From: Bispira polyomma
Lineage: Eukaryota
DNA length: 64,000 nt
Assembly: GCA_965649765.1 (NCBI GenBank)
Contig: OZ287752.1
Span: forward strand, 46,500,001 to 46,564,000
Direction of reading: 5' to 3'
Part shown: positions 1 to 64,000 of the stretch, piece after piece
Position numbering within the stretch: position 1 is the first letter of the stretch
How the letters are laid out: each line of letters begins with the position of its first letter
The notes under the pieces: generated by a model
Told to the model about the DNA's origin: nothing
Databases searched by the model: none
The model's input: only the letters and a program-made list of their open reading frames with translations
Program-made: the position numbers and the translations under genes

Positions 1-454
1 CCTATGATGGGTGCATTTGACATACACATATTTACAGTGATTAACACATGCTGTGATAGGCCAGAAATCAATGTCACTTTTATTCCATCAGATAACTAGA
101 TCATGTCCAGTATGTAAGGACCCACATACTTCTACTGTGTTCTTAATTTATTACCATTAATGCCAGTGTGGATCATGTATAATATAATAAAAAATATGGA
201 AAATATGTAAGCATATAATATGAAGAAAGTGTGTTGAAGCCAACTTAGAGAACTGTAATTTTTTTTAATCCTCCAATTTTAATCCATACACAGACGGAAG
301 ATAAGGTTATCGCAACACCAAGAAACAGATGAATGCATCCTCCCAACACTGTAAATTTGAATATTTTTGACAGTTTAATTGAATTAACTACCTCATAAGT
401 AGACCCTCAGATCTAAAGTCTGACACTCTAACTGCTAGGCCACAGAGACCACAT

Positions 455-625
455 AACTGGCCTCTTACCAATGTGGGTTCGAATCTTGTTTGTTTTTTTA
501 TGTGGGAAAGTTTGTCAGGTACTTTCTATAGGTCGGTGGTTCATCATTAGTGTTTTTTTCACCATAAAATCTGGATGTCGTGATATGACTTAAGCTGTTA
601 AAAACCAAATAAATTCAAATTCAAC
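455..625 (+). mobile_element. Degenerate tRNA-derived SINE (Meta-domain-like)
   Basis: B-box GGTTCGAATC at 476-485, then TGTGGGAAAG...GGTCGGTGGTT...GATATGACT and an (AATTCA)n tail. The layout resembles the SINE copies at 28350, 41832 and 45270. Confidence 0.5.
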
Positions 626-2469
626 TCATCAGGATTGAATTTGGCTGTTGTAAGTTGTTAAAAAAATTAGATGTTAAAATTCTCAAGATGCAGCTCTCTT
701 GGGCATAGTTAATTGTTTGTCTGCAGATAATGTACTGATATTGTGTGGAGTTGCTGATGCAAAAAATCCTCTAAAATATAATAATACGGTATACTTGGCT
801 CCCTATATTCAAAAAGGAAGCACATATTTTCATGTCTTTATTGTCATTTATATTTATGCTACATCCTTTAAACAGTACATCAGTTTTATATCATTTCACC
901 CCATCGGGCACAGCACTGTATGTCATGAAACACTAATCTTGATTTAAAAGGTTATAGCTCTCATAATTACTTTACATCTTAGGTTATTGGAACTCCATAC
1001 GATAAGTCGGGTAGTTTTTACATATTTAGTCACTAGATTTACTAACCAGATAAAGAAATGCAGACAGATAGCTAGCCTGGTGGGGAGGTAGTGAGCTAGC
1101 TAGATATTGCATTAAATAGTATTGTATATAAACACTTGTAAATTTTCTAAAGGAGAGCTTTAGCAGATGATTAACTTAGGTTTAAATTTCCTGTTGGATA
1201 AAAGATGAAGTCAAAATCTGCTTCTTACAATTTAAAAACAAATAAATCAAACTGTAACAGACAAATTGTAACATGTTTGTGTAAAAGTGTGTGTTTTACC
1301 AAATTATCAAAACACTTAAATTACTTGTTAAACCGATGTATGCCTAAAATATTTTAAAATCCAAACATTTTACATGTGTTTTTTTCTAAAAGTTAGGAAT
1401 ACTACTCCTGGTACATTTAGGTTGTTTTGTGTTGTGCATATTGCACAACATATTACACTTTAGATTTGTGTTTCAATTTATATTGTGTTTCAAAAGTTAC
1501 AAAATTGTATTGTGTGTAAGGTATTCTGCAATGAAATGTTTAATGTGTTGACTTTATTGGTCAATGTGGCATTAGACGGGCAGTATTGTGTATGGGTTTT
1601 TATACTTCATAACACAGGCATTGACATCTTACATCGTGATTTTACAGGTTACATTTTACAGAGATGATGCAGATCGTCTACACTATGCCTTTACTGATAA
1701 CCAGGTTATAGGAATGTTGGATAATAGAATGACAATAAGTATCACAGAAGCTTTAAAATAGACATCCACAAAAAAAAACTTGTGGCCTGGAACACATTGT
1801 GGTGGCTACATGAGAATAATAAATGTGCAAAAACAGCCACGTTAAACCTTACTTAAATAAGATACAAATATGACCGTGGCTTGGTGTTTTACATTAAGCC
1901 ACAAGTTATGATGTACGTTACCTACACGCACAGGTACTTAAAAAGTATTAAAAACCTTTTTTGTGTTCTATTTTGGCACACTTAAATTAACTGTCACAGT
2001 CTTTAAGATAAAAGTACACATATAAAGATCGGTGGCAATATTAAACTGGCTGAAAGTCCTTGCTTCCTAACGTAAATAATATGAGTACACTATGAGGACA
2101 TGAACACCAGACGAGTCACTAGAAATCATAATGCACTCTATAGATCGGTGTATACTAACATAATGTATGTATCTGTACAGTAATAATGTAAACACTACCA
2201 TCTGGATAACTGCAACACCACGCAATTTGCATGTTATAGCACTATATGAAATAACTAAGTCATCTTATATCAGTCGTGGATAACAGTAGGCTCTAATAGT
2301 TATGTTTACTCAAAAAGTGTGACATATAAAATAATTCAATAACTTGAAAGACTGTTGTATATATGCACTATGTAGTATGTTAAGTACATGTATGGCTCCC
2401 ACAATGCATTCATTGCACTGTGAATTAGATCCATTTAATACCATAGACAGATATTATAATGTATACAAT

Positions 2470-2745
2470 AGAAAATAAATAACATAAATAATATTACAAG
2501 CTAAATAATAATTTAAATAACAGGACTACCAGTAAATTATTATGCAAAATAAAATAATACTCTATTCTCTACTTTCAACCTAATTACTTCTCTAATTCTA
2601 AAATACAGATCTAATAAATAAAAACACAGAAGACATTTGTCAACATAAATATATAAATTAAATAACTTATAACATTCATGACATAAATATATAAATAATC
2701 TGCAAATCTCCCAGCATCCCTCAGGTTGTGTTGGGTGGTTTAAAT
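2470..2745 (-). promoter_or_regulatory. AU-rich element cluster in the 3' UTR of the cytokine-like gene
   Basis: About a dozen TAAAT on + (ATTTA on -) within ~280 nt, just downstream of the stop codon at 2788. Several lie in U-rich context. Confidence 0.55.
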
Positions 2746-2787
2746 GCTTGCTAACTATCACATGTTTGGCAGTAAGGCTGAGAATTG

Positions 2788-3171
2788 CTAGGACCTGTTG
2801 AGGTATGTGGGGGCCTGGTTCTTTAAGTGGTTGAGGTAGCGTGCTGCATGCTCCAGGAAGATATAGTCTCTGTGGAGCTGGGACTGCCTGGTATCTATGT
2901 CACTGGCGGCAGTAACTACCTCGTCACCCACCCTCTCCTGTCTCTGGAAACTGGTCCACAACCCCTTGTTGTGGATCACCCCAGCCACTTCACACAGAAG
3001 GCTCTCGATGTTGTACACCTGGTCGGCATGACCTGCTACAATGTCTTGGAATTCTTCAAAGTAGGACTGGTCACCTTTACCAAAGTTGTTATATTCGTCA
3101 TTTTGTGAAAGTTCCAAAAAATACACAAACTTCACCAATCCATGATAGGTTTCGAAAATAAGTTCTTCTTC
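2788..3171 (-). CDS. Exon 4 (last) of putative IL-6/Unpaired-like four-helix cytokine (helices B-D)
   Basis: Acceptor gttttgtag|GAA, phase 0. Encodes EEELIFETYHGLVKFVYFLELSQNDE...IESLLCEVAGVI...QLHRDYIFLEHAARYLNHLKNQAPTYLNRS*. It extends track ORF 2788..3138, and its GC is higher than the flanks. Confidence 0.85.
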   Translation of the reverse strand, partial: EEELIFETYHGLVKFVYFLELSQNDEYNNFGKGDQSYFEEFQDIVAGHADQVYNIESLLCEVAGVIHNKGLWTSFQRQERVGDEVVTAASDIDTRQSQLHRDYIFLEHAARYLNHLKNQAPTYLNRS

Positions 3172-3860
3172 CTACAAAACAATAAATGGTTCCTTGAGGT
3201 ACTGAGGAAACATAACTGTTAATTGATAGCTTTATTGACTTAATTATGTATATTGTCATTGCCCGAAAAAGTGCTTTTGTAAAAGGTTTTCATGTATAAA
3301 CCCCAGATTCTAGACAGCAGGTTTGTAGACTTTTTGACTCTACACTATATTGGACTGAGGATTTGGTAGGACTTTTTCTGATAGTCTATTTTTTACATGA
3401 GGCCATATTACTTCCAGTTGGGAGCCAGGTATGGCCAAGTTACATTATTTAAAACAATTTCTTTCCAGCAGTGTACTTTTTCTGTACAGCACCCTCTTTG
3501 CAGGTACATTAACTTTCATATATGCTACCACATCGATACAAGTAAATTATAATTATTCAAACATTATAACAATAGTCCAACAGGGCAGACATCTAGCTTA
3601 CTTAAGTGGTTTTTGTACTGTGGATATCATATAAGTTAGTATTTTACGTTTACTACCATTTGTCAAGAAACCTTTGTCTCGGAATGAGTGTTCGAAAATA
3701 CTAAATTCCAACTGCAGTTTTTTTCCTTCATGAATGGTGATACTGATTAAGGCGGCACTTTTGAGTATAATTTTTATTACTTAAATTTTTAATAATACTA
3801 ATGTGTATTAATATTGGAAATAATTACATAAATAAATTATCTCAGCTAAAAAGTAACTAC

Positions 3861-3950
3861 CTTTTCATAGGATTTCATCGCTGGTAGTTGTTCAAACTTG
3901 ATGCTTTCTAACCAGTGTCTGTCTCCATGACTAATTCTGCCACTGGTATG
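3861..3950 (-). CDS. Exon 3 of putative cytokine (A-B loop)
   Basis: ctgtttttag|CAT...AAG|gtagtt, 90 nt, phase 0/0, open frame HTSGRISHGDRHWLESIKFEQLPAMKSYEK. Confidence 0.8.
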
Positions 3951-6114
3951 CTAAAAACAGCAAATAAAATCAAATATAGAATTGATGTGGAGATGTTTTG
4001 CTGACTAAAATACTAAATCTGTGATCAGGTGACTTATGTGAGGTGGTCTTTGCATGCTCAAGAGCCGTTTACTCCCAATCTCAAGAACGTCTGTGAACTG
4101 GAGTAAACGTCTAACATTGGGTCTGAGCTAGACATAAACTGAAAAAATTCTGAAAATGTTTAAAACTTCTGTGGGTGGTCGGCTCTAAAAAGACATCTTA
4201 AAAGAACTGGAGAAAAGGGGTGTGATCGGGGCATAAACACGGCTCAAACTGCTCAAAACTTGTGTGATCTGGACAGGACTGGTGTAATTTGAGATAATCT
4301 GGAGCAAACGTTGCAATGATGTGTGATAAACTGCTTAGATCTGGTCTGGGCATAAACTGGTGAGATCGGGTAAAAAAACTGGGCAGATCCTGGGCTTAAA
4401 CGGGTCATATTCTAGAAATGATCTGGTGAATGATGTGCAAATATGCACTTTCGCCCATTCTCTCACAATTACTCAAGTTCTAATGATCGAAAGTGAACGG
4501 GTATAAACGTGGCTGAGAAAGTGATAGTGTGATCGCCACCTAAGGAAGATGGTTATAAATATTTCAGGCTATTTGTGGTGGAGTCCAATATGGTGTCAAT
4601 CTGATCAGTGTTATTGCAGAGCTTAAACTGGCTCAGTCTGCTATTAAACATAGCACTTACTTATAAACCCTCTTCTCATAGATATTGCTTTTGTGAAGTC
4701 ATCTTGCCTTTTTGTTATTTCTATAAGTAGTCATCACCCGACCGTTACAAACAGCTTAGAGACTTGTGTCTGACAGAAATATTTATAAATGGGATTAAAG
4801 GCAATTGGAGAATTCTGTTAGGCCACTGAGTGTGAACCACAGGGCAACAAACACATAATTTTCCAATAGAGAACATGGATCTTAACCACTGTCAAAATAA
4901 CTTATTATCTCGTGGCAAGCACTAAGACGGAAATGACATGACACGGGCCATGCTTTAATACAATACAAGAGGCTTGGTGATGGCGTGACTTTAAACCATT
5001 TCAACAGTTTGGTAATCAAATCAAATCGCCTTTAGCTAGTGGTATTTACCTTTGTCATTAGATGTATGAGGGATGAGTGGGAAGGGTCTAATTTTCAGAT
5101 TATGGTGTCAATTTCAGTCAATTGACTGTTCCATGTAATTCAATGCTTGTGTTGTTAAGTAGTGGTTAATACCACAGACAAGTGTTTAACTCTATTTATA
5201 CAAGTCAAACGCATACTTAGTTTATAGCATTGACTTGATCTGTTTAGATAGTGATACACACTCCTTTGTAACAATCTGGTGATTTCATAACCACAGTACT
5301 TTCTTGAGGGGGAAGTTTTACATTTGAAAGTCAACAGTTAAAAGACATTCTTGTGGTTCTTTGTCTAATGGATCACTGTCAACACATGCTGATACACGAC
5401 ACGGCTATGTAAGCCGGAAATCATTTCTCTGTCAGATCCCTTTCTATTTCCGCACACATGTTCCCATTTAATTACATCATCCTAAAATCTCTTATCTCGC
5501 TAAAATAGTCACTTTATTACCTTTAAATAACTTACTTTGTCATCAAGGAATTATGAACACTTTTAATAAATCCTTAAACCTGTTTACCATAGTTTTACAA
5601 TTTTTGGAATTTCACAATCGCCAATAAGTATGCTGTGAAAGCAATCTTCTATCAGTTTTATTTTAGCGTCCGGATTCTACCCAACAGCAGGCTCACATAT
5701 TTGTACAGCGAACTGGTCACGTGTTTTTATAGAAATAAACACGGAACAGTTTAAGCAGACACGCACATTAAACATTCTGAGAATGCCAGGACGGAAAACC
5801 CAACCTGCCGGAACTACTTGAACCTGGTTTATTTATGTTTCTTTATGTTAATGTCAACTAATGCGTTAACACGACTACTGGTTACAGCACTAAAGAGTGG
5901 TTGTGTTGTGTGTGCCACTATTTGGTGGCTCTGTTTTTTTGTTGTTTTTTTACCGCTGGTACATTACCTTATACACTCCCATACTTGGATATAATCTGTA
6001 CATCACCTTATACACTCCTATAGTCCCTGTATTTCACCCAGCACTCAGATACTTATAGATAATCTCTGTATATTATGTGACACACTCAGATACTTAGATA
6101 TAGTTTGTATATAT

Positions 6115-6897
6115 ATCGAATCTGGGGAAATTGGCCTCCCCCAATTTTGTGGGGGTGGAAAATGGCCTTCCTGAAGGTTTTTTTTAATAATATTGGAGTA
6201 AGGTGTAATTTAAATTTTATAGAAGATGAACAGTATTTTTTAATTGATTGTACAGTTGATCATAGAGATAGAAAAGTGTTCTTTGATTAGGTTGTTAACA
6301 ATGTGGAAGTAAATATAAAAATAGTAAATTAATATTTTGAGTTCAGAGAAAAAATTTATAAATTTAATGTCACTCAAAGACCAACATATTAAACATTTGC
6401 AACATTTTGGTGTAAATCATAGGAGTATAGGAAATCAAATTTTTAAAGAATTGAAGATATAGAAAGTTTAAGAGTAACCATGGACTTGTAGGAGAGATTT
6501 AGAAATGTGTGCACAGTCAGAGCTACAGGCGAAACAAGTATACAAGAATTTCTACGAGGTATCGGACATTATTTGAGGCTAAATTAAGATGACAAGGTTA
6601 TAACATGTATTATATTGCTTTATATGCTATGTTAACTGATTTATATCTTTGTGTAATAAACTTGACCAGATATTAGGTTATTTAATTATTATGTGATTAA
6701 TGTGTTGTCAATGTAATAAATGTGTTTTGCTTTTTCTCTAGTGTTTAGTCTATTGCAGTTTTCTATTAAAGAAAACTTTAGGGAGGATAATTTTCCACAC
6801 CCACAAATTTGGGGAAGGCCAGTTATCCAGGAGGCTAATTTTCTAGGAGGCCAATTTTCTACGGGGCCAATTTTCGAGGCCAATTTTCTGTACACCA
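6115..6897. mobile_element. Non-autonomous Mutator-like (MULE) foldback element in cytokine intron 2
   Basis: ~45-bp inverted repeats (6124-6171 vs 6782-6828) and tandem GGCCAATTTT subterminal motifs. Internal remnant TGETSIQEFLRGIGHYLRLN* resembles a MULE transposase C-terminus. Confidence 0.5.
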
Positions 6898-7004
6898 TAT
6901 ATACAGCACACAATTCGCTGACATACTTTTATGTAATCTGTACATCACTTTACACACTTAAAAGTATTACAAGTTACATTTGGATTCACCGAACGCATAC
7001 TCAC

Positions 7005-7189
7005 ATAGTCATCCTGTAGTTGCTCTATTTTCTTTCTGATTATGTCACATAGGTCAGTAATTTGTCTTAGTGTGACCTCGTGTGACCTGTCATGTCGTCT
7101 GGTAGGGCATATATCGTAGAGATTTCTAACAGCGCGCCCTTCACACGTGTGTAAGAGCATTGCAAGCATCAAAACCAGGAACAGTTCTC
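7005..7189 (-). CDS. Exon 2 of putative cytokine (signal peptide and helix A)
   Basis: ttgtgttttag|GA...TAT|gtgagt, 185 nt, phase 1/0. Encodes (G)ELFLVLMLAMLLHTCEG-RAVRNLYDICPTRRHDRSHEVTLRQITDLCDIIRKKIEQLQDDY, a hydrophobic signal core followed by an amphipathic helix. Confidence 0.85.
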
Positions 7190-7671
7190 CTAAAACACAA
7201 GTGCTGAGGTGTACTGACTCATTCTGAACAGATTGATAAATGCTAAACTCTCACTTACCGACTTTTTAAATAGAAGGTTGCACAATTGATTTCATCTAAC
7301 AACATCTATTAATAGAGACAAATTTCTAAAGGGGTGGTTAAAAGATTGACAGAAAATGAAAATATCACTTGACAGACAATTGATTTCACAACTAATTTCA
7401 TTGAAAGTTTTCCCATACGTACGTGTCTACAACTGATCTTAGTTCTAAAGTTTTTTATGAAGTGGGACAAATAGATACTACGTTTTTCTGTGTGTAGTTT
7501 ATTTACCTAACTGTATTGACAGGGGATGCACTTTTTGACGTGGATACACGATTTGACTGCCAAAATATGTACCCCTTAATCTTCCTACAGTGCAAATCAT
7601 CTTTGAATTAGATCAATAGTGAGGTGGTAAAATTCTGCCGATGTAATTAGTTGTTTAATGTAGAGCCTTAC

Positions 7672-7687
7672 CTTTGTGATTTGACAT
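7672..7687 (-). CDS. Exon 1 coding part of putative cytokine (MSNHK-G)
   Basis: ATG TCA AAT CAC AAA G|gtaagg. The phase-1 donor fits the exon 2 acceptor. A TATA-like element lies ~40 nt upstream, and there is an alternative in-frame ATG at 7708. Confidence 0.7.
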
Positions 7688-7724
7688 AATCCTTTGTGTG
7701 TAAGACATCACACCACTAACAATT

Positions 7725-8004
7725 AATATATAGGGCATCCCTTTCACCACTATCCTAGAGCAATGTGTCAAGTGTAAAGTTTGCTCTGGCTTTCCCACAC
7801 TTTTATGCAGGCTGATGTGATGATTCAAGTATCCAAAAAAAGAGAAGTGGGGGATTCCCCGTGTTTGGTTTAACCCCCCCCCCCCCCCTTCATATGAGAT
7901 GTTGAAAGGATCTGTTGTACCATTCGTCTATTCCCGGTTTTCACACGATCCCACACAGTCATTTCAGCCAATCAGATCTTACAACTTATACGCAGGGAAA
8001 TTCA
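7725..8004 (-). promoter_or_regulatory. Proximal promoter of cytokine-like gene: TATA box and NF-kappaB-like sites
   Basis: TATATATT (- strand) at 7725-7732. Perfect kappaB GGGGATTCCC at 7850-7859. KappaB-like GGGAAAGCCA (- strand) at 7787-7796 and GGGAAATTCA at 7995-8004. CCAAT at ~7968. Confidence 0.55.
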
Positions 8005-8608
8005 TTCATAAATACTAGTGTATCCTACGGTGACTAGTAAATGATGTCAACACAACTAGTTGTTAAATATGTATATTACACAGTATGGGAATCCTGCTGG
8101 TTTCCTATAAAACGGGACACGACATTTCTGTAACCAGGATCATTTTCTATTTTAAGAACTGTAACAAAGTTGACGACAGATTTGAGTGAAGCTTCCATCC
8201 AACATATATACATCCTTTTAGACTAGGAGGAGTCAATGGGAGCACGCTATATCCCATGATTTCACAATTACACCTACAAGATGTAGATCTGCTGAAGTTT
8301 GAGTTACACTCAGCACAAACACTTATCTATTTTGAACTCAATTGGAAATACAAAATAGACTGTATTTTTTTTATTGCTCTTAAAACGTTATCGAGTCAAT
8401 TAAAATAAAAATTGCTGTAGATGATGACCAATGTATATCAGATAGAAACAAAAATCATTATTGAAGACGGGTAGTGCTCTGGGAATGGGAATGCAGGTGG
8501 GAGAATAATATATGATTTAGATTACTCTCTTGTTATCCTGTCACTGTGAATTTGCTTTGTTTTGTCAGATTGCTCGGCAAAGTTTTACAGTTGGTATATA
8601 CTGCTATA

Positions 8609-10300
8609 GGGCTGTTCTACTATCAAGTCTATAATCAGGAGGGTCCCTGATTTTATGATCCTGGCCAATCCTTGGCATTTCCCCACGATTTTTGAAAAAA
8701 GACGAGTAAATTTGCATATAAAGATTGAAAAGATAAGTCTGGAGGGCCCTAAGGATAAGTATTTGGAAGGAAAAGATTAGTCTGGAGGGCCCTAAGGATA
8801 AGTCTTTGGAAGGAAAAGATTAGTCTGGAGGGCCCTAAGGATAAGTCTTTGGAAGGAAAAGATTAGTCTGGAGGACCCTAAGGATAAGTCTTTGGAAGGA
8901 AAAGATAGGTCTGTTAAACCCACAACGATCTCATAAAGATAAGTCGTCTAGCCTTTCTATTTAAAGTGAAATTTTAATTTTTGTCAGTTTTTGGAAGAGA
9001 TAAGTAGTTGAAAGGAAAAAAATAAGTCTTTTAAACAAAAGATAAGTTGTTGGAAGGAAAAGATAACTCTTAACTTAAAGAGATAAGTCATTACAAGGAA
9101 AATATAACCCTGAAGGGGGTCCGACTGAGCGGCTGTTACACAGTCACTCAGAGGTTATCTAACATGTTTGAAAACCTCTGCGACCTCCCCAATTTGAAAA
9201 TATAAGTCTTTTCAACAAGAGATAAGTCGATAGTGAGGCAAATCGTCCATGATAATGGCCCCCAAACTTATAATCGTTTAGGTCGGGTGTATGATCGGCA
9301 TAGTGGAACAGAGGTATAAAATTTAGAAATATGTTAAAATGTGTGGAGCCTCTTTTAGACAATCTACTCCCTCTATATCCAATATGGATGATTTCGGTCA
9401 TATCTATTTTCCCACCCCCTTTAGCGAGGTTGGCTTTTACAGTTACATCTACGTTTATTTTTTTCACATAAAATTTGCAGTTATAAACAGTAGGATCATA
9501 CTATGTCATTATTGGAACCCATCTTTTCAAACTCGCCTTTCCCTCTTACTTCCCTCCTTGTACACATTATGTACACATTTCTTCTTGTTTTCGGACTTCT
9601 CTTTTGGGTAACTGATTTTGTTGTTGTGTTTTATGCCCCAGTCACGCACTGCAGGTGTTGTAGGTGGTTGGAAAAGGTTATAGAAGTTAACGTACCTTCA
9701 ATTACCTTCCCATCTCTAGTGGATGCTGACTACAACTTTGTGTGGGTGAATGTCAGCACAAGGTCAAAACAGATAAGTGATAAGACGATAGGATGTATAC
9801 ACTTTAGAGGATACACACATTGACCTTTAAGTTTAAAATAGGAATGTATACATGTCAAGTAATAAGATCTCACTAATAAGATGTATAGGCCTTAGAGGAT
9901 ACTGGAAATCTACCGGATAGGACTTGAAGCTTAACCGTGTCTATAACTGCTTGTAATTGCTTCTCGCATCTATCACTGTGCCATTAAATATTCCACCAAC
10001 GGGAATAGAGGGTTAAAAGTAGACACAGACGGTTATAACTATGGTTAATCTGTGGGTAATCCCTGGGAATCCACCGTATTGGAGCACCTCCAACAGCATT
10101 TGACTGCCTCAGACTGAAGCTGAACCGCGTCTAAAACCACCTGTAACCACTTCTCACCATCTATCACTGTGCTATATCGCCATCACATGTTCAACCAACA
10201 ATAATAGAGGGTTAAAATCGATCAGAGCTGTTAATATATATGGGTGATACAGTCTGAGGGGTCAATCAACAGAGAAAGGTGGTTGATTTTGAACTGTCCC
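8609..10300 (+). mobile_element. Deleted PIF/Harbinger element
   Basis: Remnant SITFPSLVDADYNFVWVNV at ~9700-9755 matches the Harbinger DDE motif SIVLLALVDADYKFLWVDVG. Subterminal repeats are GATAAG-rich, like those at 63855-64000. Imperfect termini GGGCTGTTC.../...GAACTGTCCC; boundaries approximate. Confidence 0.5.
8728..8912 (+). repeat. 43-bp tandem repeat x4 (subterminal repeat of the Harbinger element)
   Basis: Unit AAAAGAT(A/T)AGTCTGGAGGGCCCTAAGGATAAGTCTTTGGAAGG starts at 8728, 8771, 8814, 8857 and 8900 (partial). No spacers. Confidence 0.9.
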
Positions 10301-12834
10301 TGGAGAGCCGAAATTTTAAACATATTCAAAACCATCGCTTAATAAAACCAAAAAAACCATCGCCTGACACGGCCGATCACAAAGGGTTATGGGATTACGG
10401 AGGCGGTTGTTGATACAGTCGAGAAAAGAGCACTGCAGGTACTAGAAGGCAATATGTGTATCGTCAAAAACTGCCTCTCCATACTGCTAATGTGAGACTG
10501 GGGCTTTAGAAGATGCTTGGCATCAATCAGGGACTTTAATAATCCAAAATACAATATTGCAGTAATAAATAGCCCATATTATTTGAACAATGACGGTTTC
10601 TCTCAATGTATTGAAGGAATGAAATAAAAGTATATGTTCTTTACATTTTAGTTTTCTATTACCCAGACTAAAAGTATCTTTCCTAAAAAGTTTGCATAAT
10701 AGAGGTTCTACTGTAATCCCAATATGCCACGCAAACTCGTAAATTTTCAAATTTTTGCTGCGATCTTAAATTGTAATTACTAAAAATTGTAATATTTCGG
10801 AAACAATTAGCTTATTTTCAACGTATTAGAAATTATCCAGAGAAAGTGCAATATGGTGATACTTCTTTGGTCGACACGTAACGACCCAGTTCTGGTGTTA
10901 TAACATTCAATATATCCAGGGAAAATATTAGATATATAATGCTAAACAATATTCAATAAATGAGGGAATCAGATTCTGTTGATTGGGATTATCAATCGAA
11001 GACTTCCGCTCGTGTATTTACACCACATATTGAGACATGGCATGATTTTGGTATCTGGTGTTTTTGTTAATACAAGTATCCTGGGACTTTCCACATACGA
11101 CAAAATTCTTTGTTTTTCTTCTTCACTGGATTTACAGCGATAAGTCACTGTTGACGTACACAAGTCAATGAGGCATGAAAATAAGCACTAAAACAAACTA
11201 CACATGTCTAACATAACCTTCTACAAGAGTTGGGGAAAATTGGACAATAGTCACAAAGTTTCCAATGATTGTAAACAGGTTTATCAATTGCCGGTACTGA
11301 TAAGATAAATGTGTCGTACTATTAGGTGACAAATTTGTGTCTCTTAAATTTCGACTGTTTGTAGCAATTTATTAGTTTTTCAAAATTGGAGAATCTTCAA
11401 TGTGTTATTCATTGTACGTTTCATATTGAAGACTGTTAAATAGAATTCTAGCCAGAGTGTTGTAATCTGATCACAGACTGTAGTATAAAACAGATGAGAC
11501 CTGTCATGAGCTAAACAAAATAAACAGAACTATCAGAAATAGTGTCTGAAATCACTTCTGGTTGACAACTTGGCTGGTGTCTATATAGTTGGGGTTGTGT
11601 GTGTGAGAGAGTAGTGGAAGAAAGGTAGAGCATGGCATGTAGAGATTGAGTCATAGAGTCAGCCAGAACTAAAATGATTGTTCTATCGAATTCTTACACC
11701 GATAATGATCATGTCTTTGAACACACACTTAACACTCTACTAAAGGACAGCATACCACACCGATGTACAAAGGACGAGGGGAGGGGGAGGGGGGTCAGAT
11801 AGAGGGGGTTTATCTTGCCACAAGGGCTTATCACATGTGTGGTCCTCTCTAGTTCAGAGGTTGTCACCCCAAGCCTTCACAGCCCCTCCTAACTTGTTAA
11901 ATGAGACGCTGTCACCCAAGGCATTCCTTACACTTACATCTAACTAACATGGACAACTTAAAAATGACATCAGCTCTGTTAATTTGAAAATCATTTTAAA
12001 TAGGCTTAACTTGGAAATGCTTGCTATTATAGTGTGGGGTCCAAATATCTGTATTCATAGTAAATTATACCCTTTCTGACATTTTAGAGAAATATGAGTT
12101 TATTTGATCTTTGCCATTTGCTGATTTAAAAACACTTTTTTTTCTGTGAAGTAGGGTACAACTAGTGTTTTATGAACTGTCGACCGATTTCTAGTGTTAC
12201 TTTCACTATTTACGAACCCTTTGTTCTTTACCCGTACTTTATAATATCAGGTTAAATCTTGTACTTCCATATTTTTGTCTGATCACAGGCTGGGGGGGGG
12301 GGGGGGGGGGGGGGGGGTGTCGCAGTAAGGCCACGTTTGGTTGTGCAGAGATGCAGAGATATTTTAATATCTATATCTATATTTAATATCTATGCGCTTT
12401 CATTTCACATAAGGGGCTATAATTTATCTTTACACTAGTATATGAACAGCAGAAATGGGTTGTAGTTCTTGTTTTGCCATGGGTAACTATACGTTTTTGG
12501 TTAATATGTTTACCAAGTTAATCTATTCGTAATATTTTCTAATTTAAATTCATGACATGTGTTGTAGTATTTCTCTCTGTGTGTATATGTGTGTGTGTTA
12601 TAACATGTCAGATGGGTTCAACTTAAAATTTATAAATATACTTTTTGCTTCAACAGGCGACATTTGTGAAAGCTTATAACTGATCTCAATTTTTGAATAT
12701 ACATTGAGCTTTGGACCAGAAGTGATTTATTTTTAAAAGCCTTGATCTTGTTCACCACTTTATTCTTAGTATCAGATTTTTGTGTCTGTTGAATATCTTT
12801 ATAATATATGTTTTACTTGTTTTTATTCTTGTAG

Positions 12835-12903
12835 TTCTGGCTGATGCTCATTTTCCAACAAGCTCGGTTTGCGCGTCTGGGCCAAAGGAAGTACGAGCCG
12901 ATG
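12835..12903 (+). CDS. FUOM: Fucose mutarotase, first visible coding exon (probably exon 2)
   Basis: ttcttgtag|TT...GATG|gtatgt, phase 1/1. (V)LADAHFPTSSVCASGPKEVRAD(G) matches FucU/FUOM VLADxNFP...IRADG. Confidence 0.92.
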
Positions 12904-13899
12904 GTATGTAATGTCAAACAGTCTGCTTTAAGTAGCTGGTAATTTAGTGTAATTGAGGGACCCTAATATGGTACAATTACCAGTTATGTGTGGTGTTTAA
13001 TTTCCATTTTGACCCCACTATATGGATACAGAGAGCTAATGTTGTATACAAATATAGATAGTTTTTGTTTGTATTTGTAATCGCAATATATTTATATATC
13101 TGACTTAGCATGTGTCATATCAGTGTATACGAGCGCATTAAACTCTGGCTTTCGGGGTCTCCCATTTAGCTCAACTGTAAAGTGTGCTACTATTAAAAAT
13201 CACTTCTACTTCATCTCATGTAGTGGGTGGGGACAAAGTGTTAGAGGCAGTACAGGACAATGGAAATTTCATCAGGACCACCTGGCAAATGATGAGCAAT
13301 AGTCTTTTCGATATTAATGGGTCTGACAGAAATTATGCTGGAATGACATATATCCGCAGTTATCTACTTGTGTTATTTTTTACTTTGTTCAGTTTTTAAA
13401 AAGTATTCTCAGTTTTGAACATCTATAATAGGTAATGTGTCCCTCCCTCCGTCCCTTCTTCCACCCCATTATATATTGATAAAATAAACAATAATAAATA
13501 AAAGGATAGAGATGTATCCCTCTTTGGAAGTAGCCTATGGCGAAAATTTAGGTCATATAATTATACATCGTGAATCTTCTGTAGATTCTAAAGTTACAAG
13601 ATTTTAAATAGAAATCCGGCCAGTCATCTTTAGGACACACCTATCAGATTTTGTCAAACATCCTTTTTTAACAGCCCCTGTATTATTAGTATTTTAATAC
13701 AATAAGAATATTGGATTCATTTGCTCTAGTAAAGTGGATCAGAGTAACCAGATACTGGGTAAATAAACAAAGTCGTACTGGATGCTAAGCCAAAATTATA
13801 AAGAACATTGGATATGTCAACAATTTGTCGAAACTGGTGCAGGTGTGCAGTTAATAAGACATAGCTGTTTGCTAGACAGTGCTAAACACAATAGCTACA

Positions 13900-15060
13900 A
13901 TGATACTATTGAGGGTAACTAAATCTTATCTAAATCGACTTTGCAGGCGCAATATTTTTCCCACAAAGGGAACAAGAAAATAATCCAAAATCATAGTCAA
14001 GGGACGTAACAGGTCGGCATTCCAGGGTTGTGGGTGCGGTGGAGCGAAGTGCTAGGTAGGGAAGGCAGATTGGAAGAGGTTAGTCTTAAGGTGCTTCTTA
14101 AAATATGTTACTGATGGACTACTTCTTATATGAACGGGAAGAGAGTTCCAGAAAGCAGGTGCATAGTGGCTTAAAGATTTGGTGAAATGTTTTTGGGATT
14201 TATAGAGTCAAAAGAAGGGACTTGAAGGAACTTTAATTTTTGGGCAGCTATTTCTTGTGTTTCTAGACAAGCTATAAGGATGGAGTATATCCTTGAGGTA
14301 TACTGGTTGGCCATATTTTTAGAACCTTATACGTGATCAACCCAATTTTGAACTGCATCCTGTGTTTAACTGGTAGCCAATGGAGTTTAACCAGTTCTGG
14401 TGTTACATGAATACCTGGAATATCGAATCACTACCCGGCAGAGTAAGTTTTAAACTCGCTGTAGCCTTCTTAACTCAAATTCTGTGAGTGAGGCAAATAG
14501 CAAATTGCAGTAGTCAAGGCTGCTGCTGACAAGAGCATTTGCAAGGAGGACTGCTGTGGTGAAGTCGAGCAAGTGTCGCATACTATAATGTCGATTTAAG
14601 TAGAGTTAGTGACTTGGGATACATGATCTGAGAGAGCCATATTGGAATCAAACACTACCCTTAGATTTCTAACATTACAGGATGGTGCAAATTTGTTACT
14701 GAGAATGTCAGTTAAAAAAAAAAAAACACTGAAGGTTTTTTTAATGGTTTTTTAAATTCAGTTTTATTTGGGTTTAATTTGAGTTTATTTAGTATTATGA
14801 CATTTTGTACGTCGTTTAGGCAGTCTGTGAGAACTTTCATTGACTAAGTAAAATTTGTTAGTGATAGAGTTATATACAACTGAGTGTCATAAACATAAAA
14901 ATGGTGTTCAATGCCCCCGTGAGACTGAATAATAGAGCTGAGTGGATTAGTGTACACAGAAAAAATAAGAGGGCCTAGAACAGAGCCCTGATGGACTCCA
15001 AATTTTAACTCCATAGGGTGTGACAGTATGAAACACACCTTGACTCTGTCATCAATAAAT
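13900..15060 (-). mobile_element. L2/CR1-clade LINE, 3' RT fragment (degenerate)
   Basis: Encodes GVHQGSVLGPLIFSVY...FYVYDTQLY, LKLNPNKTE and LHWLPVKHRMQFKI, with frameshifts. Confidence 0.85.
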
Positions 15061-15094
15061 CATTCATAAGACGTAGATTTTCACAATATTTTAA

Positions 15095-15240
15095 ATTTGC
15101 CCATGACTCTGGACCCTTAGATTTCTATAGCATTTGACACTATTGAGCATCATACACTGTTTGCTTGCCTTTAAAGTTAATCTGGGGTGGATGACATTTC
15201 GCTTAAATGAATTAAGTTATACCTCATAGGATTCATAAAC
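15095..15240 (+). mobile_element. Inverted upstream piece of the same LINE RT
   Basis: cttagatttctatagcatttgacactattgagcat is a degenerate LDLSAAFDTIDH, in the opposite orientation to 13900-15060. Confidence 0.6.
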
Positions 15241-17049
15241 ATCTCAAGAGTAAACTATTCTTAAAAGTTGGGACCTACTTTTGCAAAACTCTGAGAGAAG
15301 CCGGTTGCATGTATCCGCCCTGTGTTTGGGTTTAGGAGGAGTTGATATTGCCCAGAACACAAGTGAGATTATAGCTTTTTGTATGACAGCATAAACAATA
15401 AGCCAATTCTTAGGTATACCCAATATGTAGATTCGAGTGCCCAGTCGTAGTTCCTATCTTCGATGTGAACAAACGAGAAACGGCACATAAACAGAAGCAC
15501 ATGTACCTCAAACGTGCAGTCCACAAACTAGGAAGTTAAGAATTTAAACGTTTTTAAACTTAAATATCTCAGCCATTTCTCCACGAATTTTAGTAGAAAA
15601 TGGTAGATTTTAATAAAATTAATCCCTATTTTATATTTGTTGGCGAGGTTTCGTCCCCAGGACGCTGTCCTATTGCTTTACACCATGTTTTCTTATATCA
15701 GAGATGACGAAAACACGAACACTGCTCCACCGAGTTCAAAAAAATCAAATCCTACACATAACATTTACAAAATAATTCAAAACGGCCATAAATGGAAATC
15801 GCGTTTTCGAAAATCTGCAGTGTCCCCACATTCTAGCATTGTTTGAATAAGTAGGAAGCTCCACCTAGCAAGACCTTTAAAAATTTATGTTTGTTACATA
15901 CAGCCAACAAGGGAAGTTTTAGAAGGTACTGGGCTTGAGGACTGCTCAAGTGTTGGATTCGTACAAATTCAACTTTCTTTCTTGTTTCTTCTATTTTCAC
16001 AAATATTCAAAATTACAATATATTTTATGATATGATCTAACTTTCAAATTTCTAACTTGCTTTTCTAATGACAATGTAGCACTTGATCATTTATATAATA
16101 GAAGTCTTTTAATTGCTTTTAATTTCTTCTATTTTCGCTACTCCACTTGTTTTCCAATGTTGTTATAGAGATCAGCCACTTCCTTTGTGTACGCGTACTG
16201 CAAGTGTCACCTCGTGCTCCACCTGGCGATATCCCCAAAAAGGTCTTCCATTTTTTAAAACTCAAAACCTTAGCCTATAAGTTTATCCAATAATATGCAG
16301 CACAAAACCTTCAATATTATTAGGATTATACTGCAACAGTAATGTTCTTAAAGGTAATTTGATAAAAACTTGGAAAATCGCCGATGTAGCCAGCCAATGG
16401 ACATCTGTTTTTATTATAAACTCTGTCCACATGTCATTTCTGGCTTTGTTTTGTTACATCACATCAAAGATATTGGACCGATTCATCGGACACTGAATGC
16501 TTGTTTATATATGTTTTAGTGGTTTTTATATGCATTTTACTAGCGATTACAATTACAAGTGTGAAAGATTTTACTTGATAAAAACCTTTCTATGTAGTAA
16601 TGTTTCTTGGACCTAGATTCTCAGTGGCTGAAGCCCAAGGGCCAATGCATTACAATGAAGAGTTGGTTAGATATAAATCTATAATTAAAAAACTTTTAAA
16701 TTACTTTTCAGTTTGTTAAATTTGTTCCAATATACGTCAATCTTGGAAGAAACAGGGGAAACTAATCCCTAAGAGGTCTCACCATCTATTACCACCTATC
16801 ACCGACCAATCAAATTATCAGAGAACGGACTTCGATTATTTTAAAAGCGACCAATTGGAAACCTCTCGCAGATCTATCAAAGAGCCAAAAAGGACTGGTC
16901 AAGCAATAGGTCCTACTAGGTATAAATAGGTGGTCTTCGATATTCGGCATTCAGTTTCAATGAGGTCTTTGGTGTACGCGGACGTTTCCACTACTGGATA
17001 TTACTAGATTTCAGTTCAAGTGTTTAAAAATTTTAATTTATATATAATA

Positions 17050-18600
17050 ATGGCTCCTAAACTTATTACTAAGAATGGCAAGGGCAAATGGAAGAAGAAG
17101 GGAGACAATGAGGATGTTTTTCTGTCTCAGGAACCCATGTTTTAGGAAGAAACTGAGTTGGCTGTAACCAATATCATATCTGAGGGTACTGTCACCACTG
17201 TACCAGAAGGTGTACCTGGCACAGTCACACCTGAGGGAGTAGCCATCACTGTCATCACTTCAGACACTGAAACCAATCTGGCCACAGGGACAATTGCCTC
17301 CAGGGGTGTGGACCCTGACCCTAATCAGCCCCCTCCCGGCCTGGATGATGAGGAGGAGAAGGATGATTATGAGGGGGCCAACAAACAGGGGAAAGGTGAC
17401 CGACCAACTGTCAGAGGAGCAGATGGAGCAGTTGGTGAACTACTTTGCAGCACAGCTGATGTTCTATGACCAGCTCCGGGACTTAAAGAACAGGACTAAG
17501 AAGTCCCGGGGACATCATGGGGCTCAGGGTAAGTTGCATTAATATCTAATTAAAATTGTGACTGCATGTATTTCAGGTTTACATTGAAATTAGATTGACC
17601 AGTTATGCCAGTTATGTAATTTTAAGAAACTTGTCAAATATTGTGTAATTATCTAATTCAGGTCAAGTTTACAATATTAAATTACTGTCAATAAAGTTTT
17701 TCATATAATGTTCTTCTTATTCAGGTTGTTGCTAGTAATAAGTTACATTAATATCTAATTACAACTGTAACTCCATGTGTTTTAGGTTAACAGAAGGCTT
17801 AGGTTGACCAGCTATCTCATAATACCAGTTATTGTGTATTAAAACATTATGTTTACTGGCCAGAGCTATTGCTGTGACTGGGTTTATTATGTACTTACCC
17901 AAATACTTACCCGAATACTTACCATTATACTTAACAGCTATCCTTTTACTTTTTCAATAGGTGACCGAATCAACACATGGTTCAAGTCCATGCAGAGTAT
18001 ATATGGCAAGCTCAAAGAAAAGACAAAGTCCGGCCAGACAACCAAGGTTCAAACTGTACGCCAGTCATGGACACTCCGATCATTCCTGGTGGCCCGTTTG
18101 GAGAGTCGTAGGCTGGGGATGGCACCTCCCCTGCCAATCCTTGATGACCTGGAGGACGATGAGGAGCTCTCCATTCCTTCCTCCTCAGCTCTTTTTTGGT
18201 CAGTGCAGAGTCAAGCTCCACCCACCCTTTCCGATTTTAGATAGACTGGTCAGCCCAGCACCAGCCAGCCCAGCGCCACTTAGGGTTCCGACAAAGGTCA
18301 GGAAAGGGTACTGCTAGGAGGATAGACGATACCATCATACAGCTGGCTGACTATTTCACCACGTCATGATGCGCCACAAGATGGCCAACCAGCCAGCAAT
18401 ACACCGACCAACACCCCAACAACCAGTCTTCTCGCAGCCCATGGTTTAGCCTTCCTCTTCTCCGCCTGGCCAAGCATTGGGTTCATCTTCTGTTACACCA
18501 CCAAATATCTGGTCACCACCAACACCATCACAATAACAGCTGAACCTATCACAGAGCAGTTATGGGACTTTTAACACGTCAGGCATATATCCGATGTTGG
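17050..18600 (+). pseudogene. Harbinger-associated MADF/Myb-like DNA-binding protein pseudogene (spliced)
   Basis: ATG at 17050 after TATAAATA (16921). LSEEQMEQLVNYFAAQLMFYDQ...KNRTKK, then an intron (donor ~17529, acceptor 17960), then DRINTWFKSMQSIYGKLKEKTKSGQ...RQSWTLRSF. Contains stops and frameshifts; 3' limit approximate. Confidence 0.7.
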
Positions 18601-19699
18601 ATAGCATGCAGGGGCAACAGACACATCAAGCTCAGCAAGCTCAGCCCACTCAATCATATCGGGTGACCAAAGTAGTGGTAGCCATGCACAGCAGTAGACA
18701 GAGGACATCGGTGGTGGTGGTAGGTTGACTGTTATGTGGATGGTGGGGAGGGGGGGGAGGAGGGAGTGGGAACTGTGATATTGGGGCATTTGTGACATTT
18801 GTGACTAGACTGTGACCTATGCATGTATATTATATTTAAGTTAATATTTAAGTGGATGTTATTTTGGTAAAAAATAAATTTTATGTTACTGACTTTTTTA
18901 CTTGAAATAAATTAATGGATTCCAAATTTAGCTTCATGAAATCAATTTGAACTTTCAAACTTGAACTTGACCTTTAGTGTTTAACTTGATTGATTTTTTT
19001 GGCTGTGCCAACCTTATAATTAGCTATGGTCTCACAGAAGACTAGGTCCATATTACCTTTTAAGGTCATCACAAATCCCGACTTCAAATAATAATGTGTG
19101 AAGTGTCATGCTTAAGGTTTACCACAACATTTATTATCTGGAAATCAGACAAGGTTAAGCTCATAGTCTCCTGTCACAGAACACTAGGTCATCAAAAATC
19201 CCAACTTCAACTAATAAAATGTTGTGACATAAGGCGGAAGGTTTACCACAACATTTATTATCGGAAATTCACACAAGGTCAAGATAATGGTCTCCTGTGG
19301 TCCACATGCTAGCTAAAGATTTTTCTATAATATGGTCATGGCCTACTAGTTTTAAGAAAGACAATGAGAACACTGAAATAACCTTCTGTGCAGAGGCAAT
19401 TTATTGTATAAACAATTGACCTCGACTGATTGATTGATTTCAAATAACATATGTAAAAGTCACACAACATAACAACATATAGTCACACTCACAGTCACTT
19501 AAAGCATGTCTCTGCCATGACCCTGGCTGTTGAATGGTACATAAAACCCTAAATTTTGACTTTGGTGGTCATGCTTGTGTGTATTGCCAGGACAGGACAA
19601 CAGAAAGAAAAGTGTGGGGATTTGTATACAACGTGGGACAATCATGACTTACCCACTTGCAGTTAAGGACACAAATGCAACACTGAAAATGAGAGTATA

Positions 19700-21912
19700 G
19701 AGTGACAAAACCGGCAGATACAGGAATCCAAAAAGACAAAGAAACCCCCTGTTAGAACCAGAGGAGGGCTTACTAGACTGGCAGGATGGATGTCTCAGCA
19801 AGCTTCAGTCATATTTGGAACCAACGAAAGTGTAGCCTAGATGAATGTGTCTCATCAGTTGCCGGTTGAAATGTGCAGCTACCACTGGTTCAGAGAATGA
19901 GGTTTAACCTCTCATATTTCTGATTAAGTTGTTTCAGCCTCTCAGTTTGCCAGAACCAGTTTTGAAGAATGACCCAGAACTAGTAGTGCAAACATCGCAC
20001 TGGTGGCAGATGTTGGTGACTACAATACAGACAGTATGAACTGAAAAACAAACTTCAGTGAGGACTCAAATGTCACATATAGGCCTCAACAGAGAAGCTA
20101 GTCCCTGGTGGCACCTATAGAACCACTGAAAGTTCCCCAAAATGCTCAACAAAATGATCCCAGTCGACCTCCAGATCAGGCTTCTTCTACAGTGCTGGTT
20201 AAACCCACAAAACATCAACAGGGTCAAGTATTGTCATACAATTGTCCGATTATCCTCCTCACTCCAGGATGATCAGGGATGCCCTGATTCTTGGATCTGG
20301 TGAACTGTCAATCTAAATCCTACTGCTACTTCCTCCTCATCCGGAGTTACTAAGAGAACCATTATATCTAAGATTCCACCCAGATCCTAAATATCCATGT
20401 GTGGTGTCTAGGAGCATAGACTTACAGAAACGGGTTTTCACTCCTACAGTGGCAGAAATAATTGTTGGGGCTAAAGACTCTAAACTAGAGCTACTATAAG
20501 TCAAAGTTGGGCCTATACTTTGTGGATAGGAGACCTTCAACTATTGAAGGTTACAGTATGGTAATCACAGACACTCTGGGCACCACTATTAGTCTCAGTC
20601 ACAGTCCAAATATTAGCCGTTAGTTTTCTAACTAGTTTCCATAGGGATACACCACAGGACACTTTCCAAGTTGAATCTGTCAGCTATGTTCCATCAACTA
20701 ACAAAACAACTGTTTGAACCACAGAGCTTAAAAGTAAAGATTACGCCTGGATATTTGGATAAAATAATTCGGCAGCCTTGCCAGCCTTTTTAGCAAAAAT
20801 ACAACTGGCCCAGGATTGCCTAGAGTGCATCTCCCTAGTCGTTATTCCAGTTCCCACTCCCGCATTGTATAGAACCTTGACTATGGATAGGACCTTGTGT
20901 CCAGTGAGCGCATTACGTTTTTTGGTGGATAAGTCTGCAGAAAACAGTAAAGACAGAAACTACTATATGGCTGAAATAAGAGCTTGAACCAGATCGTCCT
21001 GGTTGAAAGAAATGGTCAAGTTTTGTTACATGTTAGATGACGATCACTTGCTTATGGCGATATTGTCAGTCTGCTATGGGAAATCCCAGTCTACATTCCC
21101 ACATTTTAATCTGAAAGATTTAGTCTGGGCATTTAAAGACTTTTACCACCTATATCCTGTTGTGGCTGCTCAACAGTGTCTGGATGCGTCTTCTGTCGAA
21201 TCCTTCACTATCACTGCAGACGTCTCAAATCCTTATACTTAAGTACACCAGACTGACGTACCTTCCCAATGAAAAAACGGGAGTGAGTTCTGGACCGGTC
21301 AACTAGACCAGCAGCAACTAGAGGACAGAGACAATTGCCGAGTGAGCATGATTTATCCTCTCGACACCATACAAATAGTAGTTGATATGTCATAACTGAA
21401 TTGACAGGTCTCTTATGTAATATTTGGTTGTCATATAGCTTTACATGTGTAATATTATTAGTGTGTGTACCAAGGTGTCACGTTTTATTAACCCTCTATT
21501 ACTTTTAGGATACAGAAGACTAGACATGAGGTTCAAGGGTACCTCTGACAATACGGAGTCCCGACCACTCTCTTCATTAACTAAGACATTTTTCTTTTAG
21601 GAGCCTGGGCAACAGTAGATAGTAATTTCATCATGGCTTTGTGGGTAACCAGTGGCTGATTCCCACCACCTAGTTGTGAGATTCAGCACACAATTCCAAT
21701 GGGAAACTACTTGTATGACAATAACATTGTAAATTTTATTTTAAATTTATTTTTTTTTGCAAAATAAATAGTTACCCATTAGAATGGTTAGAGGAATGAC
21801 CAACATAGCCTCGTTTTTCTTGAGGGTTCTGTTTGCAACTACCGGTAAACACACAGTTCAAATGGGTAAGTGTGTATTTTATTAAAATTTAATTTAAAAT
21901 AAAAATTTACAA
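19700..21912 (+). mobile_element. Degenerate DIRS-like tyrosine-recombinase retrotransposon (3' half)
   Basis: YR remnants TLCPVSALRF, SWLKEMVKFCY and KSQSTFPHFNLKDLVW...LYPVVAAQQ. Terminal complementarity between 21727-21747 and 21891-21912. Confidence 0.75.
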
Positions 21913-21925
21913 TTTTATATTTCAG

Positions 21926-21996
21926 GTCATGCCATACCCAAACTGTTGGAAGCCATACTGGCACTGTATCCTCTGGATAATTATGTTGATCATCCT
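21926..21996 (+). CDS. FUOM: Fucose mutarotase exon
   Basis: atttcag|GT...CCT|gtaagt, phase 1/0. (G)HAIPKLLEAILALYPLDNYVDHP matches the family motif IPQLLEAVLKLLPLDTYV. Confidence 0.93.
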
Positions 21997-22399
21997 GTAA
22001 GTATTTAACGTAGTAGGTGCATAGTATTTTTGTATACTTACTGTATACTATTTATTAAATATTACTATTTAAATGTAAACAATAACTTATTTTATCTTCC
22101 TCAACTGACATATTGGAATGGTTTTATCACATCTACAATCATGTACACTTACGTATATACATAATTTTACCATTAAGCTTTTCTGATTAAAGCTATATCA
22201 GAGTCTGAAATATTTTAGCAATTAACTAAAACCTGGCATCAGAAGCTGTTCATATGTTATTAGATATAAGTGTCACAGGAGGTTAAAATCTGGCATAAAT
22301 GTCCTATAATGGGGTAAGATGTTAATGTTATCTCCTATATCCTATAGAGCCACTATTCAAGCATCCTCGGTGGCGTACATCACAGGTCAGATGTAACAA

Positions 22400-23060
22400 G
22401 AGTAGTCCGGTGGAAGGAAAAGATTTGTATACTTTGGGGAAAAGCGAGTTGGCACAGATAGGCTTTGAGTTGTTGCGAATGGCTGTAATCTTTCTGTCAG
22501 TACGTATACTAGCAGGGAGACTATTTCACTGAGAATATGCTGCAGCTTAAAATGAATCTGTGTTTTTTTGGGGTAAAAAGGTGGAGAGACAATTTCGTCT
22601 GGTGAGATTGCTAACAGATATCATGTATAAGAAAGCTGGCTGTTGAACATGAACAGTTTTAAAATGAAGACATTTATTTTAAATTTAATAAGGACCGTAA
22701 TTGTTAGCCAATGGTGTTTTTGTAACAGAGGATCTTTGTATGAGCGTGGACCAGCTCGATATACAATTCTGCAAAGAACTTGTAACCTTGCTATACTCGA
22801 GTCGACTTGAACCAAGGCATTTCTAAAACTGCAACATAATTTTCAAAAGTAAGGTTCCAACTTATCACTCAAAAGTCATGAATATTATATTTACAGAATC
22901 CGTAAATGTTTCAAACATGAAGGAGTATCAAAAGATTCTAGATTCGTGGCACTCCCTGGTAGATTAAGAGGCAATGAGTAGAAATTTCTTCGTCTTTGGG
23001 TTTAACATAAGCTTTGAATGATTTATTCACACGCCCACAAGTTCAGATCAAGGTTGATAA
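22400..23060 (-). mobile_element. L2/CR1 LINE 3' fragment, highly decayed
   Basis: PLLQKHHWLTITVLIKFKI and LNPKTKKFL-type C-terminal RT motifs. Confidence 0.6.
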
Positions 23061-23889
23061 AGTTATGATCATTTCAGGTAAGGATAAGTTGAAGGAAAAA
23101 TGGTATGAAGGAATAGTAAGGGAGGTAAACAATATGAATGAGGAACCAAGTGTCGGAATATAGTTTTATTTTAATAACCTTACAATTCTATTTTGACATA
23201 AAACACCAACACGGTGCACCCATAAAAATTAAAATAATAAAAAGTTTTGCCAATTTCGAGTAAGGAGAGAAGCCCTTACTAAAACAAGTAAAAAGACACA
23301 AAAAAAATTATGTTAAAATAAAAATAAAACAAAAGAGTTTCGTTTGCATTAAAGAATAGCACAGAATATTAATACCAACATAATACAGTACCACCATATT
23401 GTATAAACATGACTATAATATACAAGAACATTATAGAAACACAGTGACAGACCCACCCTGAAAAAGAAAAAGGAGAGTAGGGGGGGGGGGGGGCAAAGGG
23501 AGGGGGAAAACTTTTGACAACACCTGAGTGCGTTATAAATTGTGACCCAGAACTATATAAACAGTGACTTTATACAGGCAACACAGAGAAGGGGAAAAAG
23601 GGGGGAACGACCAAAAGGAGACAGCTGAATGGTCAAGAGAAAAGTAGAGTAGTAAGGGAACCACAAAGTGTGAATTGGTGACCTTAGCTCAAAGGATTAC
23701 AAGTGGATACGAAGGAATTTAGGCCAAAAAGGGGAGGTGATATAATTAAACATAAAGGTTATCCTCAGAGTGAGGTAGGAGTGGGGTAAGAGAGGGTTGC
23801 CAGAAGTGAGGTGTAACCGACAACATAGAAGGGGGTTAGTGAGGGTAGCCTCAGACAACGTTAGGAGTAGGCTAGGGAGGTATAAAGGT

Positions 23890-24220
23890 TAGGAAACTAG
23901 AGGGCTGTGACTGAAACTATGTGCCAATGCATCATAACCCATATCCATGATTGAATTGATGTGAGACCATTAGAGAGACCATTAGAAACTTTGTAAACTT
24001 GAGAATAAATTTTAGAACTGAGGGAGCAATATCTTTGGGTATTATCTGCCCAGAAATGACAAGTGATATTGTGGTGTGAGGATATAACTTTACTAAATTG
24101 AGTTGAGTACACTGAAAATAGAAGGGGTCCAAAGACAGTGCCTTGTTGAACACCATAGCGCAGATCAAAATGAAGTGAATTAGCTCCACCAAACCTGATG
24201 ACTTGACTTGGCACAGTAGA
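23890..24220 (-). mobile_element. L2/CR1 LINE RT fragment
   Basis: YGVQQGTVFGPLLFSVY...CHFWADNTQ, degenerate QGSVLGP and YADDTQ motifs. Confidence 0.75.
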
Positions 24221-25045
24221 CTAAAACTGAGCTGTAAAGTTCACCTGGTGCAGAATAGGTCCATTAATTGATTTTGTGATGTACATAATAAAATTACATT
24301 TTTTCACATATTTGTATTTTGATGATACTTATGATATATGCATATCGTAATAAATAAGATACACACTTATACATTGAGCCATTAGGAAATATAATATGTT
24401 CAATATTGCACAAAATTACAGCGGTTGAAAGTGAAAAATTAAGAAAATTAGGCACATTAATTGATTTTTGCTTCTGTGGTTGATGAAATGATGTTCACAT
24501 TTTTGGAGTGTAACAGCTTTCCTAATCAACTTAGAGACAAAGATATTCTTGCATACTCGTTTGTACTTTTTAATGTTATTTCTTGAGGTTTTAAGTAGGG
24601 GTGTGACATCAGCAATTGTGGAAGATTCTGAAGGCAGCATTGTTAGAGTTTGTTTTCCAGGAAGAGATGTCAGAAGCCCAAATGACCTTGGAAACTTTAA
24701 ACAATACAGATATAAAGTAGTTCAAAAGACTATATATATGCCACCAATACATAGTATTCTATGTATTTGGCAGCGGGACTCCTGGCACACGGTATTGTAG
24801 TGCCTACTGATGATAATTGAGAATTATAACTACTAAATATATCACCAGCCAGGCAATGTTAAAGTAACTTGAAAGTTGTGTATCATTCATTAGAGGTCCA
24901 ATTTATAATGATTTTCAACTGGATGGATATTCTAGTTGTTTGACCATTGGTGTGGTCATGTATTACATTCTTTTGGAGGCACATTTCTAATAAAAACCTG
25001 GTCAAAAGATATCTACTTACTTTTTTATATTTATGTGTTACTTAG

Positions 25046-25147
25046 GTAGCTGTAATGGACTTAGTTGCAGCAGATAAAAGTAAAAGTCTCACTGCACCAA
25101 TATGGAAAACATATCAGACTCTTGTGAATGATGCGGGAAATGGTGAG
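25046..25147 (+). CDS. FUOM: Fucose mutarotase exon
   Basis: cttag|GTA...GAG|gtaggc, phase 0/0. Encodes VAVMDLVAADKSKSLTAPIWKTYQTLVNDAGNGE. Confidence 0.9.
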
Positions 25148-26208
25148 GTAGGCAGTGCAATTCAAATATTAACATTGACCTTTATTTCAACGTCCAAGTT
25201 GTCAGTTTGGTTAAACCATTTTGTGAAGATTCATTTAACTATGTTACATTTGTTTAAATTATATCTTGAATTTTACGACTAATTTAAAATAAAATTATGA
25301 AAATCATTAATATCTGAAAAAACTGTATTTACGGCTGACTCTTGACCCATTAGAGTGGATTATTTATATTGAAAATTAATTTCGATATTGAATATTCCAT
25401 CTTAAATTTCATAAATTTTAAAACTGTAATTTGTGGAGCGATTTTGAACAGGATTGGCAGTTTCTTTCAAGGCAGGAGTTTCCGTTCAGAAGAAATAGGT
25501 TTTTCCGGTCTGGAAGAAACATCAATCTTTTATTTCTTCCGCCCAAAGTGAAAGAATACATTAAGAACAAATTTATGTTAAAATATGTGTTCTTACTTGA
25601 AATGTAACTGTAATGCAATACATAATTTACTGATAGACTTAATCTACAATTTAAAAAATCCCTATGTATTGTGTTGTTTTTGCTTATTTTGTTATATTTT
25701 CACAAATTAAGTTAAATATTCAAAGTTACAACTCCATGCTATAAATCTGTAACCAAAAAATATACAACTATAATAATTTTTTTTTAGATCAAGCCTTGTT
25801 GTAAAACTGTCACTTTTTGTAAATGAAGCCATGTTATTTATTGTAGTTCAATGTATAGTGGTTTACTGTTATAAATAAAACCCTAGTAATGAGACAGCCA
25901 TCATTAAATTATTAAGAACACATTTTTCATCTATTGTGTTTTAATGTGCGTATGTTTTGTATATCTTAAAGCTTTGTTGAATAAAGTACATATTTAAATG
26001 AAACCCAATTTAACTGTATATGTTCCTAAATTAACTGATTTCTTAATGCAAAATTCCTCAGAATTTCCGGTTCCTTTCTTTTTTTCCATTTCTTCTATTT
26101 GTTCCAGTTTCTTTCAGTTTCTTTCACGTGTCCGGAATAAATACCTAACTTCCGGAAGAAATTCAACTCTAATTTTGCACTCCTTTATGATCCATTAAGA
26201 AATATAGG

Positions 26209-26523
26209 AAATACTATAGGGAGATAGGCACACTTACAAAATACTACAGGGACATAGGCACACTTACAAAATACTAAAGGGACATAGGTACACTTACAAA
26301 ATACTATAGGAACATAGGCACACTTACAAAATACTATAAAGACACAGGCACACTTAAAAAATACCTAAGGAACATCGGCACACATACAAAATACTAAAGG
26401 GACATAGGCACACTTACAAAATACTAAAGGGACATAGGCACACTTACAAAATACTATAGGGACATAGGCATACTTTAAAAATACTAAAGGGACATAGGCA
26501 CATTTACAAAATACTAAAGGGAC
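26209..26523 (+). repeat. 30-bp minisatellite, ~10.5 copies
   Basis: Unit AAATACTAAAGGGACATAGGCACACTTACA repeated head to tail. Confidence 0.95.
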
Positions 26524-26779
26524 TTTCGAGTGGAACGATAAGTTGGGGGATTCCCGATAGATCTTAACAATCGGCCCAAATTGACCTCCTGATGCACCAG
26601 TGGCTGCCCCAACTTTCCCAATCTGAGAAGGCGATCTGATCCACTCAGCCTGGTTTACGATAACTCAAGGAGGCCACCCAATTACTCTGACAAATCTTGG
26701 GGATTAACGTCAGCAAAAACCTAGAAATATCCAAGATTGTCACATATGAACCCTATATATAGGTGGTTCAACTCAAATC

Positions 26780-28877
26780 CAGACAGAATTAATTGTCAAG
26801 ATGGTTCTACAAAGAGTAATACAGATTATGAGGGTACTTTTTAATGGCTTCAATGCACCTGCAAGTGATGGGTTTTTACATCTGCAAAGACGAATAGACA
26901 TGTTAAGGAGAGAGACGGACACAGAGAATACATGCCAAGGAAAAGTCACGAGGAAGGGCCAGAAGTCAATTCTGGGTGAAGCCATGGCTCAAGCAATGTG
27001 AGGAACATGGACATTACTCTGCATCTCTCGCCTGCCTGGAGGAATTGTTGTCTTGCCCGACAACTCCACAGGGCTGGAAGAAAGTGGAGGGTTGTTTTTT
27101 ATAATTAACGAACAGCTCAGATAATGTTTTTGAAATATTTGGGTGGCCCTGATTGGTTTTGATTTAAACACTCTACTGATCTCGAAGGTTCAGCAGGGGT
27201 GGTGCTGAGGTGGAGGAGGCTGTTGTTATGACTAAGGTGGAGGCTGTGGTGGCTGTGGAGGAGGCTGTGGTGGTTGTGTCTGTGGTCTGATGCTTATAAT
27301 GTGGTAGCTCATATCCCCTGGGCCTATGCCCATATTTCTGACCATTGATGGTTGAACTGTTCCGAATGTCTGACTCCAGTGACCCGGGGTTGTCTAATGC
27401 CAAAATAGTCCCAGTTATACTAGATATACCAGCAACACTTCCACTTGGTGTTTGTGGTAGTTGAACTCTCTTGATTGGTGAAGGGTTTGGAGACTGTGAT
27501 ATCTGTGGTCTGGCTTGTGGTTGATTGCTGTTGCGGCTATGGGACAAAAGTAGGTGGCCCTATGCCATAGGAGGTACTCGGCTATGGTTGAAATTGGTGA
27601 TACTGTTGAAGTTGTTGATTGAAATGGATGAATTCAACCCTCTGTTGAGCCTGTTCCTGTAAGTTGCTGACCAGGTTATAGGACTCTTTCCTGAAGTTGT
27701 TGAACAAAGTTTTCGACAGTTTATCAGTCTGTAAGGATATCCAGTAAATGAAAGCGGCTCTTGGTCCCTCATGCTTTGGTTTGACAGCATCCTTCAGGAA
27801 GCCGGCTATCCCCACTTCCACCCTGGACATGCTGTCCTTAAAGTCGGCTGCCATTGCATCAAGGTGGTTTGTGGTGGACTGCCCTCCAAAGACAGATAAC
27901 TGTTGTAAAAGTCAGGCTGGTGACAACATGGAATCCTTCGTTTCCAAGTCAGCCTGGTCTGTGTCGGACTGGTACGCCATTGGTTTTTGGGACCTACAAC
28001 CAGCAGAAGCAAAGACAGAGGCAGGTGATATGGGTTTGAAGCCAGCCGTCCTGTTTACTTGGCGGATGATGTGAGGCCGCAGGAATTTGAAGTTATCCTT
28101 CACTCAGCTCCGTCTATCCGTCAACTCAGAGGGGGGGTTGCTTGAACTGACTTTGGCACAGTCAACATCCCGTAGATGATGCACTGGGAATGAAACCACT
28201 TCTCGACTTTCCCAGCATTAAGTCCCTTGACCCCGCAGAACTCCTTCCAGGTGACGTTCTTTTTATGGTTGTCCTTGTAGTCAGTGTGGCGTTTGTTGTA
28301 TAGCCACTCGTGGTTCTTGAGGAAGTCGATTACAACCTTCTCCTGTTCATATTTGAATTTGAATTGGGATATTTAACATCCACTCTAGTACCTGTTTAGG
28401 TTATATTGGGACAGGTAGTTGGAAATGCTCGAGGAAACACTGCATACAGTTGATCAAGGTTCTGCACTGAAACCAGCGGCCCACAGTAAGGAACTACAAC
28501 CTTTCCCACATAGGCATCGACGGGAGTCGAACTCACACTGCCCAGAGGTGAGAGACCAGTGATTGTGAAGCGCAATGCTTGCTGACCACTAGGCCACCGT
28601 GGCCCCCTTCTCCTGTTCAAGTCAATAGCACTCTCTTCATTTGCCCCTTTCTCTGCTTCCTTGAAAGGACCGCGACCTCAGCGTCACCAGTTGAATCTTG
28701 TCCCTCTGTATCTTGGGTCACTGTGTATTGCAGGGCTGTAAACTGAGATAACCGCGATGACTGGGTCTCCGATACCACAGTCAGAGCCTCTTCAGGTCTG
28801 TTAACATTAAAGTCCATATCCTCCTCATAATTATAAGTCAGCATCTTCCTCTTCCTTCCCCTCTTCTTGGGTGGCAT
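26780..28877. mobile_element. Internally deleted PIF/Harbinger element: transposase N-terminus (+) and MADF ORF (-)
   Basis: On + at ~26950-27040, RARSQFWVKPWLKQCEEHGHYSA parallels the transposase N-terminus at 60780-61190. On - from 28877: MPPKKRGRKRK...EQEKVVIDFLKNHEWLYNKRHTDYKDNHKKNVTWKEFC...KWFHSQCIIYG...FKFLRPHIIRQ (MADF), with a Q/T-rich C-terminus. Confidence 0.8.
28350..28605 (-). mobile_element. Full-length tRNA-derived SINE, family A
   Basis: A-box TGGCCTAGTGG, B-box GAGTTCGACTCC and (AATTCA)n tail. 14-bp TSD CCTTCTCCTGTTCA at 28336-28349 and 28606-28619. Interrupts the MADF ORF. Confidence 0.92.
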
Positions 28878-30437
28878 ATTTAATAAATAAAATCGACAAT
28901 GTACAATATAAAAACTTTTGAACTTTTAACTCACAAGAACAACAAAAAACACCTAAACTTAAAACGTATATCCAATGAAAATCAAATGATCCTCCCAATT
29001 ATACCCCGAGTGGCTCTCGATCCTTAGATTGGGACGTTCGGGAGCTATGTTCGGCTAAGTGGAACAGGGGTATTACGTTCATGGAGATGAAATTTAGCCT
29101 TACATTAATGTTGACAACCCCCCTGTCTACACACACATTTTCGACAGTTTTAACTGTTTTTCAATTCAAATACATATTATATAGAATGTATTGTCAGTTG
29201 AAGTTGAGCTATAGGTCAAAATTTGCAAAACAATTTTACTATCTCAGTACTTATAGAAGCTAGAAATTTAATAGTTATGTGTCCTGAAAGATATGACTTT
29301 TTACGAAATCAAAATCCAGTGATTATGGTCCGATATATTTAAAGTGAAACTTTACATTTATAAAAAAATATAAAAAAAGTCTACACTTTCCAGGAAATGT
29401 GTATTCGTTAAATTGAGATGTCTTTCTACTTATATTTAAACAACCTAAAATAATACGCTTTGTGTACGGAATTTAAATGTAATGAATATTAGCCAGGATA
29501 TTTGAAGAAAACGTGGTAAAAATCTAATACGTTTAGGGGTACAAACGGTAGATACATTGATCAAATCTCCATGATGAAGCTACATTTTTCAGATTGATAT
29601 ATGCAGAAAGATCAATTTAATACACTTTCTCTCAATGCAACCATTGCAAACACATAGCATTCGCTATGCAAACACAATCAAAGTTGTTTGCAATTATCAC
29701 GTAAGGAAGGCGACTTTTACATTCCTTGCTCCCTTTTGGCAAGCTGACCAGAGCAGTGTCAGGGCATTCTTCACTAGACTGTTGATTTCTCTACTTGACC
29801 AGTAAGCATTCTCCATCCAACCACAGCGATGCTAATTGGTTCTCATTGCTTCCTCTGAACCACATTTAAATGGTGCAATTCTTCTTCAAATATTTTACTG
29901 AACTGTTTCTCAACATGCCTAAGAAAACAGGATTCCCAAGGCTAGAAAAGGTAAACCTAAGATTGAGGATGTGGACACTGTGCCAGAGACGCAGCAGCCT
30001 GTGGACGCCCAGCCAGGGAGGATGAGGACTTACTTTTATGACATGCCAGGAGATCACTATCTCCAGAGACACTAGAATGATCATGGTCAAATTTTACTGT
30101 TTATTGTCCAGAGTAATGTGCAGTTATTGACGAGTTTTTTGTTTAGATTTAGTTGTAATAGGGGAATACAGGTGAAATATCTAGGTTTGTTGCCCTTGAA
30201 GGATAAATACTAGAGCACTAGCTAGACGTCATAACAGTGGTGGAAGATAAGACAAATATCCGGAATGGTGATTGCTGTCAATAATAACCAAACAAGTAGG
30301 GCAGCAAAGGTGTGAGGAGGCAGTGGAAGACGTTAAGATTGACGTGCGAACACGTCTGCTAATAGATCTAAAGAGTGGACTCAGAACACGGAACATCAGC
30401 CTACTCATTATTGATTACCAACATATTCATCTATCTA

Positions 30438-30837
30438 CGGAGCCCTGGAGGGGATTACAAACTGTGCGCCCGGTTTATAAACTGTAAGCACAGATTATTA
30501 AAATGTGCTCACAGATTATAAACTGTGATCACAGTTTAATTAACTGTGCGCACAGTTTATAATCTGTGTGCACAACAAACTGTCAGTACAGACTATAAAC
30601 CACAAGCACAGTTTATAATCTTGGAACATAGTTTAATGAACCGTGAGCACAGGTTAATAAACCGTGCACGCATTTTATAATTTGTGAGCACAGTATAATT
30701 TGTGCTCACAGATTTTAAACCATGCGCACATTTTACAATCTGGGCTACGAATTATAATCTCTGCTCACGAATTATAAACTGTGAGCACACAATATTCTAG
30801 GTAAAAAAACATTTATAATGTCCCTTCAAGGGCTCCG
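30438..30837. mobile_element. MITE with TA target duplication and internal ~20-bp repeats
   Basis: TA|CGGAGCCCTGGAGGGG...CCCTTCAAGGGCTCCG|TA. The interior is an array of ATAAACTGTG(A/C)GCACAG-like quasi-palindromes. Confidence 0.85.
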
Positions 30838-33239
30838 TATCTATCTGCTGTTTTATATGCAAATATTTCTGCAGCTTTATCCTTAATAAAGGGGCCTTTA
30901 GAACGACTGGTTGAATCAAAATGGGTTTTTTACACATCAGGTTAAATTTAACACTCTATTTTAAACTAAGTAGAAATTGGTTTATACTTGTACAGTGTTG
31001 TAGTGTTGTTGTGTTATGATACGGTCAGACACTGTGTATGGCTGGCACTGAAAGTGGGGGGTGGGGGGGGGGTGTTAAAGGGGGGCGGGTGAGTCAGATC
31101 TGGCTCTTGAGATATCTTGGAATTTATCACACCTGTCAAGATATCCATTTGACGCAGTGAGAGTGATCTACTTCATTCACTTAAGTAATTGTTATTATTT
31201 GGGCTCTTCCGATTTTCCGCCCCCGCATATTTGTTTTATAAGGTCATACACATTTAACATATTGGATTTTTATTTTTACATACAGCGTAAAAACAATAAA
31301 ATTGCATACCATAAAACACAATATAATGTATATGGAGTTGATTTATAATCATGCGGCGTCAAAATACATTGTTGAATTGTGACAAAATGTTTAATCCGAG
31401 CCCATGCAGGATAGTAGTAACACCAAATGTGCTGCTATGTTTTATGCCATTCAATCTTGGCAAGCATCATTAGAAGACCAAATAAGCCTTTCAAAGCATC
31501 CATTCTTTGAAATTTAGGATACTTCTCACTTCTACAGCCTATACATTGATAGATTGCAACCATATTTTAACATATGTCCTTAGGTCAATCTAAAGCTTAT
31601 TAATTTTCCAGTGTGTTTGGGTGAAACTTAATTCTTTCGCAAACAATTAGTCTTAAAACTTGGAGAACTTGTGCTGTATTTATAATATCAAAGGTTTTTG
31701 CATAAGAATGCCGTCACTTGTGCCTTCACTTGTGACGTCATTCTCATGCTTTAGTATGGGTTGGAGCTCTAAACATGTCGATAGCCTAATCTCAAAAGTG
31801 GTAGTGAGCTGTGGTCTCAAATTCGCATAGAATCTAGAGTTTGAGCTCTTGTGCTCCCGTTTTCGTTTCAAAACGAGACTGTGTATTAGCAATGAAGAAA
31901 GATGAAAAAACTGATTGCTTATCGATATATATTTGAAGTGCACCCAAAATTATGCAGTAAAATATGTAATCACATAAACTTAATGGATTATTATTTAGAT
32001 TATACCAAAATGGCGTTTGCAAAAGTTTCTGGTTTGGTTAACATTTTCACAGCCGTCGGATAAGCTGCACATAATCTCAACATCAATGAATTGGTGTCAG
32101 AAAATATCCTGCAAAAAACCAGAATTTTAATTAATATTTACTGCGTTAAATCAATTCAACTGCATTCACCAATATTGAACCCTAAATTTTTGTTTTTGTA
32201 TCACCAGATAGCTACTATTTTGTGCTTATAGTCCAAACATTTTACAGATCCAATAAATATTAGTTGATCTTTGTGAAGAAATCGTTGTAAAAATCTTAAA
32301 AATTTTGAGATAAATAGGCATTGATCAAATTATGATTTCTCTGTAATTACTTAAGCCAAAATTTTAAGATATATATATCATGAAACAGCAATTAATACAC
32401 TTCCTGACCCTTTTGACAGAATAAAATTTTAGTGAATATTAACTAAGATAGTAGTATTTATATTATACATACATATTTTACTGTGAATTCTATTTGTTTT
32501 TTTAATTGTCGCGAGAAATCTGCATATACCGAATGATCCATCACCTAGTGTAATAAGCCGGGATCTGTTAGAAACTGTGATTAAAATTCAAAATATATAA
32601 GACTAAAAAAAAATTAAAATGGTAAAATGGCAGTGTATTACCTCCCAATGAAGTCTGCGTCCTAATGGATGGATTGTATGTTTTAATTTGCATCTGGTAA
32701 CGAAAATCCATATGTAGTAACCACAACTCCACTCAAAAAATGGACTTCAAACTTATATCTATAAAGTTGAATAATAAGCAGTAAAATATGTGACAACACT
32801 TCACGACTCTGTTATAAAATGACAAAAGGTGAAAAATCCCAAATAGCAGTACCCTTTATTTATTTAATATTAAATTTTAATGAAAACCGAGAGCCGTGAG
32901 CGATAATAGAAGCTTTTCATCCATCAGACAACTGCTAAATAGTGACTGGTTCACTATTTTCCTCAGTAACTTGCTTTGTAGTGGCATTATCATGATATGG
33001 CCGCCAGGCCATTTTCCTCGTGTTTATTTCCTTATAGTATGTTCAAATTGTAAAATATTTAGTTAATCTGTATCAACATAGTGAATTTACTGGTACACAA
33101 CACCAGAAATATGAGTATGCTACAAACAGTACGTTTATATCATTACTCTGCCCTTTGTCCTTGTATACATGTTTGAGTGAGCTGCAATAGAGTAAGCTCT
33201 GGATCCAACCTTCCTTGTGGGTTTAACAGAAGAAACAAA

Positions 33240-34300
33240 GTCCATTACCTCTCTTCAGGTTACTGAAATAGAGAAGGGAAGTGAGCCTTGAATGTTGGTA
33301 CATGCATTTTGAACATAATTCTATAGTGAATGGGCGGCCAGTGTAGTTTTTTGAGGTATGGAGTGAGACTGATGCGAGTGCCCATAAGATAAATTACCCT
33401 GCATAGATAGTTTTTAATAGCCTGTAACTTTTTAATCTGTGACTTGTTTACTCCAAACAAAGGGAGTTGCGGTATGCATGGCGACTTACAAGGGCATTTG
33501 CCACAGTTTGTGATTCTTCGAATGTCATGAATATGGTTATAGCAGAAGCGGCAGATTTTACCAATATAAGTGTCAAATGAGAAGGCGGAGTCTAAAGTCA
33601 CACAAGCTTTTTGGCATTCTTGGAAGGTGGACATATTTACCCAGAAGGAAGATGGGAATAATAATTTTAAGAGCTCAATGTGTTTCTTATTTGCAGTGAG
33701 AATAAATTCAGTTTTGTCAGGATTCAATTTTAACTTGGAGTAGTTCATCTAAGCCTGGACAGAGGACAGACAGTCCGCAAGTATATCATCATTTTGAGGG
33801 TTAAGAGAGAGATAGACTTGAGTGTCATAGGCATACATGTAGTGTTTGATATTATGGTTATTGATGACAGTACTGAGGGGATGTGTATAGAGGGTAAAAA
33901 GTAGAGTCCTAAGGACAGATCCCTGGGATACTCTGTATGGTTGTTTGAAGGAGGATGATAAGTGATTGTCTAATTTCATTTTTTTTTGTGCTCTAAGAGT
34001 ACGATAAGAGGTGATCCAATCAAGAACATAAAAGTAAGCCATGGTCGATAGTATCAAAGGCTGCTAAGAGATCTAAAAGGGTGAGCGCCAGGTTTTCGTT
34101 GCAGTCCAAGGCAAGCTTAATATCATTACCAGTGGTAGATTGAAACTTTCTTTGAGCAGATTAGTGACGATTTTTAATGTTATATATGTTGAGGGGGTCA
34201 GAGATTTGTTGTCCTGCAGCTCAGCTTTCTCGATGAGATTATGGATAACAGTGAGATTTGACACACTGGTCGGTATTCATCTTGTTCAGTATATCATTTT
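33240..34300 (-). mobile_element. L2/CR1 LINE RT fragment (degenerate)
   Basis: Encodes VSQGSVLRTLLFTLYTHPLS...HYMYAYDTQVY, LKLNPDKTEFIL and LKKLHWPPIHYRIMFK. Confidence 0.88.
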
Positions 34301-35295
34301 GCTCTAATTAAAAAACGAATTGTACTAAATAGAGTACTTTCTTTATTCATCTGATGATTTGCCTTTCCAGTCAGAAGAGCCTTTTATGTGGACCTTTACT
34401 AACTAACCAAGTCACACTTTCATCTCGTTCAACACATGGCATTTACCAAGTCACAATTTCTGGCTTTAACCAGTAGACTATTAAAGTCCTTATCTCCACC
34501 AAGTTGGCGTCCACGAAGTTAGAGCCTTTGCTGTGTCTTTTAAAGCCCCAATCGAACAGAGGTTAATATCTTTTAAAGATCACCTGGGACCTAAAAATCA
34601 TATCGCCTGGGACCTAAAAATCACAGAGGTGTGTCATAATCCTGAAAAGAGATTTTAATGTTTGTGGGTGGTCTTGAAATGTTTAAAGACCACTCTAACA
34701 TTGGCTAGGTATTCATGTTTACAAGTGATTCCTTTCCAAAACCTTAAACGTTGGCAGTACAGCCGGGTAGTTGCAGGTAGTTGCCAACTAGTTGCTGGGG
34801 TGTCATACCAGTGGCACACCACAAACAGAAGATTCTTATGACACTGATCTACAATTGATCCACAACCAATGAGCAAAACATCACCTGTGATTGGTCAGAC
34901 ACTTTATTCTGGCTACTAACGGGCGATAAGTGAAACCTAGATTCTGAGGAAGATTGCCAGATATACCTCTGTCTATCTTGATTATACTTGTCTAGTTACT
35001 CAATCTCTATACATTTTTGTATGTAACGTTTTACCGTGACCTGGTGCACATGACCTGTACTATGTTGGGTAAAGCCTGGTGGCTTAACACTTTGCTTGGT
35101 GCAGGTCCTCTGGATTAGGCCAGTCATATTAAAAAAAATCCCATCTAGAACTCCTAGTTGATGCCGCTTTCCTTTTCATAGTAATAGTAATTTAAACTTT
35201 GAACACGCCCAATGACTATTTTACAGTGTAATAGACAACCTAATGGCTATATCTCTGGCAACTTATTTGTTAATATTTGTTTTTATTTCACACAG

Positions 35296-35369
35296 GTCAA
35301 AATTGAATATGTTGAGAGAATGCAGTTTTATGAGAGAGCAAGAAAGGCTTTTGCAGTTGTTCACACTGG
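35296..35369 (+). CDS. FUOM: Fucose mutarotase exon
   Basis: cacacag|GTC...GG|gtaaga, phase 0/2. VKIEYVERMQFYERARKAFAVVHT(G) matches the ERFEFYERAKKAFAVVATG signature. Confidence 0.95.
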
Positions 35370-38300
35370 GTAAGATTATTAAAATGTAAGTATTTTTTTG
35401 CTAATAATAGGACTGTCAGCAACAAAGCAAACTGCCAATACTTATTAGTGGGCCAGTCATATTCCTTTCAAACCGTTCCTGTATTCCATTTGATCAGTGT
35501 TGGTTTTGTAAATGTTTTGTAATAATTGTGACTTGGATATTTGTTTCATGATGTGACATAATGTCATACAGTATTGTCAACCATTATGACTGTAAGTCGG
35601 TACATTTATAAAATTTCTTTTTGTAAGTTTTGTAAAAAACAACATTAATATAATACTTAAATTAAGTTGAATTAAATACATCATGTTATAATATTAATGT
35701 CAATATCACTGATAGACAAGTAATTGACATGTAAATTTCATGTCACCTCTACCAAATCAATATAATATTGGTAAGATGTTATCGATTTTTCAGTCCCTGA
35801 TTTATTTCCATGGGTCTGGATACACATAAGCATTCGAGTCAACATCTTCTCCTAAACAAACTTCGGGTCTAAGTATGAAAATTTGTTCAGGGCATCCGGA
35901 TCAGGTTATTACTTGGGTTGCAAACATTTTTTTAATTTTTCCTTTGTTTCTTGTATAAACAGCAATTTATTCTTCTTAAGAACTCTTGAAGGGATCAGTC
36001 ACAAACATATGACTTACCACATATATATTAAATATTGTATATGGCATTTGGACTCAGGGCTTTAGTGTAGTTTTTATGAATTTTTAAAATATTTGAAACT
36101 TTTCAATATTCAGAAAATATCAAATATATCATTAACCATTGTGTTTAGAGACTTAAAATGTATTATGAACATATTGGAAACAGGGGTAAGATAATCTAAT
36201 GCACTGGTCAGATTTGATGTGTGACCTTGCATTCAAGGTCAAAGGGGGTAATGAATGTCAACTTCTAGTATTTTGTCTCATATCTAAAAAAATATTACTT
36301 GCGGGGATATAACTTGCTGGGATATATATGAAGGGCTTTATAATCTTATAGGTGAGGTTGTAAACATACAGAGCCATGGTTTTGCCTTATATCCCCTTTA
36401 TTATTGGATTTAGGTCCTTGTAATATAAAATGTGTTCATAGGCAACCTGGATCAGGTAATCTATTGTATTGGTTTGTTACTCCATTTGAAGCTATGATAA
36501 CTTAGACATTCGAATTGGGAGAAATTTGCAAGAAAGGTGTAAGAAAAATGCAAAGAAATATCAGTATGGCAGATATATAACAGGGTACCAGACAAAGTCA
36601 AAGTTTATCCACAGAATTAAAATAAATATTAGATGCCGCAGTTTTGACAAATACTAATTTAAAGACACTTTTCCAAACCATAAAAGAAAACAATGTCTTT
36701 ACTTGTGTTCTACGTTATAGTTGTAATATTATACAACATTCAGCTAACCCTTACAAATAAAATTCAATATTTTTCTAAACAAAACACAAGATATCTGGTT
36801 GACACCTGTTTGATTAGTTCACATACCATCACCACCCTGTGAAACGCTGTTTCTCTACTTTATATATATATTTTAGTTGTTTATGGCTACAAAAGGTTAT
36901 GATAATTTGTTTATACAAATGTTAATGTAAGCCCTTTGAGATTCGCTTCACTTTTGAGGGTTCCCTTATGTGTTTTTTATATACAAGTTTCAGTGTATAT
37001 AGTGTTTCTTGAACAGATTATGTCAGCTTGTCACTGGGAAATCTACAGATTTAAGATAGCATGCTCATCCGATGAACATATCTCAAGCTCACAGGAGGTT
37101 GGGCCAAACCACCAGAATGATATATTTGATCATATTGCTACCTCAACTGACCAACGATTGTTGTAAAAAGCTAATAAAACTATTGTTTTGGCACTGGTAA
37201 AATCATTGAATGTTCACCAAAAGAACATGACCAACTGCAATGCCCTTGAGAGGTCTTTAGATGATATTATTCTGGACAATCAGTGCCGTCTGCCTGTACT
37301 ATTCTACGTTTCTGCATTTTTTCATAAACCATTTTATAATTTTAATCACAAATATTGTATTTCCATTTTAAGCGGTACACAAACAAAATAACTAACAAAT
37401 ACTTATTCCCGGGTATCCTGTAAGCCATTATTTGTTATTATTTCTGAGGTATAAATCGAAAACCATCTTGGATTTTCAAGTAAATAAAAGTGATCTAATT
37501 TTGATTTAATAATGTTTTGAGAATAATTTTTGATCATTTCAATTGTGTTTTTTTACATTACTTTGCTCCTCACAGAGAGTTCTGGCCTGTGACCCACTTT
37601 GCATGGAGTGTTATTACCCACATTTTATTCTCTACCTCGATATTCTGATGACAGGAAATGATGCTAGGCAACAAGTAAACACATTAATGTCCTATACAAT
37701 ATACTGTTTGGAGGAAATTGGCGAGGCTGTGAAATAGAACATACATCATGACTACTAGAAGTGGGTGTCAATTACTTGCAATTTGGGAATTGTTTCAAAT
37801 GGTAATACCAACATAAATAAAAGCAATGGATGAAAACTGACATTGTGTGTCAATAAAACAATTCCTTCATATTTAAAATGTGACATCAGGTCAAACTATA
37901 TCACTCAACCAATTTTTGATGAGTCACATTGGTTAAGACAGAGCAAACAGGAAGGCAGAATATAATTCCTGACGAATGGCATCACTTCTTGTCGTATTTC
38001 CTGCTTTGTGTAAAATTTATAGATGTACAGTGAACAAATCTCGACCATGCTGTTGTGAATAGCCATCTAAAAACTGGCTCTTATACCGGAAAATAAGTTG
38101 TCCTCAATCATCAAGTTACCAAATACCAAGTACAAACAATAATAGAAAGGACTAAACTTTCTCCAGCTATACTTTTTATGTGATTTAGCAGTGATAAAAT
38201 GAAAACAAAACATCAACCTAAACATTTCCCAGTGATCTGAGTGAAGTGAAACTATTGTATTTGCACAGTATTAGCAATATTTTAATAGAAGAAAACATAT

Positions 38301-39944
38301 AAAGTTCACAATATGGAGAAAAACGCTGACGGCCATCTTGTCGTATAATCGCAAACATAATGGCTAAAACATCAAAATTCAACCAGGTGAAAACCAGATT
38401 CAGATTCATCACCTTAAAATTATATAAAATAGCTGACATTCTTGTACCCCCAAATGCTTGTTGCGATGTTGCCCTTTCACAAGAAATATGTGCAGACTGC
38501 TAATTCATTTGTGTATCTGATTCAGTGTCAACAATATGAATTCAAATTTTATGTTCCTCACTTAGAGAAATTAAATTTTAGTTATGGTCCTCTTACATAG
38601 GTAACAGCATTTCTTATATTAAAGCAGTTGGAATTATAATAAGGGTTACAAGAACGCAGATGTCAATAAACTAATAAATGTGTTATTGTAGTGACAGTCT
38701 AATGCAGGTTATTTGATATACATGTACATGAAATAATTGAAGCATAAACAGGAGCCTAAAGCTTTTTATTAAAATCTAATAAAGGAAGAGTACAAAATAT
38801 TTCAGTATGAAAGGAAGAAGAGGATGACACAAATATTGCCACTGCATGTATTTATACCAGTCTTGTCAATAAATATGGAATGACATCACGTAGAAATCTA
38901 TAGATAATGATAGTAGCATTAGTCATTCTGTTCATAGAAATACATTCAGTTACATGATATTACACTATTTCCTGCCTTGTTTGACATGGATGGTCACTAA
39001 ACTAAAGTCTGAGGCTGTATGTTGTTCTTACTTAAATCTGGTTGCTATAAGAATGACGAGTATACTTTCTCTATGACATGGAAGATCATTCTGGGCATTT
39101 CTCAGCTAAGATAAGTTGAGAAAGTTAAATAAGCTGAAATTTTGGTACAAATATTCATAAATGTTAGATTAGCAATCCCCATCGTCACAGTAACAATTAG
39201 TTATGCAAAGTCCATAACTTGACTAAAGAAGCCTCAACTCATATTTATCTCAGGAATTTTATTTAATCATGAAACTTTAGATTTTAGCAACAATCTGGGT
39301 AAATGATTAAGATTTAGGTTATTGATATAGCAGTTTACATTAATAACCTTTGCTAATTTTGTTTAATTTATTTTGTCTCAAATATGTCCAAGATAAGATC
39401 TGTTCATTTGAACAAATCGATTAAAGCTAGGGCAATGCCAGATAATGAAGTAGGGTAGTTGTCCTTGTGCAATCAGGAAACAGTTAATTATTACTTAAAC
39501 TGTAGATTAAAAATAAGATATTATTTAATCATTTTAAAAATAACAGGTTTAGTTATTTATAATGTAAAGATATTTCCCTGTAGTTTGTGTTTATGCGTAT
39601 CTATAAATGTCATGTATGAGCACATTATGACTAAACATATGGCCAACATGATTTCATAATGGCAGCATATTATAAGGCACCAGCTCCACTGTAATGAGAT
39701 ACTTACTGATAATTTGTGGTTGTATTCACAAAAAGGTCTTAAATCTAAGACAAAAACAGGCTCAAAGTTAAGACTTTGTCTTTCTTGCTATTTACAGAAA
39801 ATATGTAAAATGTAAACATGCACATAATTTAAATATTTGCTTAAAATGTTAGTATTTGTGTACTCTAATTTCAAACAGGATTAGCCAAAAATAATAACCA
39901 TGTAGCATATTAACTTTTTAATTTTTAACATCACATGATCTACT

Positions 39945-40758
39945 GGAGTGGTTGTTATGAAGCTAAAAAGTGTTGTAAAGGGCAAAAAAGGCAAATGGTT
40001 TGATTGTCAGTTATCATGTAATTTAAGATATGTCCAGTAAAAGATAATGGACTATTTCTGGTTCATTTTAAATCATCAAAACAATAAGTATGGCCCTCTA
40101 TTTCTAGAGATTAATGCTTGATACTTTTTAAGCATTTTCTCCAGTATCTTCCAATCAGCCAGATTCTAATTATCGGGAGTAAACTGGTATAAATGTGGCA
40201 AGAACTTGGACAATGTGAACGCTACATTAGATATAGAAAGGGTTGAAATCCCCGAAAAATAGGTTGAAACCCCTGGTAGGTTGAAACGTGTGGCATTTAA
40301 ACCGGCGTAGTTATGAATTACTGGCAAGTCGCCACTAAAATGACTATCTACACATATAACTTGGAAGGAAGCAATTAACAGAACTTCACGGAAGTACCCG
40401 AAAATAATAAATTTTAAAATAGAAGATTAAAACTAATATTGTTGAAAATTTAATAATATTTATTTTTCAGTGCCATGGAAGAAAAGTACAAATTCAATCC
40501 ACGATATCGTTACTTGAAGCTCTTCTTAAATTAAAATATAAAATTTTCTCCAATTAAAAAGCTGTAAAATAAATACAGTTCAGATGACTTTTTAACTAAA
40601 AAAAATACCTGTCCACTTCGGCTGTCCCATCGGCAAAGCTGATCACCCATGTAGGTCGAAACATCAGACGAGTAACAGGCTGAATCGTCTGGATACCCAC
40701 CATAATTGCTAGCCAAGCAGGGTATCAAGGCATACCGTCCCTTAAAACAACCCACTCC
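39945..40758. mobile_element. Possible non-autonomous DNA transposon
   Basis: ~18-bp inverted termini GGAGTGGTTGTTATGAAG / CTTAAAACAACCCACTCC, with internal GGTTGAAA repeats at 40240-40287. No clear TSD. Confidence 0.35.
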
Positions 40759-40985
40759 TTATTTTTATTGCCGAAATAAATATTTCAGAAATCACTGAAG
40801 GTAAACATTGCGTGAAAATATGTTGAGAAAACTTATTTTATTGCGATTATTGTGCTTTTTGTTGCATCAAAATTCGTTCAGAAATGGCTAAAATTTTTAG
40901 TTTTAAACATGGGGTACCCATTTGTGTGCAGGGTTGGGGTCAGTTACTTTGGTCACTTGATTTACTTGTATTTGTATTTTTACAG

Positions 40986-41052
40986 TGAAACTGCCCAGTA
41001 TGGAAACATCATTCTTAAAAAAGGTATTGTGATGCCACCACAGACTCCTTAG
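40986..41052 (+). CDS. FUOM: Fucose mutarotase last exon
   Basis: tttacag|T GAA..., completing (G)ETAQYGNIILKKGIVMPPQTP*, which matches GETALYGNLILRKGV. AATAAA at 41187-41192. Confidence 0.95.
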
Positions 41053-41831
41053 GAAACCAAAGTGAAATTGAAGAAAGACCTTATATTCTACCTATGTTAA
41101 TGTATTTGTCATGTTTTAATCAATCTTGATAAAAGCAAAAGAAGTAAAATTAATCTCAAAAAATTATATACTTATGATTAATGAAGAATAAACTGTAAGA
41201 CAATCTTATAAGAGTTTAATTTTGAGATGTGCTGGTCAACTGTTTGAAACGTAACACTTATTGCAGGTATTTCAAATCATGATTGTTTGGAAGCGTATTT
41301 GGGACATGGTAGAATAAACGTATTGCTTACCAATAGACTGTATGTATTTATGTATTTTATTCTCAAGGGAATAATATTTTGTGTTTTTATGTTTATTAAA
41401 TATAACTTTGTAGTCAATAAAACCTGTGATACTGTGCAAGTAATATAGATTACTATATGATATGATTGATTTTTAATGCGCCTAATTGATGCAGGACATC
41501 TTCTAAAGCGCAACATCATTGACAAAGTTGTTATCAGTTGTATTCTCATGTTAGTGATTGTAAAATAGGATAACTGTTGTTACAGTTTTAAACATGTGGG
41601 TGTATTATTAAGAATATAGGCTCAAAATAGTCTAGTAAAGCCCCAGAGAAAATTATCAGTACTAACTGTAATACTGTGTAGGTGTGTTTCGGCAACCCAC
41701 ATCACAGTCTGTCTCATTCTGGTGGGGTGGTGTGATTCTACTTGGGGAATGGTTATCCTCAACCTCCAGTGGTATGGTGTATGGTAGTCTCACTAGCACT
41801 CAGGACAGGGGCTGTGCTACGTACTATAGGA

Positions 41832-42014
41832 ATTTAAATTTGAATTGGAATATTTAAAGTCCACTCTAGTTCCTGTTTAGGTTATATTAGAACGGGTAGT
41901 TAGAAATGCTGGAGGAAACACTGCATACAGTTGATTAAGGTTCTGCACTGAAACCAGCGGCCTACAGTATGAAACTTCAATCTTTCCCACAAAGGCATCG
42001 ACGGGAGTCAAACT
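41832..42014 (-). mobile_element. 5'-truncated SINE, family A
   Basis: Near-identical to the body of 28350-28605. 15-bp TSD CTACG(T/C)ACTATAGGA at 41817-41831 and 42015-42029. Confidence 0.9.
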
Positions 42015-43549
42015 CTACGCACTATAGGACTAACATCTTGGACATTACTGTGGTCAGAAGGGCGGACAATAGAGTAATTGTGTTGGAACTAAATCCCACG
42101 GGAGAAGTGCACAGCAATGTGTAGAACAGCTGGGATGTCTTTCCATAGTTGGAATATCTGTGTAATGCTGAGGCAATAAAGGCAATTTCCAGAAACTAGA
42201 AAAGATGCTGGGATCTTGGGTTACAGATCAAGTCTGGTACATGGTACTTGTAGGGCATGGTAAAATGGCCCCAGGAGCACAGCTTTGTGAGAGCTCTTGT
42301 CATCACTTAGAGTATGATGAAATAACTACGTTTTATGAACTACGTTTTATGAACATCAATCCCTTGGAGCCTGATGTTGATATTAAGTTTAAAATGCTAG
42401 CATAGCCCGATGATTTGATGCAGGTTGCTGTTGAATACACCTGGCCCACTGAAATTGAGCCCATGCTGTCATTACCTGCTAAATGGAAGACAGGTTGCTG
42501 TATTAGAATGATACAGATATGACAGATATGACGTCAGCAAACCAAATGTGCTGTGATTGATCAGAATTACCGTCATTTAAATTTGAATAACAAATTATTT
42601 GAAAATGAAATCATAATATACATGTCTAAATATCATTATGGATTCAGCTAAAGAACTACCATTCTGGTAAATATACATAGATTGTTTTACATTAATGTTT
42701 GAAATATTTTTCTGCATAAAAGTGTAATTTGATTGAACAATAAAATGTACGTCTGTGATGTACACTATGCTCCAAAAATTTTGGCACCGAAATATCTAGT
42801 ATATATACTTTATTATATATTGTTGATCATATGTATTGTTCTTAAATAATAAATATAGAATAAGTCATTGTTTATAATCTGTAGATCTGATATGAATGAA
42901 TTCAAGTGATTTTGTTATTTTTCTTATCAAAAGTATAATGCCAAATAATATTCCTATATTGTATGAACAATATTTATAACATAAATGTTTCTTTGAGATA
43001 GAAAGTGACATGGGTAATTTTCAAAGAGATAAAATTTATTGTTATTTATCAAAGCTAGCACAACATAGTGGACAAAAATGTATGTAATATTTTAAAATTC
43101 AATGCCCTTTGCTTTTTTTCCCTCATCCCTTCAAAGCTTAATTAAATAATCTATGGGCATTAGTTTTTAAATATTTTTAGGAATCTTTCAAATATTTTAA
43201 ATTGATACTATATATATCATCGTTTTTAGAATTCAGATAATGATAGTCTCTTATTTAAATTCAAAGCTTAATTAACCTATTGCTGTACTTTCCTGCTTGA
43301 CCACTTAAAATAAGTTGTGGCCTGCATGGCTATGGTATAAGCCTCCAACTTTTTTTCATTTAACTTTACAATTACATTGTAAGAATTTTGATGCACTAAT
43401 GTATCCTTCCTTGAGGTTTGTTGTAGATGCAACTTGGCTAATGTTCACTAAAATATCTAATAAACCTTTGAATCAGTTCTTTTTGGCGATTTAAATGTAA
43501 CAATATCCAAGTCACTTTGAGATGTGCCTAAAAAATAAGAAGAAATTTA

Positions 43550-43773
43550 CCAAATTGCAACAGCCCTTTTCTCATAGTAATTACCTGACACATGCCTGCA
43601 GGGTCTGTCCTACTTACCTGTTAGCCAAATTGCAACAGTCCTTCTCTCAAAGAAATTACCTCACGCATGCCTGTAGGGTCTATCCTACTTATCTGTTAAC
43701 CAAATTGCAACAACCCTTTTCTCAGAGTAATTGCCTCACGCATGCCTGCAGTGTCTGTCTTACTTATCTATGT
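43550..43773 (+). repeat. 75-bp tandem repeat x3
   Basis: CCAAATTGCAACA... units begin at 43550, 43625 and 43700. Confidence 0.92.
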
Positions 43774-45269
43774 ATTTATCCATATATTTATTTAGCATCA
43801 TCAATGTGGGCCAAACAAATAACTATAGTTCAGTTTATTCCAGCTGAAATGATATGTGATAGTCTTTTAATTCTTACTTCAGGATTTTAAGCAATAGCTT
43901 TGCCTTACTTTCAGGTTATTATCACACTTGGATATCTCGACTGATGCTAGCAGTATCATTTTTTTGAGTGACATATACAATTCTCACAGAACAGAAACTG
44001 AGTCTGTTGGGCTATCACCCTGTCCTGTTGTAACATTGAGTAAAACAGTACATCTTATGTTCAGCTTCAAAACTACCAAAACCAAGAGAAATCCAAGAAC
44101 GGAGAGTGTAGAGCCTATTTTCCCCTTAGAGTGGAAGCCAAGTAATAATTATGTAGTAAATGCACAAACTTTTAGCTTGCCAGATTTTTGCTCTGTGTCT
44201 AACAGAGGAGATAAATTGTTGTCCTTTAACATTCCATCAGATGTTTTAAGCAATGGAAATGCAATACTCAAAAAAATTCCATTGAGAACAGTAATTGGGA
44301 TCTTTCAATTTGTCAAAAACAAATTAACCCTCTTGCAGTTGGTATATCCAACAGAAATGACTAGACAAATGAGTGTGTTAAGTCGATCATTAAAATTGCA
44401 AAAAGCCTGCGTGTTTGTTTGGGGAAGTTTGTTAGTGATGAAACTAATGTAAACAAATATGTTCCCAATATTGCATGGCAAACAATCACAAAAGCAAATG
44501 ATGAAAACTTCAACCCCGAAATTAGTATCCGAAGCAACCATCGTACATATGCAATCCCAATCCACAAAAATAACCCGGTTTGTGATCCTTGCAGTAGAAT
44601 GCGTCCTAAATGCTCTGTAAAAGATGAGAATTCCACAGTACCTATTAAAACAAGTATTGTTAACTCAGTAGCAACATCACAAAAGCCAGAAATCATAGAA
44701 CTTGGGCCAGATGAATCATCCGATCATGAAACAATTTGTAAGCAATTACTAAAGATGGACTTACCAGTAGATTTAAGAGCTATGTTTGTTGATCAACTGA
44801 AAAATCTGAATTGCCCATCCACTGGAAGGCGTTGCGATTCAAAAGTAATTGCCACAGCATTAGTCCTATATTGTCGTTCCCCAAAAGCCTATGATGAGCT
44901 TCGTGATGGCGGACTTATTCATTTGCCATGTGGACGACTAATGCGGTATTGTAAGAACTGCGCCAAATCAAGATCCAGGGTTTCAGGCATGCAACTTTTC
45001 TTTAAATTAGCTAATATTAATGTATGCATGTAATTTAATAAGTAGGGGATATTGCATTCAGTCTTTGGTTAATTTCATAATATTAGCGTTTATAAATGTT
45101 TAGCTGCAAAAATATGATGTTTCAATCCTAGAGCATCCAAATAATGAACTGTTCAAGAGGTAAGATGAGGTCTTTCGTAATATATACTCTATTCAGTCGA
45201 TTATTAATTGAGAAGTTAGTGTACTGTATATGTAGTGGTAATGATATTTGTTATATTTATTTCATTCAA

Positions 45270-45520
45270 GGAGGCCGCGGTGGCCTAGTGGTTTGCATTC
45301 AGTGCGCTTCACAATCACTGGTCTCTCACCTCATGAGTTCGACTCCCATCAATGCCTATGTGGGAAAGGTGGTAGTTCCTTACTGTGGGCCACTGGTTTC
45401 AGTGCAGAACCTTGATCAACTGTATGCAGTGTTTCCTCCAGCATTTCCAACTACCTGTCCCAATATAACCTAAACAGGTACTAGAGTGGACGTTAAATAT
45501 CCCAATTTAAATTTAAATTT
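45270..45520 (+). mobile_element. SINE family A, in transposase intron
   Basis: GGCCGCGGTGGCCTAGTGG (A box) and GAGTTCGACTCC (B box). Body matches the 28350 copy. Confidence 0.92.
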
Positions 45521-45525
45521 ATTCA

Positions 45526-45840
45526 GTGTTCTTGGATGGTCTAATGATCAGAAGGTCCCCGGTTCTATTGTCAGTACCAGCCGCTAGTTTCATTTGGTGA
45601 AATAACATCCTTGGGCAAGATGTGAACACAATTTTTCCCAGTGGCTCGGATGACCACTTAAAATGGCGGTCCTCTGTCATTGAGTAATATCTACAGTGGC
45701 AGATTAAAGATCCTTGGGGGACGTTGATAAATGGTCATCCTCAAGCAAGCCTCAGCACCCATATTGGCTGCCCATGAGGAAGCGCATTTGAAACAACTCT
45801 GTGTTGCATAAGTGCGCTAAACAAATGTCCTATTTCACTT
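45526..45840 (+). mobile_element. SINE family B (Nin/Deu-domain-like, L2-type tail)
   Basis: TCGGATGACCACTTAAAATGGCGGTCC...GCAGATTAAAGATCC core and AAGCGCATTTGAAA...AGTGCGCTA tail. Second copy at 60855-61166. Confidence 0.85.
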
Positions 45841-48800
45841 TAGGCAAATTGTGCAAAGATAATGTTAAGTATATTTTATTTTAGAATGATATCTGGCGAT
45901 GGATGCGGAATGAGGCACTCCGACATAATTTAGCACCAGAGGGATGGTATGGTGGATTGCTGATTGACGAAATGTCAATTCAACAAAGTCTTCAAATAGT
46001 AAAGAGGGGGAAATCAATGGTTTTAGTTGGGAACATTGATTTAGGAAAGCTAGGAAACTTGGCAAATACAATTACTAACCCAACGACTACATTTGATCTT
46101 GCCAAAAATGTGCTTCAGTTTTGTTTTTTTTAGGATATACTGGTTTTAGGTTTCCAATTGCCCATTACCCTGTATCATGTGCACAGGCACACCATTTGTT
46201 CTTCTTACTATGAAGTGGCATTGACAAATTACAGGAATATGGGTTCACTGTTGATTATCTTAGCACAGATGGTGCAGTAGCAAATAGACAATTGTTTAAG
46301 ACACACTTTAATCTGTGTAGTTCAGATATGTTGGAAAGTCATTTCATTGCAGTCAATCCTGTGAATCCCAATAAGTCAATTGTTTTCATTATGGACATAA
46401 AGCATGGCCTAAAAAAAATCTGTAACAGTCTTGAAAGGATTGATGGTGACAAGCAAGACATAACAGTTAATGGTCAATCGGTCAAATGGCAACATTTCTT
46501 AGATGCCCATGAATTTAATGAAAAGCAACCATTAAAAATTCAGATGTTTAACTAACGATCATTTTGAGTTAACAGGACCAATCAAAATGCGTAACCAACT
46601 AGCTCAAGATGTTTTGGATGAAGAAATGTTGTATCTTATGAGAAAATACCAAGAAAAAACTGAAACCTGTGTCAGTGGTACAATTCAGTTTCTAGAGTAT
46701 ACATCAAAGTTAGTGAAATTTGCTTCAGATAGGCGCCCACTGAATGTGGTGTCTGATAATAGATTGTCAGTAATTCATTAGCTTCTAACTTTTTCGGACC
46801 CTGTTGAAAATATTTTTTGTCAACACAGAGGTGTAAGAAATGGTCTTTTTACTAACCCCACTTATGCATCTTGTGGCACCAGCACTAATGCTATTATTCT
46901 CACAGAGACTACAGTCTCAAAGAAATCTAATACTGGTGGCTGTGGTGCTTCATTGCCTTACAGATTTCTGAAACCCAAAAATAAGCCTGGCAGGAAAAAA
47001 AATGTAGAAGAAAAAGCAAAGAGTATCAGACTTTAATAAATTAATAAACAAAAAACAATGCTTAAGGTACATAGGTTAACACAATGTGGGATGGCAGTCC
47101 TAAAGTGGTTACATTTGTTTGCTCCCCTTTAAATTGTACACAAAAAAAATTCACCTTATTTGATTCAATCCATTACTCCCAAAATTATTTCTGATTCATT
47201 GCACAATAGTGCTCTACATAACTTTTATTGTTGTTTTAAAAAATCATCCCTCTTTGGGTTGACCAATGTATTGCATTGACTATTCTGTAGTAATAATTAT
47301 CCTGGCAGTTATTTCACAATAGTGTGTCAACATGATTGTGATAAACATTAAGTTATTGACATTGTGTCTTGAAAAAAAAATCTCTAGTAAAATTTTACAA
47401 TAAAAACAACAAAGGGATTCCCCCTTTTAAAAATTCTATGCTTTACTGGCCTACTATAACCAAGCATGACACTTTCAGTAAACTGATGTTGATGCATGAC
47501 ATCAGAATTAAGTGTCTATGATGTTTGAAATAAAGAAAGTGCTATAATATAACTTGTTATGTTGTGTCCTGTATTAATTGGGGTTGATAATAGTGCAGAC
47601 AAAAATTGACTCATTAATCTTCATAAATTAGCATTGTTAATACTTTTTACTTAATTTCAATTGAATTTAATTCACAAATGCAATTTATCTACTTAGAATT
47701 CATTTTGACATTACTTTGCATTTTAATCAATCATTCTCAACATAAAATAAATGACTGGTTCCAAAATTTCTTGGACCCTACTGTATATAGGGTATTTCCG
47801 TATTTCTGTCAATTTGGTAAATGACGTCACGCAGAGGATGTTGGATTTCACAAGTTTTTCATCAAAATTGTTACAAATGACTGGATATTTAGTGGATTAG
47901 CAATACTTGTGCATAAATGTAACAGTAAGTTGATAGTATGAATAATACTCAAATTTGTGTTAGTTTTTTTGTCAATAAGGATGGTTTTATGGAGAAATTG
48001 TAGTTATAGAAAGTGACCCTATTTTCGCCCACAAAACGAGTTGCCAAACTTGTCTTTATTATATATACAGTAGGCCGTGGGTACTTGTGTGATACTGCCA
48101 GCTACTAAATCAGCCCCTAGCGACTGTGCCACAGAGTACCCAGACAGTGGTAAGCATTGCCGTGGAAAGGTGAATGTCTGTGAACTTTTCAGTCAGGTAT
48201 GGGTATAATTATACAAGAGTTAACAGTTTGATTATGTATCAGTCACAAATGTATTATATCACATGGTGAACTTTTGCCCTTTTGTAAGGCTTGAGCGGTT
48301 AGGTCAGCCCATATATGGTTCAGTGAACAAAAGTGAACTAATTCACACAATGGACTGTTCCACTATGCAGCCCTGGCCAATCACGGGAGCCCTCCTATTA
48401 TATAAGGCAGTGCATCATAGTATCTGCATCATAATTAGTTTTAAAATTTTAAATGTCCCACCCTTGGGCCCCTGTTATGTTTTATTGTTTTAATTGTATA
48501 TGAGTAGCCTCTGATTGGGGGCAAAAATTTGTCACATATGTATCTTAACAAAATTTTAGTATTTCTAATAAACACCTGTAGTGCACCAACACTTGTTGTT
48601 CTCTTTTCCTCTTGTGACATACACTGTAGTAGTTTGTCACATTCCTCTTTAACATTGGGAATGCGAGACTGATCATTCATTTAAGGATATCTTGATTTCC
48701 AAGGCCAGATAGTAAAGTGTAGTTGTGGTTCGAGCTTTGCAGGAAACAGAACAGCAACTAAGTTACGATGAGTCGGTGTTATTTAGAATAACAATAATTG

Positions 48801-50299
48801 TAAAAACATTAGTCATTTACCTTGATATAAAATCCACTGTAGTATGTCAGGTTCTTGGTGCTTTGAAGGTGTTCAAGATGTTGTTAACATGTGCGTTGAT
48901 CGAGAGGGGGTCAGTGTGACCCATGTGCACAGTTATCCTTAACCATTGTAAGTGAACATTTTGTTATAGTTAGCTGCCCTTGAATGTACACCTGACATTC
49001 AATTTAAATGCTTTGTGCAAATGAATCCTGAACAATGTCATTTTAGGGTTTGGCCTAACTCCATTGTAAGAGGTGTTTGTCTTGCATTTCCAACCCATTT
49101 TAACTTAAATATCCTGTACCATTTTTGTGGACTGGCAACTCGACTTTTTGAGGTTAAGATTTGTTTTGGATTTTCCACATAAAACTAAGTTTAATACAGA
49201 AAGAATAAATCACTAATCTGTACAGATTAATTCCAGTCATGTAAATCATTACTATAAGATATGGTAGGGCAGATATCTAATAGAAGCTAATGATATTTTT
49301 TGCTTTGAAAATTATGTGATAGTGTATTAGAAGCGAATGACATATCAGAGAGGGAATAGCACCTAGTAAATGTAACGTAAACCATATCTGTCTAAGCACT
49401 TATATCATTAAAATAGGATTACAATAGTTCAATTAGCTACTAACCAAATTAATCAAATTAACCAAATTAATTTGCAAGAATAGTAACTGCTGATTTGTAA
49501 AGCAGGTCCCCCATACAGGCGGCTATCTTAAAGAATCAATTGACTTCTGAAATATAGTTATCTATTAAACTACCTCTTATACCTGCATAAAACCTACTTT
49601 GTTCTGTACTTTATATACTAAGATTAAATTTGTACTGTGTGTACAAAATCCCCTGAACCTATTTACCATATTTATGTTATATGTAAAAATGTGAGTTCTA
49701 GATCATGCTGAGGCAGTGGGTCCATGATGTATCTAATCTGTCTGGAAGTCCATATGGTTTACCTTGTTGCATGGCAATTCCAGTATACCTCCAGCTCCAA
49801 GATGACCAGGAGTTACTTCAGCGCATAGGTGCAGAGTCCCATTATCCCTGTTCCTGCCATAAATGGTCTAGATACTGATATTATGACACAATGCCCGTTC
49901 AGACAGTAGTAGCTCTGATTCATGGTGACCCGAGTAATGATAGTATTTGCCCAGTAGTAGCAAGTTTAACCTCAGTGTTCATGCTAAAAGAGCAAACAAC
50001 TACCCCAAAGGTCGATGCTTCTCAAAGAATGCTCAAAATCAAATAGAGCCATTCTATATCAGCTAGATACATCCAGTAAGCGTTTACACAGTATGGAGAT
50101 AGAAAAGTGTTCTCCGAAGGGAAAAGTACACACAGTTTCTCGAGTACCAGTTGATAGAGGTCAGGGATCAGATCAGGTCATAGGTGAACACACAGTAAAA
50201 CATGCCAATACTACAATTAATACATTATGTAATATTAATGGTGACATAAGGTCACCATAACTTAATTACGTTTTACATTAGTGTCACCTTAACATGTTT

Positions 50300-51400
50300 T
50301 AAAACATAGTCTTTGTCCATTACAGTTTATTAGCCCTTGGGCTATTACTATAAGTAAGGTGACCCAAAAATTAAGTTAAAACTTAAAATTAGTTTTAACT
50401 ACAGAAAGCAAGTTTTAACTAAAATGAGTTTTATCTATAGCAAGCAAGCTATGTCAAGGATACAATAGCCTATACATTTAACTATAATCCGTCAAATCCC
50501 AAATAGTAGGTGACTAGGGTAATGGGGATTGCCAGGTGCTGCTGGAAAATGTCAGACACTTGCTGGCCAGCATCCACTGAGTCAGTTTTTTATGTTCTAA
50601 ATGCTAACAAAGGTGGCCCCAGAACAACGGAAAGCTTGGAAGGTAAGTCCAAACTGTTGTACCGGCAACATAGTTAAGACATTGGTAAAATGACGTCTGA
50701 CCCTTGTATCAGTGAGTAGGAACCATTTTTGCTTCACTTTAAACTGACACAAAGGAACGTTTTGGCCAGAAGGGGTCAGGGCTAACGGCGCCCTCAAAGC
50801 CTCCACTGGTCAAGCTAGGTAGTTCTGGAACTGTGATTAACTTGACATTGTTGTTGGTTTTGCATAGTCTTCAACCACTCAACTAATGTAACTGCCGTTC
50901 CCGGTTGAAACATAACGTCAGCTCCAGCAGGTGTTTTAAGGCTGAGAACTGGGAGGCAGGGTGTGGTATCGGGTTTAAAAGTCTCAAAAAGGAGAAATAA
51001 CTGAGCAAGTAAACTCTTTGAAGACTTGTCCCGTGTAGGTTGTAATACAGATAGACACCATTTTATACAAGGTACTAATATCAATGATATTTTTTAGCTT
51101 TACATGTTGATGTGCAACCAGTTGTATAGCTTTCTGATAAAATGCAATTCTAGGGTCACAAAATGCCTGTACGTGAACATTATGGACAATGGATTGTACC
51201 TTTATAGCTGACAAACAGTCAGGCATTTGGACTGGTTTTACAGAATTGAACTGAAGTCAATTGCTGTCACTTTGGCCACAAGCAGATATCCATGAAGGCA
51301 GCATAAGCCAAGTACACTCTATACATGGCTGTGTAAGCTCTGATTGCTGAGCTACAGAAATACAATTGCAGTTTGTTGGAGGAATTGCTGTACAAGAGTT
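50300..51400 (-). mobile_element. Tyrosine-recombinase retroelement remnant (Ngaro/DIRS group)
   Basis: Frameshifted YR: LVEWLKTMQ, PVEALRA...LTPSGQNVPL and RHFTNVL...LTFQAFRCSGATF (degenerate H-x-x-R box). Confidence 0.75.
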
Positions 51401-51979
51401 TCTGTACAGGGCTTATATTTGGAATACAATAGATTACAGGAACAATGTGTACATATTTATATTATGTTATTAACTTGTAATGTATTGTGAGCATATAGAA
51501 AACCAGAGTCAGGCAATCCGAGTGTCATATTTGTCAATTTCCAATATTTTGTGCCCTATCTCAAAAAGTATTACTTAAAGTGACACCAAACTGTCTATTA
51601 TATATTTGTATGTCTCAGCAACCTTACCAGTAAGGTTTGAAACTATACAAATATGTTTCAAGGCAACTTTTCTTGCTCCAAAAAGCTTAATTTTAATGTT
51701 CTTGCCTTTATCTTTTTAACTGTTGGGCTTGGAGAGTCGGAATGAGCCTATAGGAAACCATGGTCTGGCAAAGTTTGTAGGTCAAACTGGGGTAATATAG
51801 GTCAATTTCTGTTTTTTTTTTTGTGTCCTAATTCAAAAAAGTATTACTTGGAATGGGTTTAGGCAGTTGGAATGTACTGTGAGCCTATTGGAAACCAAAG
51901 CAAGGCAATCCAATGTACTGGTAAAATTGGACCTATAACCTTGGTATCCAACCAAACTTTTTAGTATCTCGTTGTAGTG

Positions 51980-52480
51980 CTCTCCAAAACGGTGCAAGAT
52001 TGAGCTCATTTTTGACATGCAGAACAGATTTTGCTGAGTATACAGCAACTTTTCAGAAAGTTTAGATTTTTTTGGCCATCCTTAATATCTGAGTATTATA
52101 GTGGTAAACAGCATAGTGGTCAATTAGTTTTGTCCGGTGACATCATGATGTTATCTCCTAAACGGTAGAAGAAAGAGGGATTTCGAGCTCATTTTCGACC
52201 CACAGGGTAGAGTTGTATGGCAACTTTTGAGAAATTTTCAAATTTTCGCGGCCATTTTGAATTGCTGCTTTTTTTCTGAAGAAGTCTAACTTCTCAGAAA
52301 TGGTGCGAGATGTAGCGATTCCAACCTGCATGCAGAGTATTCTGCAGAGTATACAGCCACCTTTTTCAAAATGTTATCTCTAAAACGATGTGAGATAGAG
52401 TGATTTTAAGCTCATTTTTGACCAACAAGGCATATATGAAAACTTTAAAAAAAATTCCGATTTTGGCAGCCATCTTGCAT
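51980..52480 (+). repeat. Degenerate ~130-170-bp repeat array (Helentron/HINE-like internal repeats)
   Basis: Recurrent TCTC(N)AAACGGT...GAGCTCATTTT...CAACTTTT...GCCAT(C/T)TTG modules, 3-4 copies. Confidence 0.45.
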
Positions 52481-52699
52481 TTCTCATTTAGATTTATCAA
52501 TCCTGCTGTCGAAACCATCCATTTGGTATGCTAACGTTGGAGCCCCATGTTGTGAGCTTAACCCATATTTCATGCATTTCCCTATTGTTGTAACCAACCT
52601 CCATGCATCCACCTAGTGGCGAAAAATACTAGGGCTCATCTCCCTGCATTAGGAACTATAAAGTTCCACCAACAAATGCAGCATTTTTTTAAAAAAGGG

Positions 52700-53820
52700 C
52701 TTTACTCAGTTTTATAGAATTTTTATAACGTTTTGAGGTACTTAGACTTTGGTCAAGGATTCATTCAATGGATCATACTTTTAAACAATAACATCAATGA
52801 CTCAGTAATTCAATGTGGTGTTCTATTTAAACCTTTTCAAATTAAACGGAGGTGCTGCCAAGGTGACCCTACATCTCCATATTCATTCATTATATATGAT
52901 TGTATATTGTCTATTCTTATTTGCAATAATAACGAATTGGTGAGAATAAAAGTGGGAATGACAAAATTCAGGATCACGCAGTTTGCTGTCAACACTACTC
53001 TGTTCATGAATGGCTCCCAGAAATCCTTGTGGGTGGTCTTAAACATTCTGGAAATATTGGTAGTGTGTCTGGCTTGAAAAGGAACACCCGAAACACCAAG
53101 CTAATATTGATAGATCGTAAACAAACATAGTAAAAAAAGCTATTGGTATGCCTAACTTAAAATGGGGCACCACTGAATTTGAACTGCTAAGTATACCTTT
53201 CAATGTTAAATTACAAAAAATGGTGAAATTTTTTTTTGTCAACATACTCCGTAATTGGAAAAAAACGCTATCTGGCACCTTTTGGGCAAATAACTGTTAT
53301 TAAAATTTATCATTACAAAATTGAATCACATTTATATCCCTACTAAATACCTCTCGTACAATCATTAACTCTTTAAATTATCTCATTTATATTTTTTTGT
53401 GGAATGGCAAATCTGAAAAAGTAAACCAAAAATTGGTTGCGAAGGGGTATTTAGATGGTGGGCTTAAGATGATTGACCTAGACAAATTCATAAAGTCATT
53501 AAAAGTTACTTGGGTCAGACGATTAATAACAAATTCAGATGCACATTAGGCTAAACTTTTTAATTATAACTTAAACTTTAGCAATGGGTTAGCAGTATTA
53601 CAGTTAGTTTGGTCATAGTGCAAACAAGTTGTAATAAGACAAAAAATCCTTTCTGGTGTGATGTGTTCATTTCTTGGTAAACTGTGGCAGACACATGTAT
53701 AGTTGAGTCACTTAATGAGACTAATATAGTCCACTTTGGCACAATAACATGATCAGCAAGCATGATATGTTTTATCCAGCTTGGTTAGACCATGAGATTA
53801 GCTCAGTTACATGCTATTAA
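52700..53820 (+). mobile_element. L1/Tx1-clade LINE RT fragment
   Basis: Encodes FGQGFIQWI...RRCCQGDPTSPYSF...ITQFAVNTTLF and FLWNGKSEKV...GGLKMIDLDKFIKSLKVTWVRRL. Confidence 0.88.
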
Positions 53821-54276
53821 TAGTCGTCTTTAGGTGATTGAAAGAAAACGTAGTACAAGGAAAGCTAGATCCAGAACTTTGGCTATCGCAGTCCCCTTGT
53901 TATGGAATAGTCTCCCAGTTGACCTCAGATCACTTAAAATATTTGTCAGTCTTGGGAAAAACTTAAAACCTATTTTTTTAACACTGCTTACCTAACTTAG
54001 TTCCCTCTTGTCATATTTTCTTACATATGTTTTTACCTTTATATATTTGATAGATCAAATAAAGATCAAAATTGCTTATAAGATCAACAAAAAGATTAAT
54101 GTGCAAGATTATTTTCATGTTCACTAAAATTAATTTTTGGCAAGTTATAAAAAATTATAAATGTGTTTTTTGAAAAGTTATATTTTAGCTTAATTGTAAA
54201 ATCAAAAAGCGAAAAGTCTGGATAGGTATTTTTACGCTATCGTTCTGACCACAAGAAGTATATGGAATGCTAGCAT

Positions 54277-54681
54277 CTACTGACACTCGTCCATGTACTT
54301 GGCAGGTAACAACTGTGGATACAGACAGCTGTGAAGTGTCTTTTGTTTAGGAACCCGATGATCTCTATCAAATTGTGGGCTTCTTGTTTTATAGGTACTT
54401 AGTGATCCAGTAAGATCTAGCTGTTCATATGTACGCCAGTGGAGGTACTCTGAGTGACTATCTGTGCTAGCTCGTTCCCAAACTTCACGGCAGTTTGTCA
54501 GCAGTTGGGAGTGTTTTCGGCCATCAATAGGTAAGTCAGCAATGCACAGCCTTGAGTTGAGCTTGCTGTTACAGTTAGTTTGGTCTGCCACTACACAAGA
54601 GTCTGCCAAGGGTGAAGGTCTTCTTGGGTTTTCCCAACACATCAGGTCATGAATAGCATTCTGCTGGCGTAAAACCTTCTC
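54277..54681 (-). CDS. Possible terminal exon of an unknown gene (134 aa open frame)
   Basis: Acceptor-like cattcaacag|GAG and a GC-richer open frame to a stop at 54277. No family recognised. Confidence 0.25.
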   Translation of the reverse strand, partial: EKVLRQQNAIHDLMCWENPRRPSPLADSCVVADQTNCNSKLNSRLCIADLPIDGRKHSQLLTNCREVWERASTDSHSEYLHWRTYEQLDLTGSLSTYKTRSPQFDRDHRVPKQKTLHSCLYPQLLPAKYMDECQ

Positions 54682-55782
54682 CTGTTGAATGTAAGTGCTA
54701 TCTTGCTCCCTGTGAGTAACAATGAATAGAATTAAATTTCAAATAATAATTGCTAACATAACAAAACATTGAGAATAAGTAACACTATGAAGTGGTTTAA
54801 TACATAACATCATATATCAGATATTTAGAGCACATAATCTTATTATGAACCATATTTTATGTATAATAGTCCAAAAACAGCAACCAATTACACAGTTAAA
54901 ATAGATATTTTTGGTATAAGTATTTGGACTAAACTGACATCATTATTGCACAATGATATATCCCGGCAACACAATATCAGAACATATTTGACATATTCTT
55001 TTTTATTCGCTAAGGGCTGATTTAGGCCCACTATTTTATTTTATTCTATTTGCATTAATTCAGGCCTGTTACTTATTGTTACATTATTGATCAGTTTGAT
55101 ATCTGTCTAACTATGTGCAGGTTATGCTAGTTGTATATCTTAATTTGATGTTGTCTCATTTTTGTAGTCCCCTAAATGTCAATTTTTTACTTACCACTGA
55201 CACACCCTATTCAAAAGGTTCAGGCACATGTCCCCCGAATAACTCAAATCTGATAGTTCTGCTTGTTTTCAGTCAACGTTAGATCACCCAAAATCAAGCA
55301 TTTAGCTGTGTGTAAACCAATTATCAGCCACAGCATAGGCATTTATATTGAAATTATTACCAAAGAAAAATAGTGTTTCTTCGAAAACCTACTGCTTAGA
55401 TTACTAATATAGCAATTCAATATTTACTGACCCCTTGTAACTAACTGATTTATTTTAAACCCCCCAAGAATGTATTCAACCATTTGCTACAAAAAATCTC
55501 TACTTTGACAAGACATCAATTACTGTCAAAATACTTTTTAGGACATTAACCTACAACAAAATGGATCTTTAGGGATTATTACTAAATATTGAGACATGCC
55601 TATCCTTATAACAGGACATGTGGTCTGAGTTTCTCTAAAACATTGTTGATAATGGTAAACATGACCTTTATAATGTATGGTTAAATGATATGGTTAAATA
55701 ATAATATCTATGTAGCACCAGTCAATTATTTTAAAAAAATAGACCCTTTTTAAACAATAGCTAATTCTGAAATTCTATTGGT

Positions 55783-58700
55783 AATTGGAATTTTTGTTAG
55801 TAAAATTGCTATAAGTGACTCCGTCGGGAGTCAGCTTAGTTGAAACAAAAAATCATGACACTACCTAAGCCTTCTCCCTTTAGCACACATGACTATATAG
55901 GTCACGCAACTAAACGACAATTGAGCTTCCGCTCATTGTCTTTAAAATTGTAGTTCCCACCCCTGAGAAGATGTTGATGCGGGGTTGATGGTCACGATGT
56001 ACGATTTGTTCGGAATTGATAGGAATTTCACTAACAAAAATTTCAATTTCATTGTGTAAAATGTACCTATAAATTCCTAACAAATGCTGAATACAGCTTT
56101 AAAGGACCTGGAAGTAAACATCTTCTTCATCCCCCAAAACTGCATTGTAAACTGTAAGTCAAAGGTTCAGGTAGTGTCCAGATTTACAGATATATACATA
56201 TAAAAACACCCTAACAATTCTTAGAATATTCTCAAGCAGATATATTACAAAGGAAGAAGTGTCTTACCTCCATAGGTACAAGAGATGATGATGGCATTCA
56301 TATTCACTGTACACACAGAATCCCATCACCAAAATTAACTTGAACAAGAACATGAACTACATCTATATCTGTGGTGTGTGCCAGGGAGTTGAATACCTGA
56401 GGGTGAAGTGACCATTTCTGTCAGAATGACCTTCTCCCTTTTTGACAGGCAATCTGCTTACAGATTCAAGTTTCCTGGTATGTGTCTTGCCTGTATTGGA
56501 ATCAGGCAAGCATTTGCCCAGCCCATGATTCTCCACACTAGAACACATTTCCATGGAAAATAGAACCCCTTTGCTTGTTCAAATAGGCTACTATAGCGGC
56601 GTTGTCTAAGGAAATAAGCACTGTCTTTCCTAGCAGAGAACTGTGGAACTCACAACTAAAAACACTGCCTTGAGTTCCAAGAGATTTATGTGCAAATCTG
56701 TTTCGACGGAATTCGACAAGCCATTTCAGGAGCGATCCCCTAGATGAACTCCCCACCTCTTGGTGACACATCTGTGAACAGGTGCACATTGTGCACCTAA
56801 AGATGCAGAGGAGCCCTTTCCACATTGTGGATGAGCATTTACACCACTTCAAATGTTTTAGGAGACTTGATTTTACTGGGAAAAGTCTGTCCAAGGAAAA
56901 AGGTACATGCCAATACATGTAGTTCTTGAGATACCATTGGAATGCCCTCTTGTGTAACCTTCCTAGAGGAAACGTTTTCTCTGGAGAAGCTAACATTCTT
57001 ATGAAAGACATTAGACTTCTAGCTAACATGTTTACCGGCCTTCTGATGGAAACAATGATTCCGTTAAGTTTCATTAACTTCTTCTTGGCGGGATATACCA
57101 ATCCTTCTTGCAGATTGAAGTGGTAACCCAGAAACTCTATGGTTTTGAAATTTATCAACCAGCCCAAAGACTGGATCAGAGAGCATCTGCCATACACTGG
57201 CTTTGCGACTCTGATTGCAGTATCGAATCGTCTAGACAGGGTTCGATTTTCAACGTCTAAAACCTTTTTTGGACGTGATGGCATCAAAAACTAGGTTTTA
57301 ACCATCAAAAACTGGTTTAAACCGTCAAAAACTGTCAAAAATTCTCTTCTCCATTCATAACTTCTCACCCCCCACTTTAAAGCTTTTATCACAAGTTACT
57401 CTTTTTGTATTTGATACTAATAACTCCACAATGAGGTTTAATGACTATTGTAATCAGGATTATTATAATTTAATTGATAATACTGAAAACTAATACTTGA
57501 GAAATCATAAAATCAGTCAGGATTTACTTCTTACATATATTTGTGATAGGGAAGGGGGCATTTGTCATATGTAGAGGAAGCTTTCGCCATCCCTTTAAAA
57601 TAGGAGGGAGGGGGGCTTTTGTCTTTGAATCATCTGATTGTGTCTACAGGCAGAGAGGATTAGGAACACATTTTGCAGGCTTATCACTTTAACATAAGTA
57701 GCCTGAGTTAAAATGTCTCACAATTGTTGTATTTTGACTTTTTTGTAATACAATGTTTACTATTACAGTGTTTTCAATGTATTTCTGATTAAATTTGGAT
57801 GTTTTTAACACTATATACTGCAGTTAACTAGGATTTTTTACAAACATAAAATGAAACATTTCTTGCCTTTTTTTAACTAAGGGTTTTTGCCTACACTTGA
57901 TATCTATTGTTCCAAAGTAAATTTTTTTACTTAATAGGGACATTTTGACAGTTTTTGACATTTCTTGTTGGGATTTTGGTTTTTGACGTTTTTAACACTT
58001 TGGCATCAAAAACCTGTTTTTGACGTGACAGTCAAAAAACTTCCAACCCTGCGTCTAGATACTAATGTATCCTAAGATTCTGAGACTGTACCATCAATTT
58101 TATCTCTTTTACTACTTGAGTGAACTCCAATGAAGTTGTTGCATTTCCAAACAGAAGAGCCTAAAACTAATAAACTTTCCTCTGCACCTCAAACTGCAAG
58201 TACTTCTGAGAGTAAGGGTGAATTGGAATTTGGAAATATGCATCCGTCAGGTCCAAGGAAACTATCCATTCGCCTATCTTAAGAGATTTCCGGATTGATT
58301 CCGGATATTTATATATAAATGGTGATTTAAAAGACAAAAAATATTTATTTGTCGCCATTTCTTGTTTAGCTTTAGTACTACAAAAATCTGACTCTAACAA
58401 CACATATAATTTGACTTCCGGACCATATCTTTACATAAATGCTGTTGATAAAAGGTTTTTGAATCAAAAGTGGAATTTCCTGAAAATCTATGCAGTAACT
58501 GTCTTATTGAAGTGGAAATGCACTGGGATAACCTTGATTTTGTAACCATACTTGAGCAAAAATCATTAGTCGACCTCCAGCTACCAGCTTGACCTCCATT
58601 AAACAGTCATTTTCCCCATGACAGAGAGCCACAACCAGAGCATTTGAAAGATCCTGTTACCTCGTCTCTGGCACTCTTGTTCTGGTTCTTAAAAAAAGAC

Positions 58701-60070
58701 AAAAACCAGAGTTTGTAGGCTTTTGACTGTAACTCCGCGTTTGAGGTTGAGAGTAAGAGGATATATCCTTGCTCCTTCTGTCATGGTTTCTGGGCATAAA
58801 ATCCTTTCTCTTTGCTGGAGATGAAGGCAACTGTAATCTCTGAATGTAATGTTCCACCTTATTCGGCATTATAGTTGGAAAAACCTCCTTTGCAGTGAAA
58901 TCAGAATTCCTCACAGAGTTAATATCCCCTGACACAACTTTAAAACGAACTTGCTTCAACAAATTGTGCCCCCTAGCAAGTTGCAGGATATCAAAATCTG
59001 TGACTGTATTACTGAATCCAATGCCAAATCCAATAAAGCAGTGACTTTTTCATGAACTTGGTCAACATATCAATGTCTGAAACTTCTTCACTTCCCTCAT
59101 CCTTTCAATTATTTACAATGTGAGGCACTCTTAGACTCTTGATCTTAGATAATGTAGTCTTAAACCAATACACATGAAAAGACCCGAGGAAAAGTGGAGT
59201 ACCACTTCATTGATTGGTTTTAAAAATTGTCCCTTCTGAAATGCCTCCTTATCAACTGACCCATCTGGAACCCTACCAGAAGCTTTCCTAGCTTTGTAGC
59301 CCCAAATATACTTTAATCCAGGAACAGGTGGAAAACCCAAGGACTGAGCCATAGTACTTCTTGGGACACTTCTTTGGAAATACTGAAGGGGGTACTGTTG
59401 CTCCGCCCAAAGATTCAATAACTCTTTAACCGTGGTCACTAGCTCTGTGAAAGACAGATCAAATACCGATTGATCCTCACGATCAGAATTTGACTGTGGA
59501 GTTAGATATATCTCTTGTACTGGTAGTAGTGGCAGTAGAGGGAACTGACGTTGTTACCGACAGTTGGCAATCTTCCTCTGACGACTGGTCTGCACACTGT
59601 GTTGAACCAGTTCCCTTCAATGCCGATGGACCAATGGTGGAACTCCCAAAATGCTCAGCGGTAGCTGACTGATAACAGTCTAAATGGTGTCCCTATAATG
59701 GCTGTTGGCCTTGTGAAGAGAATTCTTGCTCCTACTGTGAGACTTCTTCTTAGAAGATTTTATAGTAATAGTAGCTAAACAAGCAGAATCGTCCATAGCA
59801 ACCATTACCATGTGAGCCCAATTTCTTTGAAGGTTTCTTAGACATCTGAACCCCATCTTTACTGCTGGCTCTACTGTCTAACCTTTTTTGTCAAAGCCTA
59901 GACTACCCTCATCCAAACAGCCAATGTCTGGACATGGACCTATATAATGGTGTGTGCTAAAGAGGGGGGGGCGGTTTAGATAGTGTCAGGATTTTTAGTT
60001 TCGACCGAGCTGACTCCCGGCGGAGTCAGTTATATCAATTGTTAGGAATGATAGGTAAAGTTTACGCAAT
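55783..60070 (-). mobile_element. DIRS1-like retrotransposon with ITRs and internal complementary region (defective)
   Basis: ITRs at 55809-55871 and 59973-60034. ICR at 56026-56086 is complementary to both outer ends. RT WIVSLDLTDAYFQIPIHP (58167-58403); RT/RNase H LGWLINFK...FLGYHF...GRLHKRAFQW...LDNAAIVAYLNKQ (56538-57230); gag-like remnants at 58650-59900. Confidence 0.9.
57237..58051. mobile_element. Non-autonomous hAT-type element inserted in DIRS RT
   Basis: CAGGGTT.../...AACCCTG termini. Perfect 8-bp TSD CGTCTAGA at 57229-57236 and 58052-58059. TCAAAAAC subterminal repeats at both ends. Confidence 0.88.
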
Positions 60071-60685
60071 AAAAATAGTTGTTCTTTATTTTCCCATCCT
60101 ATATCAAGTTAAATCACACTACACCCTGTTTCCTAATTCGTTTAACAGTTTTTGAACGGAGATTGTAAAAATTATTAACGCTTCACCAAAAAATCATACT
60201 CGTTTATCCAATTTTTAGACATGAAATGTCTTTATATTCTTATCACCATGTCACATCCTTTATGGTGCTTTTCCAAATGGAAAAAAGAATTTTGAAAAAA
60301 GAGCGTGAAAAATTGCGTCACGACGACCTGTAAGATAAGTCCTACGATCGTCCTGATAAGTTGTTTGCATTACAATTGATTGGCCTGATTAGTCTTCACG
60401 ATCACATGTTTTTTGCTCCCAACCTCCCCGATTGGTAAAGATAAATCATTGGAACTACTTATGATCCAAAAGATAGGCAGTAAGGGCATTACAATCCAGT
60501 TATTGGACACTAAGATAAGTCGGCTGACAGAACGACTAAATCAGATCAATATCTTGGTAATAACAATCAGTGTGTACCAAGTTCATCAAATGCTATATAA
60601 ACGAGGGCTCGAACTTGAATCCAGGCAGTTTAATTCAGAAGTCAAGTGATTAACACAATTCCACAAAGAATAATAAATTTAGCAA

Positions 60686-62200
60686 ATGGACTTGGGGCTG
60701 TAATTGCCTACATGCAAGCACAACTGATTCAGAAGGCAAAAGGAAGCACTGAATCTACAGCCTTAGCCTCAGGCTCAGGTGGCCAGAAGACGAAGGGCAA
60801 GGCCAAGGCTCTGGACAAAGCCATGGCTCAGGGAAAGGGAAGAACATGGACACTGTGGTCTAGTGGTTTGGGTGTTGGTCTGATGATCAGAAGGTGCCCG
60901 GTTCAAGTCCCGACTGCTAGTTTCATTTAGTGGGATAACATCCTTAGGCAAGATGTAAACACAAGTTTGCCTAGTGGCTCGGATGACTACTTAAAATGGC
61001 GTTCCTCTGTCACTGAGTAATATCTCCAATGGCAGATTAAAGATCCTTGGGGACGTTGATAAATGGTCATCCCCAAGCACCTCGGCGCCCATAGTGGCTG
61101 CCCATGAGGAAGCGCATTTGAAAGGACCCTGTGTTCTATAAGTGCGCTATAACAGATGTACTATTTCACTACACAGCACTTATGCCACACCTGGAGCTGC
61201 AAGATCTCCAGTAATACCAAAACTTCCTCAGGATACTCCTGAAGTATTCCAGGAGATGGAAAGGAGGGTAGGGCACAGGATACAGAGACAAACCACCTAG
61301 TACAGGAAGGCACTGCCCCCTGGATTCAAGATAGCCATAAATTTGAGGCATTTGGCTACTCGGGAGTCCTACACATTGCTGCAGTACTTGTTCGTAGTGG
61401 ACAGATCAACCACAACTAAGTTTGTGCAAGATGTTTGCCAGGCCATCATCGATAAGTACCAGGAAGAATTCCTCACATGCCCCACCAGCCTCGTTGACTG
61501 GAAGAAGGTTGATTTTGTGTTCCAGAACACGTGGAATGTTCCCAATTCCCTGGTGGCCATAGACAGCAAACACATTGCTATGAGATGCCTGGGGAAAAGT
61601 GGGAGCGTAGTAGTACTTCAACTACAAGAGGTACAACTCAATCGTCATGCTTGCCCTGGTAGATGGGGATTACAGTTTCCTGTGGGTCAACATAGGATCA
61701 AACGGCTCATGTTCGGATGCCCAGATTTTTAACAGATCCAAAATGAAGGAGAAAATAGAAGACCAGTCAAACAACTCCCCCCCCCCCCAAAACCATTAGC
61801 CCCGTCAGAGCCGCTGTCCCCTACTTCATCCTAGGGGATGACACATTTGCCATAAAGACATGGATGAAACCCTACATCTGACGGGGGATGGACGTGAAGG
61901 GTAGGTTATTAAATTTGGATAGATAAACTTTTTATTACACTCTCACCTGTTACACAACCAGCAAAGTATGGCTAATGAGGTGGTATAGCATGTGTGGTTC
62001 TGCACAATGTGATGAGGACCGAAGCTATCAACATGGCTAATCCAAGTAATCAATAAGATGACCAACCTGTCCCACCGATAGCAGCATGTGTTGGAGGAAA
62101 CCACCCACCCAAATGTAGAAATCCTATCAGGGCAACAAAAGAACAGAGGCAACAATATATCACCAATGAGGGGGCAGTGCCCTGGCAAAATGACCGAATT
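60686..62200 (+). pseudogene. PIF/Harbinger transposase pseudogene (HARBI1-like DDE)
   Basis: LWTKPWLREREEHGH[SINE]YTALM...NFLR...LRHLATRESYTLLQY...WNVPNSLVAIDSKHIAM...YFNYKRYNSIVMLALVDGDYSFLWVNIGSNGSCSDAQIF...ILGDDTFAIKTWMKP...ACVVLHNV. Contains stops and frameshifts. Confidence 0.92.
60855..61166 (+). mobile_element. SINE family B inserted in Harbinger transposase
   Basis: A-box GTGGTCTAGTGG and B-box GGTTCAAGTCC. Flanked by CACT/CACT (60851-54, 61167-70); removal rejoins ...EHGH-YTAL. Confidence 0.9.
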
Positions 62201-62899
62201 TGAGAATACACCTGAGCCAGAGCCAAGAACAAACCTAAAAGGCCCTTTTCAAGGCCACCCAAAACATACAAAAACTATTTCTGAGTTGTTGTTAAAAATA
62301 CATAAAAACCCCTCACGACAAGAAGCATACTGCCCCCACAAATAACTTATCACACAAACAGACAAACAAAAAATACTTGGCCCCCTCCCCACACACACAC
62401 ATAAGTCCAATTCCAGGGAGCCTGAGAAAAACCCCTCTATTTAAACAAACCCACCATTTATATATATTTTAAATTAAAAGCTTACTGGGTTCCACAAAAT
62501 GGGTGATTTATTCAACAGAGGTCTACTTAAGGGTGTTTTCACATAAAGGGGGCTTCACTTAACAGAGTTCTACTCAGAGGCGTTTCCAAACAAATGGGGT
62601 CTGACTCAACAGATTTTTAATTCGGAGGGTTTCTACATATTTATAAAGGGAGAGTGAACTTGTCACATTTCTACTTTGGGGTGGTTTCTGGTATTGCATT
62701 TATTTTTCAAATTATTTGTTTGGGGGCCAAGTATTTTCCTTCTGGGGTGTATGTTGCGCAAATTTCTACTTGGGGGGGATTTAGAAGTTAACATTTATTT
62801 CTTATTTAGGTGTGTGTGGGGTATTTTTCATTTGTGTGTATGTGTGTAAGTTATTTGTGGGGGAAGTATGCGTCGGTGGTCGTAGTGCTGGTGCTGGCT

Positions 62900-64000
62900 T
62901 GTGCCTGAGTACTTGGGTCGTCTTTGGTTGGAGAGTACAGGCTGGAATCCATTTAGTGGCGATCTGGATTAAGAGGTAAGAATTGATCAGGAGTGTCTAT
63001 GTTCTGGTAGCTGAGATTGTCAGTCACTACCTCAAAACCTCTAAGGAGAGATGGACTGTCGAGGCATTCAGTAGGTTTGACGATGGGTTTGTGTACTGGT
63101 GACTGGTGCTCGCTACAGCCCTTCCTGATGTTAAAATAGATGGTGCAGTGTGTTGCACTTCGACTGTTGACTGCGGCTTGACAGATGAGGGTTGAATAGG
63201 TCATAGCAGTCTTTTCTGGGGTTGCTGGTACATGTACTACGGTTGTTGCTGTTGCTGTTGAGGTACAAAGGTGGATGAGTTCATTTGGTATTCTATCTGG
63301 GGTTGTACCTGGTACTGCTGGAGCTGTGGCACTGTTTGTGCTCTAGCCACCGGGTCTTGGATAGCATTTATAAGGTTGAATGCCTTGCTTCTAAAGTGGT
63401 TGAAATATTTATTTAAGAATTTCTTGGTCTCCAATGTCAACTAGTGGAGAAATGCCCCCCTCGGTTCCTCAGCCTTGGGCATCCTGCATCGTGACCAGCC
63501 TATCCCTCAGCTCAGTAGACAGTGCCGCCTCAGGGTTCGGGGTTGATCTGGCACAGATTGAAGACTATTTTGAGGTACTCCCAGGGGATGCTATAGACAA
63601 TAAAGACTTCATATCTGTTTCAGCAACCAGGTTTGAATGGGACCCTACCCCGAGAGTTTGTGATTCTCCTGAAGCTACGAACAAAGAGGCAGATGCGACA
63701 GGTCTGAATCCAGCTGTTCTCAAGACATGTTGTGATGTGAGGTTTCAAAAATCGAAAAAGTAAAGTCTCCAAATGCTTTAGCTGAATAAATGAAGATCTC
63801 TGGTATATACTCTCAGTCCGCTTACCGAAATGTGCACAGACAAATAACATTTCACGCCCGAGTTATCTTTTGACACCCTGATCTATCGTTTCACTCCCCA
63901 AGCTATCTTTTGTTCCCTCGAGTTATCTTTTTAGCCCGCTGGTATTAATGACTTATCTGGAGCTTCCCTAAAGACTCATCTTTTGTTCCCCCCAGTTATA
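62900..64000 (-). mobile_element. Harbinger second ORF (MADF-protein C-terminal part) and subterminal repeats, continuing beyond the window
   Basis: FLKPHI...RTAGFRPVASASLFVASG is homologous to FLRPHI...RTAGFKPISPASVFASAG at 27912-28103. Q-rich tail. TTATCTTTT repeats at 63855-64000. Confidence 0.75.

What the first reader, a model, noticed from the sequence alone, without database searches (positions are those of the whole stretch)
2788..7687. Candidate invertebrate IL-6/Unpaired-type long-chain four-helix cytokine gene
Seen in sequence: four - strand exons (7672-7687, 7005-7189, 3861-3950, 2788-3171) with canonical GT-AG sites splice into an uninterrupted 224-aa ORF: MSNHKGELFLVLMLAMLLHTCEG/RAVRNLYDICPTRRHDRSHEVTLRQITDLCDIIRKKIEQLQDDY|HTSGRISHGDRHWLESIKFEQLPAMKSYEK|EEELIFETYHGLVKFVYFLELSQNDE...IESLLCEVAGVIHNKG...RQSQLHRDYIFLEHAARYLNHLKNQAPTYLNRS. 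It has a signal peptide and four amphipathic segments, with long A-B and C-D loops and a short B-C link. Intron phases are 1,0,0. Established knowledge (human IL-6 recalled from memory): IL-6 has a tiny phase-1 first exon and phase-0 introns at the end of helix A and immediately before helix B, exactly as here. EEELIFETYHGLVKFVYFLELSQN aligns gap-free to IL-6 [24 protein letters not shown] with 9/24 identities, and loop LPAM matches IL-6 LPKM. LLCEV in helix C recalls the LCEI motif of insect Unpaired proteins. Inference: this is a JAK/STAT ligand for a Domeless/gp130-type receptor in a lineage where such ligands are poorly known. It lacks IL-6's fourth intron, and an N-terminal Cys may pair with the helix-C Cys as in LIF/OSM. 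The ORF track shows only fragments, so it is easily missed.
Basis: partly seen in the sequence, partly recalled or inferred. Interest (0 to 1): 0.92.

Follow-up and report, generated by a model that had tools for sequence, protein, structure and literature searches.

The report
Candidate IL-6-family cytokine in annelid
A worm genome (most likely an annelid) holds a real, conserved four-exon gene for a small secreted protein that resembles vertebrate IL-6/LIF-family inflammation signals, so it is a testable candidate for the still unidentified signal that switches on JAK-STAT in worms and molluscs.

Summary
The gene is real. Four GT-AG exons splice into an open frame. An orthologue on another species' contig has identical exon lengths (185/90/384 nt), intron phases (1,0,0) and stop position, with dN/dS about 0.11.

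No Pfam, PDB or HMMER relative exists beyond the orthologue. ESM Atlas features of exon 4 return only long-chain helical-cytokine families among named hits (orthologue 0.92-0.93; window 0.81-0.88). Conservation concentrates at the pole that would be receptor site III (83% vs 48%, post hoc). Both species keep a promoter kappaB site and 3' AU-rich clusters. JAK and STAT exons are present; no receptor was found.

AlphaFold on exon 4 was low-confidence and the fold searches were inconclusive. No RNA reads were obtainable. It fails IL-6 orthology tests (four cysteines, fourth intron, TOMM7 linkage) and the Unpaired HMM.

Verdict: probable class I long-chain cytokine (about 0.8), JAK-STAT ligand inferred, not IL-6 itself. 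The scan noted similar candidates 6.7 and 10.1 Mb away on the same chromosome; I could not compare them.

The parts
7968..7972 (-). Inverted CCAAT box, present at the matching place in the orthologue (L003 5405)
7850..7860 (-). Palindromic NF-kappaB-type site about 120 nt before the conserved ATG; the orthologue has one about 100 nt before its ATG (L003 5466-5475)
   Evidence: background about 0.15 such sites per kb in the window
7801..7807 (-). TATA-like element (CATAAAA); the orthologue has an AT-rich element at a similar place
   Evidence: read from sequence; function inferred
7672..7738 (-). Coding exon 1, corrected: conserved ATG at 7738, further in-frame ATGs at 7708 and 7687; phase-1 donor; first part of a long signal sequence
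   Evidence: gap-free with L003 5564-5630, 7/22 aa identical, pN 0.33 vs pS 0.65
7005..7189 (-). Exon 2: hydrophobic signal core, predicted cleavage after C-x-G, conserved mature N-terminus with Cys (13/15 identical), helix A; phase-0 donor
4783..5421 (-). Conserved non-coding block in intron 2 (72-77% identical to L003 8129-8780, many indels not multiples of 3); candidate enhancer
   Evidence: no Rfam match
3861..3950 (-). Exon 3: the 30-aa A-B loop, phase 0 on both sides
   Evidence: 20/30 identical; first 12 residues 11/12
2788..3171 (-). Exon 4 coding part: helix B, short B-C link, helix C with conserved Cys, C-D loop with a short helix, helix D, stop TAG
2476..2745 (-). 3' UTR AU-rich cluster: 12 ATTTA and 5 TTATTTAWW nonamers; candidate polyA signal ATTAAA near 2434-2439
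   Evidence: under 0.1% of 400-nt windows are as dense; the orthologue has 4 nonamers and 13 ATTTA 750-990 nt after its stop

Best explanation
The gene encodes a secreted long-chain class I four-helix cytokine (201-aa mature protein) in a probable annelid. Shown: gene structure, purifying selection, a signal-like N-terminus, and conserved kappaB and AU-rich elements. Inferred: an up-up-down-down bundle with one disulfide between the N-terminal Cys and the helix-C Cys. Also inferred: it is induced via NF-kappaB on infection or injury and has a short-lived mRNA. Once secreted it would bind a gp130/Domeless-type receptor, largely through a site-III-like pole (start of A-B loop, B-C link, end of C-D loop), and activate the JAK and STAT encoded in this genome.
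For: Orthologue with identical exon lengths and phases, dN/dS 0.11. ESM Atlas: every named hit for both orthologues is a four-helix cytokine family (CNTF, cardiotrophin, IL-11, IL-6, G-CSF, LIF/OSM, IL-27, IL-12, GH/PRL); the orthologue scores 0.92-0.93 with 206-213 of 256 features shared. All-helical prediction for exon 4 with helices where B, C and D are expected and conserved i,i+3/4,i+7 hydrophobic patterns. Identity 52/63 at the site-III pole vs 28/58 at the other pole (nominal Fisher p 1e-4), with no contrast if an up-down-up-down bundle is assumed (p 0.83). kappaB, CCAAT and ARE clusters in both species. JAK FERM_F1 exon on C2 and STAT DNA-binding exons on C13. Length and signal criteria used to find lamprey IL-6 are met (PMC13081863).
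Against: No Pfam, PDB-sequence or HMMER match to any cytokine. The exon-4 models are low-confidence (pLDDT 43 and 51) and lack helix A; no cytokine stood out in Foldseek, VIA-align or Atlas shape searches. The Atlas 'recognition' values (2147, 2247) are below the tool's 2300 mark, and a third of shuffled proteins also give ten same-clan hits. The two Atlas queries are 64% identical, so they are not independent. The pole test is post hoc, on two sequences. No receptor found (weak exon-wise searches).
Confidence: 0.72

Rival explanations
1. It is a class I helical protein but works as a growth, metabolic or developmental hormone (GH/prolactin, leptin, EPO/CRLF3-ligand type) or through another receptor, rather than as an inflammatory gp130/Domeless ligand.
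For: Hormone_1 (GH/PRL) appears in several top Atlas clusters. The family shares fold and intron phases, so these features cannot separate its members (own knowledge). No gp130/Dome receptor was located.
Against: Conserved kappaB site and dense AREs are typical of inducible cytokines. The GH/PRL C-terminal disulfide is absent: there is no Cys after helix C. Conservation is focused on the site-III pole, which GH-type ligands do not use (plus own knowledge).
Confidence: 0.13
2. It is a lineage-specific secreted helical protein of another fold (for example a class II/IFN-like or unrelated bundle, or a prepro-peptide cut at the conserved RR after the first Cys); the cytokine likeness is a language-model artefact.
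For: No sequence homolog beyond one orthologue. Fold searches gave only generic bundles. A dibasic RR is conserved in exon 2.
Against: Two sequences give the same clan in the Atlas, one above 0.9. IFN genes have 0-0-0-0 phases (bioRxiv 10.64898/2026.05.30.728932), whereas this gene starts with phase 1. Exon boundaries fall at the end of helix A and the start of helix B. The pole pattern fits up-up-down-down only.
Confidence: 0.13
3. The exons are a chance or pseudogenised arrangement and no protein is made.
For: No transcript evidence could be obtained.
Against: Frame, splice sites and exon lengths are kept across a divergence that nearly saturates synonymous sites (pS 0.72), with dN/dS 0.11.
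Confidence: 0.02

Closest known systems
Vertebrate IL-6 / IL-11 / G-CSF
   Same: Size 150-280 aa, signal peptide, predicted long-chain helix layout with short helix in the C-D loop (PMC7378365), an intron in the signal region followed by two phase-0 introns around the A-B loop (phases for IL-6 from own knowledge), kappaB promoter and AREs. Atlas hits include IL6, IL11 and GCSF clusters.
   Different: Four exons, not five (PMC13081863). Only two conserved mature Cys, not the IL-6 four-Cys pattern. No Trp at the start of helix D (IL-6 Trp157 hot spot, PMC7378365). TOMM7 is on C12, not beside the gene. No PF00489 match.
LIF / oncostatin M / cardiotrophin / CNTF / fish M17
   Same: Best named Atlas hit is a cardiotrophin-2-like cluster (0.92). 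Helices B-D lie in one last exon and an N-terminal Cys can pair with a helix-C Cys, as recalled for LIF and OSM (own knowledge, not tested).
   Different: Has an extra intron before helix B. No conserved FxxK motif at the start of helix D. No PF01291 or PF01110 match.
Insect Unpaired (Upd1-3, Aedes Upd-like)
   Same: Invertebrate secreted helical ligand for Domeless-JAK-STAT, induced by infection (bioRxiv 10.1101/2025.09.21.677592); the functional model proposed here.
   Different: No match to PF15972; the Atlas returned chordate clusters, no Unpaired cluster; acidic mature protein (24 K/R vs 33 D/E).
Lamprey and hagfish IL-6 candidates (PMC13081863)
   Same: Also invisible to BLAST and found by size, signal peptide, fold and gene structure.
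   Different: Those have fold confirmation, IL-6 synteny and STAT5 activation data; this gene has none of the three.
Oyster CgIFNLP (class II-like, PMC9756803)
   Same: A proposed lophotrochozoan helical cytokine with low sequence identity to vertebrate ones.
   Different: Class II/IFN-like; this gene has class I-type phases and Atlas neighbours.

Membership tests
Class I long-chain helical cytokines | Secreted, 150-280 aa, N-terminal signal peptide | tested here: met
SignalP not available.
Class I long-chain helical cytokines | Four long amphipathic helices, long A-B and C-D loops, short B-C link | tested here: met
   Conserved hydrophobic periodicity; predicted helices in exon 4 (low confidence).
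Class I long-chain helical cytokines | Up-up-down-down bundle superimposable on known cytokines | tested here: inconclusive
Exon-4-only model pLDDT 51; no significant fold match. Indirect support from Atlas features and the pole test.
Class I long-chain helical cytokines | Signals through a WSXWS class I receptor and JAK-STAT | not testable with these tools
   JAK and STAT exons present; receptor not located.
IL-6 (orthologue) | Five exons, four introns | tested here: not met
   Four coding exons in both species; criterion from PMC13081863.
IL-6 (orthologue) | Four conserved Cys (two in hagfish and some fish) | tested here: not met
   Two conserved mature Cys, N-terminal and in helix C; none in the A-B loop exon.
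IL-6 (orthologue) | Adjacent to TOMM7 | tested here: not met
   Tom7 match on C12; gene on C5.
IL-6 (orthologue) | Site-III Trp at the start of helix D; PF00489 match | tested here: not met
   The only conserved Trp is just after helix C; no Pfam match exon by exon.
LIF/OSM/CNTF/cardiotrophin | FxxK site-III motif | tested here: not met
   None in the window protein; one non-conserved match in the orthologue tail.
LIF/OSM/CNTF/cardiotrophin | Disulfide between N-terminus and helix C | tested here: inconclusive
   The two conserved Cys are in those places; pairing not modelled.
Insect Unpaired | PF15972 match | tested here: not met
   No match at the locus at E up to 10; exon-wise search is of limited sensitivity.
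Type I IFN / class II helical cytokines | All-phase-0 introns, five helices | tested here: not met
   First intron is phase 1; criterion and PMC4929537; no class II family among Atlas hits.

The most novel reading that the evidence does not exclude
This is a lophotrochozoan descendant of the bilaterian ancestor of the IL-6/LIF family and insect Unpaired. It keeps an intermediate gene structure (phases 1,0,0) and an NF-kappaB-to-cytokine-to-JAK/STAT inflammatory relay. With the other candidates noted on chromosome C5 it would form a multi-member invertebrate class I cytokine family, the missing ligands of annelid and mollusc gp130/Domeless receptors.
Probability: 0.4. Interest if true: 0.9.

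Novelty: new member of a known kind. Interest (0 to 1): 0.74.

Why it matters
A 2026 survey (PMC13203501) found IL6R-like receptors, JAK and STAT in molluscs but no IL-6-type ligand in invertebrates other than insect Upd and a shrimp lectin. A review of annelid and bivalve mediators (PMC9756803) notes JAK-STAT components in earthworm coelomic fluid and says many cytokines remain undiscovered. A concrete, conserved gene with a defined mature protein makes that question directly testable by expression, receptor co-folding and STAT assays. It would also push the IL-6/LIF-type gene architecture and its NF-kappaB/ARE control back to the bilaterian ancestor.

Tried and rejected
Pfam scans of each exon, both species: nothing. 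PDB sequence searches: only chance hits. Word-indexed and full HMMER protein searches: only the orthologue's exon fragments P0001 and P0003. P0002 is a repeat-rich 1602-aa protein with no shared architecture, rejected. JGI metagenome scan: none. Own-genome paralog searches with exon 2 and exon 4 profiles: only weak hits L002, L004, L020, L021, rejected as chance (stops inside, or an unrelated exon). No tandem paralog in the window or 80 kb downstream. Receptor HMMs PF09240, PF25552 and PF17971 gave nothing; the two PF06328 hits were spurious on inspection, so an apparent JAK-receptor linkage on C2 was dropped. AlphaFold on exon 4 alone or with the orthologue: low confidence; fold searches uninformative.
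Full report
Observation. The four exons are at the stated coordinates on the minus strand with canonical GT-AG ends, phases 1,0,0, and join into a 224-codon frame with one terminal stop (joined in a script only to check the frame). The window is G000:C5:46,500,001-46,564,000 of a 1.035-Gb, 75-contig genome. Its mitochondrion (C75, 15,503 bp) has an atp6-trnR-trnH-nad5-trnF-nad4L-nad4 block and trnS1(tct). From my own knowledge that is annelid-like; gene names were read by eye from the translations. Earlier scan notes also call the genome an annelid. The species was not identified.

The gene is real. The only homologs found are exon fragments P0001 and P0003 from one ENA contig of 2.4 Mb. In that locus (L003) exons 2, 3 and 4 lie in order, are exactly 185, 90 and 384 nt, use the same splice positions and end at the same TAG. 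Amino-acid identity is 31/61, 20/30 and 82/127 without gaps. Differences pile up at third codon positions (63 of 110 in exon 4); pS is 0.72, pN 0.22 and dN/dS about 0.11. Introns 1 and 2 even have similar lengths (482/479 and 3054/3245 nt).

Correction to the model. The window's in-frame ATG at 7738 aligns gap-free with L003 ATG 5564 (7/22 identical, pN 0.33 vs pS 0.65) and follows a TATA-like element at 7801-7807. Coding exon 1 is therefore most likely 67 nt, the precursor about 241 aa with a signal sequence near 40 aa. The 201-aa mature protein is unchanged. The 'tiny first exon as in IL-6' argument is weakened; the phase-1 intron inside the signal sequence stands.

What the protein is. Sequence libraries say nothing: no Pfam family for any exon, no PDB sequence match, no relative among 1.84 billion representatives except the orthologue. 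The ESM Atlas feature search is the main positive evidence. For window exon 4 all named hits were long-chain four-helix cytokine clusters at 0.81-0.88, a lead only. For the orthologue's exon 4 the top three scored 0.92-0.93 with 206-213 shared features, the best named being cardiotrophin-2-like, followed by CNTF, IL-11, LIF/OSM, IL-6/G-CSF, IL-27 and IL-12 clusters. Caveats: recognition values were under the tool's 2300 mark, and the two queries are related.

Anatomy. Exon 2 holds the signal core, a strongly conserved mature N-terminus (13/15) with a Cys, and helix A. Exon 3 is the A-B loop. Exon 4 holds helix B, a 13-residue link, helix C with the second conserved Cys, a C-D loop with a short helix, and helix D. 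In an up-up-down-down bundle the end of A, the B-C link and the start of D meet at one pole, which is receptor site III in gp130 cytokines (general geometry from own knowledge; site III role from PMC7378365). Identity at that pole is 52/63 against 28/58 at the other (nominal p 1e-4; 9e-4 without the tail). Assuming an up-down-up-down bundle gives no contrast (p 0.83). This test was devised after seeing the alignment and uses two sequences, so it is supportive only.

Regulation. Both species have a kappaB-type site 100-120 nt before the ATG and an inverted CCAAT box further up; kappaB sites occur at about 0.15 per kb in the window. Both have dense AU-rich clusters after the stop: 12 ATTTA and 5 nonamers in the first 310 nt here (under 0.1% of 400-nt windows), 13 and 4 at 750-990 nt in the orthologue. 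A 640-nt non-coding block in intron 2 is 72-77% conserved and matches no Rfam family. STAT and AP-1 motifs are not positionally conserved. These are motif matches, not shown function.

Pathway context. A JAK FERM exon lies on C2 and STAT DNA-binding exons on C13. Four receptor-domain HMMs did not locate a gp130/Domeless gene; these exon-wise searches are weak, so absence is not shown. The gene sits among transposon remains, with no recognisable host gene in the window or the 80 kb downstream.

Comparison with known families. It most likely works like a gp130/Domeless cytokine, but it is not IL-6 by the criteria used for lamprey IL-6 (PMC13081863): four exons rather than five, no four-Cys pattern, TOMM7 on C12. 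It also lacks the helix-D Trp. It lacks the LIF/CNTF FxxK motif and has no Unpaired HMM match. Its layout mixes IL-6-like introns with a LIF/OSM-like last exon and Cys pair; these vertebrate details are from my own knowledge and were not tested.

Novelty. A May 2026 survey reports no IL-6-type ligand in invertebrates beyond insect Upd and a shrimp lectin (PMC13203501). Ten literature searches found no annelid class I cytokine, though most subscription papers are not covered. The scan itself noted two other candidate cytokine loci on the same chromosome, 6.7 and 10.1 Mb away. No reads were obtained.

Verdict. Real, conserved gene (about 0.98). Long-chain class I helical cytokine about 0.8-0.85; inflammatory gp130/Domeless-JAK-STAT ligand about 0.7; IL-6 orthologue not supported. 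New member of a known kind in a lineage where the ligand is an open question; interest 0.74.

Noticed in passing
G000:C75 (L006+L007, 15,503 bp): Mitochondrial genome with an annelid-like atp6-R-H-nad5-F-nad4L-nad4 block but genes on both strands (cox1, cox2, cox3, nad3 and a seven-tRNA cluster on the minus strand), which to my knowledge is unusual for annelids; may identify the lineage.
   Followed up: partly
window 4783-5421: Non-coding block in intron 2 as conserved in DNA as the exons (72-77%); candidate enhancer, no Rfam match.
   Followed up: partly
L010:2395-2766 minus (about 28 kb downstream of the gene): 124-codon open frame with a signal-like hydrophobic start after an ATG; no Pfam match; may be chance or an exon of another secreted protein.
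   Followed up: partly
L022:1408-1812 plus (G000:C2:67.28 Mb): First coding exon of a JAK-type kinase (FERM_F1 over the curated cut-off).
   Followed up: partly
window 7005-7189, exon 2: A dibasic RR three residues after the conserved N-terminal Cys is kept in both species; possible processing site.
   Followed up: no
window 8727-8913: 43-bp tandem repeat (4.3 copies, 96% match) about 1 kb upstream of the gene; not seen in the orthologue's upstream region.
   Followed up: no
window 9000-64000 and L008-L015: About 135 kb around the gene looks like a gene desert of LINE/RT, DIRS-like and DNA-transposon remains, judged by eye from ORF translations.
   Followed up: partly
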